Shown: piece after piece, positions 1 to 64,000 of the stretch
Layout: each line of letters begins with the position of its first letter
Position numbering within the stretch: the stretch's first letter is position 1
Sequence record: OQ067375.1
Length of the DNA: 64,000 bases
Strand: one strand, 5' to 3'
DNA from: Escherichia phage a48
The notes under the pieces: model-generated
Seen by the model: only the letters and a program-made list of their open reading frames with translations
Database searches by the model: none
What the model was told of the DNA's origin: nothing
Program-made: the position numbers and the translations under genes

Positions 1-617
1 TAGAAGCTCCATTATTCGTTGATCATGGTTATGTTTCACAGGATTGTTATTATCCTATTCTTAAAGCAAGAAGCGTTATAACCAATCAAGGATATAGCAC
101 CGCTGTTGACTTTGGTATGCGTCGTATTCCATCACAGTGGGGGCAAGCAATCATTCGTGTCGGATCCACGGAGGCTTCTCCTGATGCTGGACACCCACAA
201 GCTGTGTTTGAATTCCATCATGATGGATTCTTTTATACACCAGGAAATGGTAGCTTTAGCGATGTGTATATTCGTTCTGACTCCCGTCTCAAGATTAATA
301 AAGAAGAATTAGAATATGGAGCGGTCGAAAAAGTTTGCCGACTGAAAGTTTATATTTACGATAAAGTTAAGTCTATTAAAGACCGTAGTGTTATTAAACG
401 TGAAGTTGGTATTATTGCTCAGGACCTTGAAAAGGAATTACCGGAAGCTGTATCTAAAGTTGAAGTTGATGGATCTGATGTTCTGACAATTTCTAACTCT
501 GCTGTGAATGCTCTTTTAATTAAGGCTATTCAGGAAATGAGTGAAGAAATTAAAGAATTGAAAACGCCTCTCTTTACTAAAATTGCTCGCAAAATTAGTA
601 AATATTTTAAATTCTAA
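1..617 (+). CDS. 37: Long tail fibre distal subunit gp37, C-terminal part (5' partial, codon phase from nt 3)
   Basis: Frame open to window edge; C-terminal segment resembles tail-fibre intramolecular chaperone; lies upstream of 38 and t. Confidence 0.65.
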   Translation, partial: EAPLFVDHGYVSQDCYYPILKARSVITNQGYSTAVDFGMRRIPSQWGQAIIRVGSTEASPDAGHPQAVFEFHHDGFFYTPGNGSFSDVYIRSDSRLKINKEELEYGAVEKVCRLKVYIYDKVKSIKDRSVIKREVGIIAQDLEKELPEAVSKVEVDGSDVLTISNSAVNALLIKAIQEMSEEIKELKTPLFTKIARKISKYFKF

Positions 618-622
618 CAACA

Positions 623-640
623 AGGGGGAAATGCCCCCTT
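623..640 (+). terminator. GC hairpin (GGGGG-AAATG-CCCCC) plus TTT after gene 37
   Basis: Inverted repeat directly after the gp37 stop codon. Confidence 0.3.
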
Positions 641-653
641 TGGAGTATAAATT

Positions 654-1436
654 ATGGCAGTAGTTGGTGTTCCTGGTTGGATTGGAAGTTCAGCCGCAAA
701 TGAAACAGGACAGCGCTGGATGAGTCAAGCGGCTAGTCAATTAAGATTGGGTGTTCCTTGCTGGATGAGTCAATTTGCAGGTCGCTCACGAGAAATTATT
801 CACACGCTTGGAGCAGACCATAACTTCAATGGTCAATGGTTCCGAGATAGATGTTTTGAGGCAGGTAGTGCACCTATAGTGTTTAATATTACAGGTGATT
901 TAGTATCATATTCTAAAGATGTTCCTTTATTCTTCATGTACGGAGATACACCAAATGAATATGTTCAGTTAAATATACATGGCGTAACGATGTATGGACG
1001 TGGCGGTAATGGTGGTAGCAATAGTCCTGGCTCAGCTGGAGGTCATTGTATTCAAAACGATATTGGTGGGAGACTAAGAATTAATAATGGTGGAGCTATT
1101 GCTGGCGGCGGTGGCGGCGGTGGCGGCGGATATTATTCTCCTTTTTCACAAATGAGATTAACCTTTGGCGGTGGTGGTGGGCGTCCGTTTGGTGCACCTG
1201 GCGGATCTATTGATATGCAATCAGGCGCAACTGCTGGTACTATTTCTGCACCTGGCTCAGGATCCGTGAATGGTATCTATAATGGTGGAAACGGTGGTGA
1301 AGTAGGTTCCGCGGGAGGTAGATGCAATATTCGCGGTCAAGGATCTGAATATAATGGCGGCGCTGCTGGTTATGCTGTCATAGGGTCTGCTCCAACGTGG
1401 CAAAATGTTGGAGCAATATATGGTCCAAGAGTATAA
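654..1436 (+). CDS. 38: Tail fibre adhesin gp38, T2-type (Gly-rich)
   Basis: 260 aa with poly-Gly islands (GGGGGGGGG, GGGGG); SD GGAG; between 37 and t. Confidence 0.75.
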
Positions 1437-1466
1437 TGTGAATAAATACCCTTAAAAGGAGGGTCT

Positions 1467-2123
1467 ATGGCAGCACCTAGAATATCATTTTCGCCCTCTG
1501 ATATTCTGTTTGGTGTTCTAGATCGCTTGTTCAAAGATAACGCTACCGGGAAGGTTCTTGCTTCCCGAGTAGCTGTCGTAATTCTTTTATTTATGATGGC
1601 GATTGTTTGGTATAGGGGAGATAGTTTCTTTGAGTACTATAAGCAATCAAAGTATGAAACATACAGTGAAATTATTGAAAAGGAAAGAAATGCACGCTTT
1701 GAATCTGTCGCCCTGGAACAACTCCAGATAGTTCATATATCATCTGAGGCAGACTTTAGTGCGGTGTATTCTTTCCGCCCTAAAAACTTAAACTATTTTG
1801 TTGATATTATAGCATATGAAGGAAAATTACCTTCAACAATAAGTGAAAAATCACTTGGAGGATATCCTGTTGATAAAACTATGGATGAATATACAGTTCA
1901 TTTAAATGGACGTCATTATTATTCCGACTCAAAATTTGCTTTTTTACCAACTAAAAAGCCTACTCCCGAAATAAACTACATGTACAGTTGTCCATATTTT
2001 AATTTGGATAATATCTATGCTGGAACGATAACCATGTACTGGTATAGAAATGATCATATAAGTAATGACCGCCTTGAATCAATATGTGCTCAGGCGGCCA
2101 GAATATTAGGAAGGGCTAAATAA
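1467..2123 (+). CDS. t: Holin T
   Basis: 218 aa, near-identical to recalled T4 holin sequence; SD AAGGAGG. Confidence 0.95.
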   Translation: MAAPRISFSPSDILFGVLDRLFKDNATGKVLASRVAVVILLFMMAIVWYRGDSFFEYYKQSKYETYSEIIEKERNARFESVALEQLQIVHISSEADFSAVYSFRPKNLNYFVDIIAYEGKLPSTISEKSLGGYPVDKTMDEYTVHLNGRHYYSDSKFAFLPTKKPTPEINYMYSCPYFNLDNIYAGTITMYWYRNDHISNDRLESICAQAARILGRAK

Positions 2124-2396
2124 TTATTTGTTCGTATACATTTCTAGATATCGATATACACCCTCAAAACCCTCGTTGAATTCATCGATGAGGGTTTTCT
2201 TATCTTCTTGGGTTAATTCAGAAACAATTTTACGGAATAAATTCTGATTTAATTTTCTACCTTCATGCGTTACTCCAATCTCATTCAGAAATGCAATAAA
2301 ATTAGCACGATTTTCAACAATATCTTCTCTGGAAAATTTAATCAAAATAGATGCAACAGTAATAATTTCACGAACTGTATCAATGTTTTTATTCAT
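2124..2396 (-). CDS. asiA: Anti-sigma70 factor AsiA
   Basis: 90 aa, matches recalled T4 AsiA. Confidence 0.9.
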   Translation of the reverse strand: MNKNIDTVREIITVASILIKFSREDIVENRANFIAFLNEIGVTHEGRKLNQNLFRKIVSELTQEDKKTLIDEFNEGFEGVYRYLEMYTNK

Positions 2397-2408
2397 TAAC
2401 TATACCAC

Positions 2409-2561
2409 TCAATTAGTTGACTTTGTTATAATATCATCAGACACTTGATTTGTAAACTGGTCTGTGTTATTTTCTTCAAAAATTTTTTCTACGAATTCCT
2501 TGAACGACTCACGTTCCTGAGCTGCATTATGCTCGATTACCATTTCAAGATTATGACTCAT
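2409..2561 (-). CDS. Small ORF, 50 aa (sub-threshold)
   Basis: ATG overlaps upstream stop (ATGA); verified open frame. Confidence 0.35.
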   Translation of the reverse strand: MSHNLEMVIEHNAAQERESFKEFVEKIFEENNTDQFTNQVSDDIITKSTN

Positions 2562-2836
2562 TCGAAATAATCTTCAATTTCGTAATCATGGACATAAATC
2601 ATTATAGTTTTTAATATATCATCAATACTTTTTCCTGGAGCTGGAATTACGTAAAAATATCCTGCTTTTGAGAGGTCTTTATAAGTTCCAATCAAGAAAT
2701 CGTTATTCTCAAGATGTAGTTCTTCAACTAATTCATTGACAATTGAATGGTATAAATTTGGTAGAAACTTATATAGCTTTTCTAGAATATCAATTTTGAT
2801 TGTATATTGAACCACAGATTGAGAATCAATAATCAT
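2558..2836 (-). CDS. arn: Arn-like anti-restriction protein (92 aa)
   Basis: Size and position between asiA and motA as in T4; acidic. Confidence 0.45.
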   Translation of the reverse strand: MIIDSQSVVQYTIKIDILEKLYKFLPNLYHSIVNELVEELHLENNDFLIGTYKDLSKAGYFYVIPAPGKSIDDILKTIMIYVHDYEIEDYFE

Positions 2837-2919
2837 AGACCTTCCCCTTATGTTTCTGTTTGCGATTAGATTCTTTAAACACTTTCTTCTTATCCTTATG
2901 AACAGAAGCTTTATTAAAA

Positions 2920-3138
2920 TTATGCTTTGCGACTAAATTGTTCATAGTGCTGAATTACCTCTCTTAAACATTTGCATGTGAATGAAAACTTTTTAGCTAC
3001 ACCACATTCAAATATATGTTCTCTTAAATCACGTGTATCAGTATATCCCATCTCAACAATAAAATGCCTTATTAGATTTTTATCTTTATCATTGAGAGAA
3101 TTAAAATAATCAGATTTTGAATTAATTTCCCTGGCCAA
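2920..3138 (-). CDS. Hypothetical protein (72 aa)
   Basis: ORF in co-directional early cluster. Confidence 0.4.
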   Translation of the reverse strand: MAREINSKSDYFNSLNDKDKNLIRHFIVEMGYTDTRDLREHIFECGVAKKFSFTCKCLREVIQHYEQFSRKA

Positions 3139-3418
3139 ATTGAATCACCTTCAGTTGACGTTTTAGCTCTTTTATCATCTCTTCGTTCATCGCAATATAA
3201 AGATCGCGTAAAGCAGGTTTTATCATTCCATTTATTGGGGAACTAAATGGGCATACATAATCTTTTCCTACGAGCTTTTTAGTGAATTCCATATCACAAA
3301 ACTGAAATGCAGGTTCATTTGTATAAATTCCCCAATTAGTTGACATCATTTTATTGGCATATTCCAACGCCTGGATTTGATTCTTAATTCCATCAATTTG
3401 AAACTTTTTAATATTCAT
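3122..3418 (-). CDS. Hypothetical protein (98 aa)
   Basis: ORF in early cluster. Confidence 0.45.
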   Translation of the reverse strand: MNIKKFQIDGIKNQIQALEYANKMMSTNWGIYTNEPAFQFCDMEFTKKLVGKDYVCPFSSPINGMIKPALRDLYIAMNEEMIKELKRQLKVIQFGQGN

Positions 3419-3885
3419 TAGTAAAGGTCCTCAGAGTAAAGTTCTTTTTCACTACCACCACGTTCAATACGCACTTGTCCAGCGTAAGTTGCAATAATCA
3501 TTGCTTCTTCACGTGTCCAGTAATTGCTATACTGGTCAATAAATCCTTGGTCTTCACCACAAACATGGTCTGATACAAGTTTATCACTTACCTGGTCAAG
3601 AACTTCAGCCATATCTTTAGAATAATGACGAGCACCAGGAATAACCAGAGTCCCACCATCTTTTAACTTAAAGCGGTTGGCTGCACACACAATTCGACGT
3701 TGATATTTTTCATTATTGTTCCAATGAGCTACTTGCCAACAGATTTCAGGAACCTCTTCTAAAACATCCTCTTCCGTATATTCGGTGTAGTCGCCATAGG
3801 CCTGTAATTTAGCTGCTAGACTTTCTGGAGTTTCACGTAATAAAGCCAGGTCTAATAATTCAAGACGCTCTTTGAAGGTTTTCAT
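3418..3885 (-). CDS. Hypothetical protein (155 aa)
   Basis: ORF in early cluster. Confidence 0.5.
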
Positions 3886-4037
3886 TTGGTTTCCTCAACA
3901 CTTTTAATTTTTATAGCTTGTTTAGAACTTTCAAAGCATTGACAATATACTCTTACCGCATCAAACTGGTTGGCCGCTTTAAGATGGACTACACCTTCGC
4001 CGTTATAAAATTCTACGACAATTTTAAATGTTTTCAT
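3882..4037 (-). CDS. Small ORF, 51 aa (sub-threshold)
   Basis: Start and stop overlap neighbours (ATGA coupling). Confidence 0.3.
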
Positions 4038-4363
4038 TTAAACCATCCTTTAATACGTTGCCATAAAGTTTTCTGTTGAGCTTTGTTAACACCAATTGAA
4101 CGAATAACTGGTTGAGATTCCTGAAATTCTTTATAATCAGCAAGGTAAATTTCGTAAGCTGCATCCGTAAATGAACTTATCGCTGCCATAAAATTATTGC
4201 GAATACCTACTGGAGCATCTTTACTTTCACGAATAATCATGTATTTACCAGTCTTAATCTTTACGATAGTTCCAAGATAAGCTCCATGGTACCAGATGTC
4301 CCAACCCTCTTGAGTAGGTTCTACACAACGACGAAGTTCATTGACAATTTCTAACTTGTTCAT
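4034..4363 (-). CDS. Hypothetical protein (109 aa)
   Basis: ORF in early cluster. Confidence 0.5.
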   Translation of the reverse strand: MNKLEIVNELRRCVEPTQEGWDIWYHGAYLGTIVKIKTGKYMIIRESKDAPVGIRNNFMAAISSFTDAAYEIYLADYKEFQESQPVIRSIGVNKAQQKTLWQRIKGWFK

Positions 4364-4373
4364 TATTTATTCC

Positions 4374-5009
4374 TCACAGTTCAGATGCTACAGTGATTAC
4401 AGCTTCAATGTTTTCTGCCGAGCGTTTAATGTCAAGATACACATTACCGTTTTTAGCGATTTTACATGACATTCCGATATCAGTAAATTTCTGAATATGA
4501 TGTTCCATCATTTTGTATCCAAAAATTCGCATATTTCCATTATTGTTAATTTCAAAATTACGAATTCCGTGAGTGCGTTTTTCTAAAATGGCAAGATAAT
4601 TACTACGATAAGTTTCAACCTTTTTAAGAACAAATCCATTTTCATCTAAAAGTTTTAACATGAGGTCTTTATCTTCTTCCATATCAGAAGTAATTTCGCG
4701 AGCTTTACGAGTTGCTCGTTTTTTTAGCAGTTCCGGAGCGTTTTCCTGTGCGTATAAAGTTGCTGCATTTGAAATAATATCCTGAGCTTCACCAGTAATG
4801 ATTAATCCATCACCAGATTTCTCCACCAGGCCTTTTTTAATCAATACCCCAATATTACTATTAACTACTGCATTACCTAAATCTGGATGCACCTCACGAA
4901 CTTCTGCGGCTGTAATGAAATCTTTCTTAGCAATGGTAATTAAAATCGCAGCAGTTTTTTCATTCAGAACATCGTTAGAAGCTTTGATGATGTAAGTTAC
5001 TTTAGACAT
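4374..5009 (-). CDS. motA: Middle-transcription activator MotA
   Basis: 211 aa, matches recalled T4 MotA. Confidence 0.9.
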   Translation of the reverse strand: MSKVTYIIKASNDVLNEKTAAILITIAKKDFITAAEVREVHPDLGNAVVNSNIGVLIKKGLVEKSGDGLIITGEAQDIISNAATLYAQENAPELLKKRATRKAREITSDMEEDKDLMLKLLDENGFVLKKVETYRSNYLAILEKRTHGIRNFEINNNGNMRIFGYKMMEHHIQKFTDIGMSCKIAKNGNVYLDIKRSAENIEAVITVASEL

Positions 5010-5046
5010 TTTAATCTCCGTTTCAGTTCATTTATTTGATAGTTGT

Positions 5047-5076
5047 ATAGTACCATAAAGCTTTATGCTTGTAAAC
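5047..5076 (-). promoter_or_regulatory. Early sigma70-type promoter (GTTTAC / TACTAT)
   Basis: -35 GTTTAC, about 18 bp spacer, -10 on - strand, upstream of motA. Confidence 0.55.
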
Positions 5077-5107
5077 CGTTTTGTGAAAAAAATTTTAAAA
5101 TAAAAAA

Positions 5108-5127
5108 GGGAGAGCCGAGGCTCTCCC
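5108..5127 (-). terminator. Intrinsic terminator hairpin
   Basis: 8-bp GC stem followed by T-rich run on - strand. Confidence 0.55.
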
Positions 5128-5132
5128 TAAAA

Positions 5133-5282
5133 TTACTGCATGACTGTGATAACTGTCATGATAACACGTTGAATTCCGAACGCAAGAAGACCTCCTGCTA
5201 CGGCTGGAACAACGCCTAAACCCGTCAGTAAAATGCTACCAGATACTAATGCAGCGCTTGTAATACCAATGAATGGACTCAT
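5133..5282 (-). CDS. Small membrane peptide, 49 aa (sub-threshold)
   Basis: Hydrophobic; start overlaps gp52 stop (ATGA). Confidence 0.35.
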   Translation of the reverse strand: MSPFIGITSAALVSGSILLTGLGVVPAVAGGLLAFGIQRVIMTVITVMQ

Positions 5283-6607
5283 TTGATTTCCTCTAAATCT
5301 TTGGTGTATTCGGTAACTACATCAGTAGTTTTCCAATATTCGTTTTCTTCTTTTTTAGCTTTAGCTTCTTCAGCAAGTTTCTTTGCTTCGTCGGAAGTCA
5401 TATGAAAAATATTCATTCCGACTAGTTTATCAACATAAGAAGAATACATATCAATTTTAGAAAGTTCTTCGGTCAGTTCTTTGCGAGTTTTACCCTGCAC
5501 AACAATTTCACCTGAAATTACTTTCTTAATGAAATGTGCCTTGGCAAAGGCTAAACGAAATGCTGATTCAGTTTCTTTGATTTTGTTATCAATTCGTTTT
5601 TGGACATAAGTTTTACGAACTTCAACAAAGTCTTTAATTAAATCAACTACGTTATCGTAAACTTGCAGCTTTCCTTTCTCATTAATGACTGTAATATTCT
5701 GAGAACGACGCTCAATCAGTCCGAAGTCTTTCATAATTTTTGCATGGCGTTCTTCTTCATTATCGCTCAAAGAGTATTCTTTTCGGAATTTAACTTTGAA
5801 TCCAAAACCATGCTCACCACAAGCATCATCCCATGTAATGAAGCCTTTATCTTCAAGTGGGTCTAAGATTTTACTCACATAAGTTTCACGATCATACTTA
5901 TACGGAATCTCAGTGATATGCATTTGAGTTCGTGAAGTAAACTTATATGTTCCACGAATTTCATATTGCCCATCAATTTCAACGACTTCACCACGAAATT
6001 CTGGGAATTCTACCTTCGGTTTAGTTACTTTCTTTCCTTGAAGAGCTTGCAGTACAGCTTTCTTAACAGAAGAAACACTATGAGGAAGAATGTAAGTTGC
6101 ATAACCAGTTGCAATACCGGAAACGCCATTAAGAAGAACAGTAGGAATAACAGGCAAATAGAAAGCAGGCGGAATGTGTTCTTTATCTTGATGTACCGGA
6201 GCATATTCAGTATCTTTATATACGTTATAGAAATTTTTACTTACACGAGCAAAAATATAACGACTTGCTGCTGCCTTTTGGACAGTACGAGAACCAAAGT
6301 TTCCTTGACCGTCTAACAGAGGAAAGTTATTATTCCAAGTGTTAGCCATCAAAGCACCTGCGTCTTGCGCAGAGTTTTCACCATGATGATATCCAAGGTC
6401 CGCTACACCACCTGCGATAGAAGCGAGCTTATGAAACTTATCTTTATTTCCTCGTGCCAAATCAAGAGCTCGAGCAATAACAAATCGTTGAACTGGCTTA
6501 AATCCGTCAATCATATTTGGAATGGCACGATTTTCAACCGTGTACATAGCATAAGCCAATGCTTCATTATCAATGATACTTTTTAAATCACGATTATTCA
6601 GTTGCAT
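5279..6607 (-). CDS. 52: DNA topoisomerase II medium subunit gp52
   Basis: 442 aa, matches T4 gp52 length and sequence. Confidence 0.95.
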   Translation of the reverse strand: MQLNNRDLKSIIDNEALAYAMYTVENRAIPNMIDGFKPVQRFVIARALDLARGNKDKFHKLASIAGGVADLGYHHGENSAQDAGALMANTWNNNFPLLDGQGNFGSRTVQKAAASRYIFARVSKNFYNVYKDTEYAPVHQDKEHIPPAFYLPVIPTVLLNGVSGIATGYATYILPHSVSSVKKAVLQALQGKKVTKPKVEFPEFRGEVVEIDGQYEIRGTYKFTSRTQMHITEIPYKYDRETYVSKILDPLEDKGFITWDDACGEHGFGFKVKFRKEYSLSDNEEERHAKIMKDFGLIERRSQNITVINEKGKLQVYDNVVDLIKDFVEVRKTYVQKRIDNKIKETESAFRLAFAKAHFIKKVISGEIVVQGKTRKELTEELSKIDMYSSYVDKLVGMNIFHMTSDEAKKLAEEAKAKKEENEYWKTTDVVTEYTKDLEEIK

Positions 6608-6611
6608 AAAT

Positions 6612-6752
6612 TTACCATACTAGTGAATGTAGTGCCATAATAACATCAGAAATGAAAAGCACGACTTGAATTAATCCGAACATTATTCCGTAATATAATG
6701 CTATCAATAAAATAGCAAGGGCTAATGAATAGCCCAAGATTTTCTTAATCAT
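6612..6752 (-). CDS. Small membrane peptide, 46 aa (sub-threshold)
   Basis: Verified open frame, hydrophobic. Confidence 0.35.
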   Translation of the reverse strand: MIKKILGYSLALAILLIALYYGIMFGLIQVVLFISDVIMALHSLVW

Positions 6753-6903
6753 TAGTAGATAACAACACAAATGTTAAATATGCACACATACCCTGAGCTA
6801 AAGCTTGCGAAAACACACTGCTGGCATCAATCAGGATAGTTAAAACACATGCTACTATCCAACAAATAAATGAAATAACTCCTAATAATTTTGCGATATT
6901 CAT
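6745..6903 (-). CDS. ac: Ac-like small membrane protein (52 aa)
   Basis: Size and position between 52 and stp. Confidence 0.45.
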   Translation of the reverse strand: MNIAKLLGVISFICWIVACVLTILIDASSVFSQALAQGMCAYLTFVLLSTND

Positions 6904-6910
6904 ATTTTCC

Positions 6911-6991
6911 TCACTGGCGTCCGAAGACGCCTTTAGTTTTAAGATTATTACGATAGAACTGCATCACATGTTCGTTATGGAAATTACTCAT
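6911..6991 (-). CDS. stp: Stp peptide (26 aa), activator of host PrrC anticodon nuclease
   Basis: Translation [26 protein letters not shown] matches recalled T4 Stp; contains embedded CUUCGG hairpin. Confidence 0.75.
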
Positions 6992-7449
6992 TAATATGCC
7001 TGCAAAACAAATTTAAAGTTATCAGCCAACATACGGTTCATTTCTTCAAGTGTTTGATACTCAGAATGATGATTACGAGTAAACGCTAAAGCTAACTGTC
7101 CTTTTCCAAATCCCGTCGTCAGAGGTTTCATCTTAGAAGCAGGCAGATAAAATACTGTGTATACCATATTGTTATTTGCAATAGTACGTGCAAGCTGAGA
7201 CCGACGTTGACGAATATGACTTAGAACTGCACTGAATCCTTGCTTAGAACGCTGATTACCTACATAAAATCGTGCAGACACACATGGATTACTAAATGGA
7301 CGACCATCTAATTTACTTACTAAAAAATAAAATCCAGGTTTAGATAAAATATCTTTATGCGGAGTTCCCAAAAACCACTCACCACCCTTGATTGTACCAA
7401 TAACAGTAGCGCCTGCATTATTCAGATCAGTAACAGTCATGTATTTCAT
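6991..7449 (-). CDS. ndd: Nucleoid disruption protein Ndd (start moved to ATG with SD)
   Basis: 152 aa from MKYM; SD GAGGA; position next to stp. Confidence 0.6.
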
Positions 7450-7507
7450 ATTAATTTCCTCTAAATTATTTTCTACTCCAAGGCCACATGAATACGCGGC
7501 CATTAAA

Positions 7508-7723
7508 TTAATCGTCGCAGTCGACGCTCAATTCCCAAAACTCTTCTACTGTATAAGTTTCAGTATCATTTTCAATACAGAAACGTTCATTACTATTATT
7601 TGCTAAAGTAGCATTAACTGTCGGTTTCTCGCTAGTGCTCTTAAGAGGTGAAATACGAATTAACTGATCACCGTTATCTAAACAGAAAATTTCACCAACT
7701 TTTACATCTTTAAAACTTTTCAT
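7508..7723 (-). CDS. Hypothetical protein (71 aa)
   Basis: ORF in early cluster. Confidence 0.45.
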
Positions 7724-7838
7724 AATTCACCTCAAGGAGTATAAAATCCAAATGCAGTTGTTGACCATCCCATCCAATATGGGAAATTTGCACCAATGTA
7801 AAACATGAGAATATAAAACCAACCACTCAGCAAATTCA

Positions 7839-8036
7839 TCATTTTACACCATTCCAAATTGTTTCAACCACAGATTTTAAACCATTTTGATGAATATCCA
7901 TTCCGACTACCGCCATCAAATAGATTCCAACTACAACTGAACCTAAGGCAAAAATCAGCATGAAAATGAATAAAGCCGGAAAAATATTATCGAAAAACCA
8001 TTCAATAAATGTAAAAGCACTGCGTTTACGCTTCAT
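7839..8036 (-). CDS. Hypothetical membrane protein (65 aa; track start is TTG)
   Basis: ATG with SD TGAGGA. Confidence 0.4.
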   Translation of the reverse strand: MKRKRSAFTFIEWFFDNIFPALFIFMLIFALGSVVVGIYLMAVVGMDIHQNGLKSVVETIWNGVK

Positions 8037-8043
8037 ATTTTCC

Positions 8044-8157
8044 TCACATAAATCCAAAGTAAACGTTTAATACATCAATCATTAAAACGATTGGGAATAT
8101 GCTCAAAACTATTAGTATTATAACTACATTCCATATAGCTTTAATAATCTTTTTCAT
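8044..8157 (-). CDS. Small membrane peptide, 37 aa (sub-threshold)
   Basis: SD GGAGGA 7 nt upstream, downstream of promoter cassette. Confidence 0.4.
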   Translation of the reverse strand: MKKIIKAIWNVVIILIVLSIFPIVLMIDVLNVYFGFM

Positions 8158-8185
8158 TTTCTGTTCCTCCGTAGTTGATAGGGTA

Positions 8186-8215
8186 ATAGTACCACGGAAG
8201 AACAGTCTTGTAAAC
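8186..8215 (-). promoter_or_regulatory. Early sigma70-type promoter (GTTTAC / TACTAT)
   Basis: Part of repeated promoter-leader cassette. Confidence 0.55.
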
Positions 8216-8400
8216 AACTTTTTTAAAAATATTCGTAATAAATGTGAATACCAACTACTACCGCTGAAACCTGTGCAACCCACCACGCACAAGCAATAAG
8301 TACAGAATTTAAAATTTTCATAATAACCTCATTACAAAAGTAAATGTTAAACAAATTACTGGAATACTAATTAACCAAACAAAACACCACCACAGTGAAC

Positions 8401-8664
8401 TCATAGTTCAATCTCAGCGATTTTCATTTCATTACTATTAATAGCCTCTTTAAGACTATCTGAAAGAATTACATTCCAGTGGTCATTCATATGACCATTA
8501 ACTAAGCGTGTAATTTCTTCAGGAGTTGAAAAATAAGGCTGATCAGACTCCCAATGCGATAATCCTAAGCGAGTATAAATCATGCCTTCATCATCGCTAG
8601 AATATTCAACTGACACAAACTCATCAGTTATTTTATGCTTAGCATAATAAAATTTAAATTTCAT
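8401..8664 (-). CDS. Hypothetical protein (87 aa; start moved to MKFKF)
   Basis: Track ORF start lies upstream of a promoter; ATG with GGAG SD chosen. Confidence 0.45.
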   Translation of the reverse strand: MKFKFYYAKHKITDEFVSVEYSSDDEGMIYTRLGLSHWESDQPYFSTPEEITRLVNGHMNDHWNVILSDSLKEAINSNEMKIAEIEL

Positions 8665-8698
8665 TTTACTCTCCAAATCCGTATTAGTTGATAGTTGT

Positions 8699-8728
8699 AT
8701 AGTACCACGGTCCTTGTGGTATGTAAAC
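8699..8728 (-). promoter_or_regulatory. Early sigma70-type promoter
   Basis: GTTTAC -35 and TACTAT -10 on - strand. Confidence 0.5.
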
Positions 8729-8744
8729 CGTTTTGTGAAAATTT

Positions 8745-9302
8745 TTAAATGGAAAGATACCATCCGTTGTAGTTGCTTTTTCTTACAACCTTACGAAGGT
8801 CTTCTCTATCACCGATGAACTTCGGAGTGTACTGGATGACACCTGGGTGAATTTCTTTAGTGTTGAATATAATTATACAGTCAGCGACCTGATGATTCAG
8901 AATGGGCCCTAGATTTATTCCAGAACCGTATGGATACTCTCCGCTGCATCCTGTTGTTACAGAAATCCAACGCGAGTCAGTTTGATGTGTCTTAACTTCT
9001 ACACGAAGCCCGCAGTATCTTGGATGCGCCAATACATCCCATGCGTATGTATACGGGTCATTAACATCCTCTTGGCCTTTGTTAACATACCCGTTTAGCC
9101 AATCTGCTACAAAAAACTCTGCGTACACCGCGATACGACATCTTTCAATAACTTCTGCTTTATCCTGGTTCGGGTTTTGTTTTAAAGAGTATCTTGCTGT
9201 ATCAGCAATTTTGACCTTCATTTCACTAGTCAAGTCACTGTTCGATAGGGTAAATGTCGGAATCTGAAATAGTCTCTGTAACCCCGGATTCGTTTTCTGC
9301 AT
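8745..9302 (-). CDS. denB: Endonuclease IV DenB-like (185 aa)
   Basis: Size and position as T4 denB; SD AAGGAAAG. Confidence 0.5.
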   Translation of the reverse strand: MQKTNPGLQRLFQIPTFTLSNSDLTSEMKVKIADTARYSLKQNPNQDKAEVIERCRIAVYAEFFVADWLNGYVNKGQEDVNDPYTYAWDVLAHPRYCGLRVEVKTHQTDSRWISVTTGCSGEYPYGSGINLGPILNHQVADCIIIFNTKEIHPGVIQYTPKFIGDREDLRKVVRKSNYNGWYLSI

Positions 9303-9564
9303 TTAAACTTTCCTTTTTACCACTAAGATAAGCGTTATACACTTTAAGAGTACCATAGTAAATTCGATCATTTTCATCTAAAGAATTACGATCAAGTTCA
9401 TCGAGATTCTTTTTGCCCATGACTATAACATCATTGCAGTAAAGAACTCCAAGTTTTTCATGCCCAAACTCGAATTTATTGCAGTACACAATATTAGCGT
9501 AATGATTACCATGTAGAGAAATTTCTTTTATGTCGGTGTCACCGATATTCATACAATAAATCAT
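9235..9564 (-). CDS. Hypothetical protein (109 aa)
   Basis: ORF preceded by hairpin plus SD. Confidence 0.4.
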   Translation of the reverse strand: MIYCMNIGDTDIKEISLHGNHYANIVYCNKFEFGHEKLGVLYCNDVIVMGKKNLDELDRNSLDENDRIYYGTLKVYNAYLSGKKESLNAENESGVTETISDSDIYPIEQ

Positions 9565-9581
9565 AATTTACCTTAAAACAA

Positions 9582-9597
9582 AAGGGCCGAAGCCCTT
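9582..9597 (-). other. Intercistronic C(UUCG)G RNA hairpin
   Basis: AAGGGC-CGAA-GCCCTT; UUCG tetraloop on mRNA. Confidence 0.6.
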
Positions 9598-9599
9598 AT

Positions 9600-9794
9600 T
9601 TATTTGAATTGTTCAATTCTTTTCTCTAGACATTCAGCATAAGATTTCATTGAGATGAACTGTGAAAGTAGCAATTCTTGCTCAACTGCACTAACTGTTA
9701 GAAACTTTGCGCTTTCTAAAAATTTGCTCAGTGCATTAATTTTGAGCATTAATTGATCGTATTCTTCTTTTACTCGTGCTTGATAACCTAACAT
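9600..9794 (-). CDS. Hypothetical protein (64 aa)
   Basis: Flanked on both sides by identical hairpin-SD units. Confidence 0.4.
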   Translation of the reverse strand: MLGYQARVKEEYDQLMLKINALSKFLESAKFLTVSAVEQELLLSQFISMKSYAECLEKRIEQFK

Positions 9795-9808
9795 AATTTT
9801 CCTTAGTT

Positions 9809-9824
9809 AAGGGCCGAAGCCCTT
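9809..9824 (-). other. Intercistronic C(UUCG)G RNA hairpin
   Basis: Same unit as 9582..9597; overlaps rIIB stop. Confidence 0.6.
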
Positions 9825-10761
9825 ATTTAAATTGTTCAGTAACGTCTTCAACTACTTCGTATTGGCAGGTACGCATTTTAGCATCGTTGTAATCAATCGG
9901 AATTGATACTACATCACGCGGATGTACTTTAACTTTTACAACTCGGCTGGTTGAACTGCCAAAGTGACGAATATAAGATTTAGAACATACATGCAGACCA
10001 CGAGAACAAGTTTGTGTATCATCGTCATTCACACGAGTACGTGGCATTTTAACTACTTTACCCGGACTGTTATCAAAGGTGTTTGAGTGACAGTCAAAGT
10101 AGTTGTCACGAACTACTTTCCAAGCATAGAAGTAACCATCTTCGGTGATTTCAATATCGTTTGCTACCAAGAAATCAAAGAGTCGAGATACTGCTTTTTG
10201 GCTTGGGTTTTCCAGCAGATTTTCCAAGAACGGAAAATAAAATTCAAAGTTTTCGCCTTTTTCCATCGAGTCAAGAATACGATCAACCAAACCAGACCGC
10301 AATTCAATATTTTGATAGAACAAGCTTCCACCTTCAATTCGAACATCGCCGGAAATATATTTTTCAACAGCACGGCGAACATTAATTTTTTGTGCAGCTT
10401 CTTCCAGCTTATCCGCTACAAGCAGATTAAGAATTTCCTGGAAGTTTGAATGAGTATTAGGAGTTGCGTTATAAGTTACACCATCGACAGTAATCGAAAT
10501 GAATTTTTTAGATGCATTCCAAATAATGTCAGATTTAGCAACTGGAGCAATAACTGCATCGCTATTAACTTTAACTGTAATATCACCACTAATAGTAACT
10601 TTAGGGCGTTTAGCTTCTTCAGCATTTTTCAAAACACGACGGATTGTGTCAACCGATACACCTTGCCAATCAGCCAATTCCTGTTGAGTGTAATTACCAC
10701 TTGAATACAGTTTAACAATTTCAGCTTGTTCGTTTTTGGTCAGGCATTTAATATTGTACAT
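9823..10761 (-). CDS. rIIB: rIIB protein
   Basis: 312 aa as in T4 rIIB. Confidence 0.9.
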   Translation of the reverse strand: MYNIKCLTKNEQAEIVKLYSSGNYTQQELADWQGVSVDTIRRVLKNAEEAKRPKVTISGDITVKVNSDAVIAPVAKSDIIWNASKKFISITVDGVTYNATPNTHSNFQEILNLLVADKLEEAAQKINVRRAVEKYISGDVRIEGGSLFYQNIELRSGLVDRILDSMEKGENFEFYFPFLENLLENPSQKAVSRLFDFLVANDIEITEDGYFYAWKVVRDNYFDCHSNTFDNSPGKVVKMPRTRVNDDDTQTCSRGLHVCSKSYIRHFGSSTSRVVKVKVHPRDVVSIPIDYNDAKMRTCQYEVVEDVTEQFK

Positions 10762-10772
10762 AATTTTCCTTA

Positions 10773-12950
10773 TTAGGCCGCAAGGGCCTTCATAGTTTTA
10801 GCGATTTGGGAAACTTCATCATCACTTAAAGAGTTGCGATAACCGATGAAGTCGGAAACAATACGGAATTTCTTGGTAAACTCAGCAACCATTTTATCAC
10901 TGTTTTTTGAAGCATTATTTGATAATACATCAAAAAGATTAGTTACTGTCCAGATGTCATGACCGATGGTATCTTTTCCACCATTAAAATATACACCGCG
11001 CAATGAACTAACTATATTAGCGAGTCGTGTATATTCTTCAGAAACTTCATCTGTACTGAAGTACTTCATCATAAAATCTAGTTCAGGATGCTTGATAATT
11101 TTATCAATATATCGTTGAGCTGAACTTGAATAACCTACGTACTTATCATAATCTACATCATCAAAAGCATCTACATATAAATCACGCAAAGCTTCAAAAA
11201 TACATTGGCACTGACCAAGCTCTTTTACCTTTTTCTGCAAAAGCGGACGAATAACATAAAATTCATTAATGCCAATAAGATTAGCCATACGAATCAAAAT
11301 ATTCATAGATGGATGACAAAGAGATGTAGTACCATCCATAGAGAAAATATAAGAACGATGCATATACGCTACATAACCAGTAATTTCATCTGCTTCTGAT
11401 GTGAGCGTAAACAGTTCCTCTTTTTCCCATCGCCCATCTTTAATTTCAAACTTAAATGCTGTAGCAGCTTTAGGACGAGGAGCTTTACTTTTAACTACCT
11501 TTGGAATATAGCTTTTAACTAAAGCTTCAATTTCTGACAAATAATGAATGTTAACTTCATCACTTTCAAACATCGCCATAATATCAGGAAGTAAATCAAT
11601 CTGCGATTCTACTTCTGGATTAATAAACAGAAGACGCTCATTGTGATGAATATTCAAAGTGTTATTAAATTCACTATCATCTAACGCATGTGCTAATCCA
11701 CGGACAATATTAACACGATTTTTAATATTATCAATAACGATATTAATTTTTGTTGCATTAATACCAAACAGACGATAACTTGATGCAACGGCTGAAGTTT
11801 CATGACTTTGCTTAATGCGCTTCAGTCGAGGGTCAAGATTTACTTCATACACAACTCCTGCATTACATAACTTACTGTCAGGTTCAAACATGCTCTGCAT
11901 CTTCTTATATGACAGATTTTTAGTCGTGAATTTGACTGAATTACTAATCATATAATCTCGAGCAGAATACCCCATCTTCATCAATTCACGATATGTGTGA
12001 CGAGGAGATGTAGATTCTTTAAATCGTTTTACATCTTCATTAAATGCTTTCTCACTGAGTTCTTTAACACGCTCAATAATATTTTTACGAGTACGATCGT
12101 CTAATGAAAGAGCTTCGCGTGATGGAGCAATATCAAGTGAACCCATTGGAAACTTAATGTAATTCACTTCATTGCGAATGCTTAGCCAGTTACGGTCTCT
12201 AATAACACCATCGATAGGATAAACAATACCGCCATAGATAGCATATAATCCACCACGATCTGGCCAGTATCTTTCTGGATTTACGCCATAATAATCATCA
12301 AAATCCGGAAAATAATCAATTTCGCGGTCAAGACCATTAATGATAGCCAAATCTTTGAATGGTCGCATGATATAAGAAACTTCATAAGCAAAGTTTCTAA
12401 AGTCTTTTTCTTCAACTGGAACTACGATTTCAATACCAGTTTTATCATCTGGACCCATTTCTTTTACGAATGTAGGTTTAATCTGTGGACCATCACCATC
12501 CATGTAAGCTACATAACCACGAATTTCACCTTTATGATACGAAGTAATACTAAACGTATCAGTATAACTAAACGGAGATTTAGAACCTAAACCAAATCCG
12601 CCAATAAAGTCATTAGATTCAGCTTTAGATGAACTGAAGTATGAATTATACAGACCAGGAGAATTATCATCACCCTGAATATCAAAATCACTCATACCCG
12701 GACCAAAATCTCGGCAAACAAATCGCGGGTCTAATCGTCCTGGAACTTGAATGATAAATTTTTCAGGATTTCCATTGAGAGCATGGGCATCAATCATGTT
12801 AGTAATCAATTCACGAACTACTGCGCGAATCTTGTTTGTATACAAATCAGATGACAGAATTTTAAATACTTTAGGAGATGCTGTGATGCTAAATGCTTTT
12901 GATTTAGAACCATTACCAAGAATTGTTTCTTTTTCAGTAGTGATAATCAT
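10773..12950 (-). CDS. rIIA: rIIA protein
   Basis: 725 aa as in T4 rIIA. Confidence 0.95.
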
Positions 12951-12960
12951 AATTTCCTCA

Positions 12961-13164
12961 TTAATTCATATTACGCTTAATAACTTCAGCAACTTCTAGT
13001 AGTTCATCTTTAGTTGCAGTGTCGGATTGAATTTTATCTCTAATATCTTTAAAGCGGTTTTTAAATTCTTCGGCTTCTCCCATATCAAAAAAGCGTTGAA
13101 TGATTCTATATTCTCGATGAACTGCTTTATCAAAAAGTTCTAAATTTACTTTATATGATTTCAT
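12961..13164 (-). CDS. rIIA.1: rIIA.1-like small protein (67 aa)
   Basis: Position between rIIA and 39. Confidence 0.5.
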
Positions 13165-13189
13165 TTCAATATCCTCATTTACTCAATTA

Positions 13190-13219
13190 ATTATACCACA
13201 TCCTTGTGGTAAAGTAAAC
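13190..13219 (-). promoter_or_regulatory. Early sigma70-type promoter (GTTTAC / TATAAT)
   Basis: Consensus -35 and -10 on - strand upstream of rIIA.1. Confidence 0.6.
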
Positions 13220-15036
13220 TACTGGCTCATCCATTCTTTACGAAGGTCAGCATTATCTCCCATGAGCATTTCAAAAAGCTCTTTCCAGTTCTCAGGAAGT
13301 TTAACAACATCATATACTGGGTTTTGAATCATCTCACGATATTCAGATTTTTCCAAAGAGCCAAGTCCTTTAATATAACGGATGCTATGTTTAGGTAGAG
13401 CATCTTTGGCACTCTCATATTCAGCGACTGTATAAAACCATTCTTGTTTTTTACCGACCTGAGCGATGATTACAGGAGTTTTGACAAAGCGAATTCTTCC
13501 TTGCTCAAACAATTCTGGCCAATTACTAAAAAATCCGAGCAGAGAAGGATAAATGCTTCCTAGACCATCATGGTCAGCATCAGTCATAATAGCGATATTA
13601 TGATAATTCAAGTTTTCGGCTTTTTCACCAAGAACTAATCCAGTGATTGCGCAAATATCAAACAGTTCTTTGTTTTTAAGCATATCAGCATATGACATAC
13701 CCCAGCTGTTAAGAACTTTACCGCGTAATGGATAACCACCATGAAGTTCTTTATCACGAACATCAATAAGATATCCGATAGCCGAATCACCCTCAGTTAA
13801 GAATAATGTAGTATCAGCATCTTTACCGCAAAGATTCGCTTTGATATGTTTATGAACCTTAGCTTTAGAAGCCTTTTTAGCTGCTTTAGTTTCTGCTGCT
13901 TTTTCTGCCGCCAATTTACGAGCCAAAGCAGCTTCAATAATCGGCATTAGAATTGCTTCATTATTTAGAATAGCACGTGAAATCTTTTTAGCATCAAGCT
14001 GAATATGACTACGGATTTCACCAAATGGAGAAGTCAAACGCTCTTTAGTTTGAGAATCAAATCGCATGTTTTTCATATCACGGACAAACATAACGATAGT
14101 CAAACATTCTTTAACGCGTGCTTTAGTCACATCAATTTTGAACTTACGTTTGATTTGTGGAATAAGGTCTTCACAAATATCATCCATAACACAGTCAATG
14201 TGATGGCCACCATTCTTAGTGTGAATGTTATTAACATAAGTTAATTGACGAAAACCATCCGGTGAACGACCAACCGCAATAGAACAATTTTCTTGTTCTT
14301 GAACAATAGCATGTTCATCATACTGTCGTGCATATTTCTTAAAATTGCCCTGAACCTTTTTACCATTAAAGGTAAATTGAATATCAGGATAAACTACCGC
14401 AAGTGTCTGGAGACGATCTAGTGTAATGTCAAGATAAACTTGGGACAGCTCATTAGTTTCAAATGACATAAAATCAGGAATGAAAGTAACACGAGTTCCT
14501 TTCCATTTTCCAGGAATATCTTCCCATGATTTATTTTCCATGCCGTTTGAACAACGAACTACAATATTATTTTGACCATCGCCAGTTTCACCGACAAACA
14601 TCACAGAAAAAATGTTAGTTAAACTAGAACCAACACCATTCATACCGCCAGTGACGCGCTCTTTGTCATCACCAAAGTTACCACCTGCTTTTGGAATAGT
14701 CCACGCAGCAACAGGACCAGGAATTTCTTCACCGGTAGGTGTCTTAACCATCGCTTGTGGAATACCACGACCGTTATCTTCAACTGTTACTTGATTGTTT
14801 TTAATAGTAACATTAATTTTATTTGCGAATTTAAACTTAGTACGAATACCTTCATCTACTGAGTTATCGATAATTTCATCAATAAGCTTAACAAGACCAG
14901 GTACATACTGAACACTTTCCCATTTACCAAACAGAAAGCGCTCATGCATTTCATTAGCTGAAGAGCCAATGTACATGCCGCTACGCTTTTTGATATGTTC
15001 AATATCGCTCAGAATTTTAATTTCATTCTTAATCAT
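13219..15036 (-). CDS. 39: DNA topoisomerase II large subunit, uninterrupted gp39+gp60 equivalent (605 aa)
   Basis: GyrB-like ATPase; single continuous ORF; track start is GTG, ATG used. Confidence 0.9.
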   Translation of the reverse strand: MIKNEIKILSDIEHIKKRSGMYIGSSANEMHERFLFGKWESVQYVPGLVKLIDEIIDNSVDEGIRTKFKFANKINVTIKNNQVTVEDNGRGIPQAMVKTPTGEEIPGPVAAWTIPKAGGNFGDDKERVTGGMNGVGSSLTNIFSVMFVGETGDGQNNIVVRCSNGMENKSWEDIPGKWKGTRVTFIPDFMSFETNELSQVYLDITLDRLQTLAVVYPDIQFTFNGKKVQGNFKKYARQYDEHAIVQEQENCSIAVGRSPDGFRQLTYVNNIHTKNGGHHIDCVMDDICEDLIPQIKRKFKIDVTKARVKECLTIVMFVRDMKNMRFDSQTKERLTSPFGEIRSHIQLDAKKISRAILNNEAILMPIIEAALARKLAAEKAAETKAAKKASKAKVHKHIKANLCGKDADTTLFLTEGDSAIGYLIDVRDKELHGGYPLRGKVLNSWGMSYADMLKNKELFDICAITGLVLGEKAENLNYHNIAIMTDADHDGLGSIYPSLLGFFSNWPELFEQGRIRFVKTPVIIAQVGKKQEWFYTVAEYESAKDALPKHSIRYIKGLGSLEKSEYREMIQNPVYDVVKLPENWKELFEMLMGDNADLRKEWMSQ

Positions 15037-15088
15037 CACTTATCCTCGTTTGGTTTCGGGAATATTATACTCCGGTAATCATAAAGCT

Positions 15089-15106
15089 AAAGGCCCGAAG
15101 GCCTTT
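15089..15106 (-). terminator. C(UUCG)G hairpin after lipoprotein ORF
   Basis: AAAGGCC-CGAA-GGCCTTT. Confidence 0.5.
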
Positions 15107-15366
15107 TATTTAAAACGGATAGTCGAATCCTTAAAGAACAGCCCAGAACACACGGTTCCTTCTACTTTCTGCCCGGTAGGTCCAATAGCACGAAATCCAG
15201 TATGTTGGAAATCATTTTCAGAGCAACCGAACCAGTTATATCCAGTGATTTCAATATTAGTAAAACCACTTGAAGACAAAACTTTGGTTGCATTATCAGC
15301 ATCAGTACATCCTACTAAAGACACTACTAATACTAATGCTGCGATAGAACGATTAATATATTTCAT
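15106..15366 (-). CDS. Putative lipoprotein (86 aa)
   Basis: Signal peptide with lipobox LVGC. Confidence 0.5.
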   Translation of the reverse strand: MKYINRSIAALVLVVSLVGCTDADNATKVLSSSGFTNIEITGYNWFGCSENDFQHTGFRAIGPTGQKVEGTVCSGLFFKDSTIRFK

Positions 15367-15370
15367 AATT

Positions 15371-15742
15371 TCACTTAAATTTAATGGCTTGAAGGAGACT
15401 AATAATTCTCAAGCGACTTCCTTCATCTTTAACTGTAAAAGAAAGAGGGTCACCAGATTTCATAGTGATAGTGCATTCAAAAGCAAAACCTTCGGGAACT
15501 TCTTCGAAGAAGTCAAATTCTTCATCATAAATTAGAACATTACTCTGAAAACTGTGAAGAATTTTTCCGTCATTTCCAGATGCTGTACTAATCATTGTAA
15601 CATTATTACCTTTCATATCTTCAACGATAAATTCGCTTGTAGATATTACAGCATTAATAGAACCATTCCTATAAATAGCAGAAAATAGATATTTCTTTTC
15701 TTCACCTTCGCGAATGCGATATTTCTTACCGATTTTAAACAT
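15371..15742 (-). CDS. Hypothetical protein (123 aa)
   Basis: ORF in early cluster. Confidence 0.5.
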   Translation of the reverse strand: MFKIGKKYRIREGEEKKYLFSAIYRNGSINAVISTSEFIVEDMKGNNVTMISTASGNDGKILHSFQSNVLIYDEEFDFFEEVPEGFAFECTITMKSGDPLSFTVKDEGSRLRIISLLQAIKFK

Positions 15743-15744
15743 AA

Positions 15745-15921
15745 TTACCCTTTAAGTAAGTCGTAAAATCCGCCATTCACATGCTTAGGGGCAGAGACTA
15801 ACCGAATAGCAATCCGATGACAATCAGGACATACATCAGTATCTCTTTCAGAAATTTTCTTGATTTTTTCGTATTCTTTTGCGCAGTCTTTTGATTGACA
15901 TTTATAATCATAAAGCGGCAT
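15745..15921 (-). CDS. FmdB-like zinc-ribbon protein (58 aa, sub-threshold)
   Basis: MPLYDYKC...CPDC...SAP pattern typical of the FmdB zinc-ribbon family. Confidence 0.5.
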   Translation of the reverse strand: MPLYDYKCQSKDCAKEYEKIKKISERDTDVCPDCHRIAIRLVSAPKHVNGGFYDLLKG

Positions 15922-15923
15922 AA

Positions 15924-16337
15924 TTATTCCTTAAAGTGAGCTTTCAACATCTGATACAAGGACCATGCCTGTTCATCATTTTCAATAGTAACTTTCATTA
16001 CAGGGAATTTAGATTGATCAGTTATCGGTGCAGATTCTTCCTGCTCTTCAGCTGCCTGGTATGGATTTTCAACTTCATTAAAGAATTCAGCTTCATTCGA
16101 TGAAAGCCAAATAAAATCTTCATCCAAAATATCTTTACCAGAAGATAGTACTAAATTTCCAGCAAATGACATAATTTTAATAGGACGCCCAAGAGCATCC
16201 ACATCTAAAATTTTAAAAGGGTGCATACCTAAACGGCGTGCATAGATTCCGTTATCAGTATGGTCTTTAATAAAATTTTCTTGAGCTTGTTTATTTTTAA
16301 ATTGATACCATTTATTAACTTCAAATTTAATAGCCAT
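15924..16337 (-). CDS. Hypothetical protein (137 aa; position of T4 goF)
   Basis: Synteny only. Confidence 0.4.
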
Positions 16338-16555
16338 TAATAAATTTCCTTCCAGTAAGTTGTGCCATCTTCAGTGATTTCACGAAATACACCGTAAATT
16401 GGTTGTTTATCCCCAACCTTTTCATACACATAAACCGAAGTCAAGTGAGTAAACTTAGCAGTGTGTTCCTTTTGAACTACTACCAAATCTGGATCGAATA
16501 ATACATCTTCAAATTCATCATTAGTGCAATTCTGAACAATTTTACGTTTCATCAT
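16337..16555 (-). CDS. Hypothetical protein (72 aa; position and size of T4 cef)
   Basis: Synteny and size only. Confidence 0.4.
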
Positions 16556-16726
16556 AATTTCCTCATTAATTGAACATTGGAGCGATGCGTTTCAGAAGAG
16601 TATCAGCGCACCTTTAACGAATTATCCATTTTATTCTTCAAGTTGTTTTCTGTATCAGTAGTTGATATTGATATAGTACCATAATCAACTACTGATGTAT
16701 ATAGTTTTATGAAAAAATTTTAAACT

Positions 16727-17218
16727 TTATGCATAGCGAGCTTTGCTGTAGTGTTTAATCCAACTTTCAGGAATGACTTTGTATGTTCCTAAAAATACCG
16801 CGTTGTATAACTTAACGCCATCTTCTACCCATTGATCAGTAATGTATGCACACATAGCGCGAGTACGCTGAGGAAGTGGTTGTCCACCTTCGGTAAATTC
16901 AAACTCATAAGGAGCAATGAACTTGATAGCTTGACCAAGTTTCCACTTAAAGTCTACACCTACATGCGAAGTATCAATCGTTTCAATTCCTTTAGCAGGA
17001 ACAGCTTTCAAAAACGCAGGCTCAAGAAATTTCCATCGAACATAACCAAACTGGGGCTTAGACATTCCATCTTTAGCAATGATACGTACTTTTACTTCAG
17101 AATCTTCATCTTTAACACCGTGTTTAAGCTGAATGCTTACAACTTCGACCAATTTTCCTGCTGCTTTAGAACGGGATTTATCAGATACACGAGCAATTTC
17201 ACCGATATTAATATTCAT
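16727..17218 (-). CDS. MotB-like protein (163 aa)
   Basis: Size and position of T4 motB; C-terminal homology to next ORF. Confidence 0.45.
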   Translation of the reverse strand: MNINIGEIARVSDKSRSKAAGKLVEVVSIQLKHGVKDEDSEVKVRIIAKDGMSKPQFGYVRWKFLEPAFLKAVPAKGIETIDTSHVGVDFKWKLGQAIKFIAPYEFEFTEGGQPLPQRTRAMCAYITDQWVEDGVKLYNAVFLGTYKVIPESWIKHYSKARYA

Positions 17219-17263
17219 AATTATCTCTCACTTGTTAAAAAGATTTTATACTCCACAGGACCA

Positions 17264-17292
17264 TTATACTCTGGTCCCAAGAGTTTGTAAAC
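17264..17292 (-). promoter_or_regulatory. Early sigma70-type promoter (GTTTAC / TATAAT)
   Basis: Consensus elements upstream of 16727..17218. Confidence 0.55.
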
Positions 17293-17840
17293 TAGCTTAC
17301 ACGAACATTAATCACTGCGCTACGAGGAACTACAGAGTATTCTCCAGCATGAACTACGTTCAGAAGTTCAACACCATCTTCAATCCACTGGTCTGTTACC
17401 CAACCACAGATAGGATTATCAAAAGGACGACGGATAGACACAGCAGCACACAACAGGTCTGTAGGGTCTTGTTCTTCAACTTCTTGGAACAGGATGAACT
17501 CATCTTCATAAACCAGGTTTTTCTTTATTTTGTTATTATCTAACCGGCGACCGTGGATGACGTAAGATTTGTCAAACCACTCACTTTTGGCAAATTCTTC
17601 AACAATAAATTCGCCTTCGCCAAAAACATCAGTCAGAGTTTTATGACCAGAAATCAAGGCATTAGTTTTAATTTTAGGTTCAACCAGTTTGTAGGTTTTG
17701 CCGATTTCAATAGCGGTAGTCATAGTAGGTTCCTTAATTTCCAGTGGTTTAACAGGGCATACATAAGTGCTTACAACATCAAAATCAATCAGTTTAGCTA
17801 CCGGATTTGGTATGTATTCAGGATTATAATTAAATTTCAT
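17292..17840 (-). CDS. Hypothetical protein, paralog of 16727..17218 (182 aa)
   Basis: Shared C-terminal motif TDQW[VI]EDGV. Confidence 0.5.
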   Translation of the reverse strand: MKFNYNPEYIPNPVAKLIDFDVVSTYVCPVKPLEIKEPTMTTAIEIGKTYKLVEPKIKTNALISGHKTLTDVFGEGEFIVEEFAKSEWFDKSYVIHGRRLDNNKIKKNLVYEDEFILFQEVEEQDPTDLLCAAVSIRRPFDNPICGWVTDQWIEDGVELLNVVHAGEYSVVPRSAVINVRVS

Positions 17841-17842
17841 AA

Positions 17843-18343
17843 TTATCTCATTTCAATAAAATCTACGAGTTCAGCATGCGATTTGCGGAACATTACTTGG
17901 TGCCCACCAATGATAACTTCATCTTCAGGAACTTCGTATACAGCGAGATAAAATCCTTTAGAAGATAATTCTTCCCGCTCTTCTCGTGTGAACCATCTCA
18001 TCATATCATATTCACTAGCGAAAGCAAAATGATAAAGACCTATAAACCATCCTGGAATATGATATTCTACTCCAACATAATCTTTCTTGAACTTAGTATT
18101 AATTACTATATTAGCGTTTTTAACTAATAGTTTATCTTCGTGTGGTAAAGGAATTCTTTTATTATTATCGCTGTGATGCATAAAATTAGGTCTGTCATAA
18201 CCTACGTGTAATAGCCACTCTTCGCTCCATGAATCTATTATACTCCTGTACGGCGTTATTTGAACACAAAGATTTCGACGTATTGTTATAGCATCTTCAT
18301 AATCAAGAATACTAAACGATGATTCAACACGATAAATTTTCAT
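17843..18343 (-). CDS. Hypothetical protein (166 aa; start moved to ATG after promoter)
   Basis: SD GAGGA. Confidence 0.45.
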   Translation of the reverse strand: MKIYRVESSFSILDYEDAITIRRNLCVQITPYRSIIDSWSEEWLLHVGYDRPNFMHHSDNNKRIPLPHEDKLLVKNANIVINTKFKKDYVGVEYHIPGWFIGLYHFAFASEYDMMRWFTREEREELSSKGFYLAVYEVPEDEVIIGGHQVMFRKSHAELVDFIEMR

Positions 18344-18370
18344 TTTATTATCCTCAGTAGCTATGGTGTT

Positions 18371-18400
18371 ATAATACCACAACTAACCGAGGAAGTAAAC
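18371..18400 (-). promoter_or_regulatory. Early sigma70-type promoter (GTTTAC / TATTAT)
   Basis: Consensus elements. Confidence 0.5.
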
Positions 18401-18406
18401 AACTTT

Positions 18407-19090
18407 TTATCGTTTTGTTGGAAGAGATAGAGGATCGCAATCTTCCTCTGACGGAGCATCTTCAAGACCCATAGCATATCGCAAAGCATACTTCATCATC
18501 AGAATATCTTTCGCACAGTCATGAATAGAATCATGCGCAACGAATCCATCTAAAGTTCCTTTTGGAAGAGGACACGTGGTCATATCACGAACAAGCAGAA
18601 GTGCTTCAATTCTGGTACGAATATCACGCTGATTCCAGAATTTACATGGTTCTAACTTAAATGTGTCAAGCTCATTCTCAGAAACACCATTAAGACGTTG
18701 AATATCACGAATGAGATCGACTAAAATTGGAAAATCAAACGACATTCCACGGCACCAGCCTTGAGATTTCCAAGGATCGATATTATGTGCATTGATGTAA
18801 TCATTAAATTTTGCAATACCATCGATGGTGCTTACATCTTCATCTGATGGTGCAATATTTTTTCGAGCTTCAGGAGACTGATTTTTCCACCATTCGATAG
18901 TGCTTTTAGTAAAAAGACGATGTCCTTTTTGGCTTTTTAAATCAAATTTGATTTTAATGCCGCGTGAAACTAATTCATCAAATGTTTCAACTACTTCTGG
19001 GTTAGGGTCAAAAGCAATTACAGCTAAATCAATAACAGCTGCTTTTTCACCACTTCCCATTGTTTCAAAATCTATAATAAAATCAAACAT
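18407..19090 (-). CDS. dexA: Exonuclease A DexA
   Basis: 227 aa as T4 DexA. Confidence 0.85.
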   Translation of the reverse strand: MFDFIIDFETMGSGEKAAVIDLAVIAFDPNPEVVETFDELVSRGIKIKFDLKSQKGHRLFTKSTIEWWKNQSPEARKNIAPSDEDVSTIDGIAKFNDYINAHNIDPWKSQGWCRGMSFDFPILVDLIRDIQRLNGVSENELDTFKLEPCKFWNQRDIRTRIEALLLVRDMTTCPLPKGTLDGFVAHDSIHDCAKDILMMKYALRYAMGLEDAPSEEDCDPLSLPTKR

Positions 19091-19347
19091 TAAATTTTCC
19101 TTGCTAAATCGCGAATTTGACCTACAGTATAGTCTTGAATATAAACTTTATTAATAGGTTCATCAATAAATTTTGCCATAGATTCAATATCTTTTTGCAT
19201 CTCTTCAAGACTGTATATTATCTTTAAAGCTTTTTCGCGAATAGTAATATTTTCAGGACCTGGATTTTCTTTAATGACAGCTTTAACATTTGTCATAAGA
19301 GATTTAAACTGGTACCAACTCAACTCAATCATTAATAATCGCCTCAT
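19090..19347 (-). CDS. Hypothetical protein (85 aa), tandem paralog 1 of 3
   Basis: Shared DY.VG[QE]IR.L motif with next ORF. Confidence 0.45.
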   Translation of the reverse strand: MRRLLMIELSWYQFKSLMTNVKAVIKENPGPENITIREKALKIIYSLEEMQKDIESMAKFIDEPINKVYIQDYTVGQIRDLARKI

Positions 19348-19585
19348 AAAGATATCTAATTTCGCCTAAAACGTAATCATTGAATGTAACAGTTTTCACT
19401 TCACCACAAAAGAATTCTAACGCAATTAAATCTCGTTCAATTTCTTCTAATTGAAGCATCAACTTACTAGATTCAATTTTTACAGTTTCACGATTTTTAC
19501 CATGAGCAATTTCATAAATTTCGCTAACTTTATCCTGAAGAAGATAAAACTGATCTTTAGTTATTTCCACGAATAGCTTCCTCAA
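19325..19585 (-). CDS. Hypothetical protein (86 aa), tandem paralog 2 of 3
   Basis: Overlapping ends, similar size. Confidence 0.45.
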   Translation of the reverse strand: MRKLFVEITKDQFYLLQDKVSEIYEIAHGKNRETVKIESSKLMLQLEEIERDLIALEFFCGEVKTVTFNDYVLGEIRYLYEAIIND

Positions 19586-19817
19586 ATTTAATTAGTAATT
19601 TACAGACACTTTCATCTAGTGTAATTACCGTATCTGTATTACTGTGATATGATTGTTTTTCAATTCGTTTAATTGCTAATATAGTATCACTTATAAGATA
19701 AAGCTTATGAAGGAGCTCAGCTCCTGTTATCATAACATTAAGATTATCTTGCTTATTAGTATGCTTCCTTATACCATCTATTAGACGATTTAAATATTTT
19801 GAATTGATGTTAATCAT
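19557..19817 (-). CDS. Hypothetical protein (86 aa), tandem paralog 3 of 3
   Basis: Similar size and context. Confidence 0.4.
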   Translation of the reverse strand: MININSKYLNRLIDGIRKHTNKQDNLNVMITGAELLHKLYLISDTILAIKRIEKQSYHSNTDTVITLDESVCKLLIKFEEAIRGNN

Positions 19818-19823
19818 ATATCC

Positions 19824-21143
19824 TCACACATAAAATACGTCATAACGACCACGGGTAACACCAACATAAAGAAGTTGTTGAGCCAATTCAGCATCTGCAT
19901 AATGAATACAAGGCGTATAAATGAAAGCACGGTCTACAGACATACCCTGAGCTTTATGGAATGTTGATGCAGGAAGTGCTTTCACTTTACTAAACTGTGA
20001 TTTAGCATCCCAAAAATCACTCCACGGAGCTTTTCCGCCTTTGTTCCAATTTTTATAAGTTTCTGCCGTTTTACCTAAAAATAAGTTAAACTTATACAGC
20101 TCTTCATCAGATGAAATTATTTTAATCTTTTCACGATAATATTCGTCATCGCCGTAAGTTTCTACTGTTAAATCCCAATGACGAATTAGATATTCTCCAG
20201 AAACACCACGAGCTTTAACAAATGTTGATGTATACTCTGCTTCTATAATACGAACTAATTGTCCGTTATTAAAAATAATTTCTGACACAGGCTTTCCATC
20301 AATTTTATATGTTTTAATTAATGGTTCCTGCATTACAATAATTTCACCAACGATAAAATCTTTATCAGTTTCAAAAATCTTTTTGCGAATAATGCTATTT
20401 AACTTATCAACAGATTTATTCGTAAATGCCATTACGCGATTTTCAAACAAATCGTCTAGTGATTTTACGATTGAAAAATAATTTACCATAAAATCGCGTA
20501 AAGCGGTATCACCAGTAAATCCACGTACTCCATGCCCGTCAACAACTTTATCATAAATCCACTTACCGTTGCGAACATCAGTAGCTACATCAATAATAGG
20601 AGCATTACTGCGTTTAACTTCAGTGAGTTCACACTGATAAAAATCTTTATGTGTAAAGAATGGACTGATATAAGCAGTGTTTTCTCCTGGGTCAACAGGT
20701 CTAATTTGCTTATTATCGCCTATTCCAATTATAGTACACCAAGGTGGAATAGTTGAAAGCAGAATTTTAAATAGCTTTCTATCATACATTGACACTTCGT
20801 CGCAGATTAATACCCTGCATTTAGCTAAATCTGGTACTTCCTTCTGTTCAAAAAGAACGTTTTCTTCATACGTAACTGGGTTAATTTTAAGAATACTGTG
20901 AATAGTACTCGCTTCTTTCCCCGACAGTTTTGAAAGAATCTTTTTAGCTGCATGTGTAGGAGCTGCTAAAATAATACCAGTTTCACCCGTAGATATTAAA
21001 GCTTCAATGATGAACTTAGTAAGAGTAGTCTTACCAGTACCAGCAGGTCCATTAATAGTTACATGATGTTTCTTTTCTTTAATAGCCCTCATAACGATGT
21101 TAAAGGCATTTTTCTGGCCTTCTGTCAAATCATCAAATGTCAT
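19824..21143 (-). CDS. dda: DNA helicase Dda (SF1)
   Basis: 439 aa as T4 Dda; Walker A GPAGTGKT. Confidence 0.95.
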   Translation of the reverse strand: MTFDDLTEGQKNAFNIVMRAIKEKKHHVTINGPAGTGKTTLTKFIIEALISTGETGIILAAPTHAAKKILSKLSGKEASTIHSILKINPVTYEENVLFEQKEVPDLAKCRVLICDEVSMYDRKLFKILLSTIPPWCTIIGIGDNKQIRPVDPGENTAYISPFFTHKDFYQCELTEVKRSNAPIIDVATDVRNGKWIYDKVVDGHGVRGFTGDTALRDFMVNYFSIVKSLDDLFENRVMAFTNKSVDKLNSIIRKKIFETDKDFIVGEIIVMQEPLIKTYKIDGKPVSEIIFNNGQLVRIIEAEYTSTFVKARGVSGEYLIRHWDLTVETYGDDEYYREKIKIISSDEELYKFNLFLGKTAETYKNWNKGGKAPWSDFWDAKSQFSKVKALPASTFHKAQGMSVDRAFIYTPCIHYADAELAQQLLYVGVTRGRYDVFYV

Positions 21144-21451
21144 CGGAAAGTCCCTGCAATTGGAATACTAACAATACGCCCAGTATCTAGAATTCGTTGA
21201 TATAATCTTTGTGTATCTACATCAGGCTTAACATGTTTAACTTCTATTTTATTAAACCAAAACTTGCGTGGAGTCTCAACTAGTCTTGGAATTCCCATAC
21301 CTAAAGCTAGTTTATATTGGTCTTTGAGAGTAGTAAAAACTCTATCAGCAATCTCTCTTTCAAAAAACACAGCAGGACGATGTTCATCAAGTGGAACTGG
21401 CGCCGTAAATCCGTCTTTGTCTCGGTAAACTATCGCATACACATAAACCAT
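21140..21451 (-). CDS. dda.1: Dda.1-like protein (103 aa)
   Basis: Position; ATGA overlap with dda. Confidence 0.5.
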   Translation of the reverse strand: MVYVYAIVYRDKDGFTAPVPLDEHRPAVFFEREIADRVFTTLKDQYKLALGMGIPRLVETPRKFWFNKIEVKHVKPDVDTQRLYQRILDTGRIVSIPIAGTFR

Positions 21452-21452
21452 A

Positions 21453-22199
21453 TTATCCTCGGATAAGTTTAAAAATTGAACAATTTAGCGGGTATCCTCT
21501 TTTCAGTTTAAGTTTATCAATAAAAGACAAGTTTTGATACCGCTCTACACCTTGAATAATTTTATCACACATATCATATTGCATTTCTGCTTCTGACAAC
21601 TTTTTCACAATTTTCCAATCCGAGCCTTTAAGAAGAACGTTCAGTTTAACAACTTCAGCGCCTTCTGCTATGCGAGAACCATCAATACGAGCTTTAAGTG
21701 CTATAATTCTTAGCTTAATGTCAGAGGTCTGTTTTGATTTAGAAAGCTGAGAAATGTGTTCAATTCGATTTTCACGCTTTTTCTGTATAGCTTTAATTTG
21801 ATTATAAGTCTTTTTGATTTTAGCCCATTTCTTTTCATCTAAATTTAGTTTATGAACTTTTTTCGCAGATGAACGACCAATTCGCAAAGCAAATAAATCC
21901 CGTTTTTCAATCAACTCTTCTAAAGTATAATCAGAACGAAATGTATTATACTTTTTCTTTACTGCAATAACATTCCCTTTAATGTATCCAATGTTATTAT
22001 CAAAACGTTCTAATGATAATTTCTCTCCTTCAATACGATTATCAAAAGGTTCTCCTGAATAGGCACAAACTTTTTGATCTAAAATATTCTTAATGTAATT
22101 GAAGTCTAAGTTAAAATCTTTAGAACGTCTTTTTGCAGATGCCTGAGTGTGCTCTAAACGACGTTTAATTTTACGAATTTGATTATTAGACAGTTTCAT
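21453..22199 (-). CDS. Hypothetical K/R-rich protein (248 aa; position of T4 srd)
   Basis: Synteny only. Confidence 0.4.
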   Translation of the reverse strand: MKLSNNQIRKIKRRLEHTQASAKRRSKDFNLDFNYIKNILDQKVCAYSGEPFDNRIEGEKLSLERFDNNIGYIKGNVIAVKKKYNTFRSDYTLEELIEKRDLFALRIGRSSAKKVHKLNLDEKKWAKIKKTYNQIKAIQKKRENRIEHISQLSKSKQTSDIKLRIIALKARIDGSRIAEGAEVVKLNVLLKGSDWKIVKKLSEAEMQYDMCDKIIQGVERYQNLSFIDKLKLKRGYPLNCSIFKLIRG

Positions 22200-22234
22200 A
22201 TTTTTCTCACATCTTACGGACGATTGACTACTAT

Positions 22235-22264
22235 ACTATAACATTTTTACCTTGGCTTGTAAAC
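22235..22264 (-). promoter_or_regulatory. Early sigma70-type promoter (GTTTAC / TATAGT)
   Basis: Consensus elements. Confidence 0.5.
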
Positions 22265-22320
22265 AATTTTATGAAAAATGCTTCAAAAATTTCATGGTAT
22301 AATGAATCTAAGTCCTTCCA

Positions 22321-22923
22321 TTATAGATTAAATCCTTCAAAATCAAGAGTATAGATAGTGTATGTTGAATACTTTTTATACTCATATCTATCTGCAATTC
22401 TAAATACACTTCCAGCTGGTATCATTACTTCTTGTTCATCTGAAACTAATTCCATATTACGATAACGATGGCTATCCGGAAACTTAAAGTTTGGATTGTA
22501 TTCTTTACAGCGCAGAGCTTTTATAGCATACTCCTGGAAATTGAATACCATAGGAGCTTTGAATTCAAAAATAACTTGTGTGTTATACTCTAAACCGGAA
22601 GCAAAATGTAGAGCTATATTTTTATCATATGAAGCTGATACGACTTTATCAAATGTAATAATATCAATTCCTTGATTTAATACTTGTTTAGTCTCAGCTG
22701 GAACACCTCTCCAAAGAGGTTTATCGTTTGGTTCCAAACGAGATTTGATTATTTCATTTAACCAAGTATGGTCATCTGGTTTATTAGTAATACAATGAAT
22801 TAAAAGTTCAATTTCAGATAAATTAAACCCTTCAGAAAGTAATTCTTCACGAATAGAAGCACGCACCGATGCATCCATTGATTTTATTTTAAAATCTTTT
22901 AGTTGCATTACTGAGTATTTCAT
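22321..22923 (-). CDS. modA: ADP-ribosyltransferase ModA
   Basis: 200 aa as T4 ModA. Confidence 0.7.
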   Translation of the reverse strand: MKYSVMQLKDFKIKSMDASVRASIREELLSEGFNLSEIELLIHCITNKPDDHTWLNEIIKSRLEPNDKPLWRGVPAETKQVLNQGIDIITFDKVVSASYDKNIALHFASGLEYNTQVIFEFKAPMVFNFQEYAIKALRCKEYNPNFKFPDSHRYRNMELVSDEQEVMIPAGSVFRIADRYEYKKYSTYTIYTLDFEGFNL

Positions 22924-23543
22924 TCAACTACCTCAATATCATATACTTTAAATGTTCCAAATGAATCGTGTAATTTTTCTTTTGAAATAGAAGTTATTCT
23001 ATACTTTCCAATTGGAATCATCCATTCTTGTTCACGCACAATCATCATTAAGTTATCAGTACGCTCTGAATCTAATCCATCAGTATCTTCATACGTGTAC
23101 TTAAACTCAGTATTAGGAGAAGAAAGTATAATATCGCTGATATGGTCAGAATAATTAAAAGCTTTATTAGTTTTTAAGCGAAGTATTATTTTAGTAAAAT
23201 ATTCAGCGTAAGAAAAAGAACATGCTGTGAACAAACTAGTAGTAAATGAATCTACTCTATTCGTTGAAAACACTTCTCCAACTTGTAAATCTTTAATAAG
23301 TTCTTCTGTTGATTTTGATATACCACGATATAACTGATAAGGAGATTTAGTTAAATGCTTTTTAATGATTTTATTCAACTGCCTATGAAGAGCTTCATTC
23401 TTTTTGGCTTCCATACATTGCCAAAGAACTGACTGCTCAAAGTCAGTAAATTTTTCACAGACCTTTTTATACATATCATATTGAAAATCAACGCTTTCAG
23501 CTTTTATAGATAACTGTTCAACATCTGCAAGATTAATAATCAT
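22920..23543 (-). CDS. modB: ADP-ribosyltransferase ModB
   Basis: 207 aa as T4 ModB; adjacent to modA. Confidence 0.7.
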   Translation of the reverse strand: MIINLADVEQLSIKAESVDFQYDMYKKVCEKFTDFEQSVLWQCMEAKKNEALHRQLNKIIKKHLTKSPYQLYRGISKSTEELIKDLQVGEVFSTNRVDSFTTSLFTACSFSYAEYFTKIILRLKTNKAFNYSDHISDIILSSPNTEFKYTYEDTDGLDSERTDNLMMIVREQEWMIPIGKYRITSISKEKLHDSFGTFKVYDIEVVE

Positions 23544-23610
23544 GATAGCCTCCGTATACTTCAGAAGCTATCATATCATCGTTAGAAAGGAAAGTAAACA
23601 ACTTTTTGAA

Positions 23611-23793
23611 TTATTTTGCCCAAGGAGCCCAAGGCGGAGGGTCAAGATGGTATGAAGCTAGTTCTTCTAGAAGAGCATCTGGGGCTTCAATTCCATAATT
23701 CTGTAATACTATACGGTACTCTTTCTTATAATCACTAGAATCATTCTGGATATTCGTAGAATGATTATCTTCTAACATCTCAAATAAATCCAT
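23611..23793 (-). CDS. Hypothetical protein (60 aa)
   Basis: ORF in cluster. Confidence 0.4.
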   Translation of the reverse strand: MDLFEMLEDNHSTNIQNDSSDYKKEYRIVLQNYGIEAPDALLEELASYHLDPPPWAPWAK

Positions 23794-23801
23794 ACTAATT
23801 C

Positions 23802-24272
23802 CTAGCGATAAAAACCAAATTGACGATTAGCTTCAATAATCTTTCTTTCTTCTTCGGACATTCTCCAGCGTAGTCCAACATCAAAATGAGCCCAGACCAT
23901 CTTAACAAATGCATTTATATCTTTAATATCTTCAATAATGAATGTTTTACTTTTCGAAGGTTGACTCGCTAATTTAACTTTATCATCTTCAAACAGGTCA
24001 AAAAGACCATATTCATGAGCTCTTTTATAGCCTTTAATAGTTAAAGCTTCAGAAGAAGAAAACGGTGAATCAGTATTCTGCAAAATATCTTCAGTATGCT
24101 TTATAATTAGAATAACATTTTCTGGATATTTTCTTTCTTTTATATCTTCAATTAAAAAATCCGGATTTTCTGCTAAAGGAATAATTAATGAGCATTTTTT
24201 ACCAAGAGTATTTACTGATTTACCTTCTTTAGACATAAATTCTATTGAATAATGTTTTGCTACTTCAATCAT
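23802..24272 (-). CDS. Hypothetical protein (156 aa)
   Basis: ORF in cluster. Confidence 0.5.
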
Positions 24273-24425
24273 GCGATTTCCTTTTGCCTACTAATGGACC
24301 GTCAGGAATTTTGTTTTCCTGGATATATTTCTCATTTTCTTCCATCATTTTACTACCGATTTTAAGAAGCAAATCCATTGCTTCATTTGCTTTAGCTTTA
24401 GCCTCTTCTAATATCATATCTCTGT

Positions 24426-24629
24426 TCACGATTTATCCCCATAGATGTCTCTCATTAATTTAAGCGCTGAGCGTTCTAATTTCTTTTCTTTCTCAGCACT
24501 AATCATTGATTTCATCCATTCTTCCGATTCGTTCTGCATTTCTTTATTTGCTTGTTCAACCCAACCATCATCAATATACATCGAGTTTGGTCTATTGAAC
24601 CATTCAAGCATCTTCTTCAGAGCTTTCAT
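24426..24629 (-). CDS. Hypothetical protein (67 aa)
   Basis: ORF in cluster. Confidence 0.4.
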
Positions 24630-25101
24630 TTGTTTTACCTAAAACAACAGTAGGAGCATCATCAAATTCATGAATTTTGAGCAAATTTGGATGTAAACTA
24701 TTCCATACAGAAGAAATAAAGTATGATAAAGCATCTTCACTCGCAATTATAAATTTATTTCCTTTATCTATTTTCCAACTATATACTGAATCGTACGAAT
24801 AAAAAGATAAAGGTTTATTATTATATTGTTCTGCGCTAACATTAATGTATTCTGATTTAGTAAATGCTTCAATTGCTCTAAACGGAATATTTGGTACAGT
24901 TTCAATAATACCAATCTTTTTAAGTTTTATTTCAGCATCTTCTGGAACTGGCATTGAAACGAAATTTTCTACGAGATACATTGGGTCACAATAACCCTTA
25001 TCAATCATTACTGCTACGGTAATTGGAACGTCTTTAGCAAACGACAAACTATTACTGCTAATATACATTTCAAACAAAATCGCTTCCATAATTTTCCTCA
25101 A
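24604..25101 (-). CDS. Hypothetical protein (165 aa)
   Basis: ORF in cluster. Confidence 0.5.
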
Positions 25102-25439
25102 TCACAAGATGTAGATGAACAACTAGAATCACAAGAACTTCCACATGAATCGCCCGTCCATACATGAACAGGAACATTAGTATCATATGAATCAGAACTA
25201 GACTGTGTATTCTGTGTGTTAGATGATGCAGTAGGTGTTGACCAGCGCCAAGGATTTTTATAATATTCTTGGGCTTCTTCATAAGTCATAGTAACTGCTT
25301 CTACTGTTCCATCTCCCATATAAACATATTCAACTACAGTTAAAGGAAGGTAGTCATTTGAAATAGGAACTACACCTTCTCCAGGAGTCGTAGAGAAAAA
25401 ATCCGTAAAGAAACTTTTAAACCAATTAAAGATAAACAT
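25098..25439 (-). CDS. Hypothetical protein with Cys/Ser-rich C-terminal tail (113 aa)
   Basis: C-terminus [17 protein letters not shown]. Confidence 0.45.
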
Positions 25440-25645
25440 TACAAAAAGCCTCTCTTGAATTCGACTTGCTTCTCACCATAATCATATCGAATTTCTGCAT
25501 TAAATTCGACAGAACCATCTGCGTACATCATAAATGAATGCACAACAACTTCTGTAGACCATGGTTGCAGTTCATATTTCTTCATTACATGCCGTGAAAT
25601 GATAATATCTAAATCTTCATTTGGTTTAATCCAACGATTTAACAT
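25439..25645 (-). CDS. Hypothetical protein (68 aa)
   Basis: ORF downstream of promoter. Confidence 0.4.
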   Translation of the reverse strand: MLNRWIKPNEDLDIIISRHVMKKYELQPWSTEVVVHSFMMYADGSVEFNAEIRYDYGEKQVEFKRGFL

Positions 25646-25671
25646 AGTGCTCTCCTCTATAAGATAATTCT

Positions 25672-25701
25672 ATTATACCATACTCGTTTTGGAAAGTAAA
25701 C
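25672..25701 (-). promoter_or_regulatory. Early sigma70-type promoter (GTTTAC / TATAAT)
   Basis: Consensus elements. Confidence 0.55.
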
Positions 25702-25716
25702 CATTTAAATGAAAAA

Positions 25717-25736
25717 AGGACTCCCGAAGGAGTCCT
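25717..25736 (-). terminator. Intrinsic terminator after soc (UUCG hairpin)
   Basis: AGGACTCC-CGAA-GGAGTCCT followed by T-run on - strand. Confidence 0.6.
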
Positions 25737-25741
25737 TGAAT

Positions 25742-25987
25742 TTATTCACCAGTTACTTTCCACAAATCTTCATTTGCAGCAATCCATTCAGTACGTTGAT
25801 TTTCTTCATATACTGTAGAATAGGCTGCTTTTTCTGAAGGGAATGTCTGATAATGAGCACCAGAAATTTTGTGAACGTCAGAATAAAGAGGGAAAGCTAC
25901 AGAAATTTCCTTTCCTTCAATTTTCTTATTTCCATCTAATTTTTGCTCAAATGTTTTAATATTAACATAACCGCGAGTACTAGCCAT
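25742..25987 (-). CDS. soc: Small outer capsid protein Soc
   Basis: 81 aa; SD AAAGGAG; late promoter upstream. Confidence 0.85.
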   Translation of the reverse strand: MASTRGYVNIKTFEQKLDGNKKIEGKEISVAFPLYSDVHKISGAHYQTFPSEKAAYSTVYEENQRTEWIAANEDLWKVTGE

Positions 25988-26003
25988 GTAATTCTCCTTT
26001 TAT

Positions 26004-26213
26004 TTAAATTACATGATTATTTATAATAAATTCTCGCGGAACGTTAAAATACCCGATTTTAGTTAATATAACAACATCGCCGTTAATAATTACCGGAGAA
26101 TAATCTTCTGGAGCATTAAATTTCCAATGGGCTCTAATATTATATCCATCAGAACCAAATGCTCGAGTAGCTGGTCTCCCAGCTTTTTGCCATGCGTAGA
26201 AATCAAATTTCAT
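26004..26213 (-). CDS. Hypothetical protein (69 aa)
   Basis: Between soc and 56. Confidence 0.4.
   Translation of the reverse strand: MKFDFYAWQKAGRPATRAFGSDGYNIRAHWKFNAPEDYSPVIINGDVVILTKIGYFNVPREFIINNHVI
26018..26025 (-). promoter_or_regulatory. Late promoter TATAAATA
   Basis: Exact TATAAATA on - strand about 30 nt upstream of soc ATG. Confidence 0.5.
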
Positions 26214-26404
26214 TTTGAATGCTCTATAATTAATTTTAAAGCTTCTTCACTGACAAAAATTTCGTCAGGACCTTCTATAACTTCAACCATACGAAGTTGA
26301 TTAGTTAAGAGCTCACATACGAGCTCCTTGTTATAATCTTTAAATAGCTGGTCAATACGTTTCTTATGGGCTTTCTTAAGCTGACGCTTATTTAAACGAG
26401 CCAT
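26210..26404 (-). CDS. Hypothetical protein (64 aa)
   Basis: Between soc and 56. Confidence 0.4.
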   Translation of the reverse strand: MARLNKRQLKKAHKKRIDQLFKDYNKELVCELLTNQLRMVEVIEGPDEIFVSEEALKLIIEHSK

Positions 26405-26922
26405 TAATAACCTCGGTCTTGACGAGCGAAGTTTTCAGCATTTTTCAGGTAATAAAGTTTAAAGATTTCTTCAGCTGACATTCCAAGAGCAATAAATTTA
26501 TTCATGAAAAAGTGAAATTGGTCAATCAGTTCAAATTTAATTTCAAGCTGATCTTCAGGAGATAAATCTTGAATTTTCTTGGATTGCATTTCAGAATAAC
26601 GTTTCTTCCAAGGTTTCCATACAGCAGAAGCTTCTTTTTCACCATTACTCATACCACCAAGAGAAGTATATAGTTCGCGAGTTTCATCTGCGATATAATC
26701 GTCTTGGTTTCGCAACCAAGCAAGAACTTCTCCTGCGGTTTCAAGTGAATCAGGATGACGATTTGTTTCTGGTTTATCATTAGCCAAACGAATCTGTAAA
26801 TGCCGCTGCATATCAAGCATAACCTGCAGTGGGTCAATATTGTGCATAATATTCTCAGCATATGCACGATTTGCTTTATCAACACCTTCGATCAAATGAG
26901 CACATTCATTAAAGTAAGCCAT
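26404..26922 (-). CDS. 56: dCTP pyrophosphatase gp56 (MazG-like)
   Basis: 172 aa from first ATG with SD; track N-terminal extension starts at GTG. Confidence 0.75.
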   Translation of the reverse strand: MAYFNECAHLIEGVDKANRAYAENIMHNIDPLQVMLDMQRHLQIRLANDKPETNRHPDSLETAGEVLAWLRNQDDYIADETRELYTSLGGMSNGEKEASAVWKPWKKRYSEMQSKKIQDLSPEDQLEIKFELIDQFHFFMNKFIALGMSAEEIFKLYYLKNAENFARQDRGY

Positions 26923-27189
26923 TATTTTTCCTTTCAATTCATGGGTTAGTAGATTAATTATACAATAAATATATAAAGCAATAAGGAGGACATATGGTAC
27001 AAAAATTAATGGCACTTGTTAATGCCATAAAAGGTAATAAAAACGTATAGCTTTTACTATTTCTGCTATGGTAGGAATTTTACTCTGGAACTTTATTCTA
27101 TCACCTGTTGCAATTGCGCATGGTATTAATATTCCAGTAGTTACTCTTGATACATTTGTAGATTTAGCATTTGCTTTAGTTGGGTTGAT

Positions 27190-28218
27190 TTAAATCTTAG
27201 CATATTTAGATAGCCGCATTTTAGCCATCAACCCCTGGGCAATATTATTTTTCATATATTCCATAATTTGTTCAGGGGTTGCACCTTCCTTTCTAATCAT
27301 ATCATTGACATCTTTTGATTTCCAGGGAGATTTATCCCAAAACATAACCCTTTCTCCTGCATCAACTAATTTAGTCATTCGTTTGATAGTGTCAGGGTGA
27401 CGAGGTTCATTATCTAAAACCCACACTCGTCTATCTTTAAATGGAACAACTTCTAGGTCTAATTGACCACCTGTAATAGCTATACCATTTTCAATAAAAA
27501 GTGAATCTATAGGTCCTTCTAGAACATATACATCACCATCTTTAACTCGTTCAACACCGTAAATTTTTGTTGCCTCAGGATAAGCTTTAATGGTGATATA
27601 TTTTTGAGGAGCATCTTTCTTTAATGCACGTCCTTGAAAAGACTCAGCTTTTCCATTAGCATTATAAATTGGAATAACAAGACGAGGCTCAGAAATTTCC
27701 TTTTTGTATGTTCCCGGTGCTATACTATTAACTAATTTAGGCCATTCGGTTGTAAACCAAAGATATTTCCATTTATCCTTTGGAATACAACGAGCTTTTA
27801 CATATTTTATAATTGGATGGTCTTCCGCCAGTTTATCTAATCTAATGCATGACGGAAGAGATTTAATTATTTTCTTCTCAGGTTGTTTAGGAAGTTCTTT
27901 AGGTTTTTCTACTGGACGACTTTTACCTTTTTCTTTTCTTATTTCAAAGATATACTCACGATATAAATCAGGTTCAAACTCCTTTAAATATATTCCGATT
28001 GGTGCATGATAGTTACAGTTATAACAATGAATATTTCCTTCATTATTATCACCATAATACCATCCACGGGCTTTATTTTGGTCGGTTTTTGAATCTCCAC
28101 AAACAGGGCATCTAAACCGTAATTTAAAAGTTGAACTATTATTTACTTGTGTGAATTTAGGTAAATGAGCTAGCGCCCGGTATGCAAACTCATTATCAAT
28201 CCAAGGTATTGATGACAT
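27190..28218 (-). CDS. 61: DNA primase gp61
   Basis: 342 aa; N-terminal zinc-ribbon CPVCGD...CYNC. Confidence 0.95.
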   Translation of the reverse strand: MSSIPWIDNEFAYRALAHLPKFTQVNNSSTFKLRFRCPVCGDSKTDQNKARGWYYGDNNEGNIHCYNCNYHAPIGIYLKEFEPDLYREYIFEIRKEKGKSRPVEKPKELPKQPEKKIIKSLPSCIRLDKLAEDHPIIKYVKARCIPKDKWKYLWFTTEWPKLVNSIAPGTYKKEISEPRLVIPIYNANGKAESFQGRALKKDAPQKYITIKAYPEATKIYGVERVKDGDVYVLEGPIDSLFIENGIAITGGQLDLEVVPFKDRRVWVLDNEPRHPDTIKRMTKLVDAGERVMFWDKSPWKSKDVNDMIRKEGATPEQIMEYMKNNIAQGLMAKMRLSKYAKI

Positions 28219-28220
28219 TT

Positions 28221-28385
28221 TTACTCTTCTTTTTCTTTAGATTCCTCTTTTTTCTTTTTAGGAATCTGTTCAGGACCTTTATTTACTACAGCGCCTGACG
28301 TTGTTCCAGTAGAGATATTTTCAGGATTACCACCTGAATCTCCAGCGACCATATCTTCTTTGATAAATTCTTTAAACGTTTTCAT
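28221..28385 (-). CDS. Small protein (54 aa, sub-threshold)
   Basis: Verified open frame; SD GAGGT. Confidence 0.4.
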   Translation of the reverse strand: MKTFKEFIKEDMVAGDSGGNPENISTGTTSGAVVNKGPEQIPKKKKEESKEKEE

Positions 28386-28386
28386 A

Positions 28387-29013
28387 TTAACCTCTATTCA
28401 TAAAAGCATTAAAAATTTGGTCATCAATAGAAACATTCACTTTAGACTGTTTTTCTGATGGTAATTCATATCCACATATTACAATTTTATGATCAATATC
28501 AAAATACACAGAAGCAATATGATTAATGATGTTTTCAGTAAAGTCTAAATCAACATCAATATCTTTTTGACCACAGCCCAAAGGATAAATAATGCGAGTA
28601 ATTCGATTATCTTTAACAAAGATTCCACCGATATACTCTGTGCTGCGTTCAAAGTCTACACGCCGACGAAATGAAAAATATTCAGGCTCTTTATGAGCTC
28701 GGCTCATAGGACACAACGAGTAACTAGAATAAGAGATGTCAAATCCTACGCCTTCAATATGAGCCAAATTATCATGATTAAACCAATTATAATCGTACGC
28801 CAAGTCCATTAGATTATAATATGTGAAAGGCACCGGATTAACATCACTAGTCGCAAGCATGTAATTAGCAACTGCTATAATTTCGTTGTTTTTAACGAAT
28901 ACAAACCGCGATTGATGCGAATGACCTGGACCTGCGCTTTCACGATTAATGATATAACACTGGGCACCTTTATATTTGTACGTGTCTTTGCACTTGTGCA
29001 TTTGATAAAGCAT
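28387..29013 (-). CDS. Hypothetical protein (208 aa)
   Basis: ORF between 61 and sp. Confidence 0.5.
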   Translation of the reverse strand: MLYQMHKCKDTYKYKGAQCYIINRESAGPGHSHQSRFVFVKNNEIIAVANYMLATSDVNPVPFTYYNLMDLAYDYNWFNHDNLAHIEGVGFDISYSSYSLCPMSRAHKEPEYFSFRRRVDFERSTEYIGGIFVKDNRITRIIYPLGCGQKDIDVDLDFTENIINHIASVYFDIDHKIVICGYELPSEKQSKVNVSIDDQIFNAFMNRG

Positions 29014-29306
29014 TATTCACCTACCACTTCAGCGATGATATTTTTATTATTGAAGTTTTTATCGCAATACAAAACATAATTATACTGCATTACACCACCA
29101 GACTTAAGCTGTTTTTGTACTTCAGCTTTCATTTCAGGACGATCACGCTCAACGATATTCATAATATCCGCTTCAATTTGAGTTTCAACCTCAGTCTGAT
29201 CTGCAGTCATAGACCACTCACACAAATCTTTATCATAACCTGCCATAGCAGGCTGAGCAGTACAAGAAGCCAAAGCAAAAATTGCAGCAAAAACAAATTT
29301 TTTCAT
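29013..29306 (-). CDS. sp: Spackle periplasmic superinfection-exclusion protein
   Basis: 97 aa with signal peptide; matches recalled T4 Sp. Confidence 0.7.
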   Translation of the reverse strand: MKKFVFAAIFALASCTAQPAMAGYDKDLCEWSMTADQTEVETQIEADIMNIVERDRPEMKAEVQKQLKSGGVMQYNYVLYCDKNFNNKNIIAEVVGE

Positions 29307-29364
29307 GATAATCTCCTCAGTAGTTTATGTTTATAATAGTATCTCAATTTCCAACAAAAGTAAA

Positions 29365-29619
29365 CTATTTTATTTCCTCAAGTTCGTTAATCAATAAAAG
29401 TTCTCTGACGCTAAAAACAAAGAAAAATGTGTTCCCATCAACCAGAGCATGACCGCTAATAGAACACCCTCTGCGGAATTTAGAAACTTCACAATCTAGA
29501 ACTGTAAAGGGTTTTAATCCTATGACTTTAGCTGTGCGTCTATTCAGTTCACAACCACTTGCGAATTTTTCCAAATCTTCTTCTGATTTAAACTGATATT
29601 CTCTATTAACTAGCATCAT
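29365..29619 (-). CDS. Hypothetical protein (84 aa)
   Basis: ORF downstream of promoter. Confidence 0.4.
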   Translation of the reverse strand: MMLVNREYQFKSEEDLEKFASGCELNRRTAKVIGLKPFTVLDCEVSKFRRGCSISGHALVDGNTFFFVFSVRELLLINELEEIK

Positions 29620-29650
29620 TTTCTTTTCTCCGCGATTAGCTGATAGAATT

Positions 29651-29680
29651 ACTATAACACAACTCTATCAGCTTGTAAAC
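29651..29680 (-). promoter_or_regulatory. Early sigma70-type promoter (GTTTAC / TATAGT)
   Basis: Consensus elements. Confidence 0.5.
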
Positions 29681-29682
29681 TA

Positions 29683-29925
29683 CTATTTTACTAGCATCAA
29701 TAACTGTTTCTCTAGCTTAACGATCTTACGAAAGTATCTTTTGCATTGACGAATCTGCCGTTTCGTAGGACGTACAACAAACTTAATAAATTCCACTCGA
29801 CCAAATGGAGGGCTTTCTTCTGCTGGAATATCTAACACCAATTCCCATGTATCCGCAATAAGTGCTTTGAATTGAGTATTTTTCCTGACGTTATACGGAG
29901 TAGGTTTAAATAAAACAATATGCAT
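29683..29925 (-). CDS. Hypothetical protein (80 aa)
   Basis: ORF in cluster. Confidence 0.4.
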   Translation of the reverse strand: MHIVLFKPTPYNVRKNTQFKALIADTWELVLDIPAEESPPFGRVEFIKFVVRPTKRQIRQCKRYFRKIVKLEKQLLMLVK

Positions 29926-29926
29926 A

Positions 29927-30109
29927 TTATCCTCGGCAATCTACTTCACATACTTTCTTGTCATCAATGAAAGCTTTAACTAATGCTTTATTAACTTCAG
30001 CATATTGAGTAGTAGCCCATTGAACGTCATCTTTCATCATTGTGATTTCTTTAGTAAACATGCTTTCATTCTTAAACCACCCCATAAAAACTACCTTTAC
30101 TAATTCCAT
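29927..30109 (-). CDS. dmd: Dmd antitoxin (inhibitor of host RnlA/LsoA)
   Basis: 60 aa, adjacent to gene 41 as in T4. Confidence 0.65.
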   Translation of the reverse strand: MELVKVVFMGWFKNESMFTKEITMMKDDVQWATTQYAEVNKALVKAFIDDKKVCEVDCRG

Positions 30110-30138
30110 AACAATCTCCTCATTTAACCAACAAGACT

Positions 30139-30168
30139 ACTATACCATAGTCTTGTCAGCTTGTAAAC
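30139..30168 (-). promoter_or_regulatory. Early sigma70-type promoter (GTTTAC / TATAGT)
   Basis: Consensus elements upstream of dmd. Confidence 0.5.
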
Positions 30169-31595
30169 TAAAATTTTAATTCATTTGCCAAAGCATCTAA
30201 CTGAGCTCGAGTGGATTCATTTCTTTGATAGCGATTCTGCTCAGCCTGAATCTGTTGTGAACCTGCTACTTCACTCACTTCAGTTGGAGTAGAATCTTGT
30301 TCAATTTCTACCCATTTTTGATTTCCTTTTTGAACACCCATCAAAAACTTATTCCACTTATTCTTATCACCATATCGTGATTTGATTTGCTTAATAAGTT
30401 GTTGTTCAGCAGCTGCTAGCTCCTCGGTTTCAATGACCGCAAGCATAAAATCAGCTGTTGCTGGAAGACCAGCAGATTCTGCAATATCGCTCATGTTAAC
30501 ATCGGAAGAATCCCAAGCCTGTTTACCAACCTGAGCTGCAGTCCAAAGAACAGTTTCGGTTTCAACAGCCAGAGCACGCAATTCCTCTGCGATAGCTTTA
30601 ACAGTTGTGTAACTATTTTCTGAATAAACTCTAATGCGGCAAGATTTACAAATACCTAGATAGTCGACAATAATGATTGTTGGAACAAAATTCTTCTTGA
30701 GCTTTAATTCATTTAAAAGTGATCGAAATGTATTAGCGTCTGCTCCACCAGTAGGATATTGCTTAACGATTAAACGACCAAGGGTAGATTTCTCACGCCA
30801 TTTTTCCATTTTTCCTTTATACTCAGCGTAAGAAATATGTCCATCATCAATATCGTCAAGAGAAACATCGAGCATGTTAGCATCAATACGTTTAGCACAG
30901 ACTTCTTCTGCCATTTCCATGGAGATATAAAGAACGTTATGACCAAGCTGCAAATAATCTGCTGCTAATGAACAAAGTCCTAATGATTTACCAACGTTAA
31001 CGCCAGCCATTAAAACGTTCAGTGTTCCAGTCTCAGCTCCGCCTTTAGTAATTTTGTTTAGAATTCTGAGTTTAAATGGAACCTTACGAGCTTTATTCAT
31101 ATAAGATAGCCAACGCGCTTCATAGTCATCCATCCAATCATGACCAACGTAGCTATCAAATGAAATTGATAATGCTTGGCGCATGATGTCAGGAATAGCA
31201 CCTACATCTGGCATTTTCTTATTTCGTTTTTCCGGAGGAAGCTCAGCATTAGTTTGAATTTCGATTATTTTAGACGTAGCATTAAACATCGCCCTTTGTT
31301 GAACATATTTTTCTGTTTCTTTTACTAACCAGCTGTGGTCTTCTGGAGAATCAGCCAGTTTTGAAATAAGTGTTTTTACACCAGAATATTCTGTTTCAGT
31401 AAATGAACTATTTTCTAATGCAACATTTAACGCATTAATAGATGGAACGCTATGATACTCATTAACATGAGATTTAATTAATTTGAATGTATTTTTAGCT
31501 GGACCACTTTCAAAATATTCTGAATCCATATATGGCCAAACTTTTGAAAAATAAGCTTGATCAAATATAAGATGAGAAAGAATAATTTCTACCAC
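30168..31595 (-). CDS. 41: Replicative DNA helicase gp41
   Basis: 475 aa as T4 gp41; first codon is GTG. Confidence 0.95.
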   Translation of the reverse strand: MVEIILSHLIFDQAYFSKVWPYMDSEYFESGPAKNTFKLIKSHVNEYHSVPSINALNVALENSSFTETEYSGVKTLISKLADSPEDHSWLVKETEKYVQQRAMFNATSKIIEIQTNAELPPEKRNKKMPDVGAIPDIMRQALSISFDSYVGHDWMDDYEARWLSYMNKARKVPFKLRILNKITKGGAETGTLNVLMAGVNVGKSLGLCSLAADYLQLGHNVLYISMEMAEEVCAKRIDANMLDVSLDDIDDGHISYAEYKGKMEKWREKSTLGRLIVKQYPTGGADANTFRSLLNELKLKKNFVPTIIIVDYLGICKSCRIRVYSENSYTTVKAIAEELRALAVETETVLWTAAQVGKQAWDSSDVNMSDIAESAGLPATADFMLAVIETEELAAAEQQLIKQIKSRYGDKNKWNKFLMGVQKGNQKWVEIEQDSTPTEVSEVAGSQQIQAEQNRYQRNESTRAQLDALANELKF

Positions 31596-31604
31596 ACTTA
31601 CTCC

Positions 31605-31943
31605 TTAAAAGAATTTAAACTTTTTCTTTGACCTTTTATTAAATGCATCTTGTAGTTGCATTGTAATACATTTTTCTACATGAGGAGCTAACTCAGCTTT
31701 TCTTTCTTGGTCAAGAACAGCAAAGTCCATTACGACTTTTCCATCAACCCAATCTAATTTTGTCACATACACAATGTGTGTAGAACCATCTTCTAGTTTA
31801 ATGACAATCTCCTGGATAACATTTTCCATAGCGGATTTAATTATCTTAAGAGACTCATTAAAAAGACGTTCTTTTCTTTCTTCTTCCCCCTCCGAAGAGG
31901 GGGATTCATCGATAATTTCTAAATCTAAATCATCTTTACTCAT
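31605..31943 (-). CDS. 40: gp40-like head assembly protein (112 aa from first ATG)
   Basis: Position between 41 and uvsX; track start is GTG. Confidence 0.5.
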   Translation of the reverse strand: MSKDDLDLEIIDESPSSEGEEERKERLFNESLKIIKSAMENVIQEIVIKLEDGSTHIVYVTKLDWVDGKVVMDFAVLDQERKAELAPHVEKCITMQLQDAFNKRSKKKFKFF

Positions 31944-33117
31944 TAAATTCTTCCATATCACTTAACTGCTCGAGGTCAGTTTCTAAATCAGCTGCTGATT
32001 TACTTTTACTTTCTGGAGATTTAAATTTTTCAACCTTTGAGTTAATCAATTCATCAACTTCAGCTTCAACAATTTCATTACTATCAATAGCACCTAACTG
32101 ATAAGCACGTTTAATAGCATCTCGGAATGGTTGATGCTTAAATAAAGGACCCCAGAATGTAGTGCAGTTGGTATCTTTTGCACGCCAAGATTTTTCTTCG
32201 CGAATCATCTCGCCGGTTTCTTCATCAAGAAATTCACGAGCATACCAACCATTTTTAGGTTTTACTACAAATCCTAATTCTAGAGCCATATCTAACAATC
32301 CAGAATAAGGATCAATACCACCGTCAAATTTAACATCAATAAAGAATTTACTTTTTTCTTTAACGGTACGAGATTTTTCTACATTTAGAACAAATTGATA
32401 CCCCTGAAGATCAGAACCATCTTTAATCTGACGCTTACCGATAATGAATACAGTATCAGCCGAATACATTACGCCTGTACCACCTGTCATCACGGTTTTA
32501 CTAAACATTTCAATTGTTTCAATTGTATGGTTAACCGCAACACATGGAATATTTTTAATGCTAAAGTAAGGAGTAACAATACGGAATAATGACTTCAGTG
32601 ATTTAGCACGAGTCATATCTGCCACAGATTTTTCATTCAAGGCATCTTCCGTTTCTTTCTTAGAAGCCATATTACCGATTGAGTCGATGAATACAATAAC
32701 TTTTTCACCACGCTCAATAGCTTCAAGCTGATTCACCATATCAATTTTCAGCTGTTCAACTGACTGGATTGGCGTATGAATTACTCGTTCCGGGTCAACT
32801 CCCATGGATCGCAAATAAGCTGGAGTAATACCAAATTCACTATCATAGAATAGACAAACCGCGTCAGGATATTTGTTCAAATATGCCGCAACCATAGTCA
32901 AAGACATATTTGATTTAAAGTGTTTAGAAGGCCCTGCGAAAATAGTTAAACCAGACTGCATACCGCCATCAATCGCACCAGAAATAGCAATATTAAGCAT
33001 TGGAATTTTTGTACGAATTACATCCTTTTCATTAAAGAATTTAGATGTAGTCAGTTCAGCAGTCATTTTAGAAGTGGAAGCTTTAATCAAACGGGATTTT
33101 AAATCTGCAATAGACAT
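31936..33117 (-). CDS. uvsX: Recombinase UvsX (RecA-like)
   Basis: 393 aa, matches T4 UvsX. Confidence 0.95.
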   Translation of the reverse strand: MSIADLKSRLIKASTSKMTAELTTSKFFNEKDVIRTKIPMLNIAISGAIDGGMQSGLTIFAGPSKHFKSNMSLTMVAAYLNKYPDAVCLFYDSEFGITPAYLRSMGVDPERVIHTPIQSVEQLKIDMVNQLEAIERGEKVIVFIDSIGNMASKKETEDALNEKSVADMTRAKSLKSLFRIVTPYFSIKNIPCVAVNHTIETIEMFSKTVMTGGTGVMYSADTVFIIGKRQIKDGSDLQGYQFVLNVEKSRTVKEKSKFFIDVKFDGGIDPYSGLLDMALELGFVVKPKNGWYAREFLDEETGEMIREEKSWRAKDTNCTTFWGPLFKHQPFRDAIKRAYQLGAIDSNEIVEAEVDELINSKVEKFKSPESKSKSAADLETDLEQLSDMEEFNE

Positions 33118-33194
33118 TCATTTTTTCCATAGGCATCATTATATTTTCCTCACTGGTTAAAGATAGAGTAATTATAACACAATAAATTTAGGCA

Positions 33195-34043
33195 TTAATC
33201 AACTGCTATTGGATGAATAGCATTAAACTTATGAAATGCTTCTGATTTTTCTTTACGCGAAACGCACATGCGAAGAACCTTTAATGGCTCGTCTTCTTCA
33301 CCCAACGATTTTCGTTTTTCAATATTAGAAGTTTTCCAACGAGCTTGCTCTGGAAACTCTCTATTGATTTGCTCAAGCGCTCTATTATGTTTAGAATTAC
33401 TACGAATTGAACTACACCCGCCAGGAGCTTGTGCTTTTCCAGATACAACTAGATATTTGAACAAGGCCAAATGCGGATAACCTTGATTAATTAAATTGAG
33501 AAATGCATACATATCTTCGCATAAATCAATTTTTCCATACCCAATTTGTTCTGTCGTAAGTTTTCCGAGGTCATACCATGTATTCGTGAATCCATATGAA
33601 TTTTCACGATAATTACCCCAAGATGAAGTAATTTTAAAAATTGGTAGACGAGCATGACCGTGATAATACCCGCAATCCATGGCATCTTCAACATATTGAA
33701 TCAATTCATAGAACTGTTCACGAGTTAATTGATTAATTTTATCTACGCGCCGTTTATCGTCTCTCTTTCGTATTGAACTCATACGAATAGTAGTATCATC
33801 GTCAATCATCCAGATTCGTTGACCTGCATACATATCAGTAATTGCTTTACGAGTACCGGCAATTCCGTTTACATCATCAGGAATAGTTATAATTTTAGCT
33901 CTAGACCCATAGGCATCATAATAAGCTTTTTCTTCATGTTCACGTACTACGATATGAGGTTCATAATCAGTCGGAAACATATCAAGGGCAGAAACTGCCC
34001 CTACACGTTGATAGCTCGGAATTACGAATTGAATCATTTCCAC
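33195..34043 (-). CDS. Putative DNA glycosyltransferase, GT-A-like (282 aa)
   Basis: DxD-like motif IWMIDDDTT; occupies the beta-gt slot between uvsX and 42. Confidence 0.5.
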   Translation of the reverse strand: MEMIQFVIPSYQRVGAVSALDMFPTDYEPHIVVREHEEKAYYDAYGSRAKIITIPDDVNGIAGTRKAITDMYAGQRIWMIDDDTTIRMSSIRKRDDKRRVDKINQLTREQFYELIQYVEDAMDCGYYHGHARLPIFKITSSWGNYRENSYGFTNTWYDLGKLTTEQIGYGKIDLCEDMYAFLNLINQGYPHLALFKYLVVSGKAQAPGGCSSIRSNSKHNRALEQINREFPEQARWKTSNIEKRKSLGEEDEPLKVLRMCVSRKEKSEAFHKFNAIHPIAVD

Positions 34044-34774
34044 TCACCGTTATAATCTTTTTTCACAATATGAGTTTCGCCAGTATTCCACCAATGATCA
34101 ACCAAGTAAAAATGACGAGAATATACATGAAGACTTCCAACATTCCATATAATAGAACCTGCTTTATACTGACGAGTTGAATCGCCGGCATTCAAATCAG
34201 ATACTAATTTATCTAATACGTATTTTTGCCATGCATAATCATTACGGAATCCGAAGACCACGTCATTTGAGCGCATGCTTACTACTGCATTGACTTTCTT
34301 ATCACGAATCAGGTATTGTACTGTATTCGTACACATGAAATCTGACATACCATCTTTATTGTAGTCAAACTGCATAGATGGACGAGTATAAATCATGATA
34401 CCGCGCCGAGAATCAGGATTTTGACCAAGTTCAGCTAAACACATATCATACTGGGCATAGTTATCTTCTGACCAAATAGCCCAACCATAATTCGAGTTAA
34501 TTTCGCCTTTAGAAGATGCTACCTGCTGCCAAATCTTTGGTGTTTCACCTGGAATATCTTTAACAAACAAGCTCTTAGATTTATACCATTCAAGTTCACG
34601 CTGAATGTATTCATCATTAAGAGCGCCAAAAATAAACGGTTCATCTGCTACAAATGATGCGCCAATAATTTCAATAGTTTTAACGCCAGTTTTATCAACT
34701 ACGAAATCTTTTTCCTTTAATGCAAGCCCCAAATGAAGACGGATTTCTTCAACTGTCATAGAGTCACTAATCAT
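34034..34774 (-). CDS. 42: dCMP hydroxymethylase gp42
   Basis: 246 aa as T4 gp42. Confidence 0.95.
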   Translation of the reverse strand: MISDSMTVEEIRLHLGLALKEKDFVVDKTGVKTIEIIGASFVADEPFIFGALNDEYIQRELEWYKSKSLFVKDIPGETPKIWQQVASSKGEINSNYGWAIWSEDNYAQYDMCLAELGQNPDSRRGIMIYTRPSMQFDYNKDGMSDFMCTNTVQYLIRDKKVNAVVSMRSNDVVFGFRNDYAWQKYVLDKLVSDLNAGDSTRQYKAGSIIWNVGSLHVYSRHFYLVDHWWNTGETHIVKKDYNGEWK

Positions 34775-34781
34775 TTAAACC

Positions 34782-34931
34782 TCAATTGATACATTCATAT
34801 TTAACTTGTAACAGTAATAAACCCCAACCTAAAATAATAGTTGGAATCATAAGAGGAACCGTTACACTATAGTATATACTTATTATAACCATCAAGATTA
34901 AAAGCAATGCTGCTATAATTTTGCTTTTCAT
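34782..34931 (-). CDS. Small membrane peptide, 49 aa (sub-threshold)
   Basis: Verified open frame; ATGA overlap with imm stop. Confidence 0.3.
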   Translation of the reverse strand: MKSKIIAALLLILMVIISIYYSVTVPLMIPTIILGWGLLLLQVKYECIN

Positions 34932-35179
34932 TCCTTCTCTCTGATGATAATTACCTGATTTGGCTGTGCAGACTTTTTGGTTTCACCCGCAATTGACCAA
35001 ATAAATGTAATAAACCAACCAATAATTGACCAGTTAAACAGTAAAGACGTGAAAAAGATTCCTACTGCCGATTTTGACCCACGCATTAAGGCGATGAACC
35101 ATGGAAGCATGTATATAATAATAGCCAACACGCCTGAAACTAAAACCATAAAAATTGAACCTGCTACTAAAGTTTCCAT
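34928..35179 (-). CDS. imm: Immunity protein Imm (membrane, superinfection exclusion)
   Basis: 83 aa, two hydrophobic segments, position between 42 and 43. Confidence 0.65.
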   Translation of the reverse strand: METLVAGSIFMVLVSGVLAIIIYMLPWFIALMRGSKSAVGIFFTSLLFNWSIIGWFITFIWSIAGETKKSAQPNQVIIIREKE

Positions 35180-35186
35180 CTTTTCC

Positions 35187-35567
35187 TCACTTAGTCAAAT
35201 TTTTTACGCATGAATTATAAGAATTCACTACATACTCCATCGGAGCATTTTTACCAGTACGCCATTGGTAATTATTAGCCCAATTTGCCCAAAGTTCAGC
35301 GCAGTAGTTTTCAATTTTTTCTTCGCGTGTAATTACATCCGAATTACGATATGCTTGAGCAGATTCATCTGGACGAATAGCCTCGTCAAAATTCGCCTGC
35401 ATTTGTTCTACTGTCTGTTTTGGAGCTTCTTTATAACACTTGACGTTAGGATTATAAAATTTGCTTGAACAGTTTACAATTTTTCCTACATCAGACTGAT
35501 TTACTACCGGTCCTTGAGCTACACAACCAGTAAGACCTAATGCAATAACCAAAATAGCAATTTTCAT
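35187..35567 (-). CDS. Putative lipoprotein (126 aa)
   Basis: Signal peptide with lipobox LTGC. Confidence 0.5.
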   Translation of the reverse strand: MKIAILVIALGLTGCVAQGPVVNQSDVGKIVNCSSKFYNPNVKCYKEAPKQTVEQMQANFDEAIRPDESAQAYRNSDVITREEKIENYCAELWANWANNYQWRTGKNAPMEYVVNSYNSCVKNLTK

Positions 35568-35577
35568 AATAATTTCC

Positions 35578-35814
35578 TCAAATACAAGTAGTAATTACTC
35601 CAGTAGTGCTTACACAGGTATTACCTAATTGAACACCCAGTGTTCCATTAGTATTCATATGAAGATTATCATCAATTTTTGTTGATACTTTACCATTCAT
35701 GTGAATAACAGTATTAGATTCAATCACATTCTGAGTATCATTTTCAATATCAATAAATGGAACAGCTGCTAATGCAACTAAACACACTGCTAAGCAACCA
35801 TAAACAATTTTCAT
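35578..35814 (-). CDS. Putative secreted protein (78 aa from ATG; track start is TTG)
   Basis: N-terminal signal-like hydrophobic segment. Confidence 0.45.
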   Translation of the reverse strand: MKIVYGCLAVCLVALAAVPFIDIENDTQNVIESNTVIHMNGKVSTKIDDNLHMNTNGTLGVQLGNTCVSTTGVITTCI

Positions 35815-35848
35815 TTTATTCTCCAAATCCGTATTAGTTGATAGTTGT

Positions 35849-35878
35849 ATAGTACCACAGAGGAACAGTCTTGTAAAC
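35849..35878 (-). promoter_or_regulatory. Early sigma70-type promoter (GTTTAC / TACTAT)
   Basis: Repeated promoter-leader cassette. Confidence 0.55.
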
Positions 35879-35965
35879 AGTTTTGTGAAAAATTTTTAGG
35901 GAATTCTAAAGGTCCAGAATCATCTGTTTTTCATAAGTATAGATTTATATTATTTGTATGAAAAA

Positions 35966-35981
35966 GGGACCCGGAGGTCCC
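35966..35981 (-). terminator. Intrinsic terminator after gene 43
   Basis: GGGACC-CGGA-GGTCCC followed by T-rich run. Confidence 0.55.
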
Positions 35982-35994
35982 TAGATTTATTCTA

Positions 35995-38691
35995 TCAGCC
36001 AAACAGGAAGTCTAACGAAGCTTTTTCTTCATAGTCCATACCAGCCGATTCACACATGCCCGCAAGCGGTTTAACAAACGATTTTTGGAACAAAGTTGAG
36101 TAGTCAATCCAAGATAGTACATCAGAACGAATTTCTTTTGGAAGTTCTGTGCCCGACGGCCAAGCAATGCACTTGTCACCAAATGGATTTCCTTCACGTA
36201 ATGGAAGAACCATTACCTTATTTCCATCCAAAATTGGAGCTACACCTAAACCACTAACAGCTCGACGATAAGTTAGCACACCACGGATATGGAACGGGCA
36301 TTTAAATCCTGGCCAACCTTTATCATCATATTTCGCTATATCGTTCGCAGTTTTTACTTCAGCAATAACTTTATAGTCAAGTTGACGATATTCTTTCTCG
36401 AAGTTCTTGTAATATTCTTGGACAGACTCTTCACCTTCCTGAAGAATACGACGAATACTTTCTTCAAGAGCTTCTTGTACTGCTTTTGGTGTTGAACTCT
36501 GCTGAGTTTCCATACCCATGATTTTTAGATGCGGTTCAGCAAATCGCTTATCTTCCATATCATAAACGTTCAGAGCATAACGTTTTTTCGCTTTCCAAAA
36601 TCCACCAACACCCTTTGAACCAAGTGGAGGACAAGAAATAGCTTCACGGTCCATATGCATCAGATGCTCGCGGTTATTCATATAATCACATAACTCACGA
36701 TATGCAACATCAATCATAGGTTCCATCTTTTTCTTACCGAACTGATTCATGAATTCAACTAAATCGTTCTGCTCTTTGAATCGGTCAAGACCAACTTTTT
36801 CAATAACTTTATCTACACAAACATATACCGAATCAGTATCACCTGCTGCGATGAAATCTTCACCATTAGTTCCGCATACTTTATTCAGATATTCATTAAT
36901 TTTACGAGCAATCCACTGAATACCAACTTGGCCGAAAATTGTGATAGCAGTAGCATTTCGCAAATCATAGTAACGGAAATGAATATTACCAAGAGCGCCA
37001 TAAAGACTGTTAATGAGAATTTTACGGTTCAGCTGATTTGTATTAGCAAGTGTAGCAGCTTTTTCACATTCTTCAATCAGACTATTGAGAACAGATTCAG
37101 TATAATTCGATAGTTCATTTAAGAAATCATCACTGAACTTAACATATCGTTCAACTTCTGGTTTAGTTGAACAAGACCCTGCGCCTTTCATAATAATCTT
37201 TTTAATAGCTTCGGCATTCATTTCTTCAGCGAACATTTTCTTTTTCCAGTCTTTACGCTGGAAAAATACTTTAGCGATTTCCTTTGGAATGATACCTTCT
37301 TGATGCTTATCATACATCCATCCATTCGGAGAACAAGAATATTCTTCACTTGGCTTAGGAGCTGTTCCTGCGATATATTCATGAATTGGATGAACTTTAA
37401 ATTGCCCACGAATAGTCTCAGGACTAATGTTAACCTGACGAATAATGCTCGGATACAGAGACGTCAAGTCAAAACTCATAATATATCGACGAGCAATTGG
37501 TTTAGGTTCAAATACAAATGCACCCGGAAAACTTTGTTTAACGTGCGAACCTTGTTGAGGAATAACCTTGTGTTCACCTTTCAATGAGTTAAAAATAATA
37601 GCATCCCAAGTTTTAATAGGACTCATTACACCAGAAAAAGGCATTTTGGCGTAATAAGACATACTTAAAACTAGATCGATAAACCCACGAATTTTATCAA
37701 TTGCTTGAACTGATTCTACGTCAATGATGTTATAACTAATGTATCGTTGATGATTAGTCTCACGAAGTTTATTAATAGGACCGTCGTATGGTAATTTACC
37801 TTTTTTGGTTTCATGTTGAGCAACTGATTCCAAAGAGAATGACGGCAAATTAGTAAATGCGAATTTCTTATACAAATCTAAATAATCAAGAATAGATACG
37901 CCATCAATAGAATAAATTTCTTTGCTACCGTACATATTTTGGATAAGTTTAGATTTTACTCGACCGATTGGAGAGAAACGTTTCATACTGCGTTCACCGA
38001 GAACCATTTTAACGCGATTCATGATATACGGAACGTCAAATCCCTCAATATTCCAACCAGTAAAAATAGCAGGTCGTTTCTGTTCCCAAAGATTGATATA
38101 TTCCATGAGCATATCGCGCTCATTATCGAATGGCATATAAATTACTCGGTCAAGAATTTCTTGAGGAACTTCATCACCACCTTCACAGTCAAGCTTAGCA
38201 GCTAACTTTGCATCCCATTTTGATACTGAACCGTACATTGAATTCAAAAGGTCGAAAACATAAAAACGATCATCAATTGAATCGTAATGAGTGATAGCAT
38301 CAATTTCATATTCAGCTTTCATTGGGTCAGGAAATTTATCACCAGTAACCTCAATGTCACAGTTAGCTACACGAACAAATTTTCGGTCATAAACAATTTC
38401 TGAACCATATGTATCACTGATATAAGCGAGTTTAAAATCGTTCATACCGAGAGCTTCGAGACCGATGTCTTCCATTCGTTTCATCCAATCTCGAGCATCT
38501 TTCATTGATAGAAATTTTTGAGGAGCGCAGTTTTTACCATAGATGTCTTTGTACTTTGACTCTTCCTTACAATGCCTAAACATAGTTGGAAGATATTCTA
38601 CTTCACGAGTACGTTCCTTTCCGTTTTCATCAATATAACGTTCAACAATGTTATTTCCGACTGTTTCAATAGAGATATAAAATTCTTTCAT
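35995..38691 (-). CDS. 43: DNA polymerase gp43
   Basis: 898 aa, near-identical to recalled T4 gp43. Confidence 0.97.
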   Translation of the reverse strand: MKEFYISIETVGNNIVERYIDENGKERTREVEYLPTMFRHCKEESKYKDIYGKNCAPQKFLSMKDARDWMKRMEDIGLEALGMNDFKLAYISDTYGSEIVYDRKFVRVANCDIEVTGDKFPDPMKAEYEIDAITHYDSIDDRFYVFDLLNSMYGSVSKWDAKLAAKLDCEGGDEVPQEILDRVIYMPFDNERDMLMEYINLWEQKRPAIFTGWNIEGFDVPYIMNRVKMVLGERSMKRFSPIGRVKSKLIQNMYGSKEIYSIDGVSILDYLDLYKKFAFTNLPSFSLESVAQHETKKGKLPYDGPINKLRETNHQRYISYNIIDVESVQAIDKIRGFIDLVLSMSYYAKMPFSGVMSPIKTWDAIIFNSLKGEHKVIPQQGSHVKQSFPGAFVFEPKPIARRYIMSFDLTSLYPSIIRQVNISPETIRGQFKVHPIHEYIAGTAPKPSEEYSCSPNGWMYDKHQEGIIPKEIAKVFFQRKDWKKKMFAEEMNAEAIKKIIMKGAGSCSTKPEVERYVKFSDDFLNELSNYTESVLNSLIEECEKAATLANTNQLNRKILINSLYGALGNIHFRYYDLRNATAITIFGQVGIQWIARKINEYLNKVCGTNGEDFIAAGDTDSVYVCVDKVIEKVGLDRFKEQNDLVEFMNQFGKKKMEPMIDVAYRELCDYMNNREHLMHMDREAISCPPLGSKGVGGFWKAKKRYALNVYDMEDKRFAEPHLKIMGMETQQSSTPKAVQEALEESIRRILQEGEESVQEYYKNFEKEYRQLDYKVIAEVKTANDIAKYDDKGWPGFKCPFHIRGVLTYRRAVSGLGVAPILDGNKVMVLPLREGNPFGDKCIAWPSGTELPKEIRSDVLSWIDYSTLFQKSFVKPLAGMCESAGMDYEEKASLDFLFG

Positions 38692-38735
38692 AGATATTCC
38701 TTAGTTTATAGCCCGAGTTATTAGGCTCTTGATAT
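38692..38735 (-). promoter_or_regulatory. Gene 43 translational operator (gp43 autoregulation hairpin plus SD)
   Basis: mRNA reads AGCC-UAAUAACUCG-GGCU followed by AAGGAA SD and AUG. Confidence 0.65.
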
Positions 38736-38750
38736 ATTATACTCCAAATA

Positions 38751-38766
38751 AGGGGCCGAAGCCCCT
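38751..38766 (-). other. C(UUCG)G RNA hairpin upstream of gene 43 leader
   Basis: AGGGGC-CGAA-GCCCCT. Confidence 0.55.
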
Positions 38767-38769
38767 TGC

Positions 38770-38991
38770 TTAAATTAGTACTATTTGCCGGGTGAAAATT
38801 ATCATTCCATCTGCATTAATTGACTTAACGACTGCAGTAAAATGTTTTTGTTCTGGGTGAACTAATTTTTGAAATTCTACCTGAAATTTTAATTGGAGGT
38901 TTTCTGGTAAATCAAAAAGTGTTTCTGTTGCAGAAAGATTATATTTTTCTTTAAGAGACGCCATGTATTCTTGTGGAGTTATAGCAGTCAT
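38770..38991 (-). CDS. Hypothetical protein (73 aa from ATG abutting regA stop)
   Basis: ORF between regA and 43. Confidence 0.4.
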   Translation of the reverse strand: MTAITPQEYMASLKEKYNLSATETLFDLPENLQLKFQVEFQKLVHPEQKHFTAVVKSINADGMIIFTRQIVLI

Positions 38992-38992
38992 A

Positions 38993-39361
38993 TTAATTAC
39001 CAATCGTATATTTAGGAACGAGTTTCCATTCATGTTTTTGTTTAAAAGAAATAACTCGGAAGTTATTAGTTAAATCTTTCATAAAAGTTCTTTGACCAGG
39101 AACGATTTCAATCAGCCCCCAATCTTCTAACAGCCATGCAATCGAATCACGACGAACTTCATCTTCTTCTGTCATTTCAACTTGACGGCCATCCATACGA
39201 AGCATTTCTTTAAAATGAACGATATAGTATAGTCCTTTTTTCTGAAGAATATGACAGGACTGATACAGAACTTTATCTTTATTATTAGCAATTCCCATAC
39301 GAGTCAAAGTTTCTTTTACTTTCAGAAAATCTTCAGGTTTTTTAAGAGTAATTTCAATCAT
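38993..39361 (-). CDS. regA: Translational repressor RegA
   Basis: 122 aa as T4 RegA. Confidence 0.9.
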   Translation of the reverse strand: MIEITLKKPEDFLKVKETLTRMGIANNKDKVLYQSCHILQKKGLYYIVHFKEMLRMDGRQVEMTEEDEVRRDSIAWLLEDWGLIEIVPGQRTFMKDLTNNFRVISFKQKHEWKLVPKYTIGN

Positions 39362-39362
39362 T

Positions 39363-39926
39363 TTACCATTCCAATGCTAGTTTTTTGAGTTGTTTCTGTT
39401 CTTTTACGTTCTTAGTCACTTCTTTCAAAAAATCATCCGTGACTAAACCTTTTAGTTCTTTTAATACTAAAGGAAGTTTTCCATTTTTAGTAAGAATTGA
39501 TTTATAGTTAATTGCATCATTTGTATTAACTTGATACCGCTTAGCAAGTAACTTAATAATCAATACTTCGGTGGAATCTTCAACCAGTTTTGCCCATTTA
39601 CCATATCTTTTACCACGAGGAACAGCAGCCATTAGATAATTAAAATGAGCTTCATCACTTAATCCAGAACCGATTAAATTCATTGCATATACAGCTGGCA
39701 TGCACTCTGGAAATTGTGATAATGCATTTTCAACCATGAATTTTGAATAATCTTTTTGAGCAATAGAGCATTTAGTTTTATTATTAATAGCTCCAATTAT
39801 TTCAAAAAACTCATTTTCAGCTTTTTCTTTAAAAGAATCAGCAGCGGATTGGACGGCTGTCCAATCTTTTGAATACCAAGCAACTTGATGCTCGTTTAAT
39901 TGAATATCATCTTCAAATAAGCTCAT
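39363..39926 (-). CDS. 62: Clamp loader small subunit gp62
   Basis: 187 aa from ATG (track start GTG). Confidence 0.85.
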
Positions 39927-39927
39927 A

Positions 39928-40887
39928 TCACTTCCACTGCATTTCACATGCTAACTGAATGAAAAGATAAGCTAGATGCAATTCAGTATTAGCTGCAATA
40001 CCATGATACTGATTATTTTCGCCGACAATTTCGTACATACGAATAATACTCTGTGGAGTTACACGTGAATAGATTTCTTCGGCAAGTTTACCCACGAACC
40101 ACGAATAATCGGCTGCATATTTTGGTGCTAAAGCTCTGAGTTGTTTAACATCTTTATTTTTGAGAGACTCAAGAACATCATCAATAGCACCACGATCGTT
40201 AGTAACCAGTGATAAAATACCAGCATCCAAAACACCTTTAGATGAATAACTATCGAGCTCGCCAATAGTTTTACGAAAATCAGGAAAATTCTTTTTAACC
40301 AAAGCTGCTACAACTTTCATATCAGCTATAGCAATTCCTTCATGCTTACAGATTTCAGTCAATCGACGAATCATCTGCTTCATCATTTCAATTTTATCTT
40401 CATCGGTCGGTTGACCGAACGTAATAACTCGGCAGCGTGACTGAAGTGGTTTAATAATACCATCAATATTGTTAGCAGTAATAATAATACTACAGTTTGA
40501 ACTATAAGCTTCCATAAAGGAACGAAGATGTCGCTGAGATTCTGCTAAACCTGAACGGTCAAATTCATCAATAACGATTACTTTTTGACGACCATCAAAT
40601 GAAGCTGCACTAGCAAAATTAGTCAAAGGACCACGAACGAAATCAATTTTACAGTCTGATCCATTCACAAACATCATATCAGCATTTACATCATGACACA
40701 ATGCTTTTGCTACAGTTGTTTTACCTGTTCCTGGAGAAGGAGAATGAAGAATAATATGTGGAATCTTACCTTTACTTGTAATAGATTTAAAGGTTTCTTT
40801 ATCAAAGGCGGGAAGAATACATTCATCGATAGTAGATGGACGATATTTCTGTTCAAGAATGTGTTCTTTTTCATTTACGGTAATCAT
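39928..40887 (-). CDS. 44: Clamp loader ATPase gp44
   Basis: 319 aa from ATG (track start TTG); Walker A GTGKTT. Confidence 0.95.
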
Positions 40888-40921
40888 AATTTCCTCATTC
40901 AAGTTTTAGTGTAAATTATAA

Positions 40922-40935
40922 AGGGCCGAAGCCCT
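40922..40935 (-). other. Intercistronic C(UUCG)G RNA hairpin between 45 and 44
   Basis: AGGGC-CGAA-GCCCT. Confidence 0.55.
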
Positions 40936-40938
40936 CTA

Positions 40939-41625
40939 TTAAAAATCATGGGTAGAATCAGCTTCAAGAGCTACTACATAATTCGCATGTTCACCTTCAA
41001 ATTTAGCAGCGCCTTGTTTACCTTTTGCCCAAAGCAGAAGTTTATAATTTCCTGGTTGCATTTTCATATTTGCCATATTGATAATGAAATTAAATGTGTT
41101 TTCACCATCATAATCACCAAGAGTCAAAGAATATTTAACACGAGTCAAAGCAGAATCTTCTACTTTATTAAAACCGTTAATTACGATTTTACCTTCTTTT
41201 ACTGTGATAGCAATTGTATCAATCTGCAGACCGCGAGATACACGCAACAGCTGTTGAAGGTCTTCAGCTTTAATTTCGGTAACAACAGATGCTACCGGGA
41301 ATGGAATTGGTTTATTAGGAGCAACTACTGTACTCGGATCGGCTGCTGGCCAAAAAATTGTTGAACGGGCATCAGCAATTTTAATATTTCCATCTTCTGA
41401 CTGGGAAATTTCTGCATCATCATTAACTAGAGACAGAATACCGAGAAAACCGTTCAAATCGTAAATTGCTACATCAAAATCAATAGTGTCAGAAATATTT
41501 GCTTCCGCGTAAGTTGTACCATTAACTGCGCGAGTCATAATAAATTGACCGGATTTAAGCATAATACCAGAGTTAATAGTAGCGAAATTTTTGAGCAGAG
41601 CAGTAGTATCTTTAGACAGTTTCAT
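40939..41625 (-). CDS. 45: Sliding clamp gp45
   Basis: 228 aa as T4 gp45. Confidence 0.95.
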   Translation of the reverse strand: MKLSKDTTALLKNFATINSGIMLKSGQFIMTRAVNGTTYAEANISDTIDFDVAIYDLNGFLGILSLVNDDAEISQSEDGNIKIADARSTIFWPAADPSTVVAPNKPIPFPVASVVTEIKAEDLQQLLRVSRGLQIDTIAITVKEGKIVINGFNKVEDSALTRVKYSLTLGDYDGENTFNFIINMANMKMQPGNYKLLLWAKGKQGAAKFEGEHANYVVALEADSTHDF

Positions 41626-41650
41626 GTAATTTCCTTCAATTCAAATGAGA

Positions 41651-41680
41651 TTTAATTTTATAACTAATTTAATAAAGCAA
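41651..41680 (-). promoter_or_regulatory. Candidate MotA-dependent middle promoter for gene 45
   Basis: TTGCTTTA MotA-box-like element about 12 bp upstream of an AT-rich -10. Confidence 0.35.
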
Positions 41681-42070
41681 TTAACGATTAAAATCAGCCG
41701 CAATTGTTTCCGCAACAATTTGAGCAGCAACAATTAGACGTTCATCTGCATTACCGCAATAATCATCTTCAAGACGTTCACCACATGAAGTCATAATAAA
41801 TTTAGCACCGGCGTTTAGGGATTCTGTAGTATGTTTGCGCATTAGTTCAATCCATTTATTACTTACTTCACGATCGATAGCTTCATAATACGCATGACGA
41901 GCAGGTGCAGATTTAATTTTGTTCTGAATAACTTCCATTGCGTTATCAGAAAGAGACAAAACCCATGCTCGACGAATTTTATTTTGGTTTTGTGGATTTG
42001 ATTCAGAACGCACGTGTTTTGGCTGAATATCTTTTACATCAACAGTATAATTCACAGTAATTTTAGTCAT
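41681..42070 (-). CDS. rpbA: RNA polymerase-binding protein RpbA
   Basis: 129 aa, position after 45. Confidence 0.75.
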
Positions 42071-42079
42071 AATACACCT

Positions 42080-42268
42080 TTAGTCATAATAATCAGTAAC
42101 AGTCCAAGCTTCATTTCTATTGGACATTATTTTTGTATATTCTGCTTTAAATGCATTCCTAAGCATAGATTCAGTAACTATATGCTCTTCATTAGAAAAA
42201 TTATTTCTCAGAATATATCGTTTTATTTCAGGAATAGTTAATAGATGCTGTCCAGTTGAATATTCCAT
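42080..42268 (-). CDS. Hypothetical protein (62 aa)
   Basis: Between rpbA and 46. Confidence 0.45.
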   Translation of the reverse strand: MEYSTGQHLLTIPEIKRYILRNNFSNEEHIVTESMLRNAFKAEYTKIMSNRNEAWTVTDYYD

Positions 42269-42323
42269 GTTTTTCCTCCATAGAGATTATACTCTAATAA
42301 ATTAAAGCATAATCTCTTATAAA

Positions 42324-44006
42324 TTAAACCATTACAGTAAATCGACCAACTTTCTTCATTTGAAGATGCTGACCGTATGCTTGCGGGTCATGGTCTCTAT
42401 GTGAAATAACAAAAACGTTAGTATTTTTTAAACTATCTAAAATAATTGAAATAGCTTTTACACCTTCAACGTCGGTCGCTGAATCAAAAACTTCGTCAAG
42501 AATTAACGTGTTTATTTTAACACCTGAAACTTTTTCAGCAATATCACGCCAAGTAAATAAAAGAGCAATATCAATTCGTGCTTTTTCACCTTGACTGAAT
42601 GAAGCATAACTAAAATCTTCGCGACCACGGGATTTAATTGTCTCATTAAATTCTTCATCTAATGTAAACACATAATCCGCTTCCATTATTTTAAGATAAT
42701 GGTTAATCTGCTTATTAAATAATGGAATGTACTTTTTAATAATAGCACCTTTAATACCAGAATCTTTGAGCATATCAGTCAAAATTCCTCGGTGGTATTT
42801 TTCCATTACTAAATTAGTTTTTGTCTTAACAATTTTATCAAGTTCTTCTTGAAGCAGTGCTATTTCATCAGCATGGTCAATAAACTCAGAAGATGCTTTT
42901 TCTATAGCCGCTTTAACTTTTTTAGCTTTATCTACCGTCGTGATTAGAGATTGCTTTTTATTGCGGATATCATTTGCCAACGACTGTTGGGTTTTAATAT
43001 TATCTCGGTATTCATCAACAAGAACTTTTAAATTATCACGATGCGTTGAAAGCTGTTCAAATGAATGTGTGCATTCAGAAACTTTATCTTTAATTTTGGA
43101 AACAACTTTATCACCGGAACTCAATTGCGACAAACAGGTTGGACATAATCCACCTTCGTGATACATATTAATGACTTTATTATACGAGTCAATTTTTGAT
43201 TTAATTAAAACTGCTTCTTGACCGATTTTATTAAATGCATCAGTCGGGTCTTCGTCTAAAACAATATTAACTAATCTTTCGTTAGCTTCTTCTATTTCCG
43301 ATTTTAGCGTTCTAGCTTCTTTTGCCAAATCATCATACATATTTTGCAGACGAGTAAGGTTGTCACCAGTTAATTTTTTCTGGCGTTCAACATTATCATT
43401 ATATATTTTAATTTGTTGGATAATACTATCTTTTTTAACATCAAGCACTTGGTTTTGTGAATTTAATTCACGTATTAGTGCTTTATTAAGCTTATCCATT
43501 TCAGCTAATGTTCCTACCTCAAGCAGGTCTTCCACAAGCTTTCTTCGCGCAGGGGTCGACAAACCCATGAAAGGGGTATACCCTGCTGTACCAAGGACAA
43601 CAATCTGCTTGAAACTGGCATATGACATTCCGATAAGCTGTTCAAATTCTGCTTGGAAATCTTTACTGCTGGCAGATTCATTAAGACGTGTACCGTTAAC
43701 GGTGATTTCGAAAACGTTTGGTTTTTGTCCTCTTTTGATATAGTACTTTTTCTCATCATATTCCATCCACAGTTCAACTAAAAGTTCTTTCTTATTTGTG
43801 CTGTTTATTAATTGACCTTTCTTTACATCACGAAATGGCTTGCCAAAAAGCCCAAACGTGATGGCTTCTAGCATAGTAGACTTACCACCGCCATTTCGTC
43901 CAGTAATAAGAGTTTTTTGAACCTTATCTAATTGAATGTCAATAGGATTTCCACCTACTGACATTATATTTTGATACCTAACTCGGTTTAGTTTAAAATT
44001 CTTCAC
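42324..44006 (-). CDS. 46: Recombination nuclease subunit gp46 (Rad50/SbcC-like)
   Basis: 560 aa as T4 gp46; GTG start; Walker A GRNGGGKST. Confidence 0.95.
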   Translation of the reverse strand: MKNFKLNRVRYQNIMSVGGNPIDIQLDKVQKTLITGRNGGGKSTMLEAITFGLFGKPFRDVKKGQLINSTNKKELLVELWMEYDEKKYYIKRGQKPNVFEITVNGTRLNESASSKDFQAEFEQLIGMSYASFKQIVVLGTAGYTPFMGLSTPARRKLVEDLLEVGTLAEMDKLNKALIRELNSQNQVLDVKKDSIIQQIKIYNDNVERQKKLTGDNLTRLQNMYDDLAKEARTLKSEIEEANERLVNIVLDEDPTDAFNKIGQEAVLIKSKIDSYNKVINMYHEGGLCPTCLSQLSSGDKVVSKIKDKVSECTHSFEQLSTHRDNLKVLVDEYRDNIKTQQSLANDIRNKKQSLITTVDKAKKVKAAIEKASSEFIDHADEIALLQEELDKIVKTKTNLVMEKYHRGILTDMLKDSGIKGAIIKKYIPLFNKQINHYLKIMEADYVFTLDEEFNETIKSRGREDFSYASFSQGEKARIDIALLFTWRDIAEKVSGVKINTLILDEVFDSATDVEGVKAISIILDSLKNTNVFVISHRDHDPQAYGQHLQMKKVGRFTVMV

Positions 44007-44266
44007 AAAAGATTCCTTTTAATGTATCTTTTAGACCATTCTATCATATCATCATAATCTAAAAAGTATTCATCAAATTCAGCCATGCAAACAACGCCTT
44101 GTGCTGTTTTTGATGTAATATAAATTATTCCAACATATCTAGAATCTTCTTCGGTATAATCAATGTTTGCTATGAATTCATCATTAATGTCAAATGTCGA
44201 AAACTTCACAGTATGCATCCTTAATACAAGATACAGCCATATCTCGCAATGATTTAGGTGTGTCAT
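44003..44266 (-). CDS. Hypothetical protein (87 aa)
   Basis: Between 47 and 46. Confidence 0.4.
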   Translation of the reverse strand: MTHLNHCEIWLYLVLRMHTVKFSTFDINDEFIANIDYTEEDSRYVGIIYITSKTAQGVVCMAEFDEYFLDYDDMIEWSKRYIKRNLL

Positions 44267-44453
44267 TATCTAAAATGTTGAAGTTAAAAGATACAGCCCA
44301 GTCAGTGCAGACCGTAACCTTTTTAATACAATTATCTTCAACTTCTAGCGGTTCAAACCAGTATTCAATAATTTCTTTATGACCAATATCATCTTTTACT
44401 TCACATTCAAAATGCTGACTCATCATAACATTTTTAAATTCATCAAAAGTCAT
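44190..44453 (-). CDS. Hypothetical protein (87 aa)
   Basis: Between 47 and 46; overlaps neighbour in another frame. Confidence 0.4.
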   Translation of the reverse strand: MTFDEFKNVMMSQHFECEVKDDIGHKEIIEYWFEPLEVEDNCIKKVTVCTDWAVSFNFNILDNDTPKSLRDMAVSCIKDAYCEVFDI

Positions 44454-45469
44454 TGTGTTGCCTCTACATATAGCTGGTTTGCATATTGAATAAGTGCTTC
44501 ACGGTCAGAATCAGTGATGTCTGGAATTGCATTAATATACTCTTCCATTAATGTCTGAAGCGATTGAACTTCAACTTCTTCACTGTCATCTGACTCTACA
44601 GAGTTATCAATCTTTGACACAACTCGTAATGAATGCACAACTTTTTCTAATTCAGATTCGAACTTCGTCAGATTTTTGTCTACTTCAGTTACTATAACAC
44701 GTACTGATAGATTTGTAAAATCTTTATAGTCAATTTTTCCTTTAAATGGATAATGAATTCTACGATGCCAGGTAGTATTGTTTGGAATAAATTCCATTCG
44801 TTCTGTTTCTGTATCAAACATCCAGAATCCGCGAGGGTCATTCTCGTCACCTGCAGTTAGTGTCCATGGTGTCCCAATATATCTGACGTTAGCAGCCTCA
44901 GAGATAGTATGGAAGTGACCAGACCACACTTCTTTATAAGTCTTAAGGAAATCAGGTTCAAGACCGTGAGATTTCATTCCTTTATAAAAATAAAATCCAT
45001 TCAGTTCCCAGTGACCAACACAAAAAGAAGCAGATGAAGTTTTGATGTGCTCAAGAATTTCACCAGTATTTTCTTCGCACATCCAAGGAATTAAATCAAT
45101 CAAACATCCGTCAAAATCTACTGTAGTAGGCTTATCATATACTTTAACATTAGGATATTTAGCCAAAAGCTCAGTAGAGGCATTTGGAGTTAAAGTATTT
45201 TTAAAGTGCATATCATGGTTTCCTACAATAGTATGTAGGGTAATACCAGCATCATCAAGCATTTGAACTATTTCACGAGCGAACTCCATAGTTTTATGCG
45301 TGATTGCTTTTCGCACATCAAAAATATCGCCGTATTGAATCCAGGTAGTAATTCCATTTTTCTTAGAATATTCTATCGCTTGCTTAATTCCATCCAACTG
45401 AATGGATTGAACCCACTCATCATCGGCTTTAACGCCTAAATGCCAATCACCTAAATTTAAAATTTTCAT
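44450..45469 (-). CDS. 47: Recombination nuclease subunit gp47 (Mre11/SbcD-like)
   Basis: 339 aa as T4 gp47; phosphoesterase motifs. Confidence 0.95.
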   Translation of the reverse strand: MKILNLGDWHLGVKADDEWVQSIQLDGIKQAIEYSKKNGITTWIQYGDIFDVRKAITHKTMEFAREIVQMLDDAGITLHTIVGNHDMHFKNTLTPNASTELLAKYPNVKVYDKPTTVDFDGCLIDLIPWMCEENTGEILEHIKTSSASFCVGHWELNGFYFYKGMKSHGLEPDFLKTYKEVWSGHFHTISEAANVRYIGTPWTLTAGDENDPRGFWMFDTETERMEFIPNNTTWHRRIHYPFKGKIDYKDFTNLSVRVIVTEVDKNLTKFESELEKVVHSLRVVSKIDNSVESDDSEEVEVQSLQTLMEEYINAIPDITDSDREALIQYANQLYVEATQ

Positions 45470-45606
45470 ATATCAAGAACCGTCATTGAAATGTAAAATA
45501 AAATTATTGAAATAAATCCATCTGGAGTGCTAAAGAACCCAATCCAACATGCTCTAGTGAATAGATAAAATGCAAGAAAAAGTATCACATATCCAAGAAA
45601 TATCAT
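45466..45606 (-). CDS. Small membrane peptide, 46 aa (sub-threshold)
   Basis: Verified open frame; SD ACGGAG. Confidence 0.3.
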   Translation of the reverse strand: MIFLGYVILFLAFYLFTRACWIGFFSTPDGFISIILFYISMTVLDI

Positions 45607-45629
45607 TATATCAAACTCCGTATAAAGCT

Positions 45630-45647
45630 AAAGGGCCGAAGCCCTTT
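45630..45647 (-). other. C(UUCG)G RNA hairpin at a-gt stop
   Basis: AAAGGGC-CGAA-GCCCTTT. Confidence 0.55.
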
Positions 45648-46848
45648 ATTTTGTAATAATGTCAAACTGTTCTTTAAAGCAGAAGCTTGAATCTTGATGC
45701 TGATACAAAAATTCATATGCTTTTTCTCGCTCACGGTCATAAAGAGCTCGATCAGATGACAATTCTTTAATACGTTCAAATGTTGATTCCATGTCATTTT
45801 CATCAAACCAAATGATACCGCTATCATGCGAGGTCAAAGGAGTATTATCAACGCGGAATTTCAAATTATCACCCGTTGATTTCCAAAATACCGGAATTGT
45901 TCCACATGCACCAAGCTCGAGATGAGTATATTCTAAAGAACGCTGTAGATATTTTTTATCCAACTTACTCAACTGATAACCAAATCCGGATTTACTCATA
46001 CGCTCAAGCATTTCGCTATTTACATAACGGTCAAGAATTTGCGTTGGCAAATTAGGAGCAATTTTAATTTGGTCTACTTGATGAAGACGATAATACTCAT
46101 ATGGAATTCCTTTTTCTTTAATAGGAATGAACGCTGGAGAACGTTCCAGACCTTCCATAATAGTACTTAGTCCTGCAGGTTTAAGATGTTTTTCATGAAA
46201 ATCAAACATCTGATAAAAACCTTTCCATGTAGTCGTACGACCAATCCAGCGGTTGATATTCATGTTAATTTCAGAAACATCTTTCCAGTAGGTTGACCGA
46301 ACCCTCGCAATATCCATAGGAGGCTGAAAGTTGTATACGGTCGGTGCTTCTTCAATATCATCAAACAGAGAAACAGTTTCTGGATACCATTCTTTCATCA
46401 GAACTTTATTAAAATCACCATTATCAGAATGACTAAAAATAACATCAGCTCGACGAACAGTTTCTTCTAATCCCAAATTTCGACGCAAAGAAAGAGAAGA
46501 ATGGTCATGTTGATAAACTACAACACGAACAGAAGGTTTAATGTTATCAATAATTTTTTTATAGTTATTAATAGTGTCTTCTTCAACTGAAGTAGCAGGA
46601 ACTGAATTGATAATTAGAATATCACAATCATTTACCAGCTTAAGTGTTTTATCGTATTCTTTTGCCAATAAAACCGGAATTGAAAATGATTTATAATCAT
46701 GCGCGCAATTACGAGTAAATGATTTATCTTTAGCATAAACCAAAGTTACTTCATGACCATTTTTAATAAACCAATCACGTTGCTCAAGAGAAAATTTAGT
46801 TACACCACAACCTTCAAGACCTCGAGCCATAAAAATACATACTTTCAT
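45646..46848 (-). CDS. a-gt: DNA alpha-glucosyltransferase
   Basis: 400 aa as T4 a-gt. Confidence 0.9.
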   Translation of the reverse strand: MKVCIFMARGLEGCGVTKFSLEQRDWFIKNGHEVTLVYAKDKSFTRNCAHDYKSFSIPVLLAKEYDKTLKLVNDCDILIINSVPATSVEEDTINNYKKIIDNIKPSVRVVVYQHDHSSLSLRRNLGLEETVRRADVIFSHSDNGDFNKVLMKEWYPETVSLFDDIEEAPTVYNFQPPMDIARVRSTYWKDVSEINMNINRWIGRTTTWKGFYQMFDFHEKHLKPAGLSTIMEGLERSPAFIPIKEKGIPYEYYRLHQVDQIKIAPNLPTQILDRYVNSEMLERMSKSGFGYQLSKLDKKYLQRSLEYTHLELGACGTIPVFWKSTGDNLKFRVDNTPLTSHDSGIIWFDENDMESTFERIKELSSDRALYDREREKAYEFLYQHQDSSFCFKEQFDIITK

Positions 46849-46898
46849 TTAATATCCTCATTGTTTTGGTTTATTTTACCAAAAATTTATAAAGCAAT

Positions 46899-46918
46899 AT
46901 AGGAGCCGAAGCTCCTAT
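46899..46918 (-). other. C(UUCG)G RNA hairpin
   Basis: ATAGGAGC-CGAA-GCTCCTAT. Confidence 0.5.
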
Positions 46919-47088
46919 CCGCATAATACGCCATACAAAGGCTCATTAGAGCTTCTAAATTTTATGCGCTTATATGTTATAGTTCCTTCTGCTTTAGCTT
47001 TATCATGAGACTCTTTAAAGCGTCTCATCATTTCCTCTTTAGAGGAACGAATTTTATTATAATCTATTTCAGAAGTCTGGGTGTTCAT
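46915..47088 (-). CDS. Small protein, 57 aa (sub-threshold)
   Basis: Verified open frame. Confidence 0.3.
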   Translation of the reverse strand: MNTQTSEIDYNKIRSSKEEMMRRFKESHDKAKAEGTITYKRIKFRSSNEPLYGVLCG

Positions 47089-47091
47089 CTT

Positions 47092-47298
47092 TCATAACTG
47101 CCACCATTTTTTAACTTGATAAGAATCAACCCACACTTTCATATTAGGGTCTGCTCTTACAATAGGAGGATTAACTTCTTTAATTGAACTATCACGGTAT
47201 TCTTTTTCAGAAATTTTCACACAAAGATGACCATTCAAAGATTCAGTAAATCCTGCATTAATTTTAAGACGCTTGAATTTTACGTGTGTAAGCATCAA
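47092..47298 (-). CDS. Hypothetical protein (68 aa)
   Basis: ORF in cluster. Confidence 0.4.
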   Translation of the reverse strand: MMLTHVKFKRLKINAGFTESLNGHLCVKISEKEYRDSSIKEVNPPIVRADPNMKVWVDSYQVKKWWQL

Positions 47299-47581
47299 TC
47301 ATATCCTCAATCTGCGATCTAGTAGTCTTCCAAAGAATACTAATGAGTTCATCGTTATATGGCTGTTTTAGAATATCCCGACTTTTCTTGATAGCATATT
47401 CGTATTGAGCAAAATTATTATTTTCAGCTGCAATCTGAGCGTGCTTATAAAGACGATTCAGTTCGCGTTTGTTTTTAGACAATAACTTATTTGCTTTTCT
47501 TTCTGCTTCAAGACGGTTCTTTTCTTCAATAGAAGAAATAAGCTTTTCCACTTCATCATTAATTTCGGGTTTATCAGTCAT
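47264..47581 (-). CDS. Hypothetical protein (105 aa)
   Basis: ORF in cluster. Confidence 0.45.
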   Translation of the reverse strand: MTDKPEINDEVEKLISSIEEKNRLEAERKANKLLSKNKRELNRLYKHAQIAAENNNFAQYEYAIKKSRDILKQPYNDELISILWKTTRSQIEDMIDAYTRKIQAS

Positions 47582-47582
47582 A

Positions 47583-47801
47583 TTATTTCTCTAATATAAA
47601 ATAAAAATCATCATCTGTTAAATGATACCGATAGTTTAATTCTACACCATTAGATTTAAAAGCGGTATCATACGGATTTTCTGGATCAATATCAATGTCA
47701 AGAGCTAAAACTTCCCTGAGATACATTTTAAGTAAATAGGGAATAGCTTCAACTTCGGGTATTTCTTCCAAGAATCCGGAGAGGTTAATCGTTAGCCTCA
47801 T
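47583..47801 (-). CDS. Hypothetical protein (72 aa)
   Basis: ORF in cluster. Confidence 0.4.
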
Positions 47802-48342
47802 ATAAAAAATCCAAACTAGGAGAATCGTCTACAACACTTTTCTTTTCAGCCCCCGGTGTTCTATAGGTTGATTCTTCGTAATGCGTCATTTTATCGTAGA
47901 TGTCTTGAATAAAAGTTTCATCTACTAACGCAACCATATCGTCGTCACGGCTGTCATAGACATTGTGAACGAAGTAACTATATTTCTTTGCAACTTCCTT
48001 ACGTTCTTTTTTAATACGTTGGACGAATGCATTAAAACAAGCTTGAGTTATATACGCATGTGGGTTTTTATATTTCGTTTCATCAAAATTGTGAAGCCCC
48101 TTAATAGAAGCTTCTATACCATCTGCAATCATTTCTTGTTTCCAAGACTGGGTGTATCCTGAAAAGTTGAAACGTTTAGATAAGCCTTCTGCAATAAGCA
48201 TAATGGCTAATCCGATAGTATCATTCTGACGAACTACTTTATTTGGGTCTTTATTATTTGCTAATTCTGTTTTCCAATCAATAATAGCTTGTAAAAGCTC
48301 TTTATTGTTTACGTAATTATATTTAGGCTTAGTTTCTGACAT
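47785..48342 (-). CDS. 55: Late sigma factor gp55
   Basis: 185 aa from ATG (track start GTG); matches T4 gp55. Confidence 0.9.
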
Positions 48343-48424
48343 TTTCACCTCTTAGCTCAATTCATAGATCTATTATATCATAATATTTGAAGATCTATCT
48401 TAAAGCACAGAGGATGAATCAATT

Positions 48425-48640
48425 TCAAGCATTCATCAGCTTAGCCGCTCCAAGAGCTGTATCTAGTGAATCAAATTGGTCAACATATTCAATCAATTCG
48501 CCGTAATTAGCATATAACCACCATTGGCTAAATTCATACTCAAGGATGAATCCGTTTCCTTCAATTTGAGTTAAACCAATGCCATTTGTATTTACTTCAT
48601 ATCCAGCAAGACGCAAATCGTTAATAAGAGCTTCGTTCAT
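48425..48640 (-). CDS. Hypothetical protein (71 aa)
   Basis: ORF in cluster. Confidence 0.4.
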   Translation of the reverse strand: MNEALINDLRLAGYEVNTNGIGLTQIEGNGFILEYEFSQWWLYANYGELIEYVDQFDSLDTALGAAKLMNA

Positions 48641-48642
48641 AA

Positions 48643-48969
48643 TTATACCTTAGTAATTTTCAGGTCTGCAAATTTTTTCTTGCGTTGATTTTTCATACGA
48701 CGAATAGTCTTATCGGAAATTTCATGCTTTTGATAAGCTTTAGATTCTACACCAAAAGCTTTAACATCAAATTCTGACAAGATATATTGAACCAACAATT
48801 CACGGATAGTATTGCGTCCAATCTTCTGATCATTCTGTTTCATCATCTGATGAAGCTCTTTTTCCCATTTATCCAAAATTTGAGGAGTTACAATATCGCC
48901 TTTTTCTAGCAAAGAAACTACTTTATCATATGCGTAAGAATTGATGGCGTTTTTAATTTGAATAGTCAT
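48643..48969 (-). CDS. Hypothetical protein (108 aa)
   Basis: ORF in cluster. Confidence 0.45.
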   Translation of the reverse strand: MTIQIKNAINSYAYDKVVSLLEKGDIVTPQILDKWEKELHQMMKQNDQKIGRNTIRELLVQYILSEFDVKAFGVESKAYQKHEISDKTIRRMKNQRKKKFADLKITKV

Positions 48970-49007
48970 ACATTATCCTCAATTACGTTAAAATTTTATT
49001 ATCCAAA

Positions 49008-49023
49008 AAGGGCCGAAGCCCTT
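49008..49023 (-). other. Intercistronic C(UUCG)G RNA hairpin
   Basis: AAGGGC-CGAA-GCCCTT. Confidence 0.55.
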
Positions 49024-49222
49024 AGCTAAACTTTTTGGCACCCTTCCAGCCTTCATACATCATTGCGGCTGATATTAATATTGCTCCTGAGCAACTTGAA
49101 TATTTGTGATTCCAAAACCAGTTCAGAAAAACTTCGTCATCAATACCTTGGGCTATCATATTTTCAAAGAACTGACGACGAGCTTCGGCAATTCGCTGCG
49201 ATAATTTAGATTCAGGATTCAT
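49022..49222 (-). CDS. Hypothetical protein (66 aa)
   Basis: ORF in cluster. Confidence 0.4.
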   Translation of the reverse strand: MNPESKLSQRIAEARRQFFENMIAQGIDDEVFLNWFWNHKYSSCSGAILISAAMMYEGWKGAKKFS

Positions 49223-49354
49223 TTAAATTTCCCAATTACCATTTTCATCAATAAATTTAATCCAGTCATTTACTGACCACTTAGTTGTATCGCCTTTTGG
49301 AGCAACATTTAAAGTATATAGCCCTTGCTTAAAAAGCATTCGTTTGATATTCAT
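49223..49354 (-). CDS. Hypothetical small protein (43 aa from internal ATG)
   Basis: Start chosen to avoid overlap; uncertain. Confidence 0.3.
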   Translation of the reverse strand: MNIKRMLFKQGLYTLNVAPKGDTTKWSVNDWIKFIDENGNWEI

Positions 49355-49361
49355 ATTTTCC

Positions 49362-49655
49362 TCAGCTATAACGATAACACTCGTTTGATTTACGTTTAGC
49401 AACTCGTTGAGAAGTATTATAATCAAAATCATCGTCAATGTAAACTGATTTTTTCAACTTTCTTACTTCACCACGTAATTGACGATTTAGCTCATCTTTA
49501 ACTTCTGAATCAATGCCTTTCATTCTACGCCATTTATCTGAGCGAAAAATGTTTTCAACCATATCTTTATGACTTACACCATCAGGAGCTTTACGCTTTC
49601 CGAAATAGTCATAATCACGCACTTTTAAGTCTTTACGACGATACGTTTTACCCAT
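49362..49655 (-). CDS. Hypothetical K/R-rich protein (97 aa from internal ATG)
   Basis: Start uncertain. Confidence 0.35.
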   Translation of the reverse strand: MGKTYRRKDLKVRDYDYFGKRKAPDGVSHKDMVENIFRSDKWRRMKGIDSEVKDELNRQLRGEVRKLKKSVYIDDDFDYNTSQRVAKRKSNECYRYS

Positions 49656-49830
49656 GGAGTTTAATTTCCTTAGCAATTGAACTAAATACAGCACGGTCAC
49701 AAATCATGTGTTTATGTAACTTAAGTATAAGATAATAAACATCATAACCATTTACGTAAGTAACGCGAACAGCATTACCATTAATAAGATAATACTGCCC
49801 CTTTTTAATTTCTTTATCAATCATAACCAT
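49648..49830 (-). CDS. Hypothetical protein (60 aa)
   Basis: Downstream of promoter. Confidence 0.4.
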   Translation of the reverse strand: MVMIDKEIKKGQYYLINGNAVRVTYVNGYDVYYLILKLHKHMICDRAVFSSIAKEIKLHG

Positions 49831-49860
49831 ATCAATTCCTCAAAGGCAATTCATGTGTTA

Positions 49861-49890
49861 ATAATACCACAGTTTGAGCTCGTTGTAAAC
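49861..49890 (-). promoter_or_regulatory. Early sigma70-type promoter (GTTTAC / TATTAT)
   Basis: Consensus elements. Confidence 0.5.
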
Positions 49891-49971
49891 AACTTTGTGA
49901 AAAATATTTTAGGGAATGATAAGAAAGGAACGATAGCTTAGAATGGTAATATACAGAATGTGAGAAAGAAA

Positions 49972-49984
49972 GGCCCAGAGGGCC
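49972..49984 (-). terminator. Short GC hairpin plus T-rich run after nrdH
   Basis: GGCCC-AGA-GGGCC. Confidence 0.4.
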
Positions 49985-49988
49985 CGTC

Positions 49989-50297
49989 TTAATCTTCTAT
50001 GATATCTCTATCATATCCAAGTGAAATGAGAGTTTCTTTGAAGTGTTTAATGTTCTTTTGTCTAGAATCATTAATGAAAATGACTGGATAACGAATGTTA
50101 AGAGATGTGAATCCAGCTCGTTTAGCAAGAGATACAATCAGTGGACGATCATACTCAATCTTACCATTATTTGTAAGAACTTTATAGAAAGTAAAAGGAG
50201 CATTGAGCTCCTTTAGAAGTTTTGTAACTGATTGACATCCAGGACAACGACCTACTTCATCTGGAATTCCATAGACTTCAATCTTATTTTGTTTCAC
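49989..50297 (-). CDS. nrdH: Glutaredoxin-like NrdH
   Basis: 102 aa, CPGC redox motif; GTG start. Confidence 0.75.
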   Translation of the reverse strand: MKQNKIEVYGIPDEVGRCPGCQSVTKLLKELNAPFTFYKVLTNNGKIEYDRPLIVSLAKRAGFTSLNIRYPVIFINDSRQKNIKHFKETLISLGYDRDIIED

Positions 50298-50299
50298 AA

Positions 50300-50512
50300 C
50301 TATTCCTTACTAAGAGCAGCATTCAGCTTGTTAGTAATTTTATCCAGGCGCTCATTGAACTCACTGGAAGATAAGCCCTTTTCTGGAGAAATTAAACTAA
50401 TCACGAAAAATATAGCAATAAAAGGAATAAGGAAAATAGCTCCAACTGCCATAAACAGAAAGAATGTTACAGTTGTAAGAAAATCAGCTAAACCTTTACG
50501 AAATTTATACAT
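50300..50512 (-). CDS. Hypothetical membrane protein (70 aa)
   Basis: Hydrophobic segment. Confidence 0.45.
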   Translation of the reverse strand: MYKFRKGLADFLTTVTFFLFMAVGAIFLIPFIAIFFVISLISPEKGLSSSEFNERLDKITNKLNAALSKE

Positions 50513-50630
50513 TTACATTTACCTTTAATTGATTAACCAAGCATTGATAAGCACTAAACTATATTGGGAATAAAATTCTGGACCAAAATGAAAAATCATA
50601 TCATTTATAGTATCCATAATGTAATTCAAT

Positions 50631-51101
50631 TTAATCATGTTTCCACACCCCATCGGTATTTGACCAAAGTCGCTGATTATCTGATCCTCGCCACAGCTTT
50701 TTAGTCGGAAGATTTTTCTCATACTTCCCATCAATAATAACATCAACATATTTAAGCATTTCTAGTTGTTTAATATCTTCAAACTTATATCCTGTCCACA
50801 ACCAAATGCTTTTATTGGGATAAAGATTTTTAATAGTTTGAACAATGCAATGAATAACATCTCGATTGTCAGGATAGAGAGGGTCTCCTCCAGTTATAGT
50901 CAATCCTTCTATATAATCATTATTCAAACATTCAATTAATTGTTCTAGTGTTTCACCAGTGAATGGAATACCATTTCTAGCATTCCATGTTGATTTATTA
51001 TAACACCCTTCACATTTATGCAAACAACCTGTAACGAAAAGAACGACCCTGCAACCAGGGCCATTAACAAAATCGCAAGGATAAAATCTATCATAATTCA
51101 T
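50631..51101 (-). CDS. nrdG: Anaerobic ribonucleotide reductase activase NrdG (radical SAM)
   Basis: 156 aa, radical-SAM-type cysteine cluster. Confidence 0.9.
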   Translation of the reverse strand: MNYDRFYPCDFVNGPGCRVVLFVTGCLHKCEGCYNKSTWNARNGIPFTGETLEQLIECLNNDYIEGLTITGGDPLYPDNRDVIHCIVQTIKNLYPNKSIWLWTGYKFEDIKQLEMLKYVDVIIDGKYEKNLPTKKLWRGSDNQRLWSNTDGVWKHD

Positions 51102-52915
51102 TGGTGTTTAACCCTATGCATGATTTCTTTATTTTTACCGAGATTAAATCCGCGTTCGTTCGGATTTCCCAAATAACCACATGTTCTTCTTATGGTATTC
51201 ATCTTTTTAGGATCAGTTTCTCCACAAATAGAACAAACAAATCCGTTTTCAGTAGGAGTCATTTCATGAGTACTTCCGCATGTAAAACATTTATCTACTG
51301 GCATGTTAACGCCAAAATAATCTAAATGTTGTGCAGCATAATCCCATACGGCCTCAAGACCTTTTAAGTTATTTTTCATATCAGGAAGTTCAACATAAGA
51401 AATGTGACCACCTGTCGCAATGAAATGATATGGTGCTTCGCGGGAAATCTTTTCAAACGGAGTAATATTTTCTTCTACTGAAACATGGAAACTGTTAGTG
51501 TACCAACCTTTATCGGTAACATCTTTTACACTTCCATATTTTTCTGTATCGAGTTTACAGAAGCGATAACAAAGGTTTTCAGCAGGAGTAGAATATAAAC
51601 TAAAAGCGAATCCGGTTCTTTCAGTCCACTGTTTAAGATGAGCATTCATTTTAGTTAAAATTTCTCGTCCAATATCACGACCGACAAGAATATTCAATTC
51701 GTGAATACCAATGTATCCCAAAGACACTGAACTTCTACCGTTTTTAAATAACTCAATTATGTCGTCATCAGGTTTAAGACGAACCCCGAATGCACCTTCT
51801 TGGTAAAGAATAGGAGCAACAGTAGCTTTAACTCCTTTTAAGGAACTAATTCTACACATCAAAGCTTCAAAACACAAATCCATTCGTTCATTGAATAATT
51901 CAACAAATTTCTGTTCATTGAACTGTGTTCCAATATAAGAATCTAACGCGATGCGAGGAAGATTCAGTGTTACAACACCAAGATTATTACGTCCATCAAG
52001 AATTTCATTACCAGTCGAATCTTTCCATACGCTCAAGAAACTACGGCAACCCATTGGAGAAACAGGAACAGATGAACCAGTGATAGCTTTATTGTTCTTA
52101 GCTGAAATAATATCAGGATACATCCTTTTGCTTGCACACTCTAGAGCAAGCTGCTTAATATCATAGTTCGGATCGTCTTTATAAAGATTAACACCTTCTT
52201 CAACGAACATAACAAGCTTAGGGAAAATAGGAGTTATCCCATCACGACCAAGACCTTTAATACGATTTTTCAGAATTGCTTTCTGAATCATTCGTTCAGT
52301 CCAGTCAGTTCCCGTACCAAATGTAATTGTTACAAAAGGCGTTTGTCCGTTTGAACTAAAGAGAGTATTTACTTCATATTCATAAGCTTGGAATGCATCG
52401 TATACGTCTTTTTCTGTTTTAGATTGAGCATAATTTAACGCATCAGCGATTTGCCATTTTTCTGCATCCTCAATATGTTTTGCATAGGTGCGTTTAACAT
52501 AAGGAGAAAGTACTTTATCTACATTAGCAAAAGTCGTTCCGCCGTATTGGTGAGAAGCAACCTGTGCAGTAATTTGTGCCATAATTGCAGTAGCAACGCC
52601 AATTGATTTAGGAGTTTCAATCTGCGCATTACCTAGCTTAAATCCGTTCTCAAGCATTCCTTTTAAATCTACTAAACAGCAATTAGTAAATGGAAGAGCA
52701 GGGGAATAATCAATATCGTGGAAATGGATAATTCCGCTTTCATGCGCTTTCATAATAAAAGACGGGACCATATTTTTGGCAATGTGTTTAGACACAATAC
52801 CAGCCATAAGGTCCCGTTGAGTTGGAAAAACACGAGAATCTTTATTAGCATTCTCGTTTAAAAGGTCTTTATTAGTTTTATGAATCAATCCTTCAATTTC
52901 TTTTTCAATTGTCAT
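51098..52915 (-). CDS. nrdD: Anaerobic ribonucleotide reductase NrdD, uninterrupted
   Basis: 605 aa continuous ORF; glycyl-radical motif RTCGYLG. Confidence 0.95.
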   Translation of the reverse strand: MTIEKEIEGLIHKTNKDLLNENANKDSRVFPTQRDLMAGIVSKHIAKNMVPSFIMKAHESGIIHFHDIDYSPALPFTNCCLVDLKGMLENGFKLGNAQIETPKSIGVATAIMAQITAQVASHQYGGTTFANVDKVLSPYVKRTYAKHIEDAEKWQIADALNYAQSKTEKDVYDAFQAYEYEVNTLFSSNGQTPFVTITFGTGTDWTERMIQKAILKNRIKGLGRDGITPIFPKLVMFVEEGVNLYKDDPNYDIKQLALECASKRMYPDIISAKNNKAITGSSVPVSPMGCRSFLSVWKDSTGNEILDGRNNLGVVTLNLPRIALDSYIGTQFNEQKFVELFNERMDLCFEALMCRISSLKGVKATVAPILYQEGAFGVRLKPDDDIIELFKNGRSSVSLGYIGIHELNILVGRDIGREILTKMNAHLKQWTERTGFAFSLYSTPAENLCYRFCKLDTEKYGSVKDVTDKGWYTNSFHVSVEENITPFEKISREAPYHFIATGGHISYVELPDMKNNLKGLEAVWDYAAQHLDYFGVNMPVDKCFTCGSTHEMTPTENGFVCSICGETDPKKMNTIRRTCGYLGNPNERGFNLGKNKEIMHRVKHQ

Positions 52916-53385
52916 TTTAAACTCTTTCTAAGCTGCTTCTTAAATGAAGCTATTAACTGTGTTTTGGTGTCAGATTCATTATATTCAAATCCTCTTTGAA
53001 GCATCTCGGCCATCATTTCCTCTTTTCCTAAACGAGAAAATTCCTTTGATTTATCTCCAACAAAGTTAGGGTGAATATTATTTTGGGTGTAATCGGATTT
53101 TAAATAAGTAAGTAAATTTTCTAACCATTCAAGATAATCAACACCTTGACCCTTTAAGCCAGAACGATTAAATTTGTGCTTCATTTGACCTTCTGCAGCA
53201 TTGCAGAGATTACAAAGCAATCCACGTACCTTTCCTGCTTTTAGTCCATTTAATTCATGGTCATGATCGAGGTGATTAGATTGAACATCAGGATTTAATT
53301 CTCGTTGGCAAATTAAGCATTTACCGTTTTGTGCATCATAAAATTTCTGTTTTTCTTCTTTGTATAATTTGCCAGTCAATAACAT
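52912..53385 (-). CDS. 49: Endonuclease VII gp49 (Holliday junction resolvase)
   Basis: 157 aa, near-identical to recalled T4 EndoVII. Confidence 0.95.
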   Translation of the reverse strand: MLLTGKLYKEEKQKFYDAQNGKCLICQRELNPDVQSNHLDHDHELNGLKAGKVRGLLCNLCNAAEGQMKHKFNRSGLKGQGVDYLEWLENLLTYLKSDYTQNNIHPNFVGDKSKEFSRLGKEEMMAEMLQRGFEYNESDTKTQLIASFKKQLRKSLK

Positions 53386-53425
53386 AATAAAACCCTTACC
53401 TTAAATAGATAAGGGTATTTATTAT

Positions 53426-53602
53426 TTAAGTATTGTAAAACATTCGATGCAATCGTTTATACTGTCGAATCATCTTTTTAGTAGGACGAGAATAGGTTCC
53501 TACGCAAGTGGTCATATGAGGGTCCGTAGAATGTCCTTTAATAAAAAGTTTCCAAACCTTACCGCCATTTAACTTTTCAGTATAAACCAATTCGGTTTTC
53601 AT
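53426..53602 (-). CDS. Small protein, 58 aa (sub-threshold), C-terminus duplicated from upstream gene
   Basis: Last 15 aa MIRQYKRLHRMFYNT nearly identical to C-terminus of 53639..54124. Confidence 0.4.
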   Translation of the reverse strand: MKTELVYTEKLNGGKVWKLFIKGHSTDPHMTTCVGTYSRPTKKMIRQYKRLHRMFYNT

Positions 53603-53638
53603 TAAAATGTCCTGTCAGAAAAAGAATTTTGAGTTTTT

Positions 53639-54124
53639 TCAAGTATTGTAAAACATTTGATGCAATCGCTTATATTGCCGAATCATTTGGTCAGAAAAAG
53701 AAATTTGAGTTTCAAGCCATTCAATGTACTCTGCGGCAGCTTGCATTAAATTTCCTTCATAACCATCGTTATTTTCTTGTGCAGCTAATTTAGCTAATGC
53801 GTATGAAATACGTTCACCCTGAAATCCAGCTTTAGGTTTATGAATAACTTGATCAACTCGTTCTACGACCTCTTCAATTTCGCCATTTTCTACTGATTCA
53901 GTATTCCACAAGCACCAATACGTAATTGGCTTATCGTAGATGTTAATAATCTTTCCATCAGAAAGTTCAATTTCAATAATTCCAGTATCAGGTTCTATAT
54001 CATCTTCGCATTCTTTTGCAAGTTCACGAACTTTAAAGACAGTACCTGCACTAAGTTCCGGCCAGTAATTACACAGCCCTTTATCAGCACGATTAATTCT
54101 AAACCACTTATCTACTGCAATCAT
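53639..54124 (-). CDS. pin: Pin-like protein (161 aa from ATG; track start is TTG)
   Basis: Size and position of T4 pin. Confidence 0.45.
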   Translation of the reverse strand: MIAVDKWFRINRADKGLCNYWPELSAGTVFKVRELAKECEDDIEPDTGIIEIELSDGKIINIYDKPITYWCLWNTESVENGEIEEVVERVDQVIHKPKAGFQGERISYALAKLAAQENNDGYEGNLMQAAAEYIEWLETQISFSDQMIRQYKRLHQMFYNT

Positions 54125-54247
54125 ATCCCATCTCCATATCAATTAAGTCATTTATCGTCGGTTCATTATATACTGTTTCTTCATCAGTGTAAACCGGTTC
54201 TTCCGGCTCTGGCTCTACAGTTTCCCATCTAGCCGCCCACCAAGGTT

Positions 54248-54568
54248 TTATAGCGTAATCCATTCTCGTACTGTCTGAGTTACTACACGTTCACGGGGCT
54301 CGACTAGTTCAACAGTCGGAACTGCATAATACCAGTCAGAATGATAAGAACCTGAGCGAGATTCATTTACAGCCACATGTACATTATGTTTTGGACTAAA
54401 ATAAACACACTGACGATATTGGCATTTACCATCTTGCACCCAGTCTTCTATTTCGACAGGTTTAAGATAATCGGAAAAATCGAAATCATAGTTTTCCGAA
54501 AATGCATCATGGTCTTCAATGATTTCGCTCAGAACTGCATCAACATCTAATTTATTTTCAATAGTCAT
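54248..54568 (-). CDS. Hypothetical protein (106 aa)
   Basis: ORF in cluster. Confidence 0.45.
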   Translation of the reverse strand: MTIENKLDVDAVLSEIIEDHDAFSENYDFDFSDYLKPVEIEDWVQDGKCQYRQCVYFSPKHNVHVAVNESRSGSYHSDWYYAVPTVELVEPRERVVTQTVREWITL

Positions 54569-54751
54569 TTTTCACCAATTAATTTCGCAATTTATTAAGT
54601 TCTTCATCATCAATCCAGGATTCTAGTCCTGATGGCAGGTCACATTCAATTTCCCAAAGAAGTTCTTCAATTTTCTGAAGACGATCTAGTTCTTCGGCTG
54701 GAATAGTAACCATTGACGAAGCTCGTGATACATTAATATCGTAAATCATAT

Positions 54752-54967
54752 TTACCCCAATTTAACCATACAATCGCCGTATTTCCACTTAGAAATAGAC
54801 TTTTCACCATTAGAATAATAAACTTCGAGTTTAGCACGATTATTTTTAATTTGAATAACCTTGGCTGTCATCAAAGTTCCATACCCATAATAAACTGCAA
54901 CTTCATCACCTACATATACCGCGCTTCCGCGGTAATCATGAATATAGTCAGTTCCTTCGAGCATCAT
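54752..54967 (-). CDS. Hypothetical protein (71 aa)
   Basis: ORF in cluster. Confidence 0.4.
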   Translation of the reverse strand: MMLEGTDYIHDYRGSAVYVGDEVAVYYGYGTLMTAKVIQIKNNRAKLEVYYSNGEKSISKWKYGDCMVKLG

Positions 54968-55227
54968 TTAAAATATTCTCGCAGTTGGTCAAATCCACCA
55001 ATATGACTTCCATCAGGAGCAAATACCTGGGGCATTGTCAAGCCGATTTGAGTATCACGACCTAGTTTAGTCAGAAGCTCAGCGATTTTCTCATCATCAA
55101 AAACACCTTTTTCCGGCATAATGTTGATAAATTCAAACGGCTGTTTCTTCACGGTCAAAAGACGTTTTGCATTATCGCAATACACACATTTATGAATGTT
55201 GCTATCATAACCATATACTTTAAACAT
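54964..55227 (-). CDS. nrdC: Thioredoxin/glutaredoxin NrdC
   Basis: 87 aa, CVYC redox motif. Confidence 0.8.
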   Translation of the reverse strand: MFKVYGYDSNIHKCVYCDNAKRLLTVKKQPFEFINIMPEKGVFDDEKIAELLTKLGRDTQIGLTMPQVFAPDGSHIGGFDQLREYFK

Positions 55228-55228
55228 A

Positions 55229-55471
55229 TTATTCCTTAATTCCTAGTACTTGTTTAAAAGTCTCGTCGTAATCAAGACTTTGGCCCGTTTGTTCTTTATG
55301 TTTGTATATAATATCACTTACTTCTGATAGCATATTTTTATATGAACGAGTTAAAGCAGATTTAAGCACGCTGTATCTATCAGGAAATTTACCATGTTCA
55401 TTATAATAAGCTATTGCTAATTCACGGACTGCCTTTTCAGCAGCCTCCATATATTCTTTACGCTTGGTCAT
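55229..55471 (-). CDS. Hypothetical protein (80 aa from internal ATG)
   Basis: Start uncertain. Confidence 0.35.
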
Positions 55472-55772
55472 TTTCTTCTCGGTCAAATCGGTGTTTACAA
55501 TGACGACATTTATAACGAAGATTACTAGTCTGCCAATGGACCAATTGCACCTGTTCAGTTCCACATTCAGGGCAATTAGGAACGTTTTTAGAAGCCCTTT
55601 CACGACGTTCAACCATGACCATTACAGAATCCCAATTAACAGGAGGGCTATAATCATCACAACCATGAATCTTTCCACGCATTTCCAGATCGTCTTCTTC
55701 ACCAGCCATAATAATTTTAATTACACTAGAATTACTTGAAGCTGCAATGTCTTCTAATAGACGATTTTTCAT
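55458..55772 (-). CDS. Hypothetical zinc-ribbon protein (104 aa)
   Basis: CPECG...CRHC motifs. Confidence 0.45.
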
Positions 55773-56695
55773 TTCAATACCTCAATAGCATTGCGTAAAC
55801 CATTTGCTTTGGCGGTTAAAGCCTTAAGAACTTTAGTATGCTCTTCAATTTGTTTTTCAACTTCAATCAAACGAGCATTGAGATATTCGCGTTCTTCTTT
55901 CATAGTATCATTCCCATGATTGGATTTTGGTGTAGGTTTAAATTCACTAGGGTCCTTTAATTTAATAACAAATTTAGTTTCAAACAGCGAAAGACCATAA
56001 TTCGTATTATCATCAAAGGATTTGACTACATCCATATCAGATAATAACACGCGTAAATTATAAGCCAAAGAACTAATAGTTTCATTGTGTTTATTAGCTT
56101 CGCGTGGTTTCATATACGGAAGATTTTTATATATCTCGTGCGGAGCACAAATGATAATTGACAATTCAAATTGCCCATTCTGGGACGATGGAGTGAATTT
56201 AGCCGTAACCCAGTCTTTTACATTCACATTAATAGTACGGTTATCACCATGACAAAACAGTCTACGAGAATGCTTAAAAAGCATATTCACGTTATTATTG
56301 AATTCGTGTGAAAATTCACTAGCAAATTTTTCTTTACTATCTTTAGAAAACCATTCTTCTAAATAAGTTCTTTTCACGTCGTTAATAATATTAAATGTAA
56401 CAACACTAGCATTTGATACATTAGTCTCAATGTAGCTTGGATACATAAATTTTTTAACATTATTAACAGCTATCACAGAAGATAGTAATCGGGAACGTTT
56501 GAACCACTCGAGCAAAGAACCAAGAGAATGTGAATACGCATTTTGTGTATCTTTACAAATATGGTTTTCCCATCCAATATAGTCTAAAAAATCACGAAGA
56601 ATATTATTGATTACTGCTCTGTGTCCTATCTGATAATTACGATGTTTAGTAATAAGACTGTCAAAATAATCAATATAATGTTTACGAGTTTTCAT
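55769..56695 (-). CDS. Hypothetical protein, tandem paralog A (308 aa), C-terminal coiled coil
   Basis: N-terminus MKTRK...; shared core with paralogs B-D. Confidence 0.5.
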   Translation of the reverse strand: MKTRKHYIDYFDSLITKHRNYQIGHRAVINNILRDFLDYIGWENHICKDTQNAYSHSLGSLLEWFKRSRLLSSVIAVNNVKKFMYPSYIETNVSNASVVTFNIINDVKRTYLEEWFSKDSKEKFASEFSHEFNNNVNMLFKHSRRLFCHGDNRTINVNVKDWVTAKFTPSSQNGQFELSIIICAPHEIYKNLPYMKPREANKHNETISSLAYNLRVLLSDMDVVKSFDDNTNYGLSLFETKFVIKLKDPSEFKPTPKSNHGNDTMKEEREYLNARLIEVEKQIEEHTKVLKALTAKANGLRNAIEVLK

Positions 56696-56747
56696 GTTCT
56701 TCTCACTTGGTTAATGATTTATACTCCGAGCCATCCTTGGCTTTAAA

Positions 56748-57745
56748 TTACTTAATTAACTGTAAAGCTTGTTCCAGACGATCAAGACGATTAACAGATT
56801 CTTCCCAAATCCTTTTAGCCTGCTCATATTCTTTCTGCGCTTTATTAGAAATTTCTAGAACTTCTTTATAAGCTTTTTCTAGTGCAATAACTTCTGGACG
56901 AATTTCTATCGGTTCAGGTGAATCATCAAGACATTCCATTAGTTCCTCAAGGGTAGTTTCTTCTTTAGGAGTATTCACAATTTCATCACATTTTTGTTGG
57001 TAAATTTCTTTATCAGTAGGTGAATAAGCACATTTCACTTCACGAAGGCTAATTACGAGTTTATATCCTTCCCAACCGCATATATTCTTAAAAGGATATG
57101 TATGAATATTTTCTACTGTTTCCATACAAAGTAATGCGGTCTCTAATTGACGAGTTATAGTGCTAGCAATTGAGAAAAATTTATTAATATTCTTTTGGTT
57201 AGTTTCTGGTGTAAAAAATCTGTAATTAATAAAAATAGCTACTTTGTTTTTATCAAGCTCATATTCTTCTGCTATAATCATATCATCAGCTAAGGGATGA
57301 ATTGTACGATAATCACCATAACATAATTTAGAAGCTGATTTTAGAATTTGCTTCGTAAAACTCCTAAATTCACTAACCCAACGACGAGTAAAAATATTCT
57401 CAGGGTCTTCTTTAGTATTAAGATGATAAGTATTAACATCACCGAACCAATTGTATCCTACTACATCTTTAGTTCGTTTAATTTCTTTCCCAAATTTACC
57501 AAGAATATCTTGATTAACTAAATATGAAAGAAGACGAGACCCTTTAAAGGTTTTCTTAATATCATCTTTATCCGTGCGGCTAGAAATTTCATGAGCTTCA
57601 TGAATAAATTTACTGGAAGAAACAATACTTACATCAATATTATTGAGCCATTGATAATAGAAATAACATCGTTCTGACTAGACACAGGTTTAACTTTATC
57701 ATCAATAACGCTATTGAATGATTTGATATATTCGTTACGAGTCAT
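56748..57745 (-). pseudogene. Frameshift-disrupted tandem paralog B
   Basis: ATG with GAGGAG SD opens a 38-codon frame ending at 57629; the -1 frame is open from 57677 into the 177-aa ORF with no ATG for about 130 codons. Confidence 0.5.
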
Positions 57746-57773
57746 AATAATCTCCTCAGTAGAAAGTAAGAAC

Positions 57774-57803
57774 ATTATACCACATCCTTGTGGCAAAGTA
57801 AAC
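57774..57803 (-). promoter_or_regulatory. Early sigma70-type promoter (GTTTAC / TATAAT)
   Basis: Consensus elements upstream of paralog B. Confidence 0.55.
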
Positions 57804-58816
57804 TAGTTCAGTGCATTGTTCAGTTTAGAACGTTGCTTTATCAGATTTTGAACCCTTGACTGAGCTTGTTCTAACGCCTTTTCAGCTTCTAGCACTTCAT
57901 TGGTCGCTTTAACGAGTTCATCATCTACTGCCTTAAGAGACTTCTCAATCGCGTCAGCGTGCCATTTTTCAACAGGTTTAAGACTCGGATTTTCAATAGG
58001 AAGAAAATTCACTTTATTGAATTTCCATGCATCTTTATTACCTGAACTATACATCCAAAATTTAGGATCGTTTGATGAGTAATTAGATGAATTTAAGGTA
58101 TCTTGCACTTCTTGCTTTTTCTCTTGCGGGACTTCGTCCTTTCTCAAAAAATCGTATTTAAATGAAACGATCATATCAAGTTCATATGTTGTTGTATGTT
58201 CCCAATTTCGCTCAAAACGAGGTAAAATCTTAGATTGAACAGCAGCAACAACATCCATATACTTAAATGCTTCTGTCAACTGTGATTTAAGGCATTCGCA
58301 AATTGAAAGAGAATTTTTTGTATTAGGTTTAAAGCTAATTCGTGCAGTTCTATTATTTTCTTTTAACGGTCTTACTTCCATCTGAAGAGTATAACCATCA
58401 AATTTCAGATTCTTTAAGTTAATATCAGAGCCTTTTAATCGACTAGCAGTAGACAAAATTTGCTTTAATTGTTTACGGAACAGAGCAATAAATCTCCATT
58501 CAAGACGATAATGATTTGGATTAAAAAATCCAGTTGATAGATCAGTCTTACTTTGACCAACGCCTCGAACAAATAGAGGATTTTTATAATCAATAGTTTT
58601 ACAGAAATCGGTGAGCTGCTCGCGAGCAGTCATTTGTGTAATATACCCTGCTTTACTAAAATTACGCACCCATTCACTGCTATTCGTATACTTAAAGTGA
58701 TGAATAACACGATTAACTTTATCAGGGTCTAAATTATTTTCACACAAAAATGTCATAACATCACGAGTATAACTGGCATTACGAACCATATCTTCAATTT
58801 GAGAACGAGTTTTCAT
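57803..58816 (-). CDS. Hypothetical protein, tandem paralog C (337 aa)
   Basis: N-terminus MKTR...; C-terminal coiled coil. Confidence 0.5.
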   Translation of the reverse strand: MKTRSQIEDMVRNASYTRDVMTFLCENNLDPDKVNRVIHHFKYTNSSEWVRNFSKAGYITQMTAREQLTDFCKTIDYKNPLFVRGVGQSKTDLSTGFFNPNHYRLEWRFIALFRKQLKQILSTASRLKGSDINLKNLKFDGYTLQMEVRPLKENNRTARISFKPNTKNSLSICECLKSQLTEAFKYMDVVAAVQSKILPRFERNWEHTTTYELDMIVSFKYDFLRKDEVPQEKKQEVQDTLNSSNYSSNDPKFWMYSSGNKDAWKFNKVNFLPIENPSLKPVEKWHADAIEKSLKAVDDELVKATNEVLEAEKALEQAQSRVQNLIKQRSKLNNALN

Positions 58817-58824
58817 GGTGTTCC

Positions 58825-59733
58825 TTAAGATTTAAGTAAATCAACAATTTTAATTAATTTTTCACGTTCAGATTTAGCTTTACTACTCAATCCAGATAGT
58901 CTGAAAATTTCATCGTCATATTGTTGAATAGAAATATTCAGCTCTTCAATTTGCTTATTAAAATAATCAATTTGTTCAGAATGTTTTTCGTTACTACGAA
59001 CTGGTGCAGGTTTTGTAGGCAATTTAGTTGAACTGGATTCATCCGGGCGATAAATTAAAATACAATTTGAACCAATAGGGCATTTTGCACCAGACACATA
59101 TTCTAATGTTCCGGCTTCTTTTAAAACTTCAAAAGCTAAACAGAGATGATGACCCATATTGGCATAATCTGTAGAGTGAGCTCTGATATAATAATCATCT
59201 CCACGAGTACTAAATTTAAAACATTTAAGGTCTTCTGTATTATTGGTCTTAAAAATCATTTGTTTATCTAGACCTTTAGCTAATCGAGCACCTAATGCTA
59301 ATAATCGTCGTTGATTTTCCCACAAATCTGCGATCATTTGGTCAAATGATAATTTCGGCATTAGTCGACCATAAAGGTCATATCCTTTATTATAATTGCG
59401 AAGAATTTCACTCGCGTTAATGCGAGACAACGCTCCAATTTTATTAAGGGCTTTCATGATGCGATTAGATAAAAGCATTCCAGACCCGTTTGTTCGTTGT
59501 AAATGTTTTTCTAATCCAAATCCAATATCAACTTTAAACTTATCTAAAATTTCGGCGTGAACATCTTTATCGATAACATTTAAATTTAGTACTGGGTTAA
59601 ATTTATGAAAAAATTTATCTGACTCGTCGCGTTGAAGTACAGTCCATTCATTTGATTTTTTATTAACTAAAGATTTAATTACTGCATTGACATTATTAAT
59701 TGCTACTGACATATTTTCCTCACTCAATTTCAA
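58825..59733 (-). CDS. Hypothetical protein, tandem paralog D (302 aa)
   Basis: Similar size and C-terminal coiled coil; weaker similarity. Confidence 0.45.
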   Translation of the reverse strand: MKLSEENMSVAINNVNAVIKSLVNKKSNEWTVLQRDESDKFFHKFNPVLNLNVIDKDVHAEILDKFKVDIGFGLEKHLQRTNGSGMLLSNRIMKALNKIGALSRINASEILRNYNKGYDLYGRLMPKLSFDQMIADLWENQRRLLALGARLAKGLDKQMIFKTNNTEDLKCFKFSTRGDDYYIRAHSTDYANMGHHLCLAFEVLKEAGTLEYVSGAKCPIGSNCILIYRPDESSSTKLPTKPAPVRSNEKHSEQIDYFNKQIEELNISIQQYDDEIFRLSGLSSKAKSEREKLIKIVDLLKS

Positions 59734-60127
59734 TTTTACTAAATATACAGAATAAGATAGAACAGACTATATAAGCACCACACACAGATTGAACTAATAC
59801 CATTCCAAAGAACCAAACAATATTATCAAACAGTGTCTGTTTTACGTCGAAAGGACGTAAACTTACAGTAATATTATCACCTTTTTCTATTGAAGAATAC
59901 ATCTCTGGGGAAATATATTCACTAAATCTATAACCGTCTTTGAGTTCATATACGGCAATAAACGATAAACTAGACCCCTTTCCTTGTGTTCCTGTAATAG
60001 TATTAACTACAGTAACATCATAATCTTTATAATGCATATAATCATTAATTGCGTAATAACCATATGCAACTACTACACATAAACAACATATCAATAAATT
60101 CAATCTTTTAATTATCAACTGTTTCAT
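59720..60127 (-). CDS. Hypothetical membrane protein (135 aa)
   Basis: N- and C-terminal hydrophobic segments. Confidence 0.5.
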   Translation of the reverse strand: MKQLIIKRLNLLICCLCVVVAYGYYAINDYMHYKDYDVTVVNTITGTQGKGSSLSFIAVYELKDGYRFSEYISPEMYSSIEKGDNITVSLRPFDVKQTLFDNIVWFFGMVLVQSVCGAYIVCSILFCIFSKIEIE

Positions 60128-60182
60128 AATAATCTCAGTTAAAAGGGCTTAGAACCATTATACCATCCTTGGTATAAAGCGG

Positions 60183-60710
60183 TTATGCGAGTACCGTCTT
60201 TAACCGTTCTTCAAACTTCCGAAGAGTATTCTGGCGTTCAGCTCTTTGCTTTTTGTAAGTTTCAATACGCTCTGAAATGAGAGTGTATCGTTCATTTACT
60301 GATTCTTTCATAAAATCAGGAATTTCACGAGAAGCTTTAATCTCATCAAATTTATCAATAACAGCTTGCTCTTCAGCAATTAAGTTATCATACATTAAAA
60401 TATCTTTCTTGATAAACTCAATATCTTCTTGAGTTACACGAGATAATTTAGATGCTTTATCCTTTTTGTACTGTTCGTTAGTATCACGAGACCAGTGTAA
60501 TGTACGATTTTTATTCGTATTCTTGTAAATTTCTACAATACCGATCTCATCGATAATAACGATCCAATTCCAACGGGATTTGTAAATTTGTCCTCCGTCA
60601 ACTGTGATTTCACCTCCGATTGAGATGTCATTAAAGAACTTACTTTGTGCTTCAGATTTAAATTTACCATCGTTGTAATTTACCAAGTTGAAAATATCTT
60701 TAGCGTTCAT
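60183..60710 (-). CDS. Hypothetical protein (175 aa)
   Basis: SD GGAGGA; downstream of promoter cassette. Confidence 0.5.
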   Translation of the reverse strand: MNAKDIFNLVNYNDGKFKSEAQSKFFNDISIGGEITVDGGQIYKSRWNWIVIIDEIGIVEIYKNTNKNRTLHWSRDTNEQYKKDKASKLSRVTQEDIEFIKKDILMYDNLIAEEQAVIDKFDEIKASREIPDFMKESVNERYTLISERIETYKKQRAERQNTLRKFEERLKTVLA

Positions 60711-60737
60711 TTTCTGTTCCTCCGTAGTTGATAGTTG

Positions 60738-60767
60738 TATAGTACCACAGAGGAACAGTCTTGTAAA
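60738..60767 (-). promoter_or_regulatory. Early sigma70-type promoter (GTTTAC / TACTAT)
   Basis: Repeated promoter-leader cassette. Confidence 0.55.
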
Positions 60768-60770
60768 CCA

Positions 60771-61076
60771 CTAAAAGAAACTTCTTTCACAATTTTTTCC
60801 ACTGAACCAAGCACTTACCACTTTCTTAGTCTCAGGAGCAGTGTTATCCATAAACCATTCAAAGGCAGCCTTTTTATGATTCTGGAGGGCTTCTCGGGCT
60901 TTAATCTGCTCACGGTCTATTAACACTAACATATGAGCCTTTCTTGTCACCATGGGCTTCTTATGATTTTTTGAATACTCCCAATCATTTGTCCATCGCA
61001 TTGTTGTTGCGAACTGAAATACTGCTTCTTTAATCTTAGTTTCGTAAATTTCACGAGCCTTTGAGTATAACATCAC
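60771..61076 (-). CDS. Hypothetical protein (101 aa)
   Basis: ORF in cluster. Confidence 0.45.
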   Translation of the reverse strand: MMLYSKAREIYETKIKEAVFQFATTMRWTNDWEYSKNHKKPMVTRKAHMLVLIDREQIKAREALQNHKKAAFEWFMDNTAPETKKVVSAWFSGKNCERSFF

Positions 61077-61174
61077 TACCTCCGTTTACCAGTTTAATTC
61101 TAGTCATCTTTTTAATGGCAGTCCATATAATCTATTTCTGAACTGCCTTTTTGTCATAGAAGTCCTCTTATGAA

Positions 61175-62143
61175 TTATTTCAGAAGAGTAACCTCAGCAA
61201 TTTCTTCCCAACCGTTTTTGTCGGTCATAATAAAGTCAGCAAGATAAAGAGCAGTACGCAGTGAAACATTGCGTAAACGATTAACATTAACTTTCATCCA
61301 TGATAATGCTTTATAAGTTTCTTCATCAGAAAGACCACGCTTTTGCATCATGTCGGTTGAAAGAATAACATCTTCAACCCTGACCATAATTTCTTCATTA
61401 GTGTGAACACCCAAATCCAAATAAACCGAGCGGGACACTAATGCTTGTAAATGTGGAGCAAGTTTAGTACCACGGTCTAATTCGCGGTCAATGTCAACGT
61501 TTGTGATAAAAACAATCGTTCCTTTAAATTCAAACTCACGCTCAATGCCTTTTTCTTCTAAGTAAGAAGACGCAGTGCTCCAGCAGACTTTACGGGTCTC
61601 TCCAGTGTCCAGAGCAGCTTTCAGAAGATTAAGAATGTCCATATCAGAGAAAACATCCACATCATCAATCAAAAGGACAGAATTCTCTTCACGATTATTC
61701 CAGAGCTGTTCATAAAGACCGATACCAGAGATTTTACCGTTAATGCTTTTATATTCAATGTATCCAATATCATTTGCTTTATTTAAAGCTTTATCTAAAG
61801 AATATGTTTTACCTATACCTGCCGCGCCAGAGATAATTAATGAACGAATATTTCCATTAATAATACCATTCGTCATCATTCCCATAACATTAAATCTTTT
61901 ATTAATGCGGGTTTTCATATCTTCATATGATTCTTTAACTTCTTCAACTTTTACACCATCATATGAAATGTCTGATTTGTAAACCCAAACACCGCGACGC
62001 TTACCGTCAATTTCAACAAAAACTTTACCATCTCCTTGTGCATCTACCGGAGCATTATCTGGGAACCATTCACCTAAGAGCTCAAAAGTTCCAGAGATTT
62101 CTTTACCGAAGTAGATACCCTTATTGATAGTTACAGTTTTCAT
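61175..62143 (-). CDS. Putative AAA+/P-loop ATPase (322 aa from ATG; track start is TTG)
   Basis: Walker A GAAGIGKT and Walker B VLLIDDVD. Confidence 0.55.
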   Translation of the reverse strand: MKTVTINKGIYFGKEISGTFELLGEWFPDNAPVDAQGDGKVFVEIDGKRRGVWVYKSDISYDGVKVEEVKESYEDMKTRINKRFNVMGMMTNGIINGNIRSLIISGAAGIGKTYSLDKALNKANDIGYIEYKSINGKISGIGLYEQLWNNREENSVLLIDDVDVFSDMDILNLLKAALDTGETRKVCWSTASSYLEEKGIEREFEFKGTIVFITNVDIDRELDRGTKLAPHLQALVSRSVYLDLGVHTNEEIMVRVEDVILSTDMMQKRGLSDEETYKALSWMKVNVNRLRNVSLRTALYLADFIMTDKNGWEEIAEVTLLK

Positions 62144-62177
62144 TTTATTCTCCAAATCCGTATCAGTTGATAGTTGT

Positions 62178-62207
62178 ATAGTACCATAAAGCTTTATGCT
62201 TGTAAAC
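62178..62207 (-). promoter_or_regulatory. Early sigma70-type promoter (GTTTAC / TACTAT)
   Basis: Repeated promoter-leader cassette. Confidence 0.55.
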
Positions 62208-62237
62208 AGTTTTGTGAAAAATTTTTGAAATAAAAAA

Positions 62238-62255
62238 GGGAGCCCGAAGGCTCCC
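62238..62255 (-). terminator. Intrinsic terminator (UUCG hairpin plus T-run)
   Basis: GGGAGCC-CGAA-GGCTCCC followed by T-rich run. Confidence 0.6.
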
Positions 62256-62257
62256 TA

Positions 62258-63271
62258 TCATTTATAATAACTTCGGTGGTTTTCAAGATAGACCTTCTCA
62301 AGGAAGTCATCCCAGAAACTCATGTCTACTGTTTTAGGCATACCGTTCTTAGAAGCTTCAGTAGATGCTGCTTCTACTTGATCGACCACATCTTCCAAAA
62401 ACTCTTGAACGGTTTTAAATGGATGTTTACCCAACTTCACGTCGAGAATAAATGGAGCATCTTGAAGTGGATAAATCAAGTCGCCAGTTTTGTAAATTTC
62501 CAATAGTTGAAGTCCACCACGACAAGCATGACTCAAAGCTTTCCAGTCAATACCTTCATTGGCTTCAGCCTTACGAGCACGTTCACCATATTCAGCATCT
62601 AATTTGTTCAGTGACTGCTTAAGCTCAATAAGAGAAAGAGTTGTCTGATATTTACGACCCAACACTGTGTAAAACGTCTGTGGGCCTGTTTTCTCATGAT
62701 TATGGAACACCCATTCACAGAATTCGTTTTCTGGAAGACGATGCTTAATATCTTCAACTTTAGTGCGACGCTGCTTAATAGAACCATCTTCTTGGTAATC
62801 AACCCATTGCTCGGGGATTTGATTAACTACTTTCAATACATCACGTAATGCAGCCAAACGAGAACCCTTGACACCGTATTTAGAAGCTTGCTTGCGGACA
62901 TATCCTAAATATGATTTCATGTTAGTCGTATAAAAACGAGAACGGTTGTCTTGAATAAACTTCCACACATCAGGCAAATCAGATTTAACCACTAGTTCAG
63001 GTGGAGTGTGAAGCATATCCAATGCTACAGTTTCACCATCTGCCGCTAATTTAAAGAAATATTTAAGACTGTATAGTTCATGGTCAATATCATCTTTAGT
63101 GTTTTTAGATGATGTGTTGTTAGTGTTTTTACTCATGTGCTCTTTGACATTTCCGATAAGAATATCGCGAGCAGGAGGAACAAAGATTTCTTTAAAATCT
63201 ACATCAGATTCTGGGGTAGAAGTTCCATAAAGATGACTACCAAAATAGCTTTTCATTACTGTTTTCATCAT
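62258..63271 (-). CDS. Putative nucleotidyltransferase, Pol-beta superfamily (337 aa)
   Basis: N-terminal GSHLYGTSTPESDVD matches the G[SG]x(9-13)DxD NTase motif. Confidence 0.5.
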   Translation of the reverse strand: MMKTVMKSYFGSHLYGTSTPESDVDFKEIFVPPARDILIGNVKEHMSKNTNNTSSKNTKDDIDHELYSLKYFFKLAADGETVALDMLHTPPELVVKSDLPDVWKFIQDNRSRFYTTNMKSYLGYVRKQASKYGVKGSRLAALRDVLKVVNQIPEQWVDYQEDGSIKQRRTKVEDIKHRLPENEFCEWVFHNHEKTGPQTFYTVLGRKYQTTLSLIELKQSLNKLDAEYGERARKAEANEGIDWKALSHACRGGLQLLEIYKTGDLIYPLQDAPFILDVKLGKHPFKTVQEFLEDVVDQVEAASTEASKNGMPKTVDMSFWDDFLEKVYLENHRSYYK

Positions 63272-63729
63272 TCAGCCTTATATTCAATAACAGGACACAC
63301 TTTAGCTTTACGAGCTTTTAAAAATTCAACGATAATCGATTTCTTAGGTTGAATAGGAGGTAAACCTTTATACGCCCTATCAATATTTTCTACGTGTAAA
63401 GCATAATCCTTTTTCCATTTATAATCTTTATATTTTTCACGCAAATGTGCAGGAATAACAAATGAACCGATAATAAGTAAAACAACCAAAAGCGCAAGTA
63501 TAAATGCTGATGGAAGCAAAGTCCATAAACTACCAAAAATAAGCCAACGCTGTAGGCTTTCTGCACAAATAATTGTTAGCCCTACGAGTATAGCACATCC
63601 AAAAATAGAAACGAAAAATGTAGGAATGGCAATAGACCAAAAATATGCGCATAGTGTCTTAGGTCGTTGCCATTCATCGTTAAACAATTTGAATAATTTA
63701 TAGTGCCAAGAGTTTTCATTAATAATCAT
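63268..63729 (-). CDS. Hypothetical membrane protein (153 aa)
   Basis: Multiple hydrophobic segments. Confidence 0.5.
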   Translation of the reverse strand: MIINENSWHYKLFKLFNDEWQRPKTLCAYFWSIAIPTFFVSIFGCAILVGLTIICAESLQRWLIFGSLWTLLPSAFILALLVVLLIIGSFVIPAHLREKYKDYKWKKDYALHVENIDRAYKGLPPIQPKKSIIVEFLKARKAKVCPVIEYKAE

Positions 63730-63731
63730 AA

Positions 63732-63995
63732 TTATCCTTTCATTGAAGGCGTAACGGTTGTTAAATACTTAATCATAGCTTCAGCTTCTGATTTTGATAA
63801 TGAAATTTCTTCATTGTTTTGACGAATAGAAATAAAATCCGGATGACGGTCACCACCAGCTTTTAAAACACACATATAAGTATCAGTTTCATCTTCAATA
63901 TCTGAAATGATTGAAGCAGTTCCACATGAATGTGGTTTTTGATAAATCAATACAGCTTTTCTTCCACCGTTTGACTGTTCATAAACTTTTAACAC
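63732..63995 (-). CDS. Hypothetical protein (87 aa)
   Basis: ORF at window end. Confidence 0.4.
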   Translation of the reverse strand: MLKVYEQSNGGRKAVLIYQKPHSCGTASIISDIEDETDTYMCVLKAGGDRHPDFISIRQNNEEISLSKSEAEAMIKYLTTVTPSMKG

Positions 63996-64000
63996 ATCAA

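What the first reader, a model, noticed from the sequence alone, without database searches (positions are those of the whole stretch)
56748..57745. Frameshift-disrupted member of a tandem paralog array
An ATG at 57743..57745 with a GAGGAG Shine-Dalgarno and its own early promoter opens a frame that stops after 38 codons at 57629. The -1 frame is open from 57677 and runs without any ATG for about 130 codons into the ORF annotated from 57281. The N-terminus MTRNEYIKSF... resembles the intact neighbours (MKTRKHYIDYF..., MKTRSQIEDM...), so a roughly 330-aa gene appears broken by a 1-nt indel. No canonical X_XXY_YYZ slippery heptamer is visible in the 49-nt overlap window, so a pseudogene or a homopolymer sequencing error is more likely than programmed frameshifting.
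Basis: seen in the sequence. Interest (0 to 1): 0.5.

Follow-up and report, generated by a model that had tools for sequence, protein, structure and literature searches.

The report
Frameshifted nrdC.4 gene in T-even phage
A T4-like phage carries a copy of the non-essential early gene nrdC.4 that is broken by loss of four bases from a short tandem repeat, an ordinary strain-specific knockout of an accessory gene that other T-even phages, including T2, have also lost independently.

Summary
On the minus strand an ATG at 57745-57743, with its own promoter and GAGGAG ribosome-binding site, opens a frame that stops after 38 codons (TAA 57631-57629). The -1 frame is open from 57677 to 56748.

The window is a Tequatrovirus (T2/T4/T6-like) and the gene is nrdC.4, a single 333-aa gene in T4, T6, SG1 and about 95% of sampled relatives. 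The lesion is not a 1-nt indel or a homopolymer error. One unit of an (ATCA)2 tandem repeat is missing: relatives read ...TCTATTATCAATCAATGG..., the window ...TCTATTATCAATGG.... It is the only indel in the gene, and the only uncompensated frameshift in a conserved coding region found over about 57 kb compared with a relative.

There is no slippery heptamer, homopolymer, stimulatory RNA structure or downstream start codon. This is a recent null allele, not programmed recoding.

Other phages lost nrdC.4 independently. T2 has two frameshifts, one metagenomic phage has a TA duplication, and another lacks the gene.

Only nrdC.3 is a clear paralog (Pfam PF26897, phrog_1435). The relation to nrdC.5, which counteracts Dsr1 in T4, is only suggestive.

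This is ordinary and of low interest.

The parts
57774..57802 (-). Early-type promoter of nrdC.4: -35 TTTACT, 17-nt spacer, TG-extended -10 TATAAT
   Evidence: Consensus scan, 10 of 12 matches with TG. Sequence almost identical in T4, T6 and SG1. Function is inferred from its similarity to the T4 early promoter consensus (own knowledge).
57752..57757 (-). Shine-Dalgarno GAGGAG, 6 nt upstream of the ATG
   Evidence: Read from the sequence. Conserved in T4, T6 and SG1.
57629..57745 (-). 5' fragment of nrdC.4: ATG, 38 codons, then TAA. Only the first 32 codons are in the ancestral frame.
   Evidence: Translation. Alignment to intact orthologs.
57648..57661 (-). Lesion site TCTATTATCAATGG. A single ATCA (57655-57652) stands where relatives have ATCAATCA, so 4 nt are missing.
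   Evidence: Alignments to SG1, T6, T4 and JLBYU31. It is the only indel in the gene.
56748..57677 (-). 3' part of nrdC.4 in the -1 frame: 309 sense codons plus stop. It is homologous to codons 33-333 of intact NrdC.4 from about 57651 onward and has no further disabling mutation.
   Evidence: Translation. After re-inserting ATCA the gene reads as a 333-aa protein matching phrog_1435 over its full length at E 1.8e-163.
56748..57281 (-). Mechanical 177-aa ORF from the first ATG in the -1 frame. It has no Shine-Dalgarno sequence upstream and is probably not translated.
   Evidence: ORF list. Upstream sequence TTAGCTGATGAT has no GGAG-like motif. This product is not on record in the protein collection.
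55769..56695 (-). nrdC.3 (308 aa), the intact tandem paralog of nrdC.4
   Evidence: phrog_1435 at E 2.2e-101, full length. Pfam PF26897 in orthologous loci. blastp to restored NrdC.4 gives 28% identity over 102 aa.
57803..58816 (-). nrdC.5 (337 aa, DUF7235), the upstream neighbour. Its T4 ortholog counteracts Dsr1.
   Evidence: Pfam PF23882 at E 8e-126. Srikant et al. 2022, PMC9391042.

Best explanation
This is a recent, strain-specific null allele of nrdC.4, an accessory early gene of T-even phages.

Intact orthologs read I-I-N-Q-W, encoded by ATT ATC AAT CAA TGG. This stretch contains the tandem tetranucleotide ATCA-ATCA. One unit has been lost, which is the classic outcome of slipped-strand mispairing during replication (the Streisinger model, originally worked out on T4).

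The loss shifts the reading frame after codon 32. Ribosomes that start at the conserved promoter, Shine-Dalgarno sequence and ATG make a 38-residue peptide and terminate at TAA 57631-57629. The remaining roughly 300 codons lie in the -1 frame. They have no start codon for 132 codons and no ribosome-binding site at the first ATG, so they are most likely untranslated.

The phage tolerates the loss because nrdC.4 is dispensable. It sits in the nrdC.1-nrdC.11 block of host-range and counter-defence accessory genes, and several other T-even phages have lost it independently.

Shown here: the lesion, its repeat context, its uniqueness, the intact state of orthologs, and the absence of recoding signals.

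Inferred: that the deletion is biological rather than a sequencing or assembly error, that the 3' part is not expressed, and that intact NrdC.4 acts in host range or counter-defence.
For: - **Identity of the gene.** The window is a Tequatrovirus, 96-97% identical to T2-like phages over 24 kb. Gene order is that of T4: nrdC, nrdC.1 ... nrdC.8.
- **Lesion.** A 4-nt deletion in (ATCA)2 is the only indel against SG1, T6, T4 and JLBYU31. Re-inserting ATCA gives a clean 333-aa ORF that matches phrog_1435 end to end.
- **Orthologs are functional genes.** dN/dS among intact orthologs is 0.07-0.35. In a spread sample of 60 of 553 phage records, 57 have one uninterrupted full-length match.
- **The lesion is recent.** There is no second disabling mutation. 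The 3' two-thirds differ from SG1 at 4 of 672 nt. dN/dS of the restored window gene against relatives is 0.26-0.46.
- **The allele was not found elsewhere.** A megablast of the 36-nt junction found nothing in 50,697 phage records. All 30 listed hits of a 121-nt query carry the extra 4 nt. IMG/VR holds 0 contigs with the deletion pattern and 3 with the intact pattern.
- **The sequence is not generally error-prone.** Over about 57 kb aligned to JLBYU31, this was the only uncompensated frameshifting indel I found inside a conserved CDS. I classified the listed indels by hand against the annotated CDS coordinates.
- **No recoding signals.** There is no slippery heptamer, no homopolymer, and no ATG/GTG/TTG/CTG in the -1 frame for 132 codons. 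The RNA fold z-score is -0.5 and there is no Rfam match.
- **The gene is dispensable.** T2 has a 1-nt and a 2-nt deletion at other sites. The metagenomic scaffold L009/L010 has a TA duplication. Scaffold L018 lacks nrdC.4 altogether and carries an nrdC.5::nrdC.3 fusion. In phage Manna only aa 251-333 are matched.
- **Literature.** T4 clones with deletions that include nrdC.5 are viable, and none of the deletions in those evolved clones touched an essential gene (PMC9391042).
Against: - No reads are available, and the source genome is absent from every collection searched. An assembly or consensus error therefore cannot be excluded.
- The junction searches need near-exact matches in a variable region. 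A deletion allele in a diverged sequence background could have been missed.
- Non-expression of the 3' part is inferred from sequence only.
- The function of NrdC.4 is untested. The link to counter-defence rests on genomic neighbourhood and a weak similarity to NrdC.5.
Confidence: 0.8

Rival explanations
1. Sequencing or assembly artefact. The phage really has ATCAATCA and an intact nrdC.4, and four bases were dropped in the consensus.
For: - The allele is unique among all relatives examined.
- The rest of the gene is pristine.
- Short tandem repeats are places where long-read consensus callers can drop a unit (own knowledge).
- No reads are available to check.
Against: - The site is not a homopolymer.
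- A 4-nt consensus deletion in a two-unit repeat is an unusual error for any current platform (own knowledge).
- No other uncompensated frameshift was found in conserved coding sequence over about 57 kb compared with JLBYU31, so the assembly does not look indel-prone.
- Independent natural knockouts of the same gene exist, so a real knockout is not implausible.
Confidence: 0.13
2. Programmed recoding. A -1 (or +2) ribosomal frameshift, transcriptional slippage or gene-60-type bypass in the 49-nt overlap yields full-length NrdC.4.
For: - The 3' frame is fully open and undegraded.
- T4 is the classic home of translational bypassing, in gene 60 (own knowledge).
Against: - There is no X_XXY_YYZ heptamer in any frame and no homopolymer of 4 or more bases for polymerase slippage.
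- The local RNA is no more structured than shuffled controls, z = -0.5. There is no Rfam element.
- The codon before the stop is ATG, and no ATG landing codon exists in the -1 frame for 132 codons.
- The split arrangement is not conserved. T4, T6, SG1, JLBYU31 and sutha, and 57 of 60 sampled records, have one continuous ORF.
- The open 3' frame is explained by the youth of the lesion.
Confidence: 0.02
3. Functional split. The 38-aa N-terminal peptide and/or a C-terminal fragment (the 177-aa ORF from ATG 57281, or a product from a non-canonical start) retain or gain a function, so the locus is not simply dead.
For: - The promoter, Shine-Dalgarno sequence and ATG are intact, so the 38-aa peptide should be made.
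- In the AlphaFold model of the intact protein, residues from about 155 onward contain a strand pair (158-174), a long helix (185-208), a further strand pair (212-235) and the C-terminal long helix (285-332).
Against: - There is no ribosome-binding site before ATG 57281 and no other canonical start in the -1 frame.
- No such 177-aa product is on record anywhere.
- Only 32 native residues remain in the peptide. These are the first two helices of an N-terminal helical region.
- Nothing indicates selection for this state.
Confidence: 0.05

Closest known systems
T4 nrdC.4 (Y04P_BPT4; NP_049702), Pfam PF26897 Phage_T4_Y04OP, phrog_1435
   Same: - Same genomic position, between nrdC.5 and nrdC.3, with the same promoter, Shine-Dalgarno sequence and start codon.
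- 71 nucleotide differences over 1002 nt.
- The restored protein matches phrog_1435 over its full length at E 1.8e-163.
   Different: The window copy lacks 4 nt (one ATCA unit) and cannot encode the 333-aa protein.
Streisinger-type frameshift mutations at short repeats in T4 (lysozyme e and rII genes; own knowledge)
   Same: One repeat unit of a short tandem repeat is lost, shifting the reading frame, in a T-even phage genome.
   Different: - The classic cases were mostly 1-2 nt changes in base runs, induced or selected in the laboratory.
- This is a spontaneous 4-nt unit loss found in a genome sequence.
- The mechanism is inferred from sequence context, not demonstrated.
nrdC.4 pseudogene of phage T2 (AP018813, NC_054931)
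   Same: The same gene is inactivated by frameshifts in a closely related phage and annotated there as two fragments.
   Different: - T2 has two different lesions: a 1-nt deletion at nt 38 and a 2-nt deletion at nt 513-514. It keeps ATCAATCA.
- The events are therefore independent of the window's deletion.
T4 nrdC.5 (DUF7235), reported to counteract the Dsr1 defence of E. coli ECOR17 (Srikant et al. 2022, PMC9391042)
   Same: - Adjacent early gene of similar size.
- Similar secondary-structure order in the C-terminal two-thirds, ending in a long helix.
- Shared motif RW..FR..KQIL.SASKL.
- hhalign probability 53%, E 1.4e-4 over 194 columns.
   Different: - Different Pfam and PHROG families.
- Not recovered by an HMMER profile of the NrdC.3/4 family from 1.84 billion representatives.
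- No anti-Dsr1 or other activity has been shown for NrdC.4.
Programmed -1 frameshifting and gene-60 bypassing
   Same: Two overlapping frames that together encode one protein.
   Different: None of the defining signals is present, and the arrangement is not conserved.

Membership tests
NrdC.3/NrdC.4 family (Pfam PF26897 Phage_T4_Y04OP; phrog_1435) | Significant full-length match to the family profile | tested here: met
   - Restored 333-aa sequence: phrog_1435 E 1.8e-163, profile positions 1-334 of 334.
- All 64 homolog clusters carry precomputed PF26897.
- The local Pfam copy did not contain or hit this model.
NrdC.3/NrdC.4 family (Pfam PF26897 Phage_T4_Y04OP; phrog_1435) | Orthologous position between nrdC.5 and nrdC.3, upstream of nrdC | tested here: met
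   Gene order in the window matches T4, T6, SG1 and JLBYU31.
NrdC.3/NrdC.4 family (Pfam PF26897 Phage_T4_Y04OP; phrog_1435) | Intact open reading frame able to encode the protein | tested here: not met
   The frame is broken after codon 32, with a stop after 38 codons. This is a pseudogene copy of a family member.
Tandem paralog array including nrdC.5 and nrdC.6 | Detectable homology between NrdC.4 and NrdC.5 | tested here: inconclusive
   - blastp: 24% identity over 209 aa, E 0.01 in a 5-sequence database.
- hhalign profile-profile: probability 53%, E 1.4e-4.
- HMMER profile search did not find DUF7235 proteins.
- The NrdC.5 model was too poor (pLDDT 51.7) for a structural test.
Tandem paralog array including nrdC.5 and nrdC.6 | Detectable homology between NrdC.4 and NrdC.6 | tested here: not met
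   hhalign probability 0.1%. No blastp hit. Different PHROG and Pfam families.
Programmed -1 ribosomal frameshift site | Slippery heptamer X_XXY_YYZ in the overlap of the two frames | tested here: not met
   None in any frame between 57680 and 57629.
Programmed -1 ribosomal frameshift site | Stimulatory downstream RNA structure | tested here: not met
   MFE -23.1 kcal/mol against a shuffle mean of -21.5, z = -0.5. No Rfam family.
Programmed -1 ribosomal frameshift site | Two-frame arrangement conserved in relatives | tested here: not met
   Relatives have one continuous 1002-nt ORF.
Translational bypass of the T4 gene 60 type | Matching take-off and landing codons flanking a stop, with landing in the downstream frame | tested here: not met
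   The codon before TAA is ATG, and there is no ATG in the -1 frame for 132 codons. I did not do an exhaustive search of other codon pairs.
Slipped-strand (Streisinger) frameshift mutation | The indel equals one unit of a pre-existing short tandem repeat seen in the ancestral sequence | tested here: met
   ATCAATCA in T4, T6, SG1, T2 and JLBYU31 against ATCA in the window.
Slipped-strand (Streisinger) frameshift mutation | The mutation arose by replication slippage | not testable with these tools
   The mechanism is inferred from sequence context only.
Phase-variable simple-sequence contingency locus | Long repeat tract, with several repeat-number alleles segregating among relatives | tested here: not met
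   - The intact allele has only two units.
- No other record was found with one unit.
- 57 of 60 sampled records give a single uninterrupted full-length match.
Anti-Dsr1 / counter-defence proteins of T4 | Experimental rescue of phage on a host carrying the defence system | not testable with these tools
   This has been shown only for T4 nrdC.5 (PMC9391042). The searched literature reports no functional data for nrdC.4.

The most novel reading that the evidence does not exclude
The most novel reading my evidence does not exclude is a reversible on/off site. In this reading the ATCA repeat at codons 31-33 lets T-even populations toggle an accessory, possibly counter-defence, gene between (ATCA)2 and (ATCA)1, and the window caught the 'off' state. 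A related variant is that low-level ribosomal or polymerase slippage at this non-canonical site still yields some full-length NrdC.4. Either would make nrdC.4 a phage contingency gene.
Probability: 0.03. Interest if true: 0.5.

Novelty: already known. Interest (0 to 1): 0.12.

Why it matters
It matters little beyond annotation. The locus should be labelled as an nrdC.4 pseudogene (frameshifted), not as a 177-aa hypothetical protein plus a small ORF.

There are two modest points of interest.

1. nrdC.4 joins a list of T-even accessory early genes that are repeatedly lost in nature and in laboratory strains: T2, two metagenomic phages, and this phage. This fits the view that the nrdC.x block holds host-specific genes that are dispensable on permissive hosts.
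2. The neighbouring nrdC.5 overcomes Dsr1. A naturally nrdC.4-null phage and a repaired isogenic derivative would therefore be a ready-made pair for asking which host factor or defence NrdC.4 addresses.

Tried and rejected
- **Looking for the same allele elsewhere.** The 36-nt junction megablast against phages found no match. The deletion pattern gave 0 hits in IMG/VR. Exact look-ups of the 177-aa ORF product and of the window's NrdC.5 found nothing on record. The source genome could not be identified, so no read-level or independent-assembly check was possible.
- **Programmed frameshift or bypass.** Rejected after the heptamer and homopolymer scan, RNA folding and Rfam search.
- **Long-standing pseudogene under relaxed selection.** Rejected. 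There is no second lesion. Only 7 window-private nucleotides were found against 8 relatives, and dN/dS is similar to that of the intact orthologs.
- **General poor sequence quality.** Not supported.
- **Function from structure.**
  - BFVD returned only uncharacterised proteins of T4-like phages.
- **Tying NrdC.4 to NrdC.5.**
  - NrdC.5 homologs are all more than 81% identical.
  - Its model is therefore poor (pLDDT 51.7) and its BFVD hits are weak.
  - The HMMER profile of the NrdC.3/4 family found only 9 representatives and no DUF7235 protein.
- **Literature.** The searches found no functional data for nrdC.3, nrdC.4 or nrdC.6.
- **Truncated clusters P0037 and P0035.** These are contig-end artefacts, not evidence of disruption.
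- **L011.** It shows fragments of both nrdC.4 and nrdC.3 but may be a low-quality assembly.

Full report
**What is in the sequence.**
- An ATG at 57745-57743 is preceded by GAGGAG (57757-57752) and by a promoter-like TTTACT-17-TATAAT with an upstream TG (57802-57774).
- The frame reads MTRNEYIKSFNSVIDDKVKPVSSQNDVISIINGSIILM and stops at TAA 57631-57629.
- The -1 frame follows a TAG at 57680-57678 and is open from 57677 to 56748, 309 sense codons.
- Its first 132 codons contain no ATG, GTG, TTG or CTG. The mechanical ORF list therefore shows only a 177-aa ORF from ATG 57281.

**What the locus is.**
- The window is a Tequatrovirus, 96-97% identical over 24 kb to T2, RB27, JLBYU31 and similar phages. 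It is not itself present in the phage collection.
- The downstream gene at 55227-54964 is nrdC (thioredoxin/glutaredoxin). The genes at higher coordinates follow the T4 order nrdC.1, nrdC.2, nrdC.3 (56695-55769), the broken gene, nrdC.5 (58816-57803), nrdC.6, nrdC.7, nrdC.8.
- The broken gene is therefore nrdC.4. In T4 (NP_049702) and T6 it is a single 1002-nt, 333-aa gene. In SG1 it is annotated as 343 aa from an upstream start.

**The lesion.**
- Alignment of the whole gene with SG1, T6 and T4 shows exactly one indel. The relatives read TCTATT-ATCA-ATCA-ATGG (T4...ATCAATCAGTGG). The window reads TCTATT-ATCA-ATGG. A separate blastn alignment with JLBYU31 shows the same 4-nt deletion.
- One unit of a two-unit tetranucleotide tandem repeat is missing. 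The retained unit is at 57655-57652.
The site contains no homopolymer of 4 or more bases.
- Re-inserting ATCA gives an uninterrupted 333-aa protein. It matches phrog_1435 over its full length at E 1.8e-163.
- Of the 13 extra nucleotides that relatives have over the 1301-nt query, the other 9 are an in-frame difference at the end of nrdC.5.

**Age and reality of the lesion.**
- *The gene is maintained elsewhere.*
  - Intact orthologs are under purifying selection, with pairwise dN/dS of 0.07-0.35.
  - In an evenly spread sample of 60 of 553 matching phage records, 57 have a single full-length tblastn match.
- *The break is recent.*
  - The window copy has no second disabling mutation.
  - Its 3' two-thirds differ from SG1 at only 4 of 672 positions.
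  - Only 7 nucleotides are private to it against 8 relatives.
  - Its dN/dS against relatives, 0.26-0.46, is not clearly elevated.
- *The allele was not found anywhere else.*
  - A 36-nt junction query that can only seed on the deletion allele found nothing in 50,697 phage records.
  - All 30 listed hits of a 121-nt query span 125 nt.
  - IMG/VR has 0 contigs with the deletion pattern and 3 with the intact pattern.
  - The window's exact NrdC.3 protein occurs in KM607001.1 and two Logan contigs, all with an intact 333- or 343-aa nrdC.4 next to it.
- *An artefact remains possible.* Uniqueness together with a pristine remainder would also fit a sequencing or assembly artefact, and no reads are available.
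  - Against that, a two-unit tetranucleotide repeat is not a typical error site.
  - Over about 57 kb aligned to JLBYU31 I found no other uncompensated frameshifting indel inside a conserved coding region. The rest were intergenic, at gene boundaries, or compensated within divergent patches.
- I put a real mutation at about 0.8 and an artefact at about 0.13.

**Recoding.**
- The 49-nt overlap has no X_XXY_YYZ heptamer in any frame and no run for polymerase slippage.
- The surrounding 131 nt fold no better than shuffled controls, z = -0.5. No Rfam family matches 55000-60000.
- A gene-60-like hop from the ATG before the stop has no ATG landing codon in the -1 frame.
- The two-frame arrangement is not conserved in relatives.
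- Programmed frameshifting or bypassing is therefore not supported.
- The ATG at 57281 has no Shine-Dalgarno sequence, so the 3' part is most likely silent. This is an inference.

**Mechanism.** Loss of one unit of a short tandem repeat is the signature of slipped-strand mispairing during replication. That model was first proposed for T4 frameshift mutants (own knowledge). Here the context is shown and the mechanism is inferred.

**Dispensability and recurrent loss.**
- T2 (AP018813, and NC_054931 by tblastn) keeps ATCAATCA. It has a 1-nt deletion at nt 38 and a 2-nt deletion at nt 513-514 of nrdC.4, and the gene is annotated as two fragments.
- A 171-kb metagenomic scaffold (L009) and a Logan assembly of the same sample (L010) have a TA duplication near nt 407. 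It splits the gene into 146- and 211-aa ORFs.
- Another 167-kb scaffold (L018), seen in several contigs, lacks nrdC.4 completely and carries an nrdC.5::nrdC.3 fusion (P0121).
- In phage Manna only residues 251-333 are matched. Phage Sf25 matches in two pieces over 1248 nt, which I did not examine.
- BFVD also holds 158- and 155-aa NrdC.4 fragments from phage G8 and from T2.
- In the literature, T4 clones with deletions that include nrdC.5 are viable on laboratory E. coli, and none of the deletions in those evolved clones touched an essential gene (PMC9391042).

**The 'paralog array' and function.**
- *Paralogy.*
  - NrdC.3 and NrdC.4 are true paralogs. Both match phrog_1435 end to end, and both are PF26897 'Phage_T4_Y04OP'.
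  - NrdC.5 is DUF7235 / phrog_2351 and NrdC.6 is PF26899 / phrog_2257.
  - NrdC.4 against NrdC.5 gives 24% identity over 209 aa by blastp. Profile-profile hhalign gives probability 53%, E 1.4e-4 over 194 columns, with a shared RW..FR..KQIL.SASKL motif.
  - An HMMER profile of the NrdC.3/4 family found only 9 representatives among 1.84 billion and no DUF7235 protein.
  - NrdC.6 shows nothing.
- *Structure.*
  - The AlphaFold model of an NrdC.4 ortholog (P0002, 92% identical; pLDDT 83.7) shows an N-terminal helical region, two beta-strand clusters separated by helices, a disordered linker and a 48-residue C-terminal helix.
  - It matches only uncharacterised 300-370-aa proteins of other T4-like phages in BFVD.
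  - The NrdC.5 model was too poor (pLDDT 51.7) for a structural comparison, though its order of secondary-structure elements is similar.
- *Functional lead.* The only functional lead is by neighbourhood. T4 nrdC.5 restores growth on hosts carrying the Dsr1 sirtuin defence (PMC9391042). A counter-defence or host-range role for NrdC.4 is a reasonable guess, not a finding.

**Verdict.** This is a pseudogene, caused by a 4-nt repeat-unit deletion rather than a 1-nt or homopolymer error, and only nrdC.3 is a firm paralog. It is an ordinary, strain-specific null allele of a known, dispensable T-even accessory gene. Its interest is low, apart from correcting the annotation and offering a natural knockout for asking what NrdC.4 does.

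Noticed in passing
window 50505-50520 (minus-strand gene start of the 55.8 homolog): Relative to JLBYU31 the window has a 4-nt insertion just upstream of the start codon of the 55.8-like gene. On the coding strand it reads GGTAAATGTAAATGTATAAA, which creates an ATG-TAA-ATG arrangement in front of the gene. It is another tandem-repeat-type indel, here outside the coding sequence.
   Followed up: partly
L013 (T2, AP018813 43000-52000): In T2 several genes of the nrdC.x block, not only nrdC.4, are annotated as fragments: nrdC.6 as 198 + 606 nt, plus short calls at the nrdC.2, nrdC.7 and 49.2 positions. Only the nrdC.4 lesions were verified by alignment.
   Followed up: partly
L018 2070-3400 and L019 (metagenomic T-even scaffolds): P0121 is a chimera of the middle of NrdC.5 and the C-terminal half of NrdC.3. 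The junction is at ...AWKFNKVN|MLFKH..., where both parents have an FN..VN motif. nrdC.4 is deleted, and a 115-aa ORF with no Pfam hit on record lies just upstream of the fusion gene. This looks like a microhomology-mediated deletion across three adjacent genes.
   Followed up: partly
window 57778-57795 and 56726-56740: The promoter regions upstream of nrdC.4 and nrdC.3 each contain a small G+C-rich hairpin with a similar core: GCCACAAGGATGTGG and CCAAGGATGGCTCGG on the coding strand. The terminator scan picked both up. They may be a remnant of the nrdC.3/nrdC.4 duplication or a shared regulatory element.
   Followed up: no
window 55769-60710 (nrdC.3.4.5.6.8): All five proteins end in a sequence of about 40-50 residues rich in E, K, Q and L that looks like a coiled coil. 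AlphaFold predicts a single long C-terminal helix for NrdC.4 (285-332) and NrdC.5 (281-336). This is a shared C-terminal module across otherwise different families in the block.
   Followed up: partly
window 57803-58816 (nrdC.5): The window's NrdC.5 is 337 aa against 340-342 aa in most relatives. Compared with JLBYU31 it has in-frame differences of -9, -6 and +3 nt, plus a compensated +4/-4 pair. The exact protein is not on record.
   Followed up: no
window 5003-5123 and 62133-62226: Short stretches about 85% identical to non-syntenic places in JLBYU31 (56141-56261 and 29569-29665). These suggest dispersed intergenic repeats.
   Followed up: no
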